Positions 1 to 63,523 are shown, counted from the whole stretch's first letter. The stretch: DNA of 63,523 bases, filler included, from Rhabdomonas costata (GCA_019059605.1; 54 parts of 54 records of this genome joined end to end with filler, not necessarily neighbours in it); one strand, 5' to 3'. Notes: generated by a model not told the origin, from the sequence alone. Numbers and translations: made by a program.

Positions 1-58
1 TTTGTTTGTTTATTTATGTGTAAATTAGCTAATTATACACAAGATATTCATATTTTTT

Positions 59-462
59 TTATGAGAACCAAATAATAAAAAAATATGAATATCTTGTGTA
101 TAATTAGCTAATTTACACATAAATAAACAAACATGTACAAATAAAGAAACATTAATTGTTTGTGATTTGGAAGTTAAAAAGTGTAAATGTATATTTTCAT
201 AATCAAATGTAAAATAAATGAAATGACATGAACTTATATATTTTTCGATACATGGAGAAATAAAATTTGAAATTAATAATTTTTTAATTTTTAATTTATT
301 TTTTACGAATTCATATAATTGTATATTTTTAAAATTATTATTTTCTAAAAAAAGAAGTAATTTTTCTAAATTTTCAACTGTACTATTTTCATATTTATAT
401 TTATGTAATGTATTATTTATTATATTACATAATTCATCATCATTATATATTTTATAATACAT
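59..462 (-). CDS. AT-rich hypothetical protein, 3'-truncated; resembles the N-terminal half of an NCLDV HEXXH-metallopeptidase-like family
   Basis: Intronless ORF, N/K/I-rich with A/T-ending codons; NFISPCIEKYI...IHIFLLFGSHKK recalled as similar to giant-virus proteins. The apparent C-terminus (25-58) is a fold-back artefact because 3-58 is the reverse complement of 77-133. Confidence 0.5.
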
Positions 463-671
463 AGTTTTACAATTGTAATATTTTTGATATGTATCTGAAA
501 TATATTTTAAAATATGCGATAAGCATATTTTTTTATTATGTGCTAAGCATATTTTTTTTTATTTTTGGCGATGTATCTAAAATATTAAAATATAATTGTG
601 AAATTTTAGATAATTTTTGTGTATCCATATATATAATCATTTAAAAAAACAAATAAATTATATTATTATTA

Positions 672-1078
672 ATGAACAAAAACAAATTACTTGATCATAT
701 CTCGAAAAAACCAAATTTAACACAATTGAATCAAAATTATAACAAAGAATTAGAAACATTATGGGAACAAAGAACTAATGTACCATATAAAAATATAATA
801 AAAAATGAAGATTATAAAAAGACAATTACTTCACCAAATGATTTAATTGTTCATAAAGTAACAGAACAAGATAAAAAAGATACAGATACATGTTTTGATA
901 AATTAAAATCAATAATTACAAATCAAAATAAGGAAATAAATGTAATATATTCAGATTCACGAATAAATGAACATAAAAAACAATTTGAATATAATCACAA
1001 ATTTAAATTTAAATTAAGTACAAAAGACAATTCAATTGATTTAAAAGAACAAGGAGATGAATATTATAAAAAACCACA
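672..1078 (+). CDS. Conserved hypothetical protein of Mimiviridae/Klosneuvirinae type, 3'-truncated at the contig end
   Basis: Open frame to the contig end in <20% GC DNA; motif W-x2-RTNxPYKNII-x-NEDY...DLIVHKVT-x2-DK...HKKxFEYNH recalled from Imitervirales hypothetical proteins. Confidence 0.65.
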
Positions 1079-1178
1079 NNNNNNNNNNNNNNNNNNNNNN
1101 NNNNNNNNNNNNNNNNNNNNNNTTAATTAATTAANNNNNNNNNNNNNNNNNNNNNNNNNNNNNNNNNNNNNNNNNNNN
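1079..1178. other. Artificial contig linker (44 N + TTAATTAATTAA + 44 N); first of 53, recurring about every 1178 bp up to 62346-62445
   Basis: Identical 100-bp spacer with stop codons in all six frames; composition and gene content change abruptly across each one. Confidence 0.99.
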
Positions 1179-2460
1179 GGGTGTGGTTGTTTAAATGGTG
1201 TGACCTGAAGTTGGGGTACGGGAAGGCTTGTAGTTGTCATGCCCGTTTTTTCTCTACCTTGGGGCCTTGTGTATCTTTCTTATTTCCTGTTTCTTGTATT
1301 TTTAGTGATCTAGACTATGCCGCCGAAGAGACACAGAAAAAATCGCCTTATTACAACCCCTGGCGGACCCAAGCGGCAAGATACTCTGCATTATTCACAT
1401 CCTGTCAGTTTTAAAAGTCAAACGTGACTTACGAAGAAAGTCGTCGAAAGGTGCTGACCTTTGTTTTTCCTCCGGATGCGGCCAGAACATTGCGTTCCGT
1501 TACCCTTACATCGCGCATCTCCCCGCCGTCTATTTGTGGGGAGGTCACCAGTCATTCCAACCATTCCATTCCAACTGGAGTGCACTTGCACTTGATCTCA
1601 TGGACTTATGCGTCGTCTGCAATTTTTCTTCGGAAGGTTCCCTTTAAAACAGATAGTATAGCGCGTTTCATGTTAAAAGTGAGAATTCACGTCGTTCAGC
1701 AAAGCAACAAAGGTACTGCGAACAAAGCAAGAAATACCAGCCTTTTTTTTCTGTTTTTTTTTTTCATTTTCGCAACTTTTTTTTTGCTGTCAAGTCTGAA
1801 ATGCTCTCATTTATTGGACAATTTCTACTGATAAAGTGAAGTGGACAGTACTTTATTGGGATTGTACGGGACTCCCGGAATGTGTGGCATGATTATATGC
1901 ATGTTTGCATGCTAAAGGGGTTGAAAAGGCAAGACTGCGACTTTGCCAGGAAAAAAGCTGCTTGGGAATTGGACCTTGAATATACCGTTTGCCGAACACA
2001 CCACACCACAGAGAACGCTCACTCCCACTGCACCACCACACCAATGAGCTCGCGCCCTGCTGTTCCATCGGATATCCCCAGCCCCCCAGCATCCTGTCTG
2101 GTTCGATGTGGGGGCAGCGCACCTTTTTTTTTTGCCAATGCGGCGGCAGCGGAGTACATTCAGAGAACATCACTGTCGGAGCCGCACTTACGCTGCGTTT
2201 TCTTCACGGTTCTTCACGTGCGCACACATACATTGCACATGATATCAACAACACCACNNNNNNNNNNNNNNNNNNNNNNNNNNNNNNNNNNNNNNNNNNN
2301 NTTAATTAATTAANNNNNNNNNNNNNNNNNNNNNNNNNNNNNNNNNNNNNNNNNNNNTGTGTCATCCCCCTGGTCAATTCCGCGAAATTTGACAATACTT
2401 CCGCACAATTCAGTGTGGGTGTGGGTGGGTGTGCCATTTCTTTTTTGCTCTGCGTCGCAG

Positions 2461-3087
2461 GAAGGACAAGCCTGAGGACCAGCGGGTGTTCCACGCCTAC
2501 CCTCGCTTCTGGATCACCACAATGGACTCTCTGTCCGCGCAGTTTGATTTCGCTGAGCCGCTGAACGAGTACATACGAGGTCGGAAACTCAGAAAGGGGA
2601 GGGAGGGCGAACACGGTTGGGGAAGGCGGTGTTCATGCCTTTCCCCAAATAACACAAGTCCTTTTGGATCCCAGAGAAGAACTTCAGCAGGAACTTTCCC
2701 ACTCAGTGCAGGAATTCCTTTTTCACAATTAGTAACTTTGAAGTTGCGAAAAAGTGCAATTCCGGATTTTTGTGAAAAAATTATGAGAAAAAACTCTAAA
2801 AGTTATATAAAAACTTGGAGTGGGGTGGGGGCGGTCGGATGCTTAACAAAGAAGAGTTCTCTGGTGGTTTTCGATATCTAATGGAGTCATTTTGGCAGTT
2901 TTTTTAAAGACTAAAATACTGAAGCAATTCACACCCAAAAATAAGAGCAGTGCGTAAGGAATTCGGATTTGACGCTTTTTCTTCGGGCGCTGGCTATCAG
3001 GTCTGAGGTTAGGGTGTACCCTGCTTTGATTTTTTCAATTTTGGTTTTTTCAGTGCTGGGTGCGCAGGAGTACCCGGACAACAACCC
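2461..3087 (+). CDS. Two exons of an unidentified protein (2461-2579, 3054-~3087)
   Basis: cag| acceptors and |gt donor; phase-compatible join gives KDKPEDQRVFHAYPRFWITTMDSLSAQFDFAEPLNEYIRVLGAQEYPDNNP; GC3-rich codons. Confidence 0.6.
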
Positions 3088-3551
3088 GTTGCAACCTTCT
3101 TTTCCTGTGGTTGTTGCTCTTTCGTCTCACCCGAAACAAAGAGCACAAGGGGACGTCTTCAGTAGAAACAAAGTCTGCACATGACATTGTAGCAAAGCAT
3201 CACGTGCGGCCGGTTTCTGTCCCCGGTGCACAAGAATGGTACAAAACACAGGTCACGCCTACCCCGCCCAACGGACTTTCATGCTACTGAATGTTTTCTT
3301 TTCAAAGGGGGAAATTGTTTTGTAAAAAAAAAACTCTGTAAGAAAAGGAATTCCTGCTCAGTGTAGCTTCATTGGCATTTACCCCCCACCCGCCACAAAA
3401 ACCCATAATGTTCCTCCGTGAAGATAACCACAACCNNNNNNNNNNNNNNNNNNNNNNNNNNNNNNNNNNNNNNNNNNNNTTAATTAATTAANNNNNNNNN
3501 NNNNNNNNNNNNNNNNNNNNNNNNNNNNNNNNNNNGTGGTGTGTGGCTGCA

Positions 3552-3838
3552 GCCTCCCTGGTGTTGGCATGGACGCGCCCCCGCCTCTCGCGCAAGTGCT
3601 GCCGAGTGTCGCGGCGAATTCCGCGGCGCCATTCTGGAGGGCCTCTTTGAAAGAGGTGGTGCATGCCCTGGGGGGATGTGGGGACGACCTTCCCGTGGCT
3701 GCCCTGCCCGCAGCCGTGCTGGGGTTCCTGGTGCTGGGGTCTCTTCAGGATGCGGTGCAGTCACAAACCGTGAGGATTGCCGTGGAGCAGGACCGCACCA
3801 CCGGGGGATATGCGGTGGTGGTTCGGTCGTGGCTGTGA
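3552..3838 (+). CDS. Probable terminal exon of a hypothetical protein
   Basis: GC3-rich open frame after tgcag, ending ...TTGGYAVVVRSWL-TGA. Confidence 0.45.
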
Positions 3839-6800
3839 CCGCGGTGCTCATGTGCGCCCAAAGGGCAGTGAGGCAGTATAATGACCTTGTCGGGTTGGGT
3901 TCACCCTTTTGGTTGACGCCTTGCAAAGGGGCACGAGCTGGCACATTGTGCGGTTGCCTCCACGTTGTTCTCCACGAGTGCTTTAATGAGGAGGGCGGCA
4001 AACCGTGAGAAGCCACGACCGGTTGAGAACGCATTTACCGGATTCTAGCAGACTCTCTCTTGCTGCTGTTTTGGGAGCAACTGAACAAACTGACAATACA
4101 ATATTAAGTTAAAACAAACAACGGGAAAGCGAATCAGAACTGGTTGAGCTGTTTCAAGACAACGGAGTTGAGGTAAATGAAGGTACCAGCCCCTTCCGTT
4201 CTCACATTTAACATAGCCATCATTGTAATGCGGCTGTTTCCGGGCTCCAAACACCCAATGAATTACCATCCGACTCGCTCGTCCACAGACACCACAGGGC
4301 ATCCCTGAAACCGTGTGGGGTTTTGCTTCTGTCTGTTGCACCAGAGGTTACTGACAATCTGTGTAAACCCGTACGGAGTGGAGGCAAACTATGAAAGCAC
4401 CATCGCTCGTAGTTAGTTCATTTTCCAATTGTGTATGGAAGGAATTCCTGACCTAGGCAGTGACCTTGGTTTTGGGGATTATATGAGTTCCGAGTTCAGG
4501 AGTTCCCCGTTTCCGCTTTTGTACTTCCACTGACTCCGGTGACAAGGAATGGGATAGTACAAAAGCGGAAACGGGGAACTCCTGAACTCGGAACTCATAT
4601 AATCCCCAACACCNNNNNNNNNNNNNNNNNNNNNNNNNNNNNNNNNNNNNNNNNNNNTTAATTAATTAANNNNNNNNNNNNNNNNNNNNNNNNNNNNNNN
4701 NNNNNNNNNNNNNGGGGTTGAAAATGACAATGATGAGAAGCAACGGTCTAAGAGTAGTGAGTGGGATTGTGTTTTTGCATTTGGAGGGTGGTTGTGGCCT
4801 TCACCCACCACTGCAGACCACAACCACCCTCCAAATGCAAAAACACAATCCCACTCACTACTCTTAGACCGTTGCTTCTCATCATTGTCATTTTCAGCCC
4901 CACGACGAGCTCTTTCCATCCTGAACTTTCCATCCTGTCTGTTCCTCTGATCTGATCTGATCAAACACACATCACAACAAGCTATGCACGCAAGCACACC
5001 CACGCAGGAGGTGCACTTGGGTCTTGAGGGAGTGTATTCAAGCTGCCCCTCGCGCTTCCCTTCTTGGCCACTGCTGTTTCTTGAGAGGAGTAATCATTTC
5101 TTCCTTTTTCAGTGTCTTCATTGCAGTAGTATCGTTTGTACAAATCGTGCACAAACCGCTTCGATCATGTCAAACAATCTTAGAAGAGGGTTATGGGAAT
5201 ATTTATATTTATTTGACGAACCCAACAGATTAGAATAAAACTGCTGCTACGAACCTGACAAAACTCTAATTGCAATGGACGATAGTTCTGAAACTCAGTG
5301 CTCGCCTTCCCCCCTTCATCAATGGTGGGGCCAAAAAGGCTCCCGATGGGACTGCCATCAGGATTACAGATATAACGTTCACATTATGGGGGCAACGATG
5401 CCGAAGTTTAAGAGCAAACTCAGTGAAAAACGAGGAGGAACGATGACCTACGGGTCATGTCAGTGAAAGTGGGGTATTTTCGAACCTCTTCAGAACAGCC
5501 AATCACAACAACGGAGAATTGGGAGCAGGCGAGGTTGTGCACGCGAGAGCACGTTTTAGTGTCATTTTTTCCACAGTGATGGTCCCTTTATAAATCGAGT
5601 TGTACCATTCTATAATCGTCTCATTTCCAAAGAGCATTGAAATATCGTATTACCCCGACTCGAGCGACATAACGACACAACGCCGCAGCAGCCAAAACCT
5701 TCAGGCGGGAACCACAGCCTCGGAGCCCGCAGCAGGGGCCGGTGCGGACCCCAAACACAACACCACTACCGCCGCCACTTGCACCAAAAACNNNNNNNNN
5801 NNNNNNNNNNNNNNNNNNNNNNNNNNNNNNNNNNNTTAATTAATTAANNNNNNNNNNNNNNNNNNNNNNNNNNNNNNNNNNNNNNNNNNNNACAATATCG
5901 CGCTGTTCCACTCCACAGTATATCTTGTTTCACTCCATTTATTGCCCGTTTCCTTAATGGAAAGTCTTGGCTCCATATTGACCCTTTCGTTAGCTCTCTC
6001 TCTCTATCTCTCCAATTTATGACCTCTTTATCACCTCTGAACATACGCGACGTTGGTCTCCTCGTCCACTTTTGACTGTACTTCACAAGCTGAAACAAAA
6101 GGACAACAGTAATCAACAATGAACTACCAAAACAGTCCACTGTATCCAATCACGTATATCCAATGCTCTACTTCGTAATGAAACTCCATATATCAAGTCT
6201 TTCTCAATGCTCATATACCTTCCACTTCTTTTCCTACGACTTAATAAAACAGTGTAGCCCACTTGTGTCTGTGTCTCACCTTCCCAGATTTATATAGATT
6301 TATATAGCCTTCTTTGCCACTCCACACTTCTAACCGTGATATCCTTTAGACACGGGTATCACGCGCTGCGGTCTGTCGCCGCCGCTTGGGTTATATCTTT
6401 GATTTCTGGATTGGGTGTGTGTGGAGTCTGGCTCTTTGGATCCGCGCTGGCTTCCTCTAGCTGGCGGTGGGGGCTCTTTAGCCGAAGTAGGGCCGATGCC
6501 CATGGCAAAACGGGTGGTTTATCTGGACTTCTTTTGCTGTGACTTCGAGGGTTCCGCTGGGATGTGGGGTCCTGGAGGTCTTTCATCTACCAAGCCGTCC
6601 GCTTACGCCTTTACCACCCAAAAACAATGCAAGCAAGAAGGAACGGCACCAAAGCACAGCACAGGGGAAAGTGAAAAGATTCAGCTCTGAACCTTTTTAG
6701 ACATGACTCGCCTCTACACCGCTTTAGTTTGGCTCCACTGAGCTTTTTATATGCGACCTGTAAAATAGGTAAACAGCTTTCAATTCACAACCCAAAGACA

Positions 6801-7562
6801 CCACAAAAACCAAAATATACCCAAGTAAAACTCAACCAAAACCTTCGACGTCAAAATTCGGTTTCTAGACCTTTATGTGTATCTCTTTCCTAGTCATTTG
6901 AAATCGGAGTTTAAGAACACCGACTTGTTTCTTTTTTAATCCTCAATCCACTCGTCGTCAAATTCATCAANNNNNNNNNNNNNNNNNNNNNNNNNNNNNN
7001 NNNNNNNNNNNNNNTTAATTAATTAANNNNNNNNNNNNNNNNNNNNNNNNNNNNNNNNNNNNNNNNNNNNTTTTTTGGTGGTGGTGGGGCGTTCTTTTTG
7101 CTCTCGGTGCATTGACATTCGGAGGGGAATCACTTTTCTGCTTTCTTCCATTTCTTGTTGCTTCTAAATATTGTCCGTTCCACCTTTAACGTGTGCGGTG
7201 AAAAAGCGTTACCCGAATGCTTTAGGGTTTAGGAATGGCAAACAAGGTCTCACTTTGTAAACCATTTCAACATGGTTGTTGTGTGTTGTTGAATGTGCAT
7301 TGGAAGCTGCTTAGTTCAGGTAACTTTTCTGCGATGTACCCGTGTACGGGTGACCTTATCTGAAGTTTTTTTTGCTTCTCGCTTTTGAGAAAGGCGCCAT
7401 ATCCACATGGTTTGCAGAGCCTCATCATCCTCATCCCTCATACATTGGGGTATAAGGGAGGCCTGTGCGAGAATCGTGTGTTTGTGTGTGTGTGTGTGCT
7501 TGCGTGCATGCATGTGTGCCAGCAGTAGGGCGCTCATCCGTTCCTGCTCTTCTCCTTCACAG

Positions 7563-7820
7563 AATATCTGCCGCTCGCTGTTCGAGAAGCACAAGCTGAT
7601 GTTCAGCTTTGTGCTGTGCATCCGGATCTTGCAGGGTGACGACCTGATCGACTCCAAGGAGTGGCGCTACCTCCTGGCCGGAGGGGGCTCCCCAGAGTCC
7701 ATCACCATCCCCAACCCAGCACCGGACTGGATCACCGATCAGATGCTTGGCGAGCTGTGCTTCATGTCCAAGGACCTGCCCTCGCTGGCCGGCGTCGACA
7801 CCCACGTCCGCGACAATGTG
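7563..7820 (+). CDS. Axonemal dynein heavy chain, internal exon (inner-arm DNAH1/3/7-like region between AAA5 and AAA6)
   Basis: NICRSLFEKHKLMFSF...EWRYLLAGG...PNPAPDWI matches the axonemal dynein signature; 258-nt phase 0-0 exon bounded by cttcacag| and |gtacc. Confidence 0.93.
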
Positions 7821-8414
7821 GTACCGTGGCACGCACCCATACCCTTATCCCTTACCCTTATTCGATGCACCCCCCTATAGTCGGGCTACTTGTTGGTTTT
7901 CTCTCCTCAACGCGGCCTTTTCTCACGGGCGCCTCTCCCACGGGTGCTCAATGCGACTGTGATCTTCTGAGCCACAAGCCCCTCTATTCGGGTCGTACGA
8001 TCCAGCATGTCTGAGCTTTCCAGGAAATCTGTGAATTGTGAAGAGTGAAAGAAAAGCGTGAAAACTGGACGAAGAAATGAAAGCTGCCTCTATCTCTTTC
8101 CTCATCGCTCAACAATGCCCCTCCTCCTCCTCCCATGTCACAACCCCANNNNNNNNNNNNNNNNNNNNNNNNNNNNNNNNNNNNNNNNNNNNTTAATTAA
8201 TTAANNNNNNNNNNNNNNNNNNNNNNNNNNNNNNNNNNNNNNNNNNNNCCATTTAATATTTTCACGCTTTTTTTTTGGTATTCCCCCTCTCCCTCCCTCG
8301 TGCCTGAGCTTGAGTGCTGTGCGTTACGACCCAAGGGAAGGAACAAATGTACACGGGCCTCATCTAACGATCCGGACAATTTATGTGCAATTTTTTCTTC
8401 GTTCATATTCGCAG

Positions 8415-9220
8415 GTTCTGGGTCCTCTGGTGCCCCAGGCCCAGCTGCTGCAACAGATGAACGAGTACTACCACACCTCCATTATTGTCGGTGTTCATTT
8501 TAGCTTTGGGCCGACGTTGGAGCGCGCCCATGTGTGTGTATGTGGGTATGTAGGTAGGTGGGTGCACATGGATTTGCTCTTTTTTATAGTGTCTTGGCGG
8601 AGTTTGATTTGGTGGCCTGACCAAGAGAAGACAAATCCATTCTGGGATGGGGGTGCTCCTGCGTCGAGTTCACTGTACGTTATACCCGCTCTTCTTGCTC
8701 TAATTTGAGGCTCGAAAAGGGCACTACTGTTTTTATCTCAGCGCTGGCACAACAAAGGAAAAAATTCTAAATTGGAGGAAGGCGCGACTCCAATAACGAG
8801 TTCGGCATTTTGTAAAAGAAAAAAAAGACAGATGTGGGTTTTCCAGCCTCTGTCGGAATTTCGACACTTTGCCATGCAGTTTTGAAGGCCCCATTTTTGG
8901 CCTATACGTCATGAGGCCTCTGCGGCGCAGTCCTGTGCAAATTGACGGCATGGCAGTGTGAGTTCAGGCGGATGGCTCCCTCGCTCCCTCTCTATGTCAA
9001 GCCCATCTCACACCACCTCAGTCTGCGCACAACGCACCGCCGTTTAGCCCGCGGGTTTTGCGTTTCTTTCCATCAAACAACTCGTGTTGCCGGTGCGCGT
9101 CCAGATGAGGCCGTTCGGGATGACGGCCCCCGCGACGCCCTGTTCCTGCTGGACGTGGTGCAGAGCTCTCGATGGGAGTCCGGCCCTGTCAACGTGTACC
9201 AGCTCGTCCCAGATGCCATG
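8415..9220 (+). CDS. Three exons (8415-8490, 8931-8957, 9105-9220), possibly the RCK2 region of a Slo/BK-family K+ channel
   Basis: GT-AG phase-consistent join gives VLGPLVPQAQLLQQMNEYYHTSIIVVLCKLTAWQYEAVRDDGPRDALFLLDV; weak similarity to BK 'SLMSATYFNDNILTLIRTL'. Confidence 0.45.
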
Positions 9221-12200
9221 GTCAGCAGTCCAGACTTCCAAGGCATGCCGTGTGGCTGTTTTCCAGGTCCATCCATCATTTGGCTCTTCCACTTCGCGCT
9301 GTACTGCTTTTTATTGCCCCACACCCNNNNNNNNNNNNNNNNNNNNNNNNNNNNNNNNNNNNNNNNNNNNTTAATTAATTAANNNNNNNNNNNNNNNNNN
9401 NNNNNNNNNNNNNNNNNNNNNNNNNNGTTTTGGGTTTACCGATAGTTTTGTTCCAATCACTAAACTATCGGTAAACCCAATTCAAAATTCAAAATTGAAA
9501 GCAGAGTGAAAACCACAGGTTGCCTTTGGAAAAGCTCGAACACAACCCAACAACATTAAAAAAAGAGAAAAGTTGAGTGAGGTGCACATGACACGGGAGG
9601 TAGGGCAAACAGACTCTTCGCCGGGCGGTGTTTTTTCTACGGAAAAAATTGCCGCAAAGCTTGTGCATTATCAGGGAAAGAACTGAACAGGCACGGCGCC
9701 CTCTTAGCAAAGCGTGCACATTTCCCGGTGAAGCTAAAGGATTGAACAAACAAGGGCAATTCTTTTTGCTCTTTGACATAGGAAGAGAGAGAGACCGACC
9801 CCACCTTTGGAAAAATTACTCCTGTTAATTTGCTACTTTTTCGCGTTCTCTCAATTCGATTTGGGGCTTTCTTCATTTTTCGGTTCACAGCTTCCTGGGA
9901 CAAAAACCTTCGTTTTCCAGACGGCCGGACCCTGAATATTTTCGACAATTTTCCGCACGGTCTTTTGTCCATTTTTTGCGACTATGCAAAACTCTGAAAA
10001 TTCTCATGAACCAAACATGTGATGACCCCGTGCATTTCTTGCCTCGAAAAAGTCATTTGTTCGATTGTTTTCTGCCTTTTTCATTTAGTCAAGATTTAGT
10101 GCGCACTTTTGGAAGTTGTGCCTTTGGAAGACTGCGTGACCCTCGAGCTCTGAGGCCTGGGGTCTCTGTACATGCCGCAAGCCTCCCGAAACGAAGTGTG
10201 CACTCCGATTTTACACGAAAAAAACCGAAAGAACTGTAAAACATGCCACCAGCAAACCAAAACAGGAACAATAAATTGCAGAGGAACGGGACAGGATTTT
10301 CTTAAAAAGAACCCACATTTCCACACTTCAAAGACTTTTATCAAGTCCGTCAGAGACGTTAACTTTTTCTGTTATGAAATAAATTGAAAAATTGAAATAA
10401 ATGAATTAAATTCGAAAATTGTGCACATTAAAAGTCCAGCTTTTTTGAAAAAGGTGTCTGCGTGCAATTTTTTTCTGCGGTCCTTTCGTCACCCACACCA
10501 ACCCNNNNNNNNNNNNNNNNNNNNNNNNNNNNNNNNNNNNNNNNNNNNTTAATTAATTAANNNNNNNNNNNNNNNNNNNNNNNNNNNNNNNNNNNNNNNN
10601 NNNNGTGTGTGGTGATCCCGTTGGGTTATGGACCTAGGTTGGGATTCCGGTGCAAGTCTGCTTAAGGTTTGCGCTGATTGCACATGGTCAGCTCCGCGGG
10701 TAGTTATGGTGATTGATCACATCGATGCGGCCGGATGGGGGCGTGTCATTGCAGTTGTGGCTTTACCAGACTCTAAGCTTCAATGACAGATATGCCCAAG
10801 TAAAGGCAGCTTGGTGAGTAGGTATGGTTCTTCTTAACGGCGTGGTTCTGCAGTGTCATGACCTGGGCTGGTCATACCTGGGGAAAGTATTGTTGGTATG
10901 CTTTGAGTAGGATGATTACAGCTCAATTTGCACACCCATAACATTTCCTGAGCTACTCGGCGATCCCCTGGAAATGGCCCTTTCCAACAGAACAACAGTT
11001 TGGTTGGTTGGGTTCCACAACGACGGATGACCCCTGGCCCAGGCCTTCAGGAGAGAGCCAAGTGTCTTAGGTCCATGTTTGTATGGTGAACCGCCCCCCT
11101 CATTTGGAATGAATTGTCGTTCGCCTTTCCTTCGTCTCTACTGTGCCCTTGTCAAAGTCATAAACGAACACCCACTCAAAAAGGGGGTTCCTGCCATGCC
11201 AGCTGAAGATTGGCCCCGCGGTGTGCACTGGCGTGCTCACGTTTGAGAGCATGCGGTCCTTTGCCCAAAGACTTGGCTGGGTACCCCCCAGCCAGTAAGC
11301 AACCCCTCCCCTCGTCCCACTGCAGGCCCCCGTCCCAACCTCCCATGACCCTCTGCTGGCCCGTCAGCCAGCGTAGGGTACGCCTATCCCGTCCAAGTGC
11401 GCCGGTAGGGGCCTCAACCAACCACTGGGGCCTTCCCCTGCCCTCTCCAATTTTTCCAAATACCCACCTTGCCTTGTCCCATTCCTGCCGCCGTCCCCCC
11501 AATCCCACGATGGCTTCCTCCTTTCCTGGTGAAGTGTGCAGCCTATATACCCTAGTGCGCTTCTTCGCGCCTGAGCTCAACTCCTCACGGGCTCTTTTTG
11601 CGTCCGTTTTATTCTGCGCCAGCGATGTAACTGTCTCCTCTGTTTTCCCTATCCCCTCGCCAGCTTAGTAGTTTCGTGCTGTNNNNNNNNNNNNNNNNNN
11701 NNNNNNNNNNNNNNNNNNNNNNNNNNTTAATTAATTAANNNNNNNNNNNNNNNNNNNNNNNNNNNNNNNNNNNNNNNNNNNNGTGGTGTTGTTGCACACT
11801 GTTCTCTTTGAGTAGCATGTGGCCTCCGGGGAGAATGTGTTTTCTTCTTGGGTACCTCCTGTGCTAACATTTTAGGAGGATCTGGTTCGCTTCCATTGCA
11901 GATAATGCTCCGTTTGGATGAACCTGGGAGGATCTTGGTCCGTCTCGTGGATGGTTTGGGAAGGAACGTGACCGACTTCTGAAGAATATTGTCGATTGCG
12001 GTTGTGGTCTTCATCGTCCCGTGCAAAATTCAATGCCTTTCTTGTAATTTCAGGTGTGCTGGTTGTTTTTGATGATGTTAGGCCCGGTCCCCCCCCCCCC
12101 CCCACGCTCTTTTTTTTCTGGTTTGCGCACCGTAAATGACTTCTGTGAGTCCTGGTTTCCCTCTTGTCTGTTTTTGTTTTTAGGAATCTGTTTGATTTTC

Positions 12201-12960
12201 TTGTTTTTCCGTTTTTCGTCGATTCATAACACCTTTCGTTGCCCTGTGGAATTTGCGTGAGCAAAATGATTGACGCCAGGAAGCACTTTATTTTGATGAC
12301 CATTGCCGCGGCACTGTAATGGAACGCCCCTTCTCTGCCTCTGCCCCGCCGCCCCGTCGCTATGGACAGCCCGGCGACGGAAAGGTGCGGCTGTCGGAGT
12401 TGCAGACTGCCGCCGCCCGGCTATTTCAAAGAATTTCTGCTGTGACAGCAGGCGACAGCAGCACCGGCCGGGTGTTTCCCGTGGTGTGCGAGCTGTTTCA
12501 CTGGTGGGTTGCCAAAACTGTCCATCAGCACAAGGCGAGGAAATTGTCTTCTTTCATTGATTCACGATTTCTTACAAGTCTAACACGTGCGAATATTTTC
12601 CTTGCTTGATGATCATTTCGGAGTCTGGCGCTTTGAGGCTCCGGGCAGTTTGACCGGCATGGTGGTTTTCTTCTTCACTGTCCTGACGAGCTGTGGCCCA
12701 GGTTTCATTGTCCAGCTTTATTTTCTTCATCACTGCTGCAGGATGTAACCAGGGCAGCCTATCCTGCTCACCCGGACCACCGACATTCGCGGCAGCATGA
12801 GCGGCGGGTTGAGGGCCCGAGCTTGGCCGGCGGAAGATCGGGGGCACAGCCCACCCACAANNNNNNNNNNNNNNNNNNNNNNNNNNNNNNNNNNNNNNNN
12901 NNNNTTAATTAATTAANNNNNNNNNNNNNNNNNNNNNNNNNNNNNNNNNNNNNNNNNNNN

Positions 12961-13703
12961 GCAGCAGCCGATCGCGTGGCGAGGGCGGGGTCGAGCCGGC
13001 ATCTCCGGCAGGGGAGGCCATCCCCTTTGCCGGCGCTCGGAGCTCCGCAATGAGCTGCTCGGGGGCTGTGAATCGCACCTGTGGGAGAGGAGGGGAGGGG
13101 TTCGTTCTGCACGCACATTCATAAAAATTTAACCGTGTTCCCAACATTCGGCAGGATCACACCGCATTGCCAGTAGGTGGCAGCATGTAGTTTTTAATAA
13201 AGCAGTTGCTACATAAGCAGTGGCTAACTGTGGCTGTGGGAGCGGACTCATAAGGAATTGAAAAAATTATCCCTTTTCCTTCCGAACGTGAAATCCCGTT
13301 TCCTCCATGACATCCAAGAGCAAAAGAGGCAAGCAGAAAGCGGAGACGAAACTAGTGGTGCTCGGGCATGCATGTGTGCGGGGAGAAGGGAAGGGAATGG
13401 GAGCCGGCACCTCCGTTGGCGCGGCCAGGCACAGCTTCACCCTAAGCCCCGAGGGAATGCCCTCCGCGGCGGTGGTGACGAGTTCACTCTTCCACTCAAA
13501 CGCCAGCTCCTCCAGCGCGTCCTCCAGCTCCAGGGCACCCTCCTCCTCTCCGCTCTCGGCCTGGATAGAGGGGGAAGAGGACAATCCCGCCCAACCACCC
13601 AAAAAAACCTCTTCGTGAAGCCTTGGGTGATCCTTGGGCAGCCAGGTCTTGCGATGCCGAAGCATTCCGGCCCACTTCGAAGCAAGCGTGTGATATTGCT
13701 TGA
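12961..13703 (-). CDS. Three exons of a hypothetical protein (13703-13609, 13560-13411, 13078-12961)
   Basis: GT-AG boundaries with phase-0 joins; includes a 48-nt intron at 13608-13561; acidic GC3-rich frame (EEEGALELEDALEELAFEWKSELV). Confidence 0.55.
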
Positions 13704-14196
13704 CTGTGCCCAGGGTTTTTCAGGAGTAAAAGGATGCTATGGTCAAAAACTACGTAGAGCGCAAGCCGAAAATTTGCTCCCCTGCCAAAAAGCCCAAGAC
13801 CCAGGTATGCGAAAGGTCCAAATTGTGCTCATCCAAGTCGTCTTCTGCGGCAAAAAGACCTGCACGCACAAGAAAAAGTAGCGCTTCCATTGAAATCCAA
13901 TCTCATCCGCACTCTGTCTCCCATCCCATCTCTCAGCTTTCAGTGATGGCTACGCTCGCGCACACGCAGGCACCTGGGACAGGCCCTGCAGCTCCACCAA
14001 CACACGCTGCTCCCACCCCCACCAAACACACCCACCACNNNNNNNNNNNNNNNNNNNNNNNNNNNNNNNNNNNNNNNNNNNNTTAATTAATTAANNNNNN
14101 NNNNNNNNNNNNNNNNNNNNNNNNNNNNNNNNNNNNNNGGTTGGGGGTCTCTTTCCTGCGGTCGGCCTCTCCTGCTCTGTGTCTCTGTTCTCCCTC

Positions 14197-14199
<3 letters not shown>

Positions 14200-14252
<53 letters not shown>
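14200..14252. repeat. (TG)n microsatellite
   Basis: About 26 perfect dinucleotide units. Confidence 0.97.
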
Positions 14253-14253
<1 letters not shown>

Positions 14254-15569
14254 GGGCGTATAGCAAGCTGGGTGGCAGGTTGCTGGTGACGGGCCACGGG
14301 TGCTCGCAAGGGGAAGCAAATAGTAACGTGATAGCAATTTGAGGAGGAAATTTGGGAGGCTTGGTCGCTTCCCGCTCAGCATGGTGCTTCCATTGGAGGG
14401 GGCCGCTACTCCACCCCAGATGAACCGGCCGAGGTTGAGGAGACGGAGAGCACGGTGTGTAAGTTGGGCGCCTAGGGCGTTGGTTGTTGCCTGGCTTGCT
14501 ATTGGTGACCGCTGTGCACTAACGCGCTGTTGGCCACGGGTGTTTACGACAGGTACCTTCGGAGCGAGCGGTGCCGTGGGATACCGGTTCCCTGCCGAGC
14601 ATTCTACACGTTCTTTCTTCTGCCTCGCCGGTTCATTGTCATTGTCGCGGAGCAACTTGTGTGACTGTGAGCTGTGAGTGTGTGGGTGCCCACATGCGGA
14701 TCCGGAAGCAATTTTTTCAAGCGGTAAAGGTGGAAAAAATCGGCATGCCTGTTTCTCAAAGGTAGCTTCAGGACAAAGCAACTCCCCGGCTGCCTTGCCT
14801 GCGGCCCCCGCTGAGGCGAAGACAGTGAAGCCTTGGCCTTGCCCCATTGCGAAACGCACATACAAAAAAATTCAGGCAGAGGAGAGAGCGCCTGCAAGAA
14901 GAAGCCTATCCCCACTCACGGCATTATGCGCTCAGAAGCCACGGATTCATTTTCGATTCTTCCTCGCCCAAGAAATGGCAAAGACACAATCCACCCCGTC
15001 TCTTCCAGGATGACAATGCCAACACCCACTGGAAAACTAAAGTGTTCCCCGCTCTTCTCAAGACACGGCAAAAGAAATTAGGTTTTTGAAGAGCACCAAA
15101 ATGAAGGCCTTTACAGTCGTTTCGTTTTCTATTAAAAAAGTGCAATTTAGCGAGTTCCAGCTGTTCAAGCAACATGTTCGGAGGAAGTAGGAAATGTTTC
15201 ACAGGATTACCGCTGCAATACAACACCCCNNNNNNNNNNNNNNNNNNNNNNNNNNNNNNNNNNNNNNNNNNNNTTAATTAATTAANNNNNNNNNNNNNNN
15301 NNNNNNNNNNNNNNNNNNNNNNNNNNNNNGTTGGTTGGTAGGACAGGCTATTTTGCAAGCTTGTGTTTTGTGTTTTTTGTTTCTATTTTTGTCTGATTGA
15401 TGGAGCGGATATTGTAGGATATGCTGAGTGTAGGATATGTGCTAATGCGGCTGTGCTGTTGACATGCGTTGAGGTGGGTCGCCACCCAGACATCCCTAAC
15501 CCCTCCCCCCAGCAGAGCAGATAGTGTGTTATGCTTGTCATTGCGGAATTCTGGGTTGGTTTTCTGCAG

Positions 15570-16250
15570 TGGAGGTATTCCCCGCCGTGGCCAGGCCTTT
15601 CTCTCTTGTCCCCTCCTTGCCATCCGTGCAGGAAGGTATAGAATACGGCCCCGCCATGTGAGGGACTATAGACCAGGGATACGGAGCCCAGAAGCACGAG
15701 CAAGCAAGCAGACGCAAGTTAGCGCCTCGAAAAGCCATTTTCACTGCATGTCATTTTAGGAAGTGGTCTGTATGGTTGCCTTTTAGCTGTGTGATTTCAT
15801 AGAGCAAGGGGCATTCTGTCCTTCTTCCCTTCTCTGACCTCTTGAGGAACGTGCCTTGGTGTCTCCTCGTTTCTATATTTCTTTCGGCGTTTCTTATGCG
15901 AATGCTGGGATGCTCTTGTTTTGTCTGCGGGGCAGCGACTGCCAATGTCCGCCAGCGCACTGCGTGGCTTGCCAGAGGAAGACTGAGCGAGTTGAGGGCA
16001 AATTCATACGATGTGCTTCTGCAGGTATACCGGGTACTTGCGCACACACTAATACTCACACACCCCCCCTGTTTGTACAAACACAGCTGCTTTGCAAGGT
16101 AGTAGTGTGCGGTTGTTTTTTTTTGCTGGATGCTCATGCCTGACCAGCTCCTTTCCCTTTTTCCCCTCGCGAGGTACGTGATGTCTTGCTGAATACCGTT
16201 CTGTTTGGCGTTGGACGCGGAACGGTTTCCCTTCTATATACGCCGTCGTG
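15570..16250 (+). CDS. Three exons of a hypothetical protein (15570-15635, 15936-16024, 16174-16250)
   Basis: GT-AG boundaries and compatible phases give an open frame (...ATANVRQRTAWLARGRLSELRANSYDVLLQVRDVLLNTVLFG...). Confidence 0.45.
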
Positions 16251-16544
16251 GTATGCCACACAACCCCTTCTTGCTGTTGAAGACAGTATACGTGTTTTTG
16301 TCTCCTTGGCGTGAATTGGCTGTGCACTGTTGTTTTTGTATCGCAGGCTGTAAGGTTGGTGTGGTGTGTCTCCAACTCCCGTGTTGTGTGCATAACTGCT
16401 CATGTCCNNNNNNNNNNNNNNNNNNNNNNNNNNNNNNNNNNNNNNNNNNNNTTAATTAATTAANNNNNNNNNNNNNNNNNNNNNNNNNNNNNNNNNNNNN
16501 NNNNNNNGGTAGCGTGAGGTGGGTGGGTGGCTTATGGGTGGCAG

Positions 16545-17420
16545 CTGCAATGCGCGTGGTTGCTGCGCATCGCCTCCGCGCTGATTTCTGGGCACCTCGG
16601 AGACTTTGGTGAGTCCGTGAGGCAGCTCGACGCGCAGCTTGCCGGGGTGGCCGCGGAGTTGTGCGGCAGTTCAGGGCCCTCCGCCGCGGGTAATGCCCCA
16701 GGGCCTCAGCTGGAGCTCGCTCTGCTGTTCTTTCTGCGGGAGTTTTTGAGGTTGACATGAGAGGAAGGGGGGTTCCGCCCAAATCATGTGGGACCGGCTC
16801 ATCTGATTTTTCCATGCTGGCTTTATGGTGTTACCTGCAATCAAGTTTGAATAATGATGATGGGTGTGGTTGGGTAACTTCTTGTATTCTGGTTCTGGAA
16901 GTTGGGGCGAAGAAAGGGAGGGCAGGGTGCGGCGTAACATTGCGGTTTAGTAGATCAGCAGATTAGATCGGAACCCGTGCGTTTCACGACGCCAGAGCGA
17001 ATGGAAAAACGCCTTGCACGCTCATGCAAGCCTATGTTTAAAGCATTCCCAAATTCCCAATGCTTCAGTTGGAACCTCATACTCAGTTCTGAGTTTCGGG
17101 ATTTAACTTACCTTTCAAAAAATGAACGCCCGATTTCCATTGTAAGTGACACCCATTTTGATGATTATCATGTTGGCTGTCACCTGTAGTTGTGCTGTGC
17201 TGTGGTGCATGTGTTCCTCCTTTCAGGGTTTACATGAGTGGAGGGCATCCCTCGGACCCCGACTCCGGTGGGGGGGAGGGGATGATTTCCTTTCTGGCCG
17301 CGGCTGCCACCCCCACCCAGCCCCCCTTGCTGAGCTGCATGATTGCGAAGGTCCCCCTCAATCTGCAGCGCTGTGCTGGGTGTGAGGCCGTCGTGAAGGA
17401 CACCCTGCTGCTCTTCCACG
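16545..17420 (+). CDS. XPO7: Exportin-7/RanBP16-like karyopherin, two exons (16545-16750, 17227-17420)
   Basis: Spliced product QCAWLLRIASALI...LDAQL...LELALLFFLREFLRVY...MIAKVPLNL...CEAVVKDTLLLF is co-linear with XPO7 LTWLVYIIGAVI...MDGEL...LELAMLSFFEQFRKIY...FIGKIITNL...CEPITSKTLQLL; phase-2 GT-AG intron. Confidence 0.8.
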
Positions 17421-18174
17421 GTGTGCGTGGGTCAGCGTGCTGCATTAGCAGGTGGTACACGTTTCCCCTGCAAATCCATATAATAGAATCCCAGGGGAAA
17501 CGTGCATCACCTCCTAACCCTCTGCAAACTCAGAACTTCACAGCTCACCATACACAGGAGCAGAAGCACAGAAGCACAAAAACCNNNNNNNNNNNNNNNN
17601 NNNNNNNNNNNNNNNNNNNNNNNNNNNNTTAATTAATTAANNNNNNNNNNNNNNNNNNNNNNNNNNNNNNNNNNNNNNNNNNNNTGGTTTGGTGCATATT
17701 CGGCAGATCAAGGAAAGGGACTCTTAGGATTTAGCAGGGTCCTCCTCTTCTCGCATTGAGATAACTGAGCGCCAAAAGCCGACGTAGATCCGGGGAATCG
17801 CGAGAAGAGGAGGACCCTGCTAAATCCTAAGAGTCCCTTTCCTTGATCTGCCGAATATGCACCGATCCGCACCGAACTGCAAGAAATTCGAATCCGACAG
17901 TGACCCGTCAAGTCCAGAAACCCGCGGGGACTAAAAGATCTGACCTTGCTCGGTTCAAAAATTTTGCATGTCGTGTCAAAATTACCAACCGCGCGACGCA
18001 AGGGATGACAATACCTCGCGGAAGGCAACGATCAATCTACTCAAAAGACTGCCGGTAACCTGCAATCGATCTGCGAAATGCATGTATATGTAAAAATTTG
18101 AAACACCCGCACATGCACACAGGCGAACCCTCTCTTTCTCGCTCCCTTACACTCAAACACCTGCCCTCGTGAAC

Positions 18175-18381
18175 CTCTTCACGGTGGCAGCTGGCCGAAA
18201 GGCGGTCCAGCACACAGGGGTACGGTGGGTCTTGCCCAGTGGTGGAATGCTCGGGAAAGGTGTCCAGGTCGTTCAGCGGGTAGATGTCACAACGCACGGG
18301 GCCAAACCGCCACAGAAGCTTCAGCCGGAAGCTCAAGATGTGCTCAAAGATCTCCGCTTTGCCCAGCTCTGCCGCAAGCAC
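18175..18381 (-). CDS. TRPV-like cation channel, exon covering the last ankyrin repeat and membrane-proximal linker
   Basis: LAAELGKAEIFEHIL...LWRFGPVRCDIYPLNDLDT matches the TRPV motif LAAxxG...F-x-H...W-x-YGP-x4-LY-x-L-x2-ID; 207-nt phase 0-0 exon. Confidence 0.85.
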
Positions 18382-18882
18382 CTGTGCATCCCACACAGAA
18401 TGGAAAAATAGTATCCCCGCCGAATTAGTTCGTAGTTTAGATTAAGCTGCAGTCCTTCCACTAAAATGACCCGCCACCCGCTGTGGGTAGAGTAGAGCAT
18501 TCATATACTCTACAAGAACCTTCAGAGAATCTGGAGGGCTATCTGAACATCCTCCCACTAGTTGTATGAAGGATAGTCAGACACGGTGCTGACTAAACTC
18601 ACATCGACTAGCTCAGTGAAGGCGGACGGAAGGGGGGGGGGGCTTGCCGCCCTCTGGCCACTTCTATATTCCATTTATCTCAACCACGCCAATGAACCCA
18701 CCCACTCACCCACACCCACACTTGGCAAGGATGGAAGCTCTTACGGGTGCTACCCCCCCACANNNNNNNNNNNNNNNNNNNNNNNNNNNNNNNNNNNNNN
18801 NNNNNNTTAATTAATTAANNNNNNNNNNNNNNNNNNNNNNNNNNNNNNNNNNNNNNNNNNNNGCGTGGTTAGTGGTTTGCTT

Positions 18883-18926
18883 GAGTTGGAGTTGGAGTTG
18901 GAGTTGGAGTTGGAGTTGGAGTTGGA
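18883..18926. repeat. (GAGTTG)n hexanucleotide tandem repeat
   Basis: About 7 perfect units. Confidence 0.95.
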
Positions 18927-20932
18927 GGATGAGTTCTGTGGGTCAGGGTTGAATTGAAATCTTCTAGCGGCTTGCTTGAGTGTGTGTTTTGGGCGTATTG
19001 CTGTGGGGGACTTGAAGTCCTGTGATTCTCACCGGCGCAGTAAGTGGATGCCATCCGAGTGGGGGAAGTGGGATGCTTTCAGTGTGATTGGGTGTTCGAC
19101 AATAATTGACCGGAACCCTTTCTCTTTTTCCACTTCATCCAACGCTTCATCAAGTGAGCGAGCGAAGACAAAGGACTTCGAAATACAGCCACTCACAAGT
19201 AATAACGTGAGCATATGTCAGTTTTGTGGCGTGCACCTCACCACTTTTTTCTCAGGCCATTTCTGCTCTCTGCTCTACATGACAGTGCTGCTGCTGGCGG
19301 TCTCGATGCTTCCGTTTGTGAACTTCTTCGCACACTTTGGAGGTGTGGGCACCTTCGCTTTTCTTGTCGTTTCTCCGGCAGTTGTCTGAACACAACATTC
19401 ACTTCAAGAGTGCCAATGAACTATTTGCCGCACACGTTGCCTCCCCCCTCTCCGTCATTACCTATCATTAGTTCAGTCGGCTGCTCAACTCAAACGTTAT
19501 ACACTCACACTTTTCTTTGTGCGTTGCCACAGTCACTCCACCTGGGGTCACTCCTGGCTTTCTCATTGCTTTCTCCTCGACCTCCCACAACTGTTTTTTT
19601 TTTTTGGATTTGTACTGAAGTCCAGAACATAACTGGCAGAGGGCATCGTACAAAGGATCGCGTACAGGTGCGCAAACGGGTTCGAGGAGGGCGAAAGGGA
19701 TTGCATGCAGCGAAGGACAAACTGCAAGCACCCAGCGCAGCAAAATCAAAGCAGTTTAGGACCAGACCGCAACCAGATTGTCCAAAAACCTCTCAAGCCC
19801 CGCCAACTGTTTTAAGCTGTAATGCTCGAAATGTGTAGCAGGCCCGACACCGGAGCCAAGAACCGTAAGACCCTGAGAGGAGGGACGATAACAGAGGCGA
19901 TGCAAAAGAACCGGGGGAAAGCGAAGCATCCCACCAAAACNNNNNNNNNNNNNNNNNNNNNNNNNNNNNNNNNNNNNNNNNNNNTTAATTAATTAANNNN
20001 NNNNNNNNNNNNNNNNNNNNNNNNNNNNNNNNNNNNNNNNGGGGTGTGGGGGGCGACGCAACCCTGCTACAGCGAAGAAGAGAGGAGTGCAGAAGCGGTG
20101 CTCACAGAGCTGTGCGACGTGCAGCCAAAAATTGGATAGATAGAAAAACAATTGTCAGGAAGGTCCTGCACCCAAACACCACACACACACTCACACATCC
20201 ACGCAAACGCACACGATTGGCCGGCAACAACCTTCGGAAAACTCCAGAACCCGATGCATTATTTTGCATTTACCTTTTTCATTTGGCACGGTCACACGAA
20301 TATCCATCGGACCCCCAAAGGTACCAACACTGGACAGCTCTGTTTTTTTTTGTGGTTTTTTGGTCCTTTGCTGTGTATCAATGGTGGAACATACACATGA
20401 TTTGCGCCGGCGAGACAGTGTATTTGTGAAAGTCATTAAGAGGTAACGATAACAAACTGGAGCCGAACCGTGCACCCAAAGCCAATCTCTTTCGGCTCGT
20501 GCATAATGCTGACATGACCGAGTGAAGTATAACAGCAAAAACCTCCAGCGCCTCAAACATCGTTCTCTCACCTAGGCTGCCGTTCAGGCCAGACTGGGAA
20601 GTGCTCCGCACGCACTAATCCAGTAGGCTCCCTTCAACGTAAGCACGGCACGACAAACTACAGTAAACAGAGACAGATAGAGAAAGAAAACCAGGAGGTA
20701 AACGTAAATTGCACGCAATAAATACAAAGGGCGCGGCGGAAACGGCGCATAGCAAGAGTGGAAGGGTGCGGGAAGAAAGGATCAAAGAAGTTACAGAGAT
20801 GGGATTCTGCCCCACAGCTAGGCGCGTCTGTACAGGGAGGAGGAACAGAGGAGGAAGTCAGGAAATCAGGCAGACATCACAAGCGAGCCCTTTTTTCGTA
20901 GGAAAAATACGTCAAGGAAAAGAGAGCGGGGC

Positions 20933-21101
20933 TCAACGGTCCTCCGCCCCCACCGGGGTGGTTCTCAGCGGTGCAATGCGTAAGAAAGGGTCCAGCAGGA
21001 GCTCCGCGGCGGGGGGGCGCTGGGTGGGGTCTGCCTGGAGCATCCGCCGGATCAGCCTACGCGCAGCCTCGTTCTGTCCACAGGCCGACATGTCGGGAAT
21101 C
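20933..21101 (-). CDS. Ser/Thr protein kinase, C-terminal exon (subdomain XI)
   Basis: AARRLIRRMLQADPTQRPPAAELLLDPFL is a typical subdomain XI; cacag| acceptor. Confidence 0.85.
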
Positions 21102-21486
21102 CTGTGTCCCCACACCCCNNNNNNNNNNNNNNNNNNNNNNNNNNNNNNNNNNNNNNNNNNNNTTAATTAATTAANNNNNNNNNNNNNNNNNNNNNNNNNN
21201 NNNNNNNNNNNNNNNNNNGTTGGTTGGGGGCTCCCTCTCTTGAGAGTGCAGTGCTTTAAGAGGCGATGCACGCGTCCCTTAGGACTTTTTTCAGGATGTC
21301 CTCAGCCGCGGAGTGCAGTGGCGCTGTGCGCTTTCGTTTGGTTTTGATGTGCTGTTGCGCGAGCTGGTTGAAGCGGGGGGGGGGGACGTGAGTGCCCTTG
21401 CGTGAGGTGTGAGAGGAGGAAACGAGGCAGCTTTGTCAACAGATTAAAGCGTATCTGCCCCACTGGGTGCGGATGTGGGTGTGTAG

Positions 21487-21593
21487 GTGCTGCTTCCTGC
21501 CAACGTGCCTGCGCTGTACGAGGTGGGTGCGTCTAGCGTGGTGTGTGTCAGCCAGCTGCAGACGGAGCTCCTCGCGTGCGCCTGCTACTGCAG
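21487..21593 (+). CDS. Slo/BK-family K+ channel, RCK1 exon
   Basis: GASSVVCVSQLQTELLACACYCR resembles Slo '[23 protein letters not shown]'; bounded by gtag| and |gtccg. Confidence 0.6.
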
Positions 21594-22904
21594 GTCCGCG
21601 CCCTTTCCTCTCGCTTCCCCTTCGTACCCTCCACCTTGCTTTGGCTCGCGCTTGAGGCGGGTGAGAGAGGTGACCTGGTCTGTAGCTGGAAGTTTTTTGA
21701 GATCACAGCCTACCTTAGCTTTGGGCGTGCACACACTGTTGCCCACGGAAACTGATGTGTGGACAGGTCAGTGGTTTTACGAGATTTCAATTTTTTGTAA
21801 GGGAGGAGACAGCGGCAGCTGGACTGAAATCATCAGAGCACGGCTCGCAGTTTGGATGGAAGCAAAGTGATGCAAGAATAATCTGCAACAAAAAAAAACT
21901 GAATTTAAGCAAGGTGCAAGAAAAGGAAAAGGAAAAGGAAAGCTGTGGGGAGAGGGGAGATGGGGGGAGGGAAAGGTGAGGCAGGAGGTTGGTGACAGAG
22001 CAAAGATCGGGTATGGGGATAAGTATAGGGGAGGAAAGAGCCTTTTTTTTGGAAAGAATTCGAAAAAGAAAAGGAAAAAGAAAAGAGAGATGTCAAAATA
22101 GAAAAATTGAATAGCACACTGCAACTCCGTTACGCCACAGTTTGGGCAAAGAAATGCTGTGCGCATTGATATGGAACCTCTTTCCTTTGCTGTCGCGCCT
22201 TCTTCCTGAACCTCCCGGTCATTTCTGCTGTGGTAACTGTCCCTTCAGGGGGATCCACACCCTAATCACCAATTTGGTCACGAGCCACAAACCCNNNNNN
22301 NNNNNNNNNNNNNNNNNNNNNNNNNNNNNNNNNNNNNNTTAATTAATTAANNNNNNNNNNNNNNNNNNNNNNNNNNNNNNNNNNNNNNNNNNNNGTGGGG
22401 GGGGGGCACAAAGGCTGGTGGTCGTGTAAGACTCTTATATGGCGTTGGCGGTGGGGTATTAGTCCTCGAATGGAGGATGAGTGGATGAGGGGTGGAAGAA
22501 ACCATCTGATGGGAACACTTCCAGACAGCAGAATTAATAGCACGACACCTTCCAAAGGCGCGGCCACCGAGAGAAACCCAATCTCTGCCACCACCTCGCA
22601 GGGGACCTCAACCCCTGATGCAGTAGGGAAGGAGAAAAAATAAGGAGGATAAGGGCACAAGTACAGAGCAGCACCAAAGAAAAAGTCTCGAAGCCCCATA
22701 CACTGCAATCAGGTACCAATCCACAAACATATCAACAGATATATAAATCAAAATGAGAAGAATATATATTCTTTCTGCCTCCCAGTTACCCGCATTGCCC
22801 ATGTCAAAACCACGTAGCGACAAGCGGCTGCGCGCCTGCTTCGAAAAAAAAGACGTACATGAATCCCCCACACCAGCAAACATATTCACGTTTCAAACGG
22901 AAAC

Positions 22905-23199
22905 CTGCTCCGGACTCTCCCGGGTGCGGGCCGTGCTGTCCACAAACCAGCACGCCACGGGGCTCAGCGCCACCACGGGCCGGTCGCTGCGGGTGAGCAT
23001 CTGCAGCCCCTTCAGAAGGCACTCCTCGGGAACATGCTGGGCCAGCGCGGTGGGGGCCAACCCCGTCACCATCGACCGAGGCTTCGCTGAGGCGGCCTGC
23101 TGGATGGCCTCGAGATGGGGCTGCAGCAGCTCAAACTCTTCCGCAAGCTCGGCCAGGCTGTCCTCCAGGGAAACGCCCTGCAGCAACCCTCCCACCATC
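22905..23199 (-). CDS. Exon of a hypothetical protein
   Basis: GC3-rich open frame (GVSLEDSLAELAEEFELLQPHLEAIQQ...) ending CAG|gt; acceptor position uncertain. Confidence 0.5.
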
Positions 23200-24154
23200 C
23201 TCAGAATATACCGGCGGCGAACACATTTCCAACTCCGCAAAGAAAACTTTTCAGTAATCCATATTTTACTGCGGATGAACTCCGCGACCACGGCGAAACA
23301 CAGGATGTCACTCGGATGATCGTCGACTGATTTGAGTTGATGTGATAGACAGAAGGTGAATAGCACAGGCGACCCAAATTGAACCATGCAAAAATCCCCC
23401 CCCCCAAAGAAAGCACACAAAAAGCGAAGGCACCACCTGTTGAGGTCATAGAGTATCAATTCACCAAAAAAANNNNNNNNNNNNNNNNNNNNNNNNNNNN
23501 NNNNNNNNNNNNNNNNTTAATTAATTAANNNNNNNNNNNNNNNNNNNNNNNNNNNNNNNNNNNNNNNNNNNNTGTGTTGTTTACGGGGACAAGGGGCTTG
23601 AATTGTGTCTGCGTGTGTGGGCGAAGAGTTGTGAGGCTGAGTACGTCAACTGAGGATGGTGCCCTTGCCGGATGATGGTTTTGTTTTCTTTTCGTGGGTG
23701 TTGTATCTTCGCGCCAGGACAGACTGAAACCAAGCCTGCCGTTTGCTCACGCTGGTTGTGCACGTGTGGGTTCGTCTTTTGTTGTCCAGGCTAACTTCCC
23801 AGATCTCGGAACATCTCATCCGCCGATTTGCTAGTGTATTTCGCTGGAGAGCACAGAAAGAGGGCGCCTGAAGGAAAGAAAGGCAAGCAAAGCCCGGCGA
23901 GTTTCGAAAAGCCGGGTGAACTGGGCACAGTACCCTGCAGCTCATGACCCTTCTACATTCCTGTCGTGGATGCTTTTGCGTTTGGCTGCGAACGTCTGCT
24001 TTTTGCACTCGGGAGCTACTGGAGCGAGGGGAGCTATTCGTTTACGTCGGGCGGAGAGAGGTAGGGAGGGAGGTAGAGAGTCGGTCTGCGTGAGCGCTTG
24101 TTTACTCTGTCCGCCTTTCTTTGTGGGATTCTCTTGCTCTCCGCTTGGACTTAG

Positions 24155-24274
24155 TGTCCGTGGACTGCATGGGATGGTTCGGCGAGGGTCACCAGTGTCC
24201 AAGCGACTCCATTTTTTCGAGCACCTCTTCGCCGTGCCCCTCTGGTTCCTGCGCTGCCAGTGACTGCTGCGCTG
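24155..24274 (+). CDS. Cys-rich extracellular module encoded by a symmetric phase 1-1 exon
   Basis: SVDCMGWFGEGHQCPSDSIFSSTSSPCPSGSCAASDCCA; 120 nt between ttag| and |gtgct. Confidence 0.55.
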
Positions 24275-24750
24275 GTGCTGCCTTTCCTCGCTCTTCCCTC
24301 GCGTGTGATTTTGCCTGGTGAGAAGTGATGTTCAGCGAGAATCAATTGTACAGAGAGACCGTTTGACAGGCAAACCTCAAGACCTCTATTTTGGGGAGCA
24401 CCGCCAGGATTGACTGTGTGCTTTTTCATCGAGGCTGGGCCATATTTGCAATTTGGAATTGAGGAGTTTGCTCCTTTTCTGGCCATGTGCGACTGATCAT
24501 TGCCGTGGAGAGTTCTTCCTGTCGTGTCTCTCGATGCAGCGCTGTTCACGTGGGCCACGGTCGACTCCCCCAGCGGCTCTTTTGAGGGGAACCGCTCACA
24601 ACAAGACCGCGTTCGTCACGGAAACAAGATGACCACTACACCAACAACAANNNNNNNNNNNNNNNNNNNNNNNNNNNNNNNNNNNNNNNNNNNNTTAATT
24701 AATTAANNNNNNNNNNNNNNNNNNNNNNNNNNNNNNNNNNNNNNNNNNNN

Positions 24751-25827
24751 TGTGTGTTGTGACTGTAGGAGTGACGCTGGCTGTGAAACGCATGGAATCG
24801 AGTGAGCTGGAGGAAGGCATGTTGGTGACCTGCAGGTCACCAGCAATATTACAGCCGCCTAAAAAAAAGGAGGTCAGGCCGGTGGGTAGGATCAAGCTAA
24901 GGGCCCCGGGAATGGTATTATAATAGAAGCTGAAGGTCCGGAGAGAGCTGGGCATGGAGCCGAGAGTTAGGCCCGAGCCAAAGGTACAGCTGTAGATCTG
25001 CAGGGTGGACAGCGAGCTGGGAAGGGTGCCAAGACTGAGGCCGGAACCAAAGGTACAGCTGTAAATCGACAGTGAGGTCAAAGTGCTGGGAAGATTCTGA
25101 ATCGTCAGGCCGCCCACAAAGGTAGCAGAGGAAATCGAGAGGTAGGTGGCGGAGGACAAGAACGAGAAGTCCAGCGTCCCCGTGCACTGGTGGCTGTACA
25201 GGAGCACAGTCGTCTGCGAGCTTGATACACCACGCGAGCTCGCCCACGCGGAAACGCTGCAGGTCGGGACGGCTGAAGGGCAGACCACAAACCAAGGCAG
25301 GCAGAATGACGTGGGACTGTCGAAGCAAAGTGGGCTGCATCACATTCCTCTAACCCTAAAAACAACAACCTCTAACACCACAACCGCTTCCATATGCTAT
25401 ATGCTATGGGTCAAGGGGCCCAATTTCGGAAGAAGAACCTGCCGTAGGGGAGGGGGGGCAAAGGGTGTATCCAACCCTCCCTGCCACAACACACCGCGTC
25501 TGAAGGGAGTGGCAAAGGAAACGGAAGCCGCATTTGATGTGTTTCCCGGTATAGTTCAGTACCGACATGGGAGGAAGAAAAACAAGACGGTTTCCTGGCA
25601 CCATCTGCTGCACTTCACTATGCACCAAATCCGGTCCAGCACAGCCTGCCAATAAGGCAAGTCAGAGTCAAAGTCTCCAGTCCCCGGAAAAAGTCACAAG
25701 AGCTTTCTTTTCTTGTCCATGACAAAGCAAAACCACAAAAGTGAACACCGGAGCAGCCCGAGAGGGTGAAGTTCCAGTATGGAGTGTCGCAGCTCACGCT
25801 CACAGCCCCCGGGTAACCAGAAGCGCA
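24751..25827 (-). CDS. Leucine-rich-repeat surface protein with an upstream Cys module; exons 25827-25749 and 25272-24751, both ends truncated
   Basis: About 23-aa repeats LPSxLxxLxIYSCTFGSGLxL; the upstream exon CASGYPGAVSVSC...FTLSGCS joins in phase 1. Confidence 0.85.
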
Positions 25828-25974
25828 NNNNNNNNNNNNNNNNNNNNNNNNNNNNNNNNNNNNNNNNNNNNTTAATTAATTAANNNNNNNNNNNNNNNNN
25901 NNNNNNNNNNNNNNNNNNNNNNNNNNNTCCTCAACATGGCCGACTCTTTCCTCCACACATTTTCTCACTCTCAG

Positions 25975-26159
25975 ACGGAGCTACTGCGGCCCTTGCTGGA
26001 GCCCTGCCTGCTTCCCGTGCTGCAGGCCAGCACCCCGCTCACGGGGCTTGTAGTGGTGCCGTCCATGGAGCTGCAGTTCCTACCTCTGGAGGCGTACCCA
26101 GGGTTCGAAACCCTGCCCTGCGTCACCCGGGACTTCTCCGTTCACCTGGCCTCGCAGCG
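25975..26159 (+). CDS. CFAP46: Cilia- and flagella-associated protein 46-like, C-terminal CHAT/separase-like region exon
   Basis: LVVVPSMELQFLPLEAYP...VTRDFSVHLASQR; the LPLE...RDFSxH pattern fits CFAP46 better than separase. Confidence 0.65.
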
Positions 26160-29100
26160 GTTGTTCTCTTTTTCCCCTACCGCACCACTCTCCACTCTCC
26201 ATTTAAGTGTGGGCAGGGGGGAGGTTCTATCTGCAGGTGCCGCTATGGATCTCATTCGACAGGATCATTGGTCATTGTGGTGAAATTGAAGTCGATCGGT
26301 GACGATCGTTTGTCTTGTTCTCTCATTCTTGGATTTTTGGGGTTCAAAGCGAGTTCAAACTAAATTTTTCTCGTTTTTCTCTCTTTTTTTTGTCGCATCC
26401 GTTCTTCGCTGATGGCAGTTTTTTTTTCATTACTTCCCTTATTCTGTCATTCCCTTCTGCTGATGTTTTAGCGGTTGCCACTGTACCCGTGCCTTAGTCG
26501 TTCCTGCCCTTCTTACCTTTTCTCATTCTTACGGTTTCTCATCTTCGTAGTTTTATCTCTTCTGCTTATTCAGTCTTTCAGTCGATGTTGCTTGGTTGAT
26601 CATGTATCTTCAAAACCTTGTTCTCGCGGAAGCAGTACCGGCCGTCACAGCCGTTATCGTTCGTAGGTCTTCGCAGGAATTCCATGGTAGTGTGAATTCG
26701 TCGGTGTTGTGCATGGACACGTGCTGACCCCCCCCCAGCCGACATCCCCAGCTCCTCAGCTGCTTTTTATTTGGCCCTAAATTCTGCCGGTTGTCCGGGA
26801 GGTTTGGACGTTTATTTTCTGCTCTTAAAATTGCACTGATCAAATCGAAGCGCCACTGACCCGGACGCGAATTTTTGCGAACCAATTTTGGGGCATACGA
26901 ATTTAGTGGGATCCCTGCTCTTCCGTGGAGCCCTTCTCCGACTGCCCACGATACTCTTTAGAGCACAGTCGGCTGGGGGGGGGTCAGCACGTGTCCACCC
27001 AACCNNNNNNNNNNNNNNNNNNNNNNNNNNNNNNNNNNNNNNNNNNNNTTAATTAATTAANNNNNNNNNNNNNNNNNNNNNNNNNNNNNNNNNNNNNNNN
27101 NNNNCAGCTTCTGGAGGGGGTCCAGCAGGCGATATTATGGCCAGCACCTCGTTTGCCTCCCTTCCTTGACTGCTGCTACGCGCCCGCACTTCCGTAATCC
27201 CCCGGCTTTCTTCTGTAAGAATCCTGTGGAATACAGACATAATACAACTCCCGTGTTAAGAGAGCGGGAAGTTTTTTTTTTGCACATCTCGTGCTGTCCT
27301 GGTTCAGCCATTGGTAGTATGAACGGGAGGTATTATGACGGTCACTCGCGTGTATCTAGAAACCGTCCATTTCGTTGGAAACGGGGTGCACGTGGCTTTC
27401 TTCTTTGCCTGTTATGGCCTGTCGCTCCCCCGAACTTGATTGGGTTGGATTCTGGGTTTTGGGTAACCTTATTGATATCGATGAGTTTTCCGTTTTACAT
27501 GAACTCACAAACACACTCTCTTGTTGTGGACCTGTTGAACTTGTGCTTTTTTGGTTTTGTTTTCGCTTTGGTGACTGGGCGATCCTTCTTGCATTCTCGC
27601 TGCAACCCCTGAAATTGTGTGTACAGTGTTTGATGCATTCTGTGTCTCTTGTTTGTCGCGCTCTCGCTCCCGCCCGCGCGCATGCGCGTCCCAACTCCTC
27701 GAGATGTCCATCTCAAGGCGAGCGCTTCAAGAGCGTCCACTTCGTTCCGCTAGCCGTATACGCATGACTTCATGACTTTGAACGCACCCATGCAAGCAAG
27801 GGCCAGCACGCCCCTGATGAGGGGTGGAGGCTTAACCCGATTCCCCGTAAGACTGCATTGCAGAGCAAGTGTCGAGCGATAACCGGCTCATTCGCTTCAC
27901 ACACGTGTCCAACCACACGAACCAAACTCATTCCTCCTCCTTGTCGAACTACAGCTGCCATATCTTACCGTGTTCTGCTCTCGTGTTTGCTCCCACCCTT
28001 TGAATGTGCGTTGGCTAAGGACACACAGTGCCTTTTAACTCACACACGAAGCACTGTGTTAAGGAGTGCGAGGAATATATCGGGTGAGTGACTTCCGCTT
28101 GTACAGTGGATGACGGTAAGTCTGTTCCCATTCTTGTTTCTTTTGTGCTCACCACCCACAACCACTAAACACACCTAACACANNNNNNNNNNNNNNNNNN
28201 NNNNNNNNNNNNNNNNNNNNNNNNNNTTAATTAATTAANNNNNNNNNNNNNNNNNNNNNNNNNNNNNNNNNNNNNNNNNNNNAGGGAGAAATAGAGGGGA
28301 AGGGGATGCATGGGAGACAGTCTCAGATGCCAAAGTTGTCCAGCGGGGCCAGCACCCGCCATTGGCCGTCGACGTACCGAATAGGATTGGGCTCTGCAAA
28401 GCCCCCCACACCCAAAGATGCAATCCCACGTCACAGGACGTGCGACGGAAGTGAGGTCTGCAAGAATGCGGGGACATTACCCTAAACCGCGACGAACATG
28501 GAGAAAAAATATACAAAGCATATAAATGCAGATTACCACCACAATGTTGTTCTAAGTCACCCCCGCACCCCAAGACCGAAGACAAAATGGCTCGACGCGT
28601 GTGGTGCAGGACCTGTGCGTGCGTGCGTGGAAGATGCGAATCCAAGGGATGGCGTGGATGACGTGTGGGGGACTAAATCAAGGCTTCACCATAGGAGGTG
28701 ACATATCGCTCACTTTTTGTTGATGGTATGGTATGGGACCAAAATGGGCAAGACATCCACAGGAGGCAGGCCTACGCCTACTACCACAGGATGACGGGCA
28801 GGAAATGGAAATGCCTGAATTTTGCGTCGAGCGATACCTTTCTTAACGGCGACGGAATTGGTGAAAGAGGGTGTATGTGGTTGTGTGTGCGGTGTTTGTA
28901 AACCGGAGGTCCAGTTCTCGCGGCGGGTGTCCAGGTCGGCGAGGATTCCGGCGTCCTCGTGGAGGTGGTAGTGGCGCATTCCCCCGCTGGTGCGGGTCTG
29001 CGGCGCCGCCACCATCACCACCCGCCCACAATTGTCCGGGTTCCGAGTCCGCTCAAACCTAAGCGCCGGGATGTGTCTATGTACGGCCGCTTTTCATCGT

Positions 29101-29460
29101 CCATCGCTGATGAACGAAGCGCATGTGCCATTAGTTGACGAGCCGCACAAATGCAGCACAGCAGAACACAACAGTATAGAGATGCGGCTGATCAGTGAAG
29201 CTCTTGTCTCGGTCTTGTGGAAGTCCCTTGCCTTCTGCGCCCGTGACGGGTGTGTGTGCCTGCAGCCTCTTGGTTACGGTGTGACGCACGCACGGGACAT
29301 GGCCAGAGTATGCTCACTTCCCGAGCTCCGTGCCTAAAATTGAGGATCAATTGCTCAGTGNNNNNNNNNNNNNNNNNNNNNNNNNNNNNNNNNNNNNNNN
29401 NNNNTTAATTAATTAANNNNNNNNNNNNNNNNNNNNNNNNNNNNNNNNNNNNNNNNNNNN

Positions 29461-30537
29461 GGTGTTTGTGACAGAAGCGTAGGCAGTGATGATTAGGGCG
29501 GACCCACTAATGGCGAAGCATGCGACTCCCACGCACGCTGGCAGGGCGTATGGAGAGCCGTGGAGCAGATAAAACACCCCTCCGCTCAGCAGCCCAAAGC
29601 ACAACATTGCACGAGATCCGTAACGGTCGTTCAGGGTGCCCATCACACTACCCCCAACAGCGTAGAACGCCGCTGAGAGGGCGTAGAGGGAGCCCACAAC
29701 GGCAGGGGAAAGGTCAAATCTCGCTTTGAAGTAAAGGGGCAGCCCTGCAGAGCGAAAAGTGAATCCCAGACCTGCAAAGAAGACCGCCAAAATAGGCAAG
29801 ACCACTTCCATTGGCTGAGCCCATGGTTGGCCACGTTCGCACTTTTCCGCGCTGCCCTGGAGATGCACGGCCTCAGAGACGCGCTTCGTGCTCTGAGCGG
29901 CTTTTGTTTGCGCACACGTTCGGTGGATCAGGTGCAGCGGAAGAATGGCCAAGCCCACAGCACCTCCTGCCACTGCAAAGGGAAGCAAAAAGCCCCCCCA
30001 TTTGTACAGCAGGCCGCCCAAGGAAGCCCCAATGGCAAAGCCAACACCAACAAAGGTCTCAAAGCGACCCACCTGGGTCCCTGTGCTGTCCGAAAACTCT
30101 TCCGCCAGGCATACGATGCTGGCGGAAGAGATCAGGCAACGCCCACACGACTGCAGGGCCCGAGTAGCGACGAAAAGATAGAAGCTCTTCGACCCCACAG
30201 CAACGAACGGAACCACTCCAAATAGCAATGTGCCAAGGCACAGGAACGTAAGCCCGGCAGACAATACCGGCCGGTACCCGTACAGGGAGCACATCCAGCC
30301 AAAGGGGGTGGAACTGCAAGCACAGACCACGGAGTACGTGGAGAAAATTGCTCCAACAGCAGGCAACGAAATGCCTAAAGCCTGTGCTTCAGGGGGAAGG
30401 ATTGCCGATGCGGTACCCAGGCAGAGGTGGCACACCGTGGCCTGAGCAAAGCATGCGCAAAGTATCACGCGCTGTCGCCAGCTCTGGCGAGCGCAGTCGT
30501 CAGCCAGCGGCTCGTCCCCGACAATGTACCCAACCAC
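29461..30537 (-). CDS. MFS transporter, SLC18B1/vesicular amine transporter-like; intronless over the contig, 3'-truncated
   Basis: About 360-aa open frame with about 11 hydrophobic helices; MFS motif A (GWMCSLYGYR, GTLNDRYGSR), RALQSCG, and GFAIGASLGGLLYKWGGFLLPF. Confidence 0.92.
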
Positions 30538-31156
30538 CNNNNNNNNNNNNNNNNNNNNNNNNNNNNNNNNNNNNNNNNNNNNTTAATTAATTAANNNNNN
30601 NNNNNNNNNNNNNNNNNNNNNNNNNNNNNNNNNNNNNNGTGGGTTTTTCTGAAACATGCGGATTTTGGAATCGGACAGATTGATTATTCATAACGGCGTG
30701 GTATCTGGTCAGCAGGCCGGAAGAAGTGAGTTTTTTTTGGCATGTTCTCAAGGTATTGTCTTGTCAAGCTCCCCATTTTTGTTGGACATCACGCGTCACA
30801 TTTCAGTTGATTAGTTCACGAATTACAAAAGTTCATGGCGATATATGGAACCGAATAGCCTCTCCCTCTGATTCTTGTCCACTCAATGCACTAAACGTAG
30901 AGGTGTCCGATCCGATCAGGAAAGAAGAACAACGGCATCTCTTGATGCATCCTGATCACATCCAGAGGACTGCAAGTACACTCGTACTGAGGATACCCTG
31001 GAACCAACTTGCAACCATCGGCAACTGAAGCACTGAACTCCGTTTGGTTTTGGAGCACATGGGACACTACGTTCAATGGGAAGCAAATACATCCACACTC
31101 AGAGGGAAACAAGTCATACAACACCCACCCACCCAAACACATACACACACACACAC

Positions 31157-31277
31157 CAGGATACACCAGCTCCTCCAGAAAGTAAGCCTTGTGCTCCGTC
31201 CCCGTGCCGTGGCCCAGGCAGCGCACCACGTTGCGGTGGCTGAGCTCGCTAAGCTTCTTCTTTTCCCGTTGAAAGGC
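31157..31277 (-). CDS. Protein kinase exon (subdomains III-V)
   Basis: AFQREKKKLSELSHRNVVRCLG...YFLEELVYPG; bounded by ctgcag| and |gtgtg. Confidence 0.8.
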
Positions 31278-32156
31278 CTGCAGCAAACACCCACACACAC
31301 CCACACCAACAGGGACACTGCCCTGCCCGACTTCAGACCACCGTGACTCGCGCTCAGCTGCGGTGCAAAACCCTCTCCGCAGACTGAATTGCATACCGTT
31401 TCCATCCAAGGAGAGAACACACACTTTGGCAATTGGCGAAGGCAAGTTTTTTCTGGGGAAAGGCATGCAATTCCCACCTCGAGGGAGACCCAATGACCAA
31501 TGGGCCTTTTCCCCTTCTCTGTCAGCTCTGCGCCTCGCTGCCTCGCCCTACTCTCCTGTATCTAAGGGTTGGCATCCACCTCGGGACGTATGGCCGGTAA
31601 TGCATAGTGGTGCACATGGGGCCTTGGGAACCCCGACTAGCGCATTCTGAGTACTCTTCATGGGGGGGGGCAACACACACACACACACACACACCTGCAG
31701 CAAACAACCCAACACANNNNNNNNNNNNNNNNNNNNNNNNNNNNNNNNNNNNNNNNNNNNTTAATTAATTAANNNNNNNNNNNNNNNNNNNNNNNNNNNN
31801 NNNNNNNNNNNNNNNNGGGTGTGTTGCTGAAAAAAACCAGAACCGAAAACCAGACCCGAAAATACAAGAGGCTCAACCAGACGGTGCTTTTCGGGGTGGG
31901 ATTCTTCCGAAAGCATTCTTATAGTGAAGCGATAAAGCGTGCCAGACTTGCTGGAGAAACACGTCTTTCTTCCATCGTATGCTTGTCATCCAACGCTGCG
32001 CTCTGAATTCCCCCTTGGAGCGAGGCGTTCATGGTGCGAAAGCAACACACTTGTCTTTTCGGGTCTGGTTTTCGGTTCTGGTTTTTTTCAGCAACGCATC
32101 CCCGCTCCTGTGAATTTTAGTATTTGTATGTGTTCCTGTTTCTTTCGTGCCTGCAG

Positions 32157-32342
32157 CCGGGTGGGTTTGTCAAAAGGAGGGGCCTGGACGACTGGTTGGC
32201 ACAGTTTTGGGAGCAGGAGCGCTCCCACGTCTCTGACTACACCTTTATGCGGATCCAGTACAGGGCGATGCAGAACGCCACCCGGGGCCTCCCTCTGCCG
32301 AACTTCTTCCGCACCACGGCGTGCTGCGTGATGCTCAACCGG
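32157..32342 (+). CDS. Exon of an unidentified protein
   Basis: 186-nt phase 0-0 exon, strongly GC3-biased: PGGFVKRRGLDDWLAQFWEQERSHVSDYTFMRIQYRAMQ... Confidence 0.65.
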
Positions 32343-35300
32343 GTGTGCGCCTCTTCCCTCCATTGTGACCTTTGCCTTTGTAAGTTGACGAATGGTCACA
32401 GGTCACAGGTCATAGGTCCGTTTGCTGCGTTGGGTGAGTGTGCTTCTGAGATTTTTAGCCGTATCCCGGTCTCTTTTGCCACGTGCTGCTTTCGGTTTCC
32501 CTGCATTGTCGGTGTCAGACCGCTTTGAGCTGCTGAGGGCGATTCTGTCCTGTGAAGCATTGAACAACCCGTGTCCTCACTTGGATCAAATTCCCACTGA
32601 TGGCCACTGCACACACACGCACACATCGAAATCTGACGTGACATCCCATGAACGTATGGTTGTTTTGTGCATAATCATAAACTTCAATGTTCTCCCACTC
32701 TGTACGTAAACCTGTACCTCTCTGGTAGAAACTCAACACGGACATACATTGTCATTTTCGGCGTCATCGCTCTTGTTTCGGAAGGAAATTATTCGGAGGG
32801 AATTAACTGGAAACAATCATGAGCCGTTTACTGCCAACATGACATAGCTTACTGGAGCTGTCCCATCCCCAACAACCCAACCACACCCAACACNNNNNNN
32901 NNNNNNNNNNNNNNNNNNNNNNNNNNNNNNNNNNNNNTTAATTAATTAANNNNNNNNNNNNNNNNNNNNNNNNNNNNNNNNNNNNNNNNNNNNGGGGTGG
33001 TTTTGCTGACAAACACAAAACAAGAGTTCTCTGGTGCTGAGTTTGCGGTGCAACGTAATTTAGAAATGTCTTGAATTATTTTGGTCTTTATTGTGCCAAG
33101 CTGACTTTCCTGCTACTACAATGCGAGAAACAGCACTAGAAAAAAGCTCAAAAAATAAACTCACCCCTCGTTCTTGAGTACTTCTTTTTGGTGGCGTTCT
33201 CGGGAGATGAGGAGTGGCGGGAGGCTTCGCAGAGTCGTCCAGACGCAAATGACTATGAAAGCTTGGCGATACTCGCCGTCCCTGCAGATTCAAAACCCCA
33301 ACAAAACAAACCGGCTCCGATCCTCCGTTTCGAATAAGAAAATCAGAGAATTCCGAAATTCGAAGCATTCAACCTTTGGCCCATGCGTAGGATTTCCGAG
33401 AAGAAAGGAGTGCCACGAATTGTTGCTCCTCCACTTCAGAAGGTCGAAGAGAGAGCCAAGCCTGGGAATCAGACCAGAAACCGCCACCAACCGCAACCAC
33501 ACATGAATGATACCAACGTGGGGAAGGAATAAGGATCCTTAATTTAAAAAACGCTGGGGCAATTTTCCCAGAAAAACCTGTCGTTCTCCGCTTCTTGCGT
33601 GGATGAGGGCTTCCTTTGTTCAACGGAGGCAGTGACCGAAGCTTTGACGCCTGCGCAACAAAGCATGGGTGGTCGAAATTCAGTCTAAGGAAAAATATAT
33701 CTGCATCATCCTGAACACCAGCAAAAGGATAATGATATCGGCCGATTCAGGACACCATTGATTGTTGAAAAAAGTATACAAACACAAACATCAAGATCTT
33801 GCTGCTGTGTGCAGGCAGCTTTTGCCCTTTTGTTCTTGCTGCGTGCTTGAGTGGGACGAAAGAGCAAACATCACGGAAAAAAGAAAAAGCAACACTAAAC
33901 TTGTTGCAGACTTGTCACAACGAAGCTTCGAAGCTGATGATGAAAATCAGTCCCCCGAGGAAACGAGGAAAGAATAACAAATGCCATGTGAGCTTACGCA
34001 GCCCCAAATAAAACAGAACTCAACAAAGCCAGCGATGCATACATCACCCCCTCCCCCTTCTCCCAAAAAAANNNNNNNNNNNNNNNNNNNNNNNNNNNNN
34101 NNNNNNNNNNNNNNNTTAATTAATTAANNNNNNNNNNNNNNNNNNNNNNNNNNNNNNNNNNNNNNNNNNNNGCAACCCTGTTTGCATTTTTTCCTTTGGT
34201 AGATACCTTTTCACCTTCTCACGTTTGATTGTGGTGCAAGACCTGTGGAAACTTTTCATAGTGCGGGACCTCGCGAGCGCGCTAATTGACTGCTGGAATT
34301 TCGCCTGTGTTGTGATCCCTTTCTGGTTTTGTGGGAATTGTGGGAAGAGGCCCCCGAACAAGAGGAATGCACCTCGCCGGTCTGAGCGTGGAGCTGCGGT
34401 GCTGCAGTGCGTGCTTTGTGGGAATGGCAGGGCTTGGGGCGGCGGCTTCAGCGTTGCTGGGGAAGCCTGGTGGAGGTGTGGTGGTTGTGAGAGTGGCAGT
34501 GCTTGGCTTCGGCATTGCTGGGGGGACCTCTCTGCTTTGGGGGGTGCTCCGCTCCGTTCCAAAGGTAGCTGTTTGGATCGCTTTCAGAGAAGCCCCTTTG
34601 GACGTTTTGCTTGGGCGGTGGCGGTGAAGCTCCAAAAACCGACTGCAATTGTTTCGTCATGGGATTTTACGAGGTTGCCCGGCAAAAGTTTTCGTCACGG
34701 ATGTTATTTTCCAGTGGGGTGTTCCCATTCACAATCGCCATTTCTTGTAGAAGTTCCAAAAGAAATGTTCACGTCAGAATCCATACTCACCATTCGTGCT
34801 ACAACTGAGCCAAAGTTAGCCTAACTCCATCTCTCACGTTCACCGAACTCTCTCTGCCCACCAGCGTTCTTGTTAACGCCAGACGTCGTCCGTGAAATTT
34901 CCTGCAGTTTTTTTTCCGTCCTCTGGAACTTCATCGCCGCCGAAACTCTGCAGTGAATAAGCCAACTTCTCAAGCCGCCCCTCTGGGTTCTTTCTCCCTT
35001 ATCTTCTTCTGAACGTCGTTTTCTTCGCAAACGAGCTTGCAATATTTCGACTGTCGGGGCCCTTTTCTGGGTGCGGAGAGGGTCCACCGTCGGTCGTCCA
35101 TCGACGGCCATAAGAATGCTGCAACCCTTCCCACGTCATCCAGCCGTTCACACCTCAATCGCTAGAGATCTGTGCTAATCAAATCAAGGGTTCCCACTTC
35201 CCGTCAACTGGTTTTCCCACTGACTCCGTGCGGCCTTTTCCTAACGTCGNNNNNNNNNNNNNNNNNNNNNNNNNNNNNNNNNNNNNNNNNNNNTTAATTA

Positions 35301-36187
35301 ATTAANNNNNNNNNNNNNNNNNNNNNNNNNNNNNNNNNNNNNNNNNNNNTGTTGTTTTGTGCCCTGTCCCGTCCCTTCGCCCCCTGCCCTTCCTCTTCTT
35401 CCACGTTCGTGGATACCCTTCCGGAAGTTTTGGACTGGGATGTTTTCTTCAATTTGCTTTCTTTGTCCCGTTTTCCCTTTGTGCTTTTTGGTTTGCCTCC
35501 TCATGTTGCTCGGGAGCTTTCGGCCATACGATGTTTTCTCCGCCTTCCGCGCAACCCGTACATTTCTTTGTTTTGTGTTGGATAATTCCGACCTTTTCAC
35601 TTTCCTGTTTCTTTTTTGTTTACCTTTTCCGCATGTGCTCCGGTGTGAAGGCTTGGTGTTTCTGCAGTTCCTGGGAAAACCCTTTCACTGCTGGCTGCAT
35701 TTGCGTCTCCTCGGACAACTTTTGGTGGATTGCACAATGGGAGGATTTCGAGGAATTTAGAAGCCCTCATGTTGGATTTTGTATCATATCGTCACAACCC
35801 ACTCATCGGACGAGTCTAAATCTGCCTAATGTCTGATACATTCTGGTACATCTGGTGGTTATGCGTATGTTGCAGTATGTGTCTGCCTACTTTGTTCTTT
35901 TGTCCTTGCGTCCGTCTCTGTCGCAGCAGTGACACCTTTTTTTTGGATATCCTTGGTCAAGGAATACTCTGGACAAATCTGTTTTTGTTTCGATCTGCTG
36001 GACTCCTGGTCCCGCCCACGTCTTTTTCTCACGCGAAGAAGTAATTGCCGGAATGAATCGAATTACTGCAGCTCGCTGTCCATTCCACGGCTTTTCCCTT
36101 TGAGGAGAGCTTGAGGCTAGAACCTCCCATACTCTTGGTTTCTTCCGTTGCACAGCGTTTACGTACACCTATCTTTTGCCCCTGAGC

Positions 36188-36427
36188 ATGCCCCGTCGCC
36201 AGAACATTATCTTGTTTGCCAGTGCCCTTTCGTCAAGGACGATGTCCACTCGGGCGGATAGTCCAAGGCAGGTCGACATCATCGAGTGCCCTAGGGACGC
36301 AATGCAGGGTCTTACTTCGTTTGTCCCCACGTACAGGAAGATCCGGTACATCAACGAGTTGCTGAAGGTGGGCTTCCATACCATCGACTGCGGCAGCTTT
36401 GTCCCTGCCGCGGCGGTCCCCCACACA
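36188..36427 (+). CDS. HMGCL: Hydroxymethylglutaryl-CoA lyase N-terminus, with a probable mitochondrial presequence; 3'-truncated
   Basis: VDIIECPRDAMQG...PTYRKIRYINELLKVGFHTIDCGSFV is the DRE-TIM metallolyase N-terminal motif; the leader is R/S-rich and acid-poor. Confidence 0.92.
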
Positions 36428-39400
36428 NNNNNNNNNNNNNNNNNNNNNNNNNNNNNNNNNNNNNNNNNNNNTTAATTAATTAANNNNNNNNNNNNNNNNN
36501 NNNNNNNNNNNNNNNNNNNNNNNNNNNGAGGACCAATGGACCGAGAGAACACACGAACACAGGAAAGCTCAACGTGGACGAGGAGAAAGAGAAGAAGAAG
36601 AAGAAGATTTCGTAACATGCCCAAAGCAACAGCAGATGTCATATAAATCGCACAGGTCGCCCCTCACTCTACGCATGATCCTAGAATCCTGCTTGGCTGG
36701 CACCTTCCCTGGCGCATCAGTGTTTTTACAGAGTCTGTAATCCAGTAATCCTGCAGAGGAACTTGACAGGCAGAAGACAAACTCTCACTATATCTGATAT
36801 CGCGCGAACTACGCGGTGAGCTCTGAACTGAAAGATGCAGTACCTGCAGTACGAATGAGGGTAGGCATGGGACTGAAAATGACAACGCAACGGGTCTTTC
36901 TGGAGATGTAACACTCGTTGTGGTAGAACACAGTTCGGGGAGGCAGCAAGTAATTACTTCACCCTTCTGCATTCTGCACGGAGCTATTGTGTGGACTCTT
37001 GTTGTGTAACTTGATCTGTGCGGTTAAAAGCCAAAAACATCCGGTGCATCCCATTGCATCCATTTGCATAAACTATCTCCACTTTTTCAGCTTCATGTAC
37101 TCCCGGATAACGGAACTGACCAGGAATGACCTCAACTAGATAACTGGGAGCTGACTGGGAATGACCTCTACTCGATAACTCGTTTTCGCCTTGCTATTTA
37201 GTACCCGCCCAAGGGGAAGCACACCTAAAAGGACACAGCCCAGGCGAACGGGCAAGCACTCTCCCCAACAACGTTCTGAGGGAAAGCCAGGGACAAACAA
37301 AGGTGAATAGGAATAAGCTGTGCTACCGCCGCCAGAAGACACCGGAACAATACAGCATTTCGACTCAACTCATTAATACAACTCCCCCTCCAACGAGCAC
37401 AAGCCGCTATGGGCTGTCCAGCTTCCGGCTGCAGTCTGTTCTAAAGTGGAGGCAAAATATGGTCCACGTCGCGCGAGCAGCGGGGAGACATGTTTCAAAG
37501 TGTATAAAGTCGCCCCCTCGGAGAAACTGTGTAATATCAATTCGTGCAAAACGAGAAGAGCAGCTTAAACGGACGCAAAGTGGAGGGGAGGTGTGGCCGA
37601 CACCNNNNNNNNNNNNNNNNNNNNNNNNNNNNNNNNNNNNNNNNNNNNTTAATTAATTAANNNNNNNNNNNNNNNNNNNNNNNNNNNNNNNNNNNNNNNN
37701 NNNNTTTGGTTTTTGGTGGTGCTGAGGCCATCATGGTTAACTACCCGAAGGTGGGCCATGGCCCCAGCAGGGACCGGAGATAGCTCAAAGCACGCCGGGC
37801 CCCAGAGCGCAGGCAGTTCCAGCGGAAAGGTGGAGTTGCCCAGAACCTCGTTTCCCGCTCCTGCGCGTGCAGATGCGTGGACGAGTGGTGAGATGATAGT
37901 GAGATTTACCTTGTGTTTTTTTTTGCTTGATGAAGTGGGTTAAAGAAGTGAGTGCAGTGTTCGCGTTTGATATACTTGGTCACAATTGGACGATGCTTTC
38001 CAAGTTGTTTGATGAATTTGCCTTCTTTCTGAAGAACACTTTTCACAACGCTTTATAACACACGTCGCAGCACCTATCAAGGATGTGTTCTCTAGGTGGG
38101 AATGACGCGCGCACGGTAGGAAGAGAAACGGTGCCCTCCATAAATCCGCATCCATGAGGATCGCTCATCCCGCTGCCAACTTTGTCCTTCGGGCTCATAT
38201 ATACTGCTCACAAAAATACCATTCGAAGAGAAGAGGGTGGTGCGGGGGATGCAAGAGGCAAGCAGAGGGAAAATGCAGCAAAAACTTTACGCACAACGCA
38301 GAATTGTCAACCCCGATCAGAGATACACAGGTGTGATTTCCGGACGCATCACACACTCAGGTATGAGCGGCACCACCGCCAACTACAGCGATCACAATCC
38401 AAGGCCCCTCAAACGGGGCAGCCAGCTAAAAGAAAGGCACACATACCTCCGCTATCCAACACCACCACGTGTGCCGTGCAAAGCCGGCTGTGGTGCAGGA
38501 AGGCGCTCTCCCACACACAGAACTGCAGCCTCCACTGCGGGGGAGTGCTTGGCGGACACCCCAGCGCCCGCAAAGTGTGGCTGCAGAAGCGACAGCACCC
38601 TTCGCCTCCTCCTCCTCCTCCTCCCGATTTCGCGGTAATAGTTGCCAACATTGGTGCAGAAGCTGATGCCACGCGATCGACCCGGGCTTCCGGACAATGA
38701 AACGAGGGTTGACTTTTCGGCGATGGCTGGCGGCGATGGTTGTGGAATAAAAGTGCATGTCTATGTCTCTAACCCAACACCNNNNNNNNNNNNNNNNNNN
38801 NNNNNNNNNNNNNNNNNNNNNNNNNTTAATTAATTAANNNNNNNNNNNNNNNNNNNNNNNNNNNNNNNNNNNNNNNNNNNNGTTGAGAGTGTTTGGGGCT
38901 GGGTGTAACTGCTGAGATCGAAATGGAACCCCAGTCGGAACCGAACGGCACGGGGAGGATAAATCGGAGCTCTGCGTTGGAAACAGCACGGACGACGGAC
39001 GGCAGGAAAATGAATGAAGTAGCCTTTTTTTGTGCGAGAGTGAGGGGCGTATACTTCGGTTTCGCCCCCTAGCGAACTTTTCGAACGTATTCCTTGGATG
39101 TGCCTGTCTCCGCGCAAACGACGCGGAAGGGAAGGAAAACAGTGCTCTTCCCACTAAATCACAAACACGCTCCCTTGTTTTTGCGGGGGATCAAAAGGAA
39201 GGCCGGGGCAAAACGAGCGATCGACAGCGATTAATTGGGAATCGTTCACCTACACCTTCCCGGTTCGGGCATGTTCTGCAAAGCCCTGCCGTGTAAACGC
39301 CAAAACCAAAACGTTTCCGTGTTACGTTTCCGTGTTACGGCGGGATATGCATGGTAAAAAAATTCCGCGCAAATAAAATCCTAAAATCACGAAAGATTAA

Positions 39401-40211
39401 ATCACACGTCACCCCGGCTGATAATCGGCTTGAAAGGGAGTCAGCGACAGCTTCCAAACCAGGCAAATGGGCTCCGTCAGCTCATAGGAGAGGATCTCGT
39501 CCGCGTCAGAACAGTCACTGCCCAAGCTGCTCCAAAACTTCGTCTCACGACTTGAAAAGATTGCACGAGGGTAACCGCAGCTAATAACAACTAACCACAA
39601 CAATAACAAGAAGAAGATGGTGAGGCATACTCATTCAGGGTTTCGACGATGCTCTGGTTTCTGTGATCAGTGCTGCTTGCATCACAAGCTCGGGCTATCA
39701 GAGACTAAACAAACGAAAGACAAAATAGAAACGAAAAGAAAAACTGGGCGAGACCCATAACCCAGGTTAGGACCTTCACAACGCGAAAAAAGAAACGGCA
39801 ACTTGATTGACAACCAATCCGTCCCCTTTCACAAAGAAACACCCGGGCTCCCGCAGAGCCAGAGACGAGGGGCTGACGATCTAACTTTCGCAGTTCCACA
39901 GAGGCACACTTCCAGTCGATGTGCAAAGGCCGGCAGCCAGCACTTTCAACCACAACAACNNNNNNNNNNNNNNNNNNNNNNNNNNNNNNNNNNNNNNNNN
40001 NNNTTAATTAATTAANNNNNNNNNNNNNNNNNNNNNNNNNNNNNNNNNNNNNNNNNNNNTTTTGGGGAGAGTCTAAGCCCCTGTGGCTGTGGTTTTTTCC
40101 CTCCAAATTCAAAGCTTACAGATCACAACCAAGTCCATTTCGCGGCTTGACCAAGTCCAGTTTTTTACTGCGTTTTTCTTTGGGTTAGTCAGATTTGTCT
40201 GTTTTGGTCAG

Positions 40212-40771
40212 GACATGGCGGACCTCTCTGGTCCTCCGCTGCAAGGCTTTGAGCATCGAAGACCCCAGAGCCGTGCCCTTCAGCTGGCGCCCTGCGCGTC
40301 GACCCATTCTTCGAAGGTCTGTTTTTTGTGCTGGGAGAGGGACTTCCAGCCAGGCTGTGCTTTGGGTTGCGTTCAATAGAAAAGCAAGCCGCTTTGCAAG
40401 AGAAAGCAAACCTGTCCGAGGATGCAAGACTGGGCTGAAGAAGCTGCCCCGTCTTCCTTTTCTTTCCTTTGCTTTTCTCTTATTCTCTTAGTTCGCTCTT
40501 TTTTATCGCAGGGGTCGCCCAAGTCCACAGCCACCACTGCCACGGTGGACGAAGACCTTGCGCCCCCAACGAGCACCGACGTATGCCGCTATATGTGACC
40601 TCTTTGTCTTTGTGTGGGCTGAGCTGTTTCTTTTTGACGGTTTGGTGTCCTCCCTGCTTTCCGTGTTGTGGACCCCTTTGCTGAGATTTGCCCTTCACAG
40701 CTTTTGATGCGGCAGTCCCGCAAAGCTCCGACGCCGGGGTCGGTGCGGTCCACTGGGGCTGCTGAGACAAG
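40212..40771 (+). CDS. Three exons of a low-complexity hypothetical protein (40212-40316, 40512-40580, 40701-40771)
   Basis: cag|...|gt boundaries; phase-0 joins keep the frame open. Confidence 0.55.
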
Positions 40772-41283
40772 GTTCTCGCTCCCTCCCCCTCCCGTCCGGT
40801 ATGCCCTTCTTATGAGTAGGTTTCTAGGCTGTTTGCTGGCCCAGCTGCAGGAGTGCGGTAGATCACGAATATGAGACTGAATTTGCACAGGAACACTGTT
40901 CGGCACTTGGTCCACGTGCAAAAAGCAACCAGCAAACAACACGTATGGAACAAGAAAGAGATGAGAAGCCGGAAGATACGCCAACGGGTACAGAGCTCAA
41001 ACGGAGGGAAATCACACTCCTGGAAGGTGTACGGGTGAGGTGTAACTGGGAGGGGAACTGCAGCCAGAACTGGTGTGTGTGCGGGATGCTGGATGAAAGC
41101 TTCAGTGGGGTGCGACGTCTTGTGGCGGTGACGCGGGCNNNNNNNNNNNNNNNNNNNNNNNNNNNNNNNNNNNNNNNNNNNNTTAATTAATTAANNNNNN
41201 NNNNNNNNNNNNNNNNNNNNNNNNNNNNNNNNNNNNNNTTGTGTGCACTAGATTGCTCACAATCCGACTTTTGAGTTCGCCAA

Positions 41284-41668
41284 ATATCGCGGTGGACACT
41301 TTTATTTGGCGAACTCAAAAGTCGGATTGTGAGCAATCTAGTGCACACCAAACACCAGTTTCTCCCCTGCACAACTCCTGAAAACCCAAAGTCAGACCAA
41401 AAAATGTTAAAACTTGGCTTGAAAAGAGACTCAAATCAAGATAAGGGCGAAGTTCAGCTGCTTTGGGATACCAACGAGCTCGGTTGTCAATGTTATTGGT
41501 TTTCTGCTTTTCACAACAAAGAGAGGTCACCGCCTTTTTTATAGCTCAGTGTAGATTTTTCTCCCCCGAAAAACCTCTGGTAAGTCCGAATGTGTCTCAT
41601 TTTTTGGACAAAGGCACACCAAACGAGAGCTTCATAAGTTCGCCAAACAAAAGTGTCCACCGCGATAT
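41284..41668. mobile_element. Candidate MITE (385 bp) with 32-bp terminal inverted repeats, lying in intronic sequence
   Basis: 41284-41315 ATATCGCGGTGGACACTTTTATTTGGCGAACT and 41637-41668 are reverse complements at 31/32; non-coding interior; TATA at the right edge. Confidence 0.65.
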
Positions 41669-41844
41669 ATTACCTTGAGAAGCAATTAATACGTGGTTTG
41701 GGACGCCCTTTGGCTCTGACAAATTTATGCACTCTGCTGAACACAACAACAGTGCACACACACACAAAGGGTAAACACTGGTACGGATACTGTCAGGCAC
41801 CGAAATTTACACACCCACAAACACCGGCAAAAGTTCATGCTGAC

Positions 41845-42021
41845 GAGCTCAGTGTAGTGCACCACGGCGTACACTCCTGTGGAAGCTGTGGGAAAAGCCA
41901 CAGCGTCTGGCCCATACACCACCGCGCTCAGGGTGCAGTTGGAGCAGCTAGGGGCTTGGGTGCGGTTGGCGCCGTCTACCAGGGTCACCAGACGGCTCTC
42001 AATGAGCACCATTGGAGTCGG
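41845..42021 (-). CDS. Exon of a probable extracellular protein
   Basis: 177-nt phase 0-0 exon with N-glycosylation sequons (NRT, NCT). Confidence 0.55.
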
Positions 42022-42490
42022 CTGGAGGAGCAAAACCAAAGGACGGGTGTGAGGGGGGAGGGGACGACACACCCTCATCAAACTAGTACCCACTGGACAG
42101 AACTTAACGGCCGAAAACAACATGAATATATGTGAATAGAGGGGTGGTTGCAGCCCTTCGCACCCCCCCCCATTCAACAACACACTCCGCTGCATTTCGA
42201 TAGTCAAAAACATACAGGTTTTGCTCAGCAAAAACGGAGTGTGCATTAATAGCGGGAGTGTGTGTGCGTTTGTGGACTTTTCCCTGTTCCTTCGTGAAGC
42301 CCCAGCAGACCTGACCNNNNNNNNNNNNNNNNNNNNNNNNNNNNNNNNNNNNNNNNNNNNTTAATTAATTAANNNNNNNNNNNNNNNNNNNNNNNNNNNN
42401 NNNNNNNNNNNNNNNNGTGTGTGTGTGTGTGTGTGTTTGTGTGTGTTTGCATTCTGCTTTGTGCACTTCTGAAACTTGCCCCCCCCGCAG

Positions 42491-42834
42491 ATGATGTCTC
42501 GAGAAATATATTCAGCATCTGGTTTTCAGATTCACAGCAGACAGCAAGCTATTGGGATGGGTTTGATAGGTGTGACGGTATAGCTGTTTGGGGATGAGAT
42601 GGGAAAGGCATTATGGTTTGTAGGGTGAGTTGTGTTCGGAAGGGAAGGGGAGGGGCAGAATTTTGTGCACGCACGCACAGCTCGACAAGGACGCGCCATC
42701 TGATGTTCAAGGGCTTCGCTGCAGGGGTGGCATTGCGTACGAGGTCGGAATCTCTCTGTGTCTTTCTGCATGACTTTTGCCTTCAAGGCGGCAGACGGTG
42801 GTAACTTGTTACGACCCGTTTAACGCTGTTAGAC
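42491..42834 (+). CDS. Three short exons of a hypothetical protein (42491-42560, 42681-42743, 42788-42834)
   Basis: GT-AG phase-compatible joins; includes a 44-nt intron. Confidence 0.45.
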
Positions 42835-43954
42835 GTCTGGTTGGTTTTGGTTGGGATTGGGTGGGGTACGGCGAGAGTCCGTGCTTGCGAGGAGGAGATA
42901 TTCGACAAGCGGCCTGGTCGCCGCAGCGCGGTTTGACTCAATTTTTTCATGTGAAACAACTTCACCTCAAGAACTTACACTACAAAGGACTGCGTAGGTG
43001 CATGCGAGACATTCGACATTGCTCAGAGATTGCATGAGATGGTAAGAAGGGTGTTAAACATCAACATTGTTAGACGTCAAAGTTCTGGAAGCTTTACTAA
43101 CCTGCTGCACCTGTTATCCGCAGAGAACATTTGTTGCTCTCCGAGGGTCTCCGAGGGCACTCCCCTAAAAACAGCAAATTTTCTCCTGGGATCTCAAACA
43201 CCCGCAACAACTGACAACTGAAGGGCACCTATCGCATACGTTGGATAGGAGGGTTCGTTGGTTTTGGACCCATGTCGGGTTGTTTTTTCCAGCTGACCAA
43301 GGTGAGGGATGCTGCTGCTCCTGTCACCACGGCGCTTTTTTCTTTTGGAGCGAAGTTGCCTAATGTGTGGAAGTTTTTGCTCCTTGGCGGCCTTCTCTCT
43401 CTCACTTTGCGTGCGACACAAATACACAGGTGCCCACCACCCCCAGCTATGACCCGGAAATTGGTCAGCTAAGGATGATTTCCGGCGATGGTACNNNNNN
43501 NNNNNNNNNNNNNNNNNNNNNNNNNNNNNNNNNNNNNNTTAATTAATTAANNNNNNNNNNNNNNNNNNNNNNNNNNNNNNNNNNNNNNNNNNNNGTTTGT
43601 GTGTGTGCATCGGGATAACTGCAGGTACGTGAAGAGCCGCGGAAAATCGCGGCGAGGTTTCACTCGACTCCACACGGTTTCTCACTCCCGCAGTGGTTTT
43701 CCAGATGAAGCATTGCCTTCCGACTGACGGAAAAAAATCCCGAGCAAGCCGCATTCAGGACATACAGCTAGCTCAGGGAGGAGTGCTTGTGACTCAGTGC
43801 TGGAGGGAAACCCCGCAGTCTTCACACACGCGCATACACATAGGAGCGGATGCGCTGCACTGTCTAGCAAACACCAAGCACAGATGTGCACAAATGGCAA
43901 GGGATCATTCCACGTGGATCCATCAGCCAGGAATAAATTCCCTCTCTCTGCCAG

Positions 43955-44232
43955 ACCCTCTGGGCACGGGCGGGGGCTTCGGCTCCGGCGGCAGCTTTAC
44001 GGACAACGCCACACTGTGTGGGCTGGGGGGCGCTCTTCTGGAGGCTACCCTGACGGTTGTTCTGCGTCGCGGTAGCGCCGGCGGTAGCCGGGTGGAGGAC
44101 AAAACGGCGGGGGAGGTGGTGGACCCGCTGTTCCGGCTGCTGTGGCGGGTGGCCCGTGCGTGTCCCGCGGTGCTGTACGGCGGGGAGCACAGCTGCACAG
44201 CTGTGCTGCAGCTCGCAGTGGACTCCCTTGAG
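43955..44232 (+). CDS. Transportin-3/importin-13-like HEAT-repeat karyopherin exon
   Basis: EVVDPLFRLLWRVARACPAVL...VLQLAVDSL resembles TNPO3 '[21 protein letters not shown]...ILQWAIAST'. Confidence 0.55.
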
Positions 44233-44851
44233 GTGTGTGGTCTCCAGAGCAATGCACCATTTCTTTTGTGAGCTTTGGCGCTTCTGATTTGGCAGCTTCT
44301 TTTGAAGCGGCACGGAAAACGAAGAAGAGCGGAACTACGCACAGAAGCAAGGGGAGGTTTGGGTTGCAGCACAAAGGCGAGGCAAGAAGACGTTGGGAAC
44401 GGAAAGACTATGAAGAAACGGCCCAACTGCAGTCAACACACAAACACATCTCACACCATCTCGTTTCACACAAACTCTAATCATAAATATTTGGCATAGG
44501 TAAACTTATTCGACACACAGGATAGAAGAAGAACTGTGAAACCTCACTGGAAACAGCCGACCTTGATGCACTCCAACTAGCAAAAGAAAGGGTCAGAGTC
44601 ATCTGGGAGGTTTGCCCGCCACTGGAATTCCTTCACAGAGCTCTCTAAAATGTCACCACGGCAGCCACCCCCNNNNNNNNNNNNNNNNNNNNNNNNNNNN
44701 NNNNNNNNNNNNNNNNTTAATTAATTAANNNNNNNNNNNNNNNNNNNNNNNNNNNNNNNNNNNNNNNNNNNNGGTTGGGTGTGTGTGACTATTCGAGTTC
44801 TCACCCACCCCAAAAATAGTCCCGATTGTCTCCCTCACCCCAACCCCCGAG

Positions 44852-45362
44852 CGCCGCGACGCCGGTGTCTCAAACGAGCTTATGAGCGAACCCGCATCCA
44901 CTTGTCCGCCAGAGCCCTGCTGAAAGCACAGGTACTGGTACAACCTGAGGTGTTTCCTTCCTCGCAACTTGCTTGTGTTTCCTAACTCTAGTGAAGGAAA
45001 ATGCCCAGCCGGATTCTTTTGTAGTTCCTGACGTTGAGGTGTCACCTCCTCCTCCTCCTGCGACTGTTGTTGCTTTTCTGTTTGTTGTCTTATTAAAGGT
45101 GCGGCGCGAGTGTCCGTACAGCGTTGGGGGCCGCAATGCGGTGCAAGCCCCGCTGTGGGAGTGCCTCTCGTGCCAGCGCAGTGCCGGAGCTGAGGGAGAG
45201 GCTGGGGCGTCGGAGGAGAACGGGTTTCAGGCTTTGGTGTGCTCGGCCTGCGCCCGGTGCTGCCACGAGGGCCATGAGCTGCAGTTGCGCGAGGCAGGGG
45301 GGCAGGAGAAGCCCGACGATAGCTGCTACTGCCACTGCGGCGAAGCTGAGCACGACCTCACA
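44852..45362 (+). CDS. UBR-box zinc-finger protein; exons ~44852-44931 and 45099-45362
   Basis: CPY...WECLSC...VCSACARCCHEGHEL...CYCHCG is the UBR-type zinc-finger pattern. Confidence 0.85.
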
Positions 45363-45565
45363 GTACGTGCTTCGCTCAAACCCATCCGCACATTTGCATG
45401 CTAATTTAAATCTTCAATGCACAGCACAATGCACAGCACAATGCACAGCAAAGAAACAGCAGTGCAGAATGGAAACTAACAGTGAAACGAAATCGCAGGA
45501 CAAAATCACGAAAACCACACCACCATTATGTTCCAGCAAGACTCAGGCAACACTAGGAGCTCTAA

Positions 45566-45682
45566 TCACCATCATCATCGTCGTCATCACTACCGTCATC
45601 ACCATCATCATCATCATCGTGGTCATCATCATCGTCGTCATCATCATCATCGTCCTCATCCTCATCGTCTTTCTCATCCTCA

Positions 45683-45723
<41 letters not shown>

Positions 45724-45850
45724 CGTCATTGCCATCACCGTCATCATCGTCATCCTCCTCCTCCTCATCCTCGTCATCATCATCGTGATCGTCGTTACCC
45801 ACCACTACCACCACCTCCTCCTCATCCTCGTCGTCGTCGTCGTCATCATC
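45566..45850. repeat. Degenerate (CAT/CGT/CCT)n trinucleotide repeat tract
   Basis: Directly visible; runs into the contig end. Confidence 0.95.
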
Positions 45851-46358
45851 NNNNNNNNNNNNNNNNNNNNNNNNNNNNNNNNNNNNNNNNNNNNTTAATT
45901 AATTAANNNNNNNNNNNNNNNNNNNNNNNNNNNNNNNNNNNNNNNNNNNNGGTGTTTGGGTGCACAGTTTCTTAATGTCATCCTTTTGGTGCAGTACATG
46001 AGAAAGCTCGAAACTGATCAAAATGGCAAGAAATAGAATAGCCCAAAAAAAACGGGCTCATTCGACCCCCCTTTCCCGGAGCAGGTTCCCCTTCCCCCCA
46101 AGTATGGGAAGGTGCATCCAAAATCACTCAACAAAGACCTTTTGGGGAAGAGGGGATAGATCGATAATGGATTAAGGCACAGCTTTGTACTCCCCCAGAG
46201 ATTTAGATGATGTTGACGCTTTGTAACACACAGGGTTGCACAGGGTTAGGTCCGCATACAAGCTCCCCAGGGGGAGCATGTATGTACCCCCGCAATTTAC
46301 ACGGGCTAGGGAGCCATGCACGGGGGGGATACCATTTCCGTGCGTCCGCTCTCTCCGT

Positions 46359-46629
46359 ATGACTTCTGCAACTAAGGTGTTGCTGCCGCGGCTCTACGCT
46401 GGCGCAATCTTTCTGCTGCTGGGCGCCCTTGTAGTCGCTCTGGACAAGGGCTCTTATCTTGTGGCCTTCTCGTGCGCCCTGATACTCGCGGGGCTGGGCG
46501 CCCTGCTGCCACGGCTGCTGTCGAATCACTTCATCGCCCGACAGCCTCCTGCTCCTCGCAGTGAAGGCTGGCGTTCTTCCCCGAGGAGTTCCCCGAGAAG
46601 CACACTCATCTCAACCAAGCTGAGCTGAG
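46359..46629 (+). CDS. Probable first exon of a membrane protein (two TM segments), possibly frameshifted
   Basis: ATG-initiated GC3-rich hydrophobic frame with a strong |gtgagt donor at 46630. Confidence 0.4.
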
Positions 46630-48010
46630 GTGAGTGTGCTTCCACTGCGGTGGAGTTAGCGATTGACCCCGCTGATCCCGCTGGACCGAGGTTGATGGGG
46701 TTTGCCACACATCCCTCCTTTCTAGGGGTTGCACAAGCAGTGCTGCTTCCGAAGCTACCGATGACCTTATGTGCACCTTTTCGGTGCAAAGGGACTTTTC
46801 TGTGAAGGACTGTCCACGTTGTGCGGGTGGCTTTTCTTCACCTGAATGGCTTCTTGAATTCCGATTAACAGAGTTTTCTCTCACTGAAAATCACGGTGGA
46901 AAAACAGCATGCAAATTTACGGAAAATGTTCACAGTCGCCAAGGAAATACTTGTGTTTCGGAGTTGCACGTGCATTGTGCAGTGCCGACGCTGTGCTGTG
47001 GTTACTTGACATTTTCCGTAAATTTGCANNNNNNNNNNNNNNNNNNNNNNNNNNNNNNNNNNNNNNNNNNNNTTAATTAATTAANNNNNNNNNNNNNNNN
47101 NNNNNNNNNNNNNNNNNNNNNNNNNNNNGTGTGGGGTGGGAAAGAACCTGAACCGAAGGGGAATGAACGAGGGTGATGGAGAACTCATGGGACAAAGACG
47201 GAGGGAGAGAGGCACTGAAACCGCCGAACCTCCTGGATTGACAGTAACATAAAAACAGAGAGGGTTCTCACACCAGTCGATTCAGCGCGGGATTCGGAGG
47301 CCCGTTCCCAACGGTCATCGGGCGAACTGCCTGAATCACGGCAAATGGCTGGCGTACATACGAAGGGCTGACGGGCTCCAAGTCCAATGCCTTGGACTGA
47401 CCCACAAGCTGCGGGTGAGAGCAGACCATACTGCACCCCACCGTGCAAACTACAGCCACGCCAATCGTCCGCATCTGCCCTTTCTGTGAATTATCGTTTC
47501 ATCACTTTTGGCACTGTCCATTGGTGACAAGCTGAGCAATTGAGCTTTTACTCCACATCTTGTGTGGCTTGCAGAAACCTCAAGCACCCAGGCCTTGAAG
47601 TTCTCCTGTTATTGATCAGCAGTTCATTTTTTGCCTGGAGACAGGGTGGAGGGGTTTGCAGGCTCGTTTGTTGAAGCGGCCGTCACCCAGCCGAAGCTGT
47701 CCTTACATCCTATTAGGTTGATCTGGGACCATGGGGGAATCTTTGGATGGGATTCTCACCCGTAAAACTTAAACCTTCAACACGAACACCAGAGGACAAA
47801 ATAAATGCCAACAACTTCGAACACTCAATTGTTCACTGTGCAATGTTCACCGCGCAAAAGAAAACAGTGGGGCGCAAGAACAATGCCAACAACTGGTACA
47901 AATTGAACCACGAAAACCAATTATCAAAATGACACTGAGCACCAGCGCGGTGCCACTTGTGATGAGATGAATTTTAAAAGTTTCTTTCGCTGGGTGTCGT
48001 CGTGCGGAAC

Positions 48011-48112
48011 CTTAGAGCGCATCAGACGCAGCCTTTCTTCTTCCACGTCCAATACGTTGACCTCGGGCTCCTCCACAGCTGAAGTTGTCCCGGGGAGGCT
48101 TTTCTTCAGCTC
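48011..48112 (-). CDS. Exon of a hypothetical coiled-coil protein
   Basis: 102-nt phase 0-0 exon: ELKKSLPGTTSAVEEPEVNVLDVEEERLRLMRSK. Confidence 0.5.
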
Positions 48113-49758
48113 CTAAATAGGAACAACTTCAAACCGATTCATAAACAGAACGAATGACTGGAACCAGGTGAAAGCACAGTGGGAACCCAACATTAAAAAC
48201 CAACACNNNNNNNNNNNNNNNNNNNNNNNNNNNNNNNNNNNNNNNNNNNNTTAATTAATTAANNNNNNNNNNNNNNNNNNNNNNNNNNNNNNNNNNNNNN
48301 NNNNNNTTGTGGGGGGTATATGCGTTGTTCAGCAACCCTAAAAAGGTCCGATTTGGCTTGTGGGTGCAAAAAGCGCGAAAAAGAAAACAAGGCAAAAACG
48401 TGTTTATTTTTGGCTAAAATGGCAAAAAAAAAAACATGAAAAAATCAAGCAGTACGACAATGGTGCACCTATGTCTGCCTTTTTTTCATGGGTGTGTCCT
48501 TTTGAACCCCTTTTCGATGACTATATGGCTCAGCCAACTTTTTCTCTGCAGGATTTTCTCTCTCAGTCGCTTTCTGATGACAGTGGGAACCTATTCAATA
48601 TTCCCGTGAAATCGAGATCGTGTTCTGCGGCCTCTTTCTGTCGCTTGTCCACTCTGCCTGGACTGGCGGTGACCAAGAAGGATGGCCTCAGCTTGTCCAA
48701 AGAAGAGCAAGAAATCCACCACGAAGGCAAAGAAGATGTTGCAGAAGACGCGTACTGCCCCCGGTGCGTGTTTGAGTTCGGATGTGCTGATGCCGTGTGG
48801 TTGTGCACCGTCTCTGAGGCTCCTATGGTTTTCCTTGGCGTTTGCACGCTCAATCGGCTTCGTTTTTTCCTTCAGAAGGCGCCATTGTGCGTGCTTGTGT
48901 GCGCAGTACCTTTTTGTATGGTTGTCTCTAGGGCGGGGTGAAGCAAGCGATCTCCTTGCTCAGCGGCGGAAGATGCAGAAGAGCATTGCTGTATGACCTG
49001 CTTTCACTTTTTGTTTCATGCCGCTCCTCCTTTCCGCCATGTGTGTGTCCCTCCCTGTTTGGCACCCCGCACCCGAGCGGGCGGCCCTCTGCCGTGTCTG
49101 CCCCACGCCGGCCTGCACTCAAGCGTCGCTCTCATGATGCTGCTGCCTCTGCAACGGCGGCTGCTTCCCTGGCAAACACTGCGTCCCCTGCCGCAGCGGG
49201 CAGCCGTGGCAAGGAAGGCAGCCCGCTGGCGCTGAGTGCGGAGGAGCGGCAGCTGGGGATGGGGTTCCTACCGCACAGCACGCTGAAGTTTATCCCCGCG
49301 GAGCATGAGCATCGGTGGCTGTGCTTCCGGCGCTCTACCCTGCCCGGCGCTGGCCTGGGTAGAGCGCCGGAAGCACAACCACCCNNNNNNNNNNNNNNNN
49401 NNNNNNNNNNNNNNNNNNNNNNNNNNNNTTAATTAATTAANNNNNNNNNNNNNNNNNNNNNNNNNNNNNNNNNNNNNNNNNNNNGGGGTGGTGGTTTCGC
49501 CCTAAATGTCTTTGAACATTTTTTGAACTTGCAGTGCGCTTTCAAGCTTCTTCTTCTCTGAGAACATGACCTGATGTTAGCAGCGGCATGTGCATGTGTG
49601 TACGCACGCAGATTACATTGAAATAGTATAGCTTGCGGTTGAGGGGAGGCATCGTTAGGAAGAGAAATACGTTGCCATGAAAAGGATTCACCAACAGTGA
49701 TCATGACAGCACTTGCTATGTCGTGTGCAAGTGTTTCTCTTCGACTTTACGCTTCTAG

Positions 49759-50294
49759 GTTCGCCTGAAGAATCCCCAGTGCAGTCGGACGTTGATCTTT
49801 GTCAACCGGTACGCCCCCTTCCCCCGACCCTGGTGCACCTCTGTTGCGAACCTTCATTCGCGGCCGCTTCCGTGTGTCGACGCGATATGTGGTTGGCTGG
49901 CCTTGCAGGTCCATGCCGAAATTCCTCCCAATTGCATCCAAGATTATTAGCAGTTTTGGGGAACTTGCCTTTGGGGGCTTCTGAATTGATCGGAGGAGAC
50001 TTACCTGTTCGATGAGCACTCCAACCGGAGTGAAATGAGCGCAAGCCAAGTCTCTCCATCCTTTTTTGACTTTGGATGCACAATCTGCAGTTTCTGGATT
50101 CCTACTGTTTTACTGTCAAAAAGGCCTCTGGTTGCTTTGTCTATGTGCTTCTCCACATCCCCTCTAGGAGGGTGTTCATCGCTCGGTTGGCGGCTCTGCT
50201 CACCGGGAAGCTCAAGGGCATGTCGACGGTGCTATCGCTGCATGGTGGGGTGCCCCAGGCGGAGCGGAGGAGGACTATGCAAGCCTTTCGCGAG
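49759..50294 (+). CDS. DEAD-box RNA helicase C-terminal RecA domain, two exons (49759-49808, 50168-50294)
   Basis: Spliced RTLIFVNRR (motif IV)...SLHGGVPQAERRRTMQAFRE (motif IVa); phase-2 GT-AG intron. Confidence 0.88.
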
Positions 50295-50816
50295 GTAATG
50301 GACTGTCTTCTTAAGCAGAGCCTTCAGGGCTTTCGAAACTGCTAACGAGACGCTGCGGTCGAGTGAAGGGTCCCAGAAATGGGTTTCAGGAATGAGCTCA
50401 TCGGTCGTAGCGTATCCCGAAAACCGTGCTGCAGGGTAAGCTCGTGGCTGACCAGGACTGAAATGTAATCACAAAGAGTGGCGCAACGTAAAGCCCCACC
50501 GTTGGCAGAGGAAACAATCGAATGCACCAAGAGTACACGAGAAAAGGAGGTCGAGTATACCAAAANNNNNNNNNNNNNNNNNNNNNNNNNNNNNNNNNNN
50601 NNNNNNNNNTTAATTAATTAANNNNNNNNNNNNNNNNNNNNNNNNNNNNNNNNNNNNNNNNNNNNTGTGTGGGGTGTGCAAAAGAGTTACCGCTGTGCTT
50701 CTCTTTCATGCTGCCGGGCCACAACGGTTGTTAGGTGGTGACCCGCTGGTGACTCGTCCGCAAGCGCTGTGCTACGAAATAGCTCTGCCCATGACTTTTC
50801 AACCACTCAAACTTAG

Positions 50817-51143
50817 GAGAGCCAGCTCGTTCGTCACTTCCACTTCGAGGCCGGAGTCCGCGCACTGGCGGTGCCCCCAGGGGCCTCGGCCAACTCCGCC
50901 TCCTCCAGCCCCATCATAGCTCCCACCAGCGGCAGCAGCACCAGTGGCAGTAGCAGTGGAGGAGGTGGTGGTGGGGTGGAGGCCGCGCTTGCTCATTTCG
51001 AGGCCCACCTTGCGGAGCACCCCCAGGACCGCGTGGCGGTGTGGTACCGCGACAACGCCCGGGAGTGGGCCGCGCTGAGGCACTCGAAGTGGGCGCTGAC
51101 GGCGCCACTGAGCCTGCTGATGCTCAGCTCAAAAGCGTGCTAA
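50817..51143 (+). CDS. Terminal exon with a TPR-like tail, as often found C-terminal to class III adenylate/guanylate cyclases
   Basis: FEAGVRAL...ALAHFEAHLAEHPQDRVAVWY followed by TAA; the family assignment is tentative. Confidence 0.45.
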   Translation, partial: ESQLVRHFHFEAGVRALAVPPGASANSASSSPIIAPTSGSSTSGSSSGGGGGGVEAALAHFEAHLAEHPQDRVAVWYRDNAREWAALRHSKWALTAPLSLLMLSSKAC

Positions 51144-53022
51144 GTGAACCACGCATTGTGTTGGGTCTCTCTCCTTCATGTTATGTTTCCCGTCCCCCTG
51201 TGCTTTTTTTTGATAGTTTTTTGGTTCTCGACCGCTGCCGTGCAGTGAGGTCTGGAAAGGCAGGTGGGGGTGAGAGTCCTTTTTTTCAGGCTTTTGCGGG
51301 GTTGGTGCGGGGGGTTGCTTGACGTGAGACATCATGCTGGCCGCCCTGCGGGGGTACTCTTTGCGCCATTTCTCGTTTGCGCGCTTTTCTCCTTCTTCCC
51401 TGTTTTTGCTATTCTTTTCCTTCTTTTGCTGCGTGTTCCCGAACTCTGTGATGCCAAGCGCTTCCCAAATGAGTGAACCGAACCCTCCTTGGTGTGTGGG
51501 ATCACACCGCCACTGTGCTGTGAGGGGTTGCACAGGGGCTCTGCTCGGCTCCGCAGTGTAACGGGCTTATTTTGGTTTTTGCTAGGGAGGGTATCCCCCC
51601 CCCCTTGGTCAGCGTTTTCCCGTGCGGCTATTTTCTTGCTGCTATTTTTTTGCCTGTTGCTGTGTGGTGGACAATGGTAATCGCCGGAGAGACATGTGAC
51701 GATCCTGCGATTACCATTGTCCACCACACAGCAACAAACAAAANNNNNNNNNNNNNNNNNNNNNNNNNNNNNNNNNNNNNNNNNNNNTTAATTAATTAAN
51801 NNNNNNNNNNNNNNNNNNNNNNNNNNNNNNNNNNNNNNNNNNNTGTGTTGGGAGTGTTTAGGTTTTTGGTGGTTGCTTATCTCGCCTAAAATGTATTAAG
51901 GCGACAGTTGACGCCAGCTGTGCAGAACCAAGGACAAGTGTAAATATGGATCCTCCTATGGATCCTGTGGTCGACATTTTACATTTTTTCCTTCGCTCTG
52001 ATACGGTTTTTTGTGTCGTACACTGGAAGCTTGATGACATCTCGCACTTTGTCGCTTGCGTGGGTATCCTATCTGGTTCTTTTTGCGAATCTCTTCCAAG
52101 TATTTTTGGTCATAGTCTATTTTTGTAAAATGCCAAGAAGAAAGGTCACAGCACAGCAGAAACCGTCATCAAATCAGAAAAGTGATCATGGAGTTTTGTC
52201 ACACGTTGATGCTCGAAGAACAATAGGACCAGCGTTCCCCACGTTGCAAGGTTGCCAGTGTAAATTATTGTCTTCTCAAGGTCCGATTTCTCAGTCGGTA
52301 CACTAATAAAGATGAAGACAACTAAAATACAGACGGGGAAAAAGGCGGGAGAGCCCCACCTCTGCGGGAACGCCGAGGCGAAAGGACGGCAGCCCTGCAA
52401 ATGTAATTTACCACACCTTTCGTGCCAACTTGGGCTCAGCATTATGCTCTCAGTTCGTCTCCTTGGAACCTCACGTGTCGGCCCTTTCTCGCAAACTGAA
52501 ATTCCTGTGGGACTACAGGTCGCAGGAAGCCACTGCAATGGACGAGTTGCTGCGCTCCCATGGAAAGGAAACGTGCGCCCTTACTTCTCCCACAACACAG
52601 AGACGCCCAACTGCAGGATCCCCTTTCTGGTTGTTTCCTCAGCATCTGCACCCATCCTTCAACGGCGCAGCGACTGCACTTGTGCACGCATCTTGGCGAC
52701 TCCTCCCCTTAGAGCGTTTTTATTCAACCACTCCAACTCACGCCTCTGGAATGGAGATTGCATTCTACTCAAAGACTGTAGAAAAGACTGGAGAATCAGC
52801 ACTTTCGGTTGGAGGACACCCTGGAGCGCTAATTCAAATAATATACAAGGCTGGTTTCTGTCCCCACATTTCGAGACGCAGTGCTTTGTCGGAAACCAGA
52901 TCAAACCCTTTCACCAACACCNNNNNNNNNNNNNNNNNNNNNNNNNNNNNNNNNNNNNNNNNNNNTTAATTAATTAANNNNNNNNNNNNNNNNNNNNNNN
53001 NNNNNNNNNNNNNNNNNNNNNG

Positions 53023-53379
53023 TGGTGGGGGACTCTTGGTGTTCTTTTGCTGGGTGGGGGATCCACGAACGCCAGCTACAACTTCAATGACGGCTGGGCG
53101 AGCAGCAATGGCTCCACATGGACTCAGATCAACAACGGAGCCAGCAGCTACACCGCAGTTGCTGGCCCAGGCTGTGGTCTGTTCTTAGGCAAAGTCTGGG
53201 TTGTGGGGGGCGTGGTGTCCGGGGCGGACGTCAACACCGTCTGGAGCAGCACAACAGGTTCCTCTGGAAGCTGGGCGAAGACCACGACCTCCTCTCCGAT
53301 CTTCGGTGCCCGATCCTGCTTCGGCTTCGCCATCCTCAACAACAAGATGTGGGTTGTGGGGGGCTCATCCCTGAATGAT
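53023..53379 (+). CDS. Kelch-like beta-propeller repeat protein exon
   Basis: Repeats NDGWASSNGSTW, KVWVVGG...NTVWSST...W and NNKMWVVGG...ND; donor |gtatgc. Confidence 0.82.
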
Positions 53380-55482
53380 GTATGCACCCGTCCGCCGCGC
53401 TTTTCACGGCATTGCCTGGTGCGAGATAAGCCTGGTAACACCCCGAAACTGAGATTTCAGTCACGTGACATTTCGAACATAAGTCTTTTTTTTTTACCAC
53501 TTGGAAGAACGAACAAAGGGCATGCCCGCACAAGCGGGGTGCCAACAGTTCACAGGTGTGGTCTATACTTCCGCCAGGGTATCGTTCCGCCAGGGGTGGT
53601 TCCCGTGGGGACCCGCACGGAGTGACGTTATTCGCACCCGTAAAAAAAAAAGAAAACAGCTTCCTTGATGGAGATCGGCAAATTTTCTCGAACATCCGGG
53701 CATCATCCCTAACATACACCCCTGAGCGGCCGCCCTTTCAAACAGGAGATCGAGATGATCGGGGCTAGCGGGATGCCCTGGGCCACAAAATACTACGCAG
53801 CAACGTAATACATCAGCCTTTCAATTTCTCTTTTCTTTTGTGCCAACGTTTGATTGCAAACATAACTATTTTCTACTATTATTTTCTATTATTATACTAA
53901 CTATCTATTGCGGTGGTTGCGGTTCCAGCCTTTCACTTTCCCTCCAGCAAAGGCCTCAAACCGCAAAAAGAAACGTCCTCAGTGAAACAACAAACCTGTA
54001 CACGAAGCAAAGTAGCGACATGCACGGGCGGTTTCTGTTTCTTGGTCCACGCGCAAAAAGAAATCTAATTACACATATACATGGCAGGTCAACCACAAAN
54101 NNNNNNNNNNNNNNNNNNNNNNNNNNNNNNNNNNNNNNNNNNNTTAATTAATTAANNNNNNNNNNNNNNNNNNNNNNNNNNNNNNNNNNNNNNNNNNNNG
54201 GGGTTGGGTCAAAAACATCCTGCTATTGTGGGAGCGTCGCTAAACCTCCTCTGCGTTCTGCTTGGGGCAAGAAGAGCGGATCACGTGTATGCGGTATAGC
54301 TACGTTTGAAACCGACAACTCCGGGGCACAAAGGTGAGTGCGAGGTTCGAAGCGACCCGCTGCATTCCCTGCAATGGAAACCACCAGTTGTACACGCAGC
54401 TGAAGACACCTCAATGAGTGCAGATAGGTAGGTAGGCAGGCAGGTAGGTAGGTAGCTTAACAGCTCCTGTGGCACTGCGCTGATTCGATCCACACACGCA
54501 TACAACGCACCCCTGGGGGTGTGGGGGGTGGGCACAAGGTCAGTCGTTGAAGCGAACCTGGGTCTCCCAAACCATCTTCCACTTCTGCGTGCTCCACCCC
54601 GCGACGGGCCGACCCTCGCAGGCGGACTGGAAGCCAGCCGAGCCTGGGGGGCTGCTCTGTTGAGCCCAACCAACCCAACACGTTCTCACGCGCAATCAGT
54701 GCTGAGGCAGCCATGAGAACGGCGGCCACAAAAACAAAAGTGTGCAGTTGGCAACACCACCACATCGTTTTTCTCGTAGAGGAGGTTACACGGATTCAGA
54801 GGTGCCATATGAAAAACAGCAAAGCCAATGGGAAGACGGAAATCCACACCCGCAGGCGAGGCAATACTGCCTAGATCAGAAAGGAAGGAAGATACAAAGA
54901 AGGGTCAGGGTTGAAATCCTGTCGGAGGGTTCGGTGAATAGGGAGGTGGGTTGGTGGGGTGCGACCTGGCCCGAGCTGCTGCTGCTGCTGCTGGCCGCCG
55001 CCGTTGCCACTGCCGCCCACTCTCCTCTCCCAACGGAAGCCCCGCAAGAAGAGGTCAGAAGTGGACACCACCACCATTCGCTCGGAAGACAGGCTGATCT
55101 GAGAAGCCCGTGAAAAGCCCGTCGGCGCAATTCCCTTTTCCTCTTTCCCTACCTTCTGGATAATGGATGGTGGATGACGAACGCCCTGAAGCGAAAACGC
55201 CGGGCGAACGTTCTCACTCAAACACGCCTCACACCCCAAGAACGCACGAGACAATCACAATGACCCGAAACAACANNNNNNNNNNNNNNNNNNNNNNNNN
55301 NNNNNNNNNNNNNNNNNNNTTAATTAATTAANNNNNNNNNNNNNNNNNNNNNNNNNNNNNNNNNNNNNNNNNNNNGGGGTTTGGTTTTTCCAGTCCCAGG
55401 TGGGCCCTGAATCAAAGAGACCCTGAAATTATGCTCTGAATGCTGAACAAACGAGCGCGGTGCACAACGGTCATAATTGCAG

Positions 55483-56453
55483 GGTCTCTTTGATTCAGGG
55501 CCCACCTGGGACTGGAAAAACCAAGACCGGTGTATCCCTTGCACATCTCTGGGCCACCAACATCACCAAGAAGAAGTGTGCATCTTTGTCCCTTGTTCTT
55601 TATGCTGGACCCAGCAACCAGTCAGTGATTGTAGCTGTGACGCTTCTGAGAAAATTTCCGGACGTGGGGACGGTGACAAAGCCCAGGACGATTCAGGTAA
55701 CTCACCTGACTCGTTGGGCCTGGACCGAAATGCAGAAGATGCCGGGCACTCTGCTGTATGAAGCCGAGCATCACCCCTTTTTTGAAGATAAGATCAAGCA
55801 AGGAAAAGCAGACGTTGCCCAGGCTCGTGAAAAACTCAAACAGGTCGAGCAGCGGTACTCCCAGAAAAGCAAGGAGTTCGGCAATGCAGAGAGGAATTTT
55901 CGTGCAAAGGTACGCACACTGAATAAAGTGCATAAAGAAGCTGAGGTTGGTGTTCTCAACCCCACCCATATTCTGTGCTGCACACTCTCAATGTACGCTG
56001 TGGTGCTGCACCGTTATGATAAGCTTGAGGTCACTGTGACGCAGGCGATTGTTGACGAAGCAGGACAGGCCACCGAACCGGAAACGTTCCTAGCACTAGC
56101 ATCCAGCACAGTGTCAGGTGTTCAAGCTGGGCCTGCCGAACGTGGGCTTGCTGAACGTGCCCTTTCCATCAACTACTCACTGCAGCAAATTTGCTTGATT
56201 GGGGATCACAAGCAGCTCCGTCCAGTTGTGGCAGGAAATCATTCATTCAGTTCCTTTTCGGACGCCCCACCTTGCCTGGTTCGAGACTGTGCTTCCGGTT
56301 TGGAAAGATCCTTGTTTGAACGCCTAGTTCGACCTTTTGATGGGACTGCCTCTGGTTCATATACGATGTTGCGCGAGCAGTATAGAATGCACCCTTCCAT
56401 TTGTGCATTCCCGTCAAAGGCTTTCTATCACAACCGCCTGATCCCCCACAAAC
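55483..56453 (+). CDS. Upf1-like superfamily 1B helicase (HELZ2-like), single long exon, truncated
   Basis: IQGPPGTGKT, LYAGPSNQSV, IVDEAGQATEPE, LIGDHKQLRPVV, GLERSLFERL, QYRMHPSICAFPSKAFY. Confidence 0.93.
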
Positions 56454-56675
56454 NNNNNNNNNNNNNNNNNNNNNNNNNNNNNNNNNNNNNNNNNNNNTTA
56501 ATTAATTAANNNNNNNNNNNNNNNNNNNNNNNNNNNNNNNNNNNNNNNNNNNNTGTTGTGGGTCACATATTAGAATTGAGACTGAACGAAAGGGGGAGAG
56601 GGATGGGTGGTGGGGGTGGAAATGGACCATTGTATCATCGCTGGATTTCTGGGCATACCCATCGGCTTGCCTGAG

Positions 56676-56919
56676 GTTGGCCGCGACCGCCACCACCGCC
56701 TTCTCAGCCACACCTCGGTGAACTGGACAGCCCTCCCCTGGAAGCGTTTCCGGCTTCCTCTTCCTCCTCCTCCTCCTCCTCCGAAGGGTCCTGGGAGCTT
56801 CCCGGTGGGAAGCAGGTGCCGGTGCACGGGCTGCAGGAGGCACTGTCTACGCTGCAGGAGCAGCTGGAGGCCTTGTTTCAGGCCCGCAGTGCTATACTTC
56901 GCTCCGCCATGGAGGAGTA
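56676..56919 (+). CDS. Probable terminal exon of a hypothetical protein (not in the ORF track)
   Basis: Open GC3-rich frame ...VHGLQEALSTLQEQLEALFQARSAILRSAMEE-TAG. Confidence 0.45.
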
Positions 56920-59900
56920 GGGGTTAGGCTTACTGGAGCTGTCGATGCATATATTCTCGGCATGATTCCCGTTGTATCGTTCTGTGTCATGTCCCTGTGC
57001 TCTTCTGAACGCCCAAGAGCTGGCGCGTGTTCATGCTCACATTTTGGTTCTGAGTCCTCTTGGGGATGGCAGAAAAGGTATTCCTTTATGCCGTCTATTG
57101 ACAGCACTGCCACGTTCGATGTTTAAAAATGAAAATGAAATTGTCCCGTTGAATGTGAAACACTGTTAAGCGCATTGAAGGGCTCCTGAAGAAGCCAACC
57201 TTTGATTGGTTTTGTGCAAGCGCAAGCAGTCAAGTGTCTTTTTGTGAATCGACAACGCCATTTTCAAAATGAGTTGTCCTGTTTACGTTCTTTTGACATG
57301 GACTTCTTGGCGATGTCTTTACCTTTTTGGAATGACTTGTTACACTGAATAATCCGACAGGTACTGTGTTATCTTCTTTGATGGGGTAGTTCACAGCAGT
57401 TGGACACGATACCACCCAGGTCTGAGGGCTGGATAGGGCCGGTTATGTGGGTAGACGATGCATATGGCGGCAAGAAGGATAAGAAGATATGAGATGACTC
57501 TCCTGATTTCCCGCCGGAATTTCGGGATAAGGCTGTTGAAAGCAAGAAATAAGGGCCAGGGCTCAAATCCAATGCAGCTGGTTGCAGCAGCGGCAGGTGC
57601 AGGGAGGAAGAACAGCAACAAACAACCCAAANNNNNNNNNNNNNNNNNNNNNNNNNNNNNNNNNNNNNNNNNNNNTTAATTAATTAANNNNNNNNNNNNN
57701 NNNNNNNNNNNNNNNNNNNNNNNNNNNNNNNTCTGGCCGCCATTGTCACACAGAGTTTGATCTCAGGACAAGGCTCACCTTGAAAACACAGTTCATAAAT
57801 ACACCTGAAACAGCAAGCAGGAGGCAAAACTATCTGGAACCTTGGGTTGCGCCGCTCTGGCAATGGCAATAAATGCAGCATTGGGAGACAAGCCGACTCT
57901 CTAAGTGGGTGTGTTTGTTCAAATTTACCAACGCTAACTTTTAATAGAGGAAAGTGTGCATATGCTGCTCACCATTTGCTCCCATCGACGTTGGCACAAC
58001 GTTTGCCTCACAGCTAACAGCTTGTACGTGGGCAATCAGTGTAGGCGAACGCAAAAGGGGAGGGGGGGGTGCCGGATACCACACACTCATATGATATTGC
58101 AGCCGATTGCTGACGTTTCTGAACCCAGAATCTCACCACGTTCGTGACAGCAGTCGTTTTTGCCCTTGTGTTTTCAGCTATAGGACAATCCACGATTGAT
58201 TATCAGGCACCTTCAGGCCCCGGACCAAAACCGGCAGGGGTCACCTCAAAACGGGGCACACAGGGCGACTCAAACTCGAAACTTCGTACACATCAACCGG
58301 AGTCGACAACTGGCATTGATATCATAACTTGCGCTGAAGTAGTCTAGGCTCATGTCTGCTGCAGTAGTACTCCTAAGCTTATGGTACTGGGTCTTCATCT
58401 CAAGATATTGCTCGCTCAGTTTCCAGAGTGATCACCTAAAGGGTTTTTGAACTTGGGGTGAAGAAGGAAGAACAACCCATGCACACTGTGCAATGACCGA
58501 TTTTTACTGCAGCTCATTTCGGAAGTTTCTCCCACAATTATGATGCAAAGATGATGATAAAGAGGCTGAAGAGAAAAAGAGGCTCGGTGAGTGATGCCGA
58601 AAGGAGCCCAAAATAGCAAGAAGAAGGGAAGAGCAGCTTGTTGATCTCTCAACAACAATGTCGTCACCTTTCCAAACATACAAACTGACCCAAAGTCGGG
58701 AGCAAGCAAACGCTTGAAGGTGTAGGCGCCACCGTACAATCTTGAAGTCAATCCCTCCTTCAGTGTCAGAAACGTCAGTGCTTCACCCATTTCATGGCCA
58801 CAACACCCCNNNNNNNNNNNNNNNNNNNNNNNNNNNNNNNNNNNNNNNNNNNNTTAATTAATTAANNNNNNNNNNNNNNNNNNNNNNNNNNNNNNNNNNN
58901 NNNNNNNNNTGTGTTAGGTGTGTTTAGCGGGGGTGAAAGGGAAAGAGAGAGGGAAGGTGAGTGAGTGAGATTCGTACATACCCAGAAAAAGATAACTGCT
59001 CCTCGTAGCTTAGGCCCCCTCCAAGAACCAAATAAATGTCCAAAGAAGAGTATTGCACTTGCATCAATCGGAATCTATTGTTTGGTCAAAAAGGGTTGCA
59101 GGAAAGCAAGTACAACATCCTGAGACACACAATTTGAGTAATCCGAGAAACAATAAAATTGGGACAGAGAATGGGGGAATGGAATGCCTGTGCACAGGAG
59201 CGAACGGGCCATTCTCACTGGCGGACTTCTCCCACAGGAAGTGGTGCGAGGAGGCCTGCTGCTCTGTGGCCCCGAGAGGAGAGTGTCAAGAGGATGCACG
59301 GGTGTCCATTACCACCGAAACAAAAAATGAGTGACGACGTCCCCTTTTGCTCTCTTGTTTTCGCTTGCGCGCGTTTGAGTGGACACTCGAGAGTAACCAC
59401 CACTCTAAAAAGATTTTCATCACTCCCTCCACCATACCTCCCGTCCCTCCCTTTAGTTGGAAAGAACCAGAACAAAAACAGAGTAGCGCTACAAACCAAG
59501 AGCGCTACCCAATACGCAACCCAATACCACCATTTAACTTTTATGTCTCTCTCTTCGAAGCCACTTTTCTCCTCTATGTTCAATACTTTCATTCCGATAC
59601 TGCCATATCATTGGTTTTGGTCTGTCAGAATGAGCGCTCTGCACAGCCAGACAGGGAAGTTGGAGGAGGCACACCACCATCGCCCTCGGACGGTACACGA
59701 ACCGTTCGGACCTTCATGCAATAGGACACATCCGGAAGCACCACCGGGATGACCTTGGGCACTAAGGAAAAGGAGAAGCCACAAGGTACGGGGAAACCTC
59801 CTGCCGCCTGTGCCTACAGGACATTTAGGTCATTCAATCGAAATAAATTGAGGCGGCAAAAGCAGTCGGTCCAGGGAGCACGCGAGGACCTGGGCGGATC

Positions 59901-62900
59901 GGTGCAGAGGCGACCGCCTGCGGTTCTCCGTGCACTCCCTCGGCCGACACAGGGGTCACCTCAAACACAATGACGGCTCCCACAAAANNNNNNNNNNNNN
60001 NNNNNNNNNNNNNNNNNNNNNNNNNNNNNNNTTAATTAATTAANNNNNNNNNNNNNNNNNNNNNNNNNNNNNNNNNNNNNNNNNNNNGGTTGTGGTGAGC
60101 AAGTGTTGGGCCGGGGCACTCTGGTACAGGCGTGCCATCAAAAATGAGAAAAGAGGTATCCGCTGAGGCTCAGGAAAAACAGCAAAAAGCCCCCCCCCCA
60201 TACTTTCCTGGGTCACTGCTAAAATGCAGGGCTGCTTAATCGAAAAATTACTCAAGAACACCCACAAAAGTCCCAGTGCTCTGGAGGGTTGCCGTGGAGG
60301 GGTTTTCCTTGGTGGTGGTGGGAACAAGTGAGACGCCTGCCATGTTGTCCGAGCTTTGTCCGTCTGCAAAACCTCTGCCTCCCACCCCACAGATTAGCCG
60401 GACTCTGGGGAGTAGGCGCGCGTGGCCATTGAACGACTGCCGTTTGGAGGGGGGGGGACACTGTCAACATCCTAGCCATCCTCCCATCCAATGGGCCATC
60501 CAATGGACTTTCTCTTCGTTAATGGCACCCGCCGAAAACGAAATCATATAAAGTAGCAAGCCACTGCACACAAAAAAACGCCCCATGCACAACGTACATC
60601 ACTCCTTGCGTGCGGTTGACTCCAGTACCATGACCCGCGCTCAAAAGGAAATCCAGTCCTGTGGTGTACGTACCCCAGCAGCCCCGCTTTTGTCCAGACA
60701 TCGGCAGCAATGGTATTCTGTCCATATCTCTTGCCTTCTCTTGCGCTGATCAGATGAGAGATCTGATTATGGTCAGACGGGTGTATGTGTGCATGTGTGT
60801 AGTTCGGATGCACCAGAAGATGGGGAAAATGCGACGCGCCGGAGTTAATCTCCACGGTCTTCACGGGAACAGTCGGGAACTTCAGCGAGGAGCGAGAGGC
60901 GTAACATTCCACCTGAGCGCAGAATTCCATAAAACAGGTTAGAGATGAGGGAGAGAGTATAATCCAAAGGGATGTCTTTCTGCGAGAAGTGAAAGGTGGC
61001 ACTAAAAAATGAAGAGGAAGAGGGGGAAATTGGAACAAGAGATGAGCCGGGGAACGGCAGACCCAAAACTCGTGGCGGGGGGGAGTAAGAGTGATGGGTC
61101 TGCTGTTCCCCGGCATCTCTTGTTCCAATTTCCCCCTCTTCCTCTTCATTTTTTAGTACCACCAACANNNNNNNNNNNNNNNNNNNNNNNNNNNNNNNNN
61201 NNNNNNNNNNNTTAATTAATTAANNNNNNNNNNNNNNNNNNNNNNNNNNNNNNNNNNNNNNNNNNNNGGGGGTTTGGTGTGTGGGTGGCCCGCTGTTTTC
61301 CGCAAAACAGCGGGCCACACACGCACCACGGAAAACGCCGACACGTCGCACCGAGACCACGGGACCTCTGGTGTGCGGGGGCTTTCTCCAGCAGGGGTTA
61401 CCTTGCGAACTCAGCCTTTGGCGGTTTCCTTCGGGTGATGGAGAAAAAAATCCGGTAGGCGCGGGTGGGTAGAGGAGTGGTGACTGGGGCTTGTTTGTTG
61501 CTCAGCCCAGGGATATCGCCAATGGTGCTCCAGAGTTCCGGAGACGGCTTGAGAACTACGCAATACCTACTTCACAAGTGCGCCCACTAGGCACCTTTCG
61601 CCTACATTTTCATGGCTTGCTAACGTTGCCGTGCTTCAACCACAAAAACGTCTTCACAATTAACGCGCATTATCAAGGATCACTGCAAGCTCCATCTGGG
61701 CAAACGGTCTCCAAAGCAATGAATTTGGGTCTGAGCTGAGTTGTGTGGGCTTTATGTCAAGCAAAAGCCTCTTGTAATCACGTGACTACTTTTGGGTGTA
61801 AACATGTGTGCGAATCCCCCCCCCCCCACACGTCCAGAACAAAGCGAAAATACAAGCACGCAAAGCGGTGGGCAACGCAAGAAGCGTCAGAAACAAGGTG
61901 CAGCACAGGTGAATGATCATACCCATGATCGTCAAAAACGATTGAGAGCAATTCCAACAACAAACCCATTCTGCACGCAACAGCGGTGTCGGGATTGTAT
62001 GGAAACCAACGGTGGGCCTGAGGATTTTCGCAAAGCGTTTCTCTCATCCACACTTCACACGGCAGGCACAGCGATGTGCGGGAAAGGCACGAAAGCACGG
62101 CACACTTTCTTGAGAGACAGACCATCGGGGATTGCAACGAGCGTTGATGCAAGCGCAGCCTTCCACAGCGAGGGAATGTGTGTGCTTCTGGCATTGAAAG
62201 TGTGTACGTTGCTCGGCAATCTCCCCTGCCGGAAACACCCGCGGAACGGGCACAGAGGCAAAAAAAATAAATGGGGAGGGGAGAAATACAAAGCGAAGAA
62301 TAGAAAGGGCATCATTTTTTCTTCGCTTTGTATTTCTCCCCCCCCNNNNNNNNNNNNNNNNNNNNNNNNNNNNNNNNNNNNNNNNNNNNTTAATTAATTA
62401 ANNNNNNNNNNNNNNNNNNNNNNNNNNNNNNNNNNNNNNNNNNNNACCCTCCACGTACGGACCTTACACATAACACCTGCTCCCAATCCCTTCGCTTTAA
62501 GGTAGGACACATGCCATGTATGTCATAAACGTATGGTGTCTTTCCCCTATTAGGATGTGTGGATATTAGTGGTATACGCGTACTGTGCAATACCTTGATG
62601 TTGGTGGTTGCACCGTGGGTGGTTGTGGTATGGAGTCATGGCATCACGCTAATCCGTGTGTCAGTCCTTGCGCTCTATTGCATCCTTACAGAACCGCATC
62701 AATATCGAGGTAAAGCATCACGTCCCTACTCAGAAGGTGAACGGTAGGGTGAAGGGAGATGGCTCCGCAGGACGATGGCTGTAAGGGTGAATTGGGGTGT
62801 TGGGTCTTCACATCGCTCAATGCCTTCGCTCCTGTTCATATTCATGTATGACGTGACAATCGTCACACTCGAATCTCACTGCGTTTGTGTCTCATGTTCC

Positions 62901-63523
62901 TCATGTTCCACTGTTGGTCTGTCACACTCGCTCGTTGCACTCGCTCCTGTTTCCTCCTAACGTCCTCGTTCACATTCACTACGCTAACGCTACGTTCATG
63001 TACACGTTCTCACGGTTTACACTCGACATTCACTTCGCTATCGCTCCGTTCATGTCTCCTTTTCACTATTCTTGGCGGCAGGAATCTCGGTACCTCGAAC
63101 CCTTCCTCCACATGAAGATGCCTGAACTTAGACGTCGTCACATTCGTCAAAGTCGCTCCTTGCTGCACAATGTCGCTCCTTTTTCCTTCTCTTGGATGTT
63201 CGTTCGAAACACTTTTCTGCTGATGTCATGGGCATGTTTATTGTGACTGAAAACGTCCGAATTTGCTCTCTTGTTCTCGCTTTCTCGAGCGTTTGAGTGG
63301 AAACTTGGGATTAATCATCACGACACAATAATGGTAATAATGCATCTTAATAAGCTCCAAGTCTGCATCCTGCAGATTCGATCCCAGATTTCCCCACCAG
63401 CGAATAGCGAAAAACGCAACGACTGCAGTACGAAGTGGTCCTAAAGAGTGAGCAAATTCGGACGTTTTCAGTCACAATAAACATGCCCATGACATCAGCA
63501 GAAAAGTGTTTCGAACCAACACC

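Follow-up and report, generated by a model that had tools for sequence, protein, structure and literature searches.

The first contig of the stretch of DNA analysed here, called contig 1 below, is very probably a fragment of an uncultured and very AT-rich mimivirus-like genome (Imitervirales), amplified by the same degenerate-primer whole-genome amplification as the eukaryote-like DNA of about 50% GC in the other contigs. That there is giant-virus DNA in the sample is concluded from one of the two genes on this contig, ORF2, because this gene is otherwise found on giant-virus genomes: it has relatives on NCLDV genomes at eight distinct loci of IMG/VR, and look-alikes in giant viruses that bear a name. 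The viral assignment rests on that single gene, which has no known function; the two-gene contig carries no NCLDV hallmark gene.

The whole stretch of 63,523 bases, which we call the window, is no single locus: 54 contigs of 1,076-1,091 nt, with N/TTAATTAATTAA spacers between them, make up a slice of a fragmented assembly in which the contigs were sorted by length. Contig 1 occupies positions 1-1078. Its GC content is 17.3%, against 41.9-58.5% in the remaining 53 contigs, so that the low GC which a preliminary description of this DNA had reported, unlike that of the other 53 contigs, is confirmed. The features of contig 1, in window coordinates, are the following:

1..11, + strand: run of G and T only, 11 nt at the start of the contig, probably from the amplification primer
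3..59, + strand: arm of a fold-back artefact, an inverted copy of 77-133, 57 nt, 100% complementary
77..462, - strand: ORF1, trustworthy part, 128 aa, with its ATG at 462 and a frame longer than any in 2,000 shuffles
502..562, no strand: tandem repeat of 24 nt, about 2.1-2.3 copies, lying between the divergent genes or inside them
536..640, - strand: ORF of 34 aa from the six-frame translation, a possible displaced N-terminus of ORF1, meeting the open frame of ORF1 at the T9 run 552-560
672..1076, + strand: ORF2, 135 aa, with its ATG at 672 and its 3' end cut by the contig; its family is conserved in mimivirus-like giant viruses
1068..1078, + strand: run of C and A only, 11 nt at the end of the contig, probably primer-derived

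Stop codons are frequent in DNA as AT-rich as that of contig 1. Its longest stop-free frames have 177 and 140 codons; in 2,000 mononucleotide shuffles, the longest frame had 132 codons, and the maxima had a mean of 56. Since both exceed all 2,000 shuffles, ORF1 and ORF2 are taken to be real coding frames. The ORF listing and the six-frame translation place them on opposite strands, ORF1 on the minus and ORF2 on the plus strand, and the GC content at third codon positions is 0.055 in the former and 0.089 in the latter. Uninterrupted ORFs occupy at least 790 of the 1,002 trustworthy bases (77-1078), which makes the contig AT-rich, intronless and densely coding. The two genes had earlier been described as divergent and tightly packed: they are indeed real and divergent, but the packing is only moderate, with 209 nt from one ATG to the other.

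The protein encoded by ORF2 displays the motifs RTNxPYKNIIKN (here RTNVPYKNII), DLIVHKVT..DK, YS and FEYNHK, and has the R, Y, K and F that are invariant in its family, along with the near-invariant T, N, P, I, L, H, D, K, Y and S positions. A word-indexed search returned 17 candidates, of which three match ORF2 with E-values of 4.4e-23 to 4.1e-19 and 46-49% identity, all of them unnamed proteins; common to the four sequences are RTNxPYKNIIKN, DL[IV]VHKV, DK, YS and FEYNHK[YF]KF. Two of the three matching proteins also begin with MNKNKL as ORF2 does. This N-terminus is found in ORF2 and in the proteins P0001, P0002 and P0004, which supports a start at position 672. Compared by BLASTP, ORF2 and P0004 are 45% identical (E 2e-34). 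A profile built from four sequences, run against 1.84 billion protein representatives, reaches 368 clusters at E<=1e-3 and 281 at E<=1e-10. Most of these 368 family members are metagenome proteins without names, and the ten clusters that were looked up carry no informative name; a cellular or endogenised source is possible for some of them.

The closest relatives of ORF2 have 186-205 aa and consist of a core followed by a C-terminal helical region, while ORF2 ends at residue 135; its final three or four residues (KKP) are unreliable, because they lie inside the C/A primer-type run. An N-terminal extension of about 60-130 aa, present in most family members, is missing in ORF2 and in these closest relatives. 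When 73 family members are placed in a tree, ORF2 comes out as the sister of P0001/P0002/P0004 (SH-aLRT 93), within a supported clade of five, and its terminal branch has a length of 0.66 changes per column. The nearest relatives come no closer than 45-49% identity. One of them, P0004, is encoded on a 490-kb contig; scanning IMG/VR with it gave no relative closer than those already found, and of the 592 pattern matches that the ORF2 profile had in the JGI metagenomes, none was confirmed. Best matches to bacteria had been named beforehand as evidence against a viral origin: in 185,579 prokaryote species genomes, one for each species, there were 40 pattern matches and not one confirmed relative.

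A structural model of P0004 (197 aa), computed from an alignment of 79 sequences, is elongated, with long helices (pLDDT 77.6, pTM 0.33). It is this model, that of a relative of ORF2, which served as query in a Foldseek comparison (3Di+AA) with BFVD. The proteins that resemble it are all uncharacterised: A0A3G5AEX0 of Hyperionvirus (E 2.9e-8), A0A4D5XF18 of Mimivirus LCMiAC02 (E 2.9e-6), A0A1V0SGW9 of Hokovirus HKV1 (E 3.9e-6, 40% identity) and A0A3G4ZNT1 of Terrestrivirus (E 1.9e-4). Over the BFVD matches, the identities are 29-40% and the TM-scores 0.19-0.28, the latter being low because the model is elongated. The look-alikes that have a name are giant viruses without exception. A match to Bodo saltans virus was discarded, its E-value of 9.6 being meaningless.

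The likeness to a conserved hypothetical protein of Mimiviridae/Klosneuvirinae, which the preliminary description had recognized in the reading frame at 672-1078, is thus upheld both by the Foldseek matches to named viruses and by homologues in IMG/VR giant viruses, at 28-49% identity. Judged from its sequence, ORF2 would place contig 1 in the mimivirus-like group, where Klosneuvirinae and other subgroups fit alike.

In IMG/VR, the ORF2 profile identifies 10 loci with a relative, five of them bearing the name GVMAG, with GC contents of 18.6-27.7%. These reduce to eight distinct loci, since L003, L004 and L005 are one and the same sequence and L011 shares its contig with L001. The three identical records come from different datasets and agree at 100% over 10-20 kb: one viral genome has been recovered repeatedly. 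Five of the relative-bearing records were searched for hallmark genes. Capsid_NCLDV scores above its cut-off in two of them, with seven matches in the 168-kb contig of L005 and one in the 612-kb bin of L008, and the A32 ATPase is present in one, again the contig of L005. The seven capsid matches of that contig fall within about 28 kb and form a cluster of capsid-gene paralogues.

Around the homologues of ORF2, in seven loci, we find genes for Rpb1 with an intein, TFIIB, UDG, a SNF2/RING helicase, SWIB, DUF7197, DnaJ, HSP70 and Lon protease, a set that is typical of mimivirus-like viruses. Individual genes of these related contigs are worth recording: the largest subunit of RNA polymerase, containing an intein splicing domain, at L005:137-2935 (+ strand); a homologue of the archaeal-type MC1 chromosomal protein at L002:10242-10688 (- strand); and a protein with a CVNH (cyanovirin-N homology) domain at L010:1033-2028 (+ strand).

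The downstream side of these loci shows a recurrent order. In five of the six distinct loci with a visible downstream gene (L002, L005, L007, L008 and L009, the exception being L010), the homologue of ORF2 is directly followed, on the same strand, by a gene for a viral HSP70 of 900-1,000 aa. The possibility that the downstream gene of L010 is a divergent HSP70 was considered and rejected. On the upstream side, DnaJ is the direct neighbour in L001, L002 and L010, and the upstream position in the related loci is held by DnaJ, by DUF7197 or by an unrelated gene of about 430 aa; in contig 1, it is held by the unrelated orphan ORF1. Contig 1 ends within ORF2, so only the upstream side can be compared with the related loci, and there the neighbour differs from theirs. 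No conserved promoter motif is evident by eye in eight regions upstream of ORF2 homologues. The early-promoter octamer of the Mimivirus type is not universal in the mimivirus-like group; it has no match in 1-1078, and seven matches elsewhere in the window, where 3.8 are expected.

The position of the family directly upstream of a viral HSP70 leads us to conjecture, from gene order, that its members are partners of chaperones. The ORF2 family would then work with the virus's own HSP70/DnaJ set, for instance in the role of a co-chaperone, or during virion assembly as client or adaptor; the arrangement is a hint that it acts with the viral chaperone system. Its sequence resembles no described family: ORF2 has no credible match in Pfam or PHROG, no NCBIfam match and no usable hit in the ESM Atlas. 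When 79 family members were compared with Pfam, six families appeared, each matching one member (E 0.0016-0.0084) and none shared by two. In the PDB, the best match of the family has an E-value of 0.37 by sequence and of 0.88 by Foldseek. GrpE, BAG and other nucleotide-exchange factors were tried as candidates and set aside, no likeness of sequence or fold to them being found in Pfam, in the PDB or by Foldseek against the PDB.

The other gene of contig 1 is best read as a lineage-specific orphan; orphan genes are common in giant viruses. ORF1 found no homologue in protein searches at near and at longer length, in IMG/VR, in the JGI metagenomes or in the ESM Atlas, and no match in Pfam, PHROG or NCBIfam. 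Against the neighbour genes of the related viral loci, the best E-value among six sequences is 0.025, which is not significant, and a single-sequence structure model is too poor for use (pLDDT 50.1). With ORF1 as upstream neighbour, the local gene order of contig 1 is unlike that of all related loci.

Both ends of ORF1 call for some care. As listed, it has 145 aa and runs from the ATG at 462 to an apparent stop at 25. Positions 25-76 consist of the loop and the artefact arm of the fold-back, and consequently this stop cannot be relied upon, and ORF1 is probably truncated. On the other side, the frame remains open for 32 codons upstream of the ATG, ending at a stop that shares bases with the T9 homopolymer; here the 34-aa ORF that begins at 640 terminates in a different frame. 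A one-base error in this run (552-560) may be what splits ORF1; its real start would then be at 640, and only 31 nt, rather than 209 nt, would separate the divergent starts. The tandem repeat at 502-562 corresponds to a duplicated octapeptide in the extended frame of ORF1, and each of its copies contains a short palindrome.

We now turn to the ends of the contigs. The first and last ten or so nucleotides of most contigs in the window are made of G and T only and of C and A only, respectively; they are probably untrimmed primer sequence, and not genomic. Over the 54 contigs, the median run is 10 for G/T at the 5' end and 10 for C/A at the 3' end. Runs of at least 6 begin 40 contigs and terminate 42, and 32 contigs have both. 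Inside contig 1, runs of at least 11 are found at 0 of 860 positions for G/T and at 4 of 920 for C/A. In primers of the kind that would leave such ends, the degenerate part is made of G and T alone. The ends fit single-cell amplification by kits that use non-self-complementary primers with a degenerate 3' part, as described in PMC9102663.

The start of contig 1 folds back on its inverted copy around a loop of 17 nt (60-76). Seven other contigs have terminal inverted repeats, of 19-79 nt, and there is an additional hairpin at 60997-61160. Altogether, fold-backs are seen on eight contigs besides contig 1, namely 3536-4613, 4714-5791, 9427-10504, 41239-42316, 45951-47028, 55376-56453, 60088-61167 and 61268-62345, either as perfect arms of 19-79 nt or as hairpins matched by sub-threshold miRNA models. 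In contig 1 as well, hairpin-type miRNA models of Rfam match below threshold over 3-133 (E<=0.1). Terminal fold-backs of this sort are amplification chimeras, and can be mistaken for hairpin RNAs or for inverted terminal repeats. The claim that contig 1 has the same G/T start, C/A end and fold-back as the others holds: its end runs measure 11 nt, next to medians of 10, and fold-backs occur elsewhere too. Since these ends and the fold-back are common to other contigs, contig 1 went through the same amplification chemistry as they did.

Compared by tblastx, the other 53 contigs do not match the related viral loci, nor do they resemble contig 1. The search with Rfam and for tRNAs found no rRNA, tRNA or other Rfam family in the window at gathering score. 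Among 125 stop-free frames of at least 110 aa on these contigs, three have a Pfam match:

29461-30538, - strand: MFS transporter, 359 aa, in a frame that spans the whole contig
53023-53622, + strand: Kelch-repeat fragment
55427-56452, + strand: fragment of a SEN1/UPF1-like SF1 helicase

This content fits a gene-sparse eukaryote, of no particular lineage, and does not single out a flagellate or a euglenozoan. A telomere-type array was not found among the tandem repeats of the window. Two repeats on host-type contigs can be mentioned: an imperfect ATC/12-mer microsatellite of about 230 nt at 45565-45793, and a 69-nt tandem repeat in 2.2 copies at 24944-25093.

Contig 1 could in principle be a non-viral, AT-rich piece of cellular DNA, from an organelle, from a bacterial symbiont or prey, or from an AT-rich eukaryote. 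A GC content of 17% is also seen in some organelles, symbionts and protists, ORF1 is without relatives, and most of the ORF2 family consists of unnamed metagenome proteins. However, the whole set of prokaryote genomes is devoid of ORF2 relatives, neither NCBIfam nor Pfam recognizes ORF2, no tRNA or rRNA lies on the contig, NCLDV capsid genes accompany the relatives in two of five records and typical giant-virus neighbours do so in seven loci, and every named look-alike is a giant virus; we consider a cellular origin most improbable. If the DNA is viral, it might still belong to a giant-virus fragment endogenised in the nuclear genome of the host. The intact motifs of ORF2 are compatible with a recent insertion, and a contig this short could not be expected to include a junction. 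Yet its composition is extreme and unadjusted to that of the host (17.3% versus 42-58% GC, with a GC3 of 6-9%), which makes endogenisation unlikely; moreover, no host-like flank is present on either side (a fold-back artefact occupies the left end, a primer-type run the right), and contig 1 resembles no other contig. On balance, endogenisation appears very unlikely. The preferred reading is that of a mimivirus-like genome, whose DNA would have been non-integrated, in a particle or as a replicating genome; the sorted cell would have contained it or borne it on its surface, or it would have been in the droplet or well of that cell.

There are two ways in which such DNA could have reached the library. 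Either the amplified cell was productively infected by the virus of contig 1, and the two form a new virus-host pair, or the viral DNA has nothing to do with the biology of the cell: the cell may have swallowed a particle, had one adhering to its surface or been sorted along with one, or the source may be free DNA of the environment, or else carry-over or index cross-talk between wells of the same amplification batch. The primer-type ends and the fold-back that contig 1 shares with other contigs indicate amplification together or in the same batch, as an infection would have it, but these artefacts prove a shared chemistry, not a shared cell. Giant viruses of the mimivirus-like group do infect heterotrophic flagellates: Bodo saltans virus is a klosneuvirus of a kinetoplastid (PMC5871332), and gene transfer links klosneuviruses to Kinetoplastida (PMC7162819). 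Against an infection, only one contig of the 54 in the window is viral, the 53 others do not match the related viral loci, and a lone scrap of 1 kb would be no less expected if a particle had been ingested, attached or co-sorted. The same small size and isolation favour incidental viral DNA, against which nothing in the window counts, and mimivirus-like giant viruses are ubiquitous in environmental samples, according to PMC7162819. We lean, by a modest degree, towards viral DNA unrelated to the cell, and regard a productive infection as unlikely. The preliminary description had proposed an infecting, ingested or endogenised virus, and from it a virus-host pair; the giant-virus likeness and the shared library artefacts stand, but the pair is not supported, with a single viral contig in 54.

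As it is, the only lesson of the finding is one already known, that giant-virus DNA accompanies protist genomes amplified from single cells. Sequences of giant viruses are well documented in data obtained without cultivation, from single cells as from metagenomes (PMC7162819), and so is a pair of klosneuvirus and kinetoplastid (PMC5871332). Contigs like contig 1 should be flagged, and not counted as host sequence. If the full assembly held many contigs of this virus, in one cell only, an uncultured mimivirus-like lineage would be tied to a specific protist; to our knowledge, such links are still scarce. One can go further and imagine a new, extremely AT-rich mimivirus-like lineage that replicates in the amplified gene-sparse eukaryote of about 50% GC, a new host for giant viruses, and whose ORF2 family is a virus-specific partner of HSP70/DnaJ unlike known co-chaperones, but this combination is a doubtful conjecture, with little probability in our eyes. 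The ORF2 family itself, with its 368 representative clusters, its lack of annotation and its place beside a viral HSP70, is a reasonable target for work on the chaperones of giant viruses.

How does contig 1 compare with known systems? In its chemistry, it recalls amplification of the PicoPLEX/GenomePlex type: most contigs have G/T starts and C/A ends of about 10 nt, and several have perfect terminal inverted repeats. As a virus of a heterotrophic euglenozoan flagellate, Bodo saltans virus is a precedent for the mimivirus-like group. The proteins of Hokovirus, Hyperionvirus, Terrestrivirus and LCMiAC02 are related in a more direct manner, since they match the model of P0004, and ORF2 carries the invariant residues of the family of that protein. 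The nearest parallels are IMG/VR contigs and GVMAGs of the type of Schulz et al. 2020 (L001, L002, L005 and L007-L010), which bear the same family at 28-48% identity and are, like contig 1, AT-rich (18.6-27.7% GC) and dense in intronless genes. Contig 1, at 17.3% GC, is more AT-rich than all of these relatives. In them, the gene is set between DnaJ, DUF7197 or an unknown gene on one side and HSP70 on the other, whereas in contig 1 it has an orphan gene upstream.
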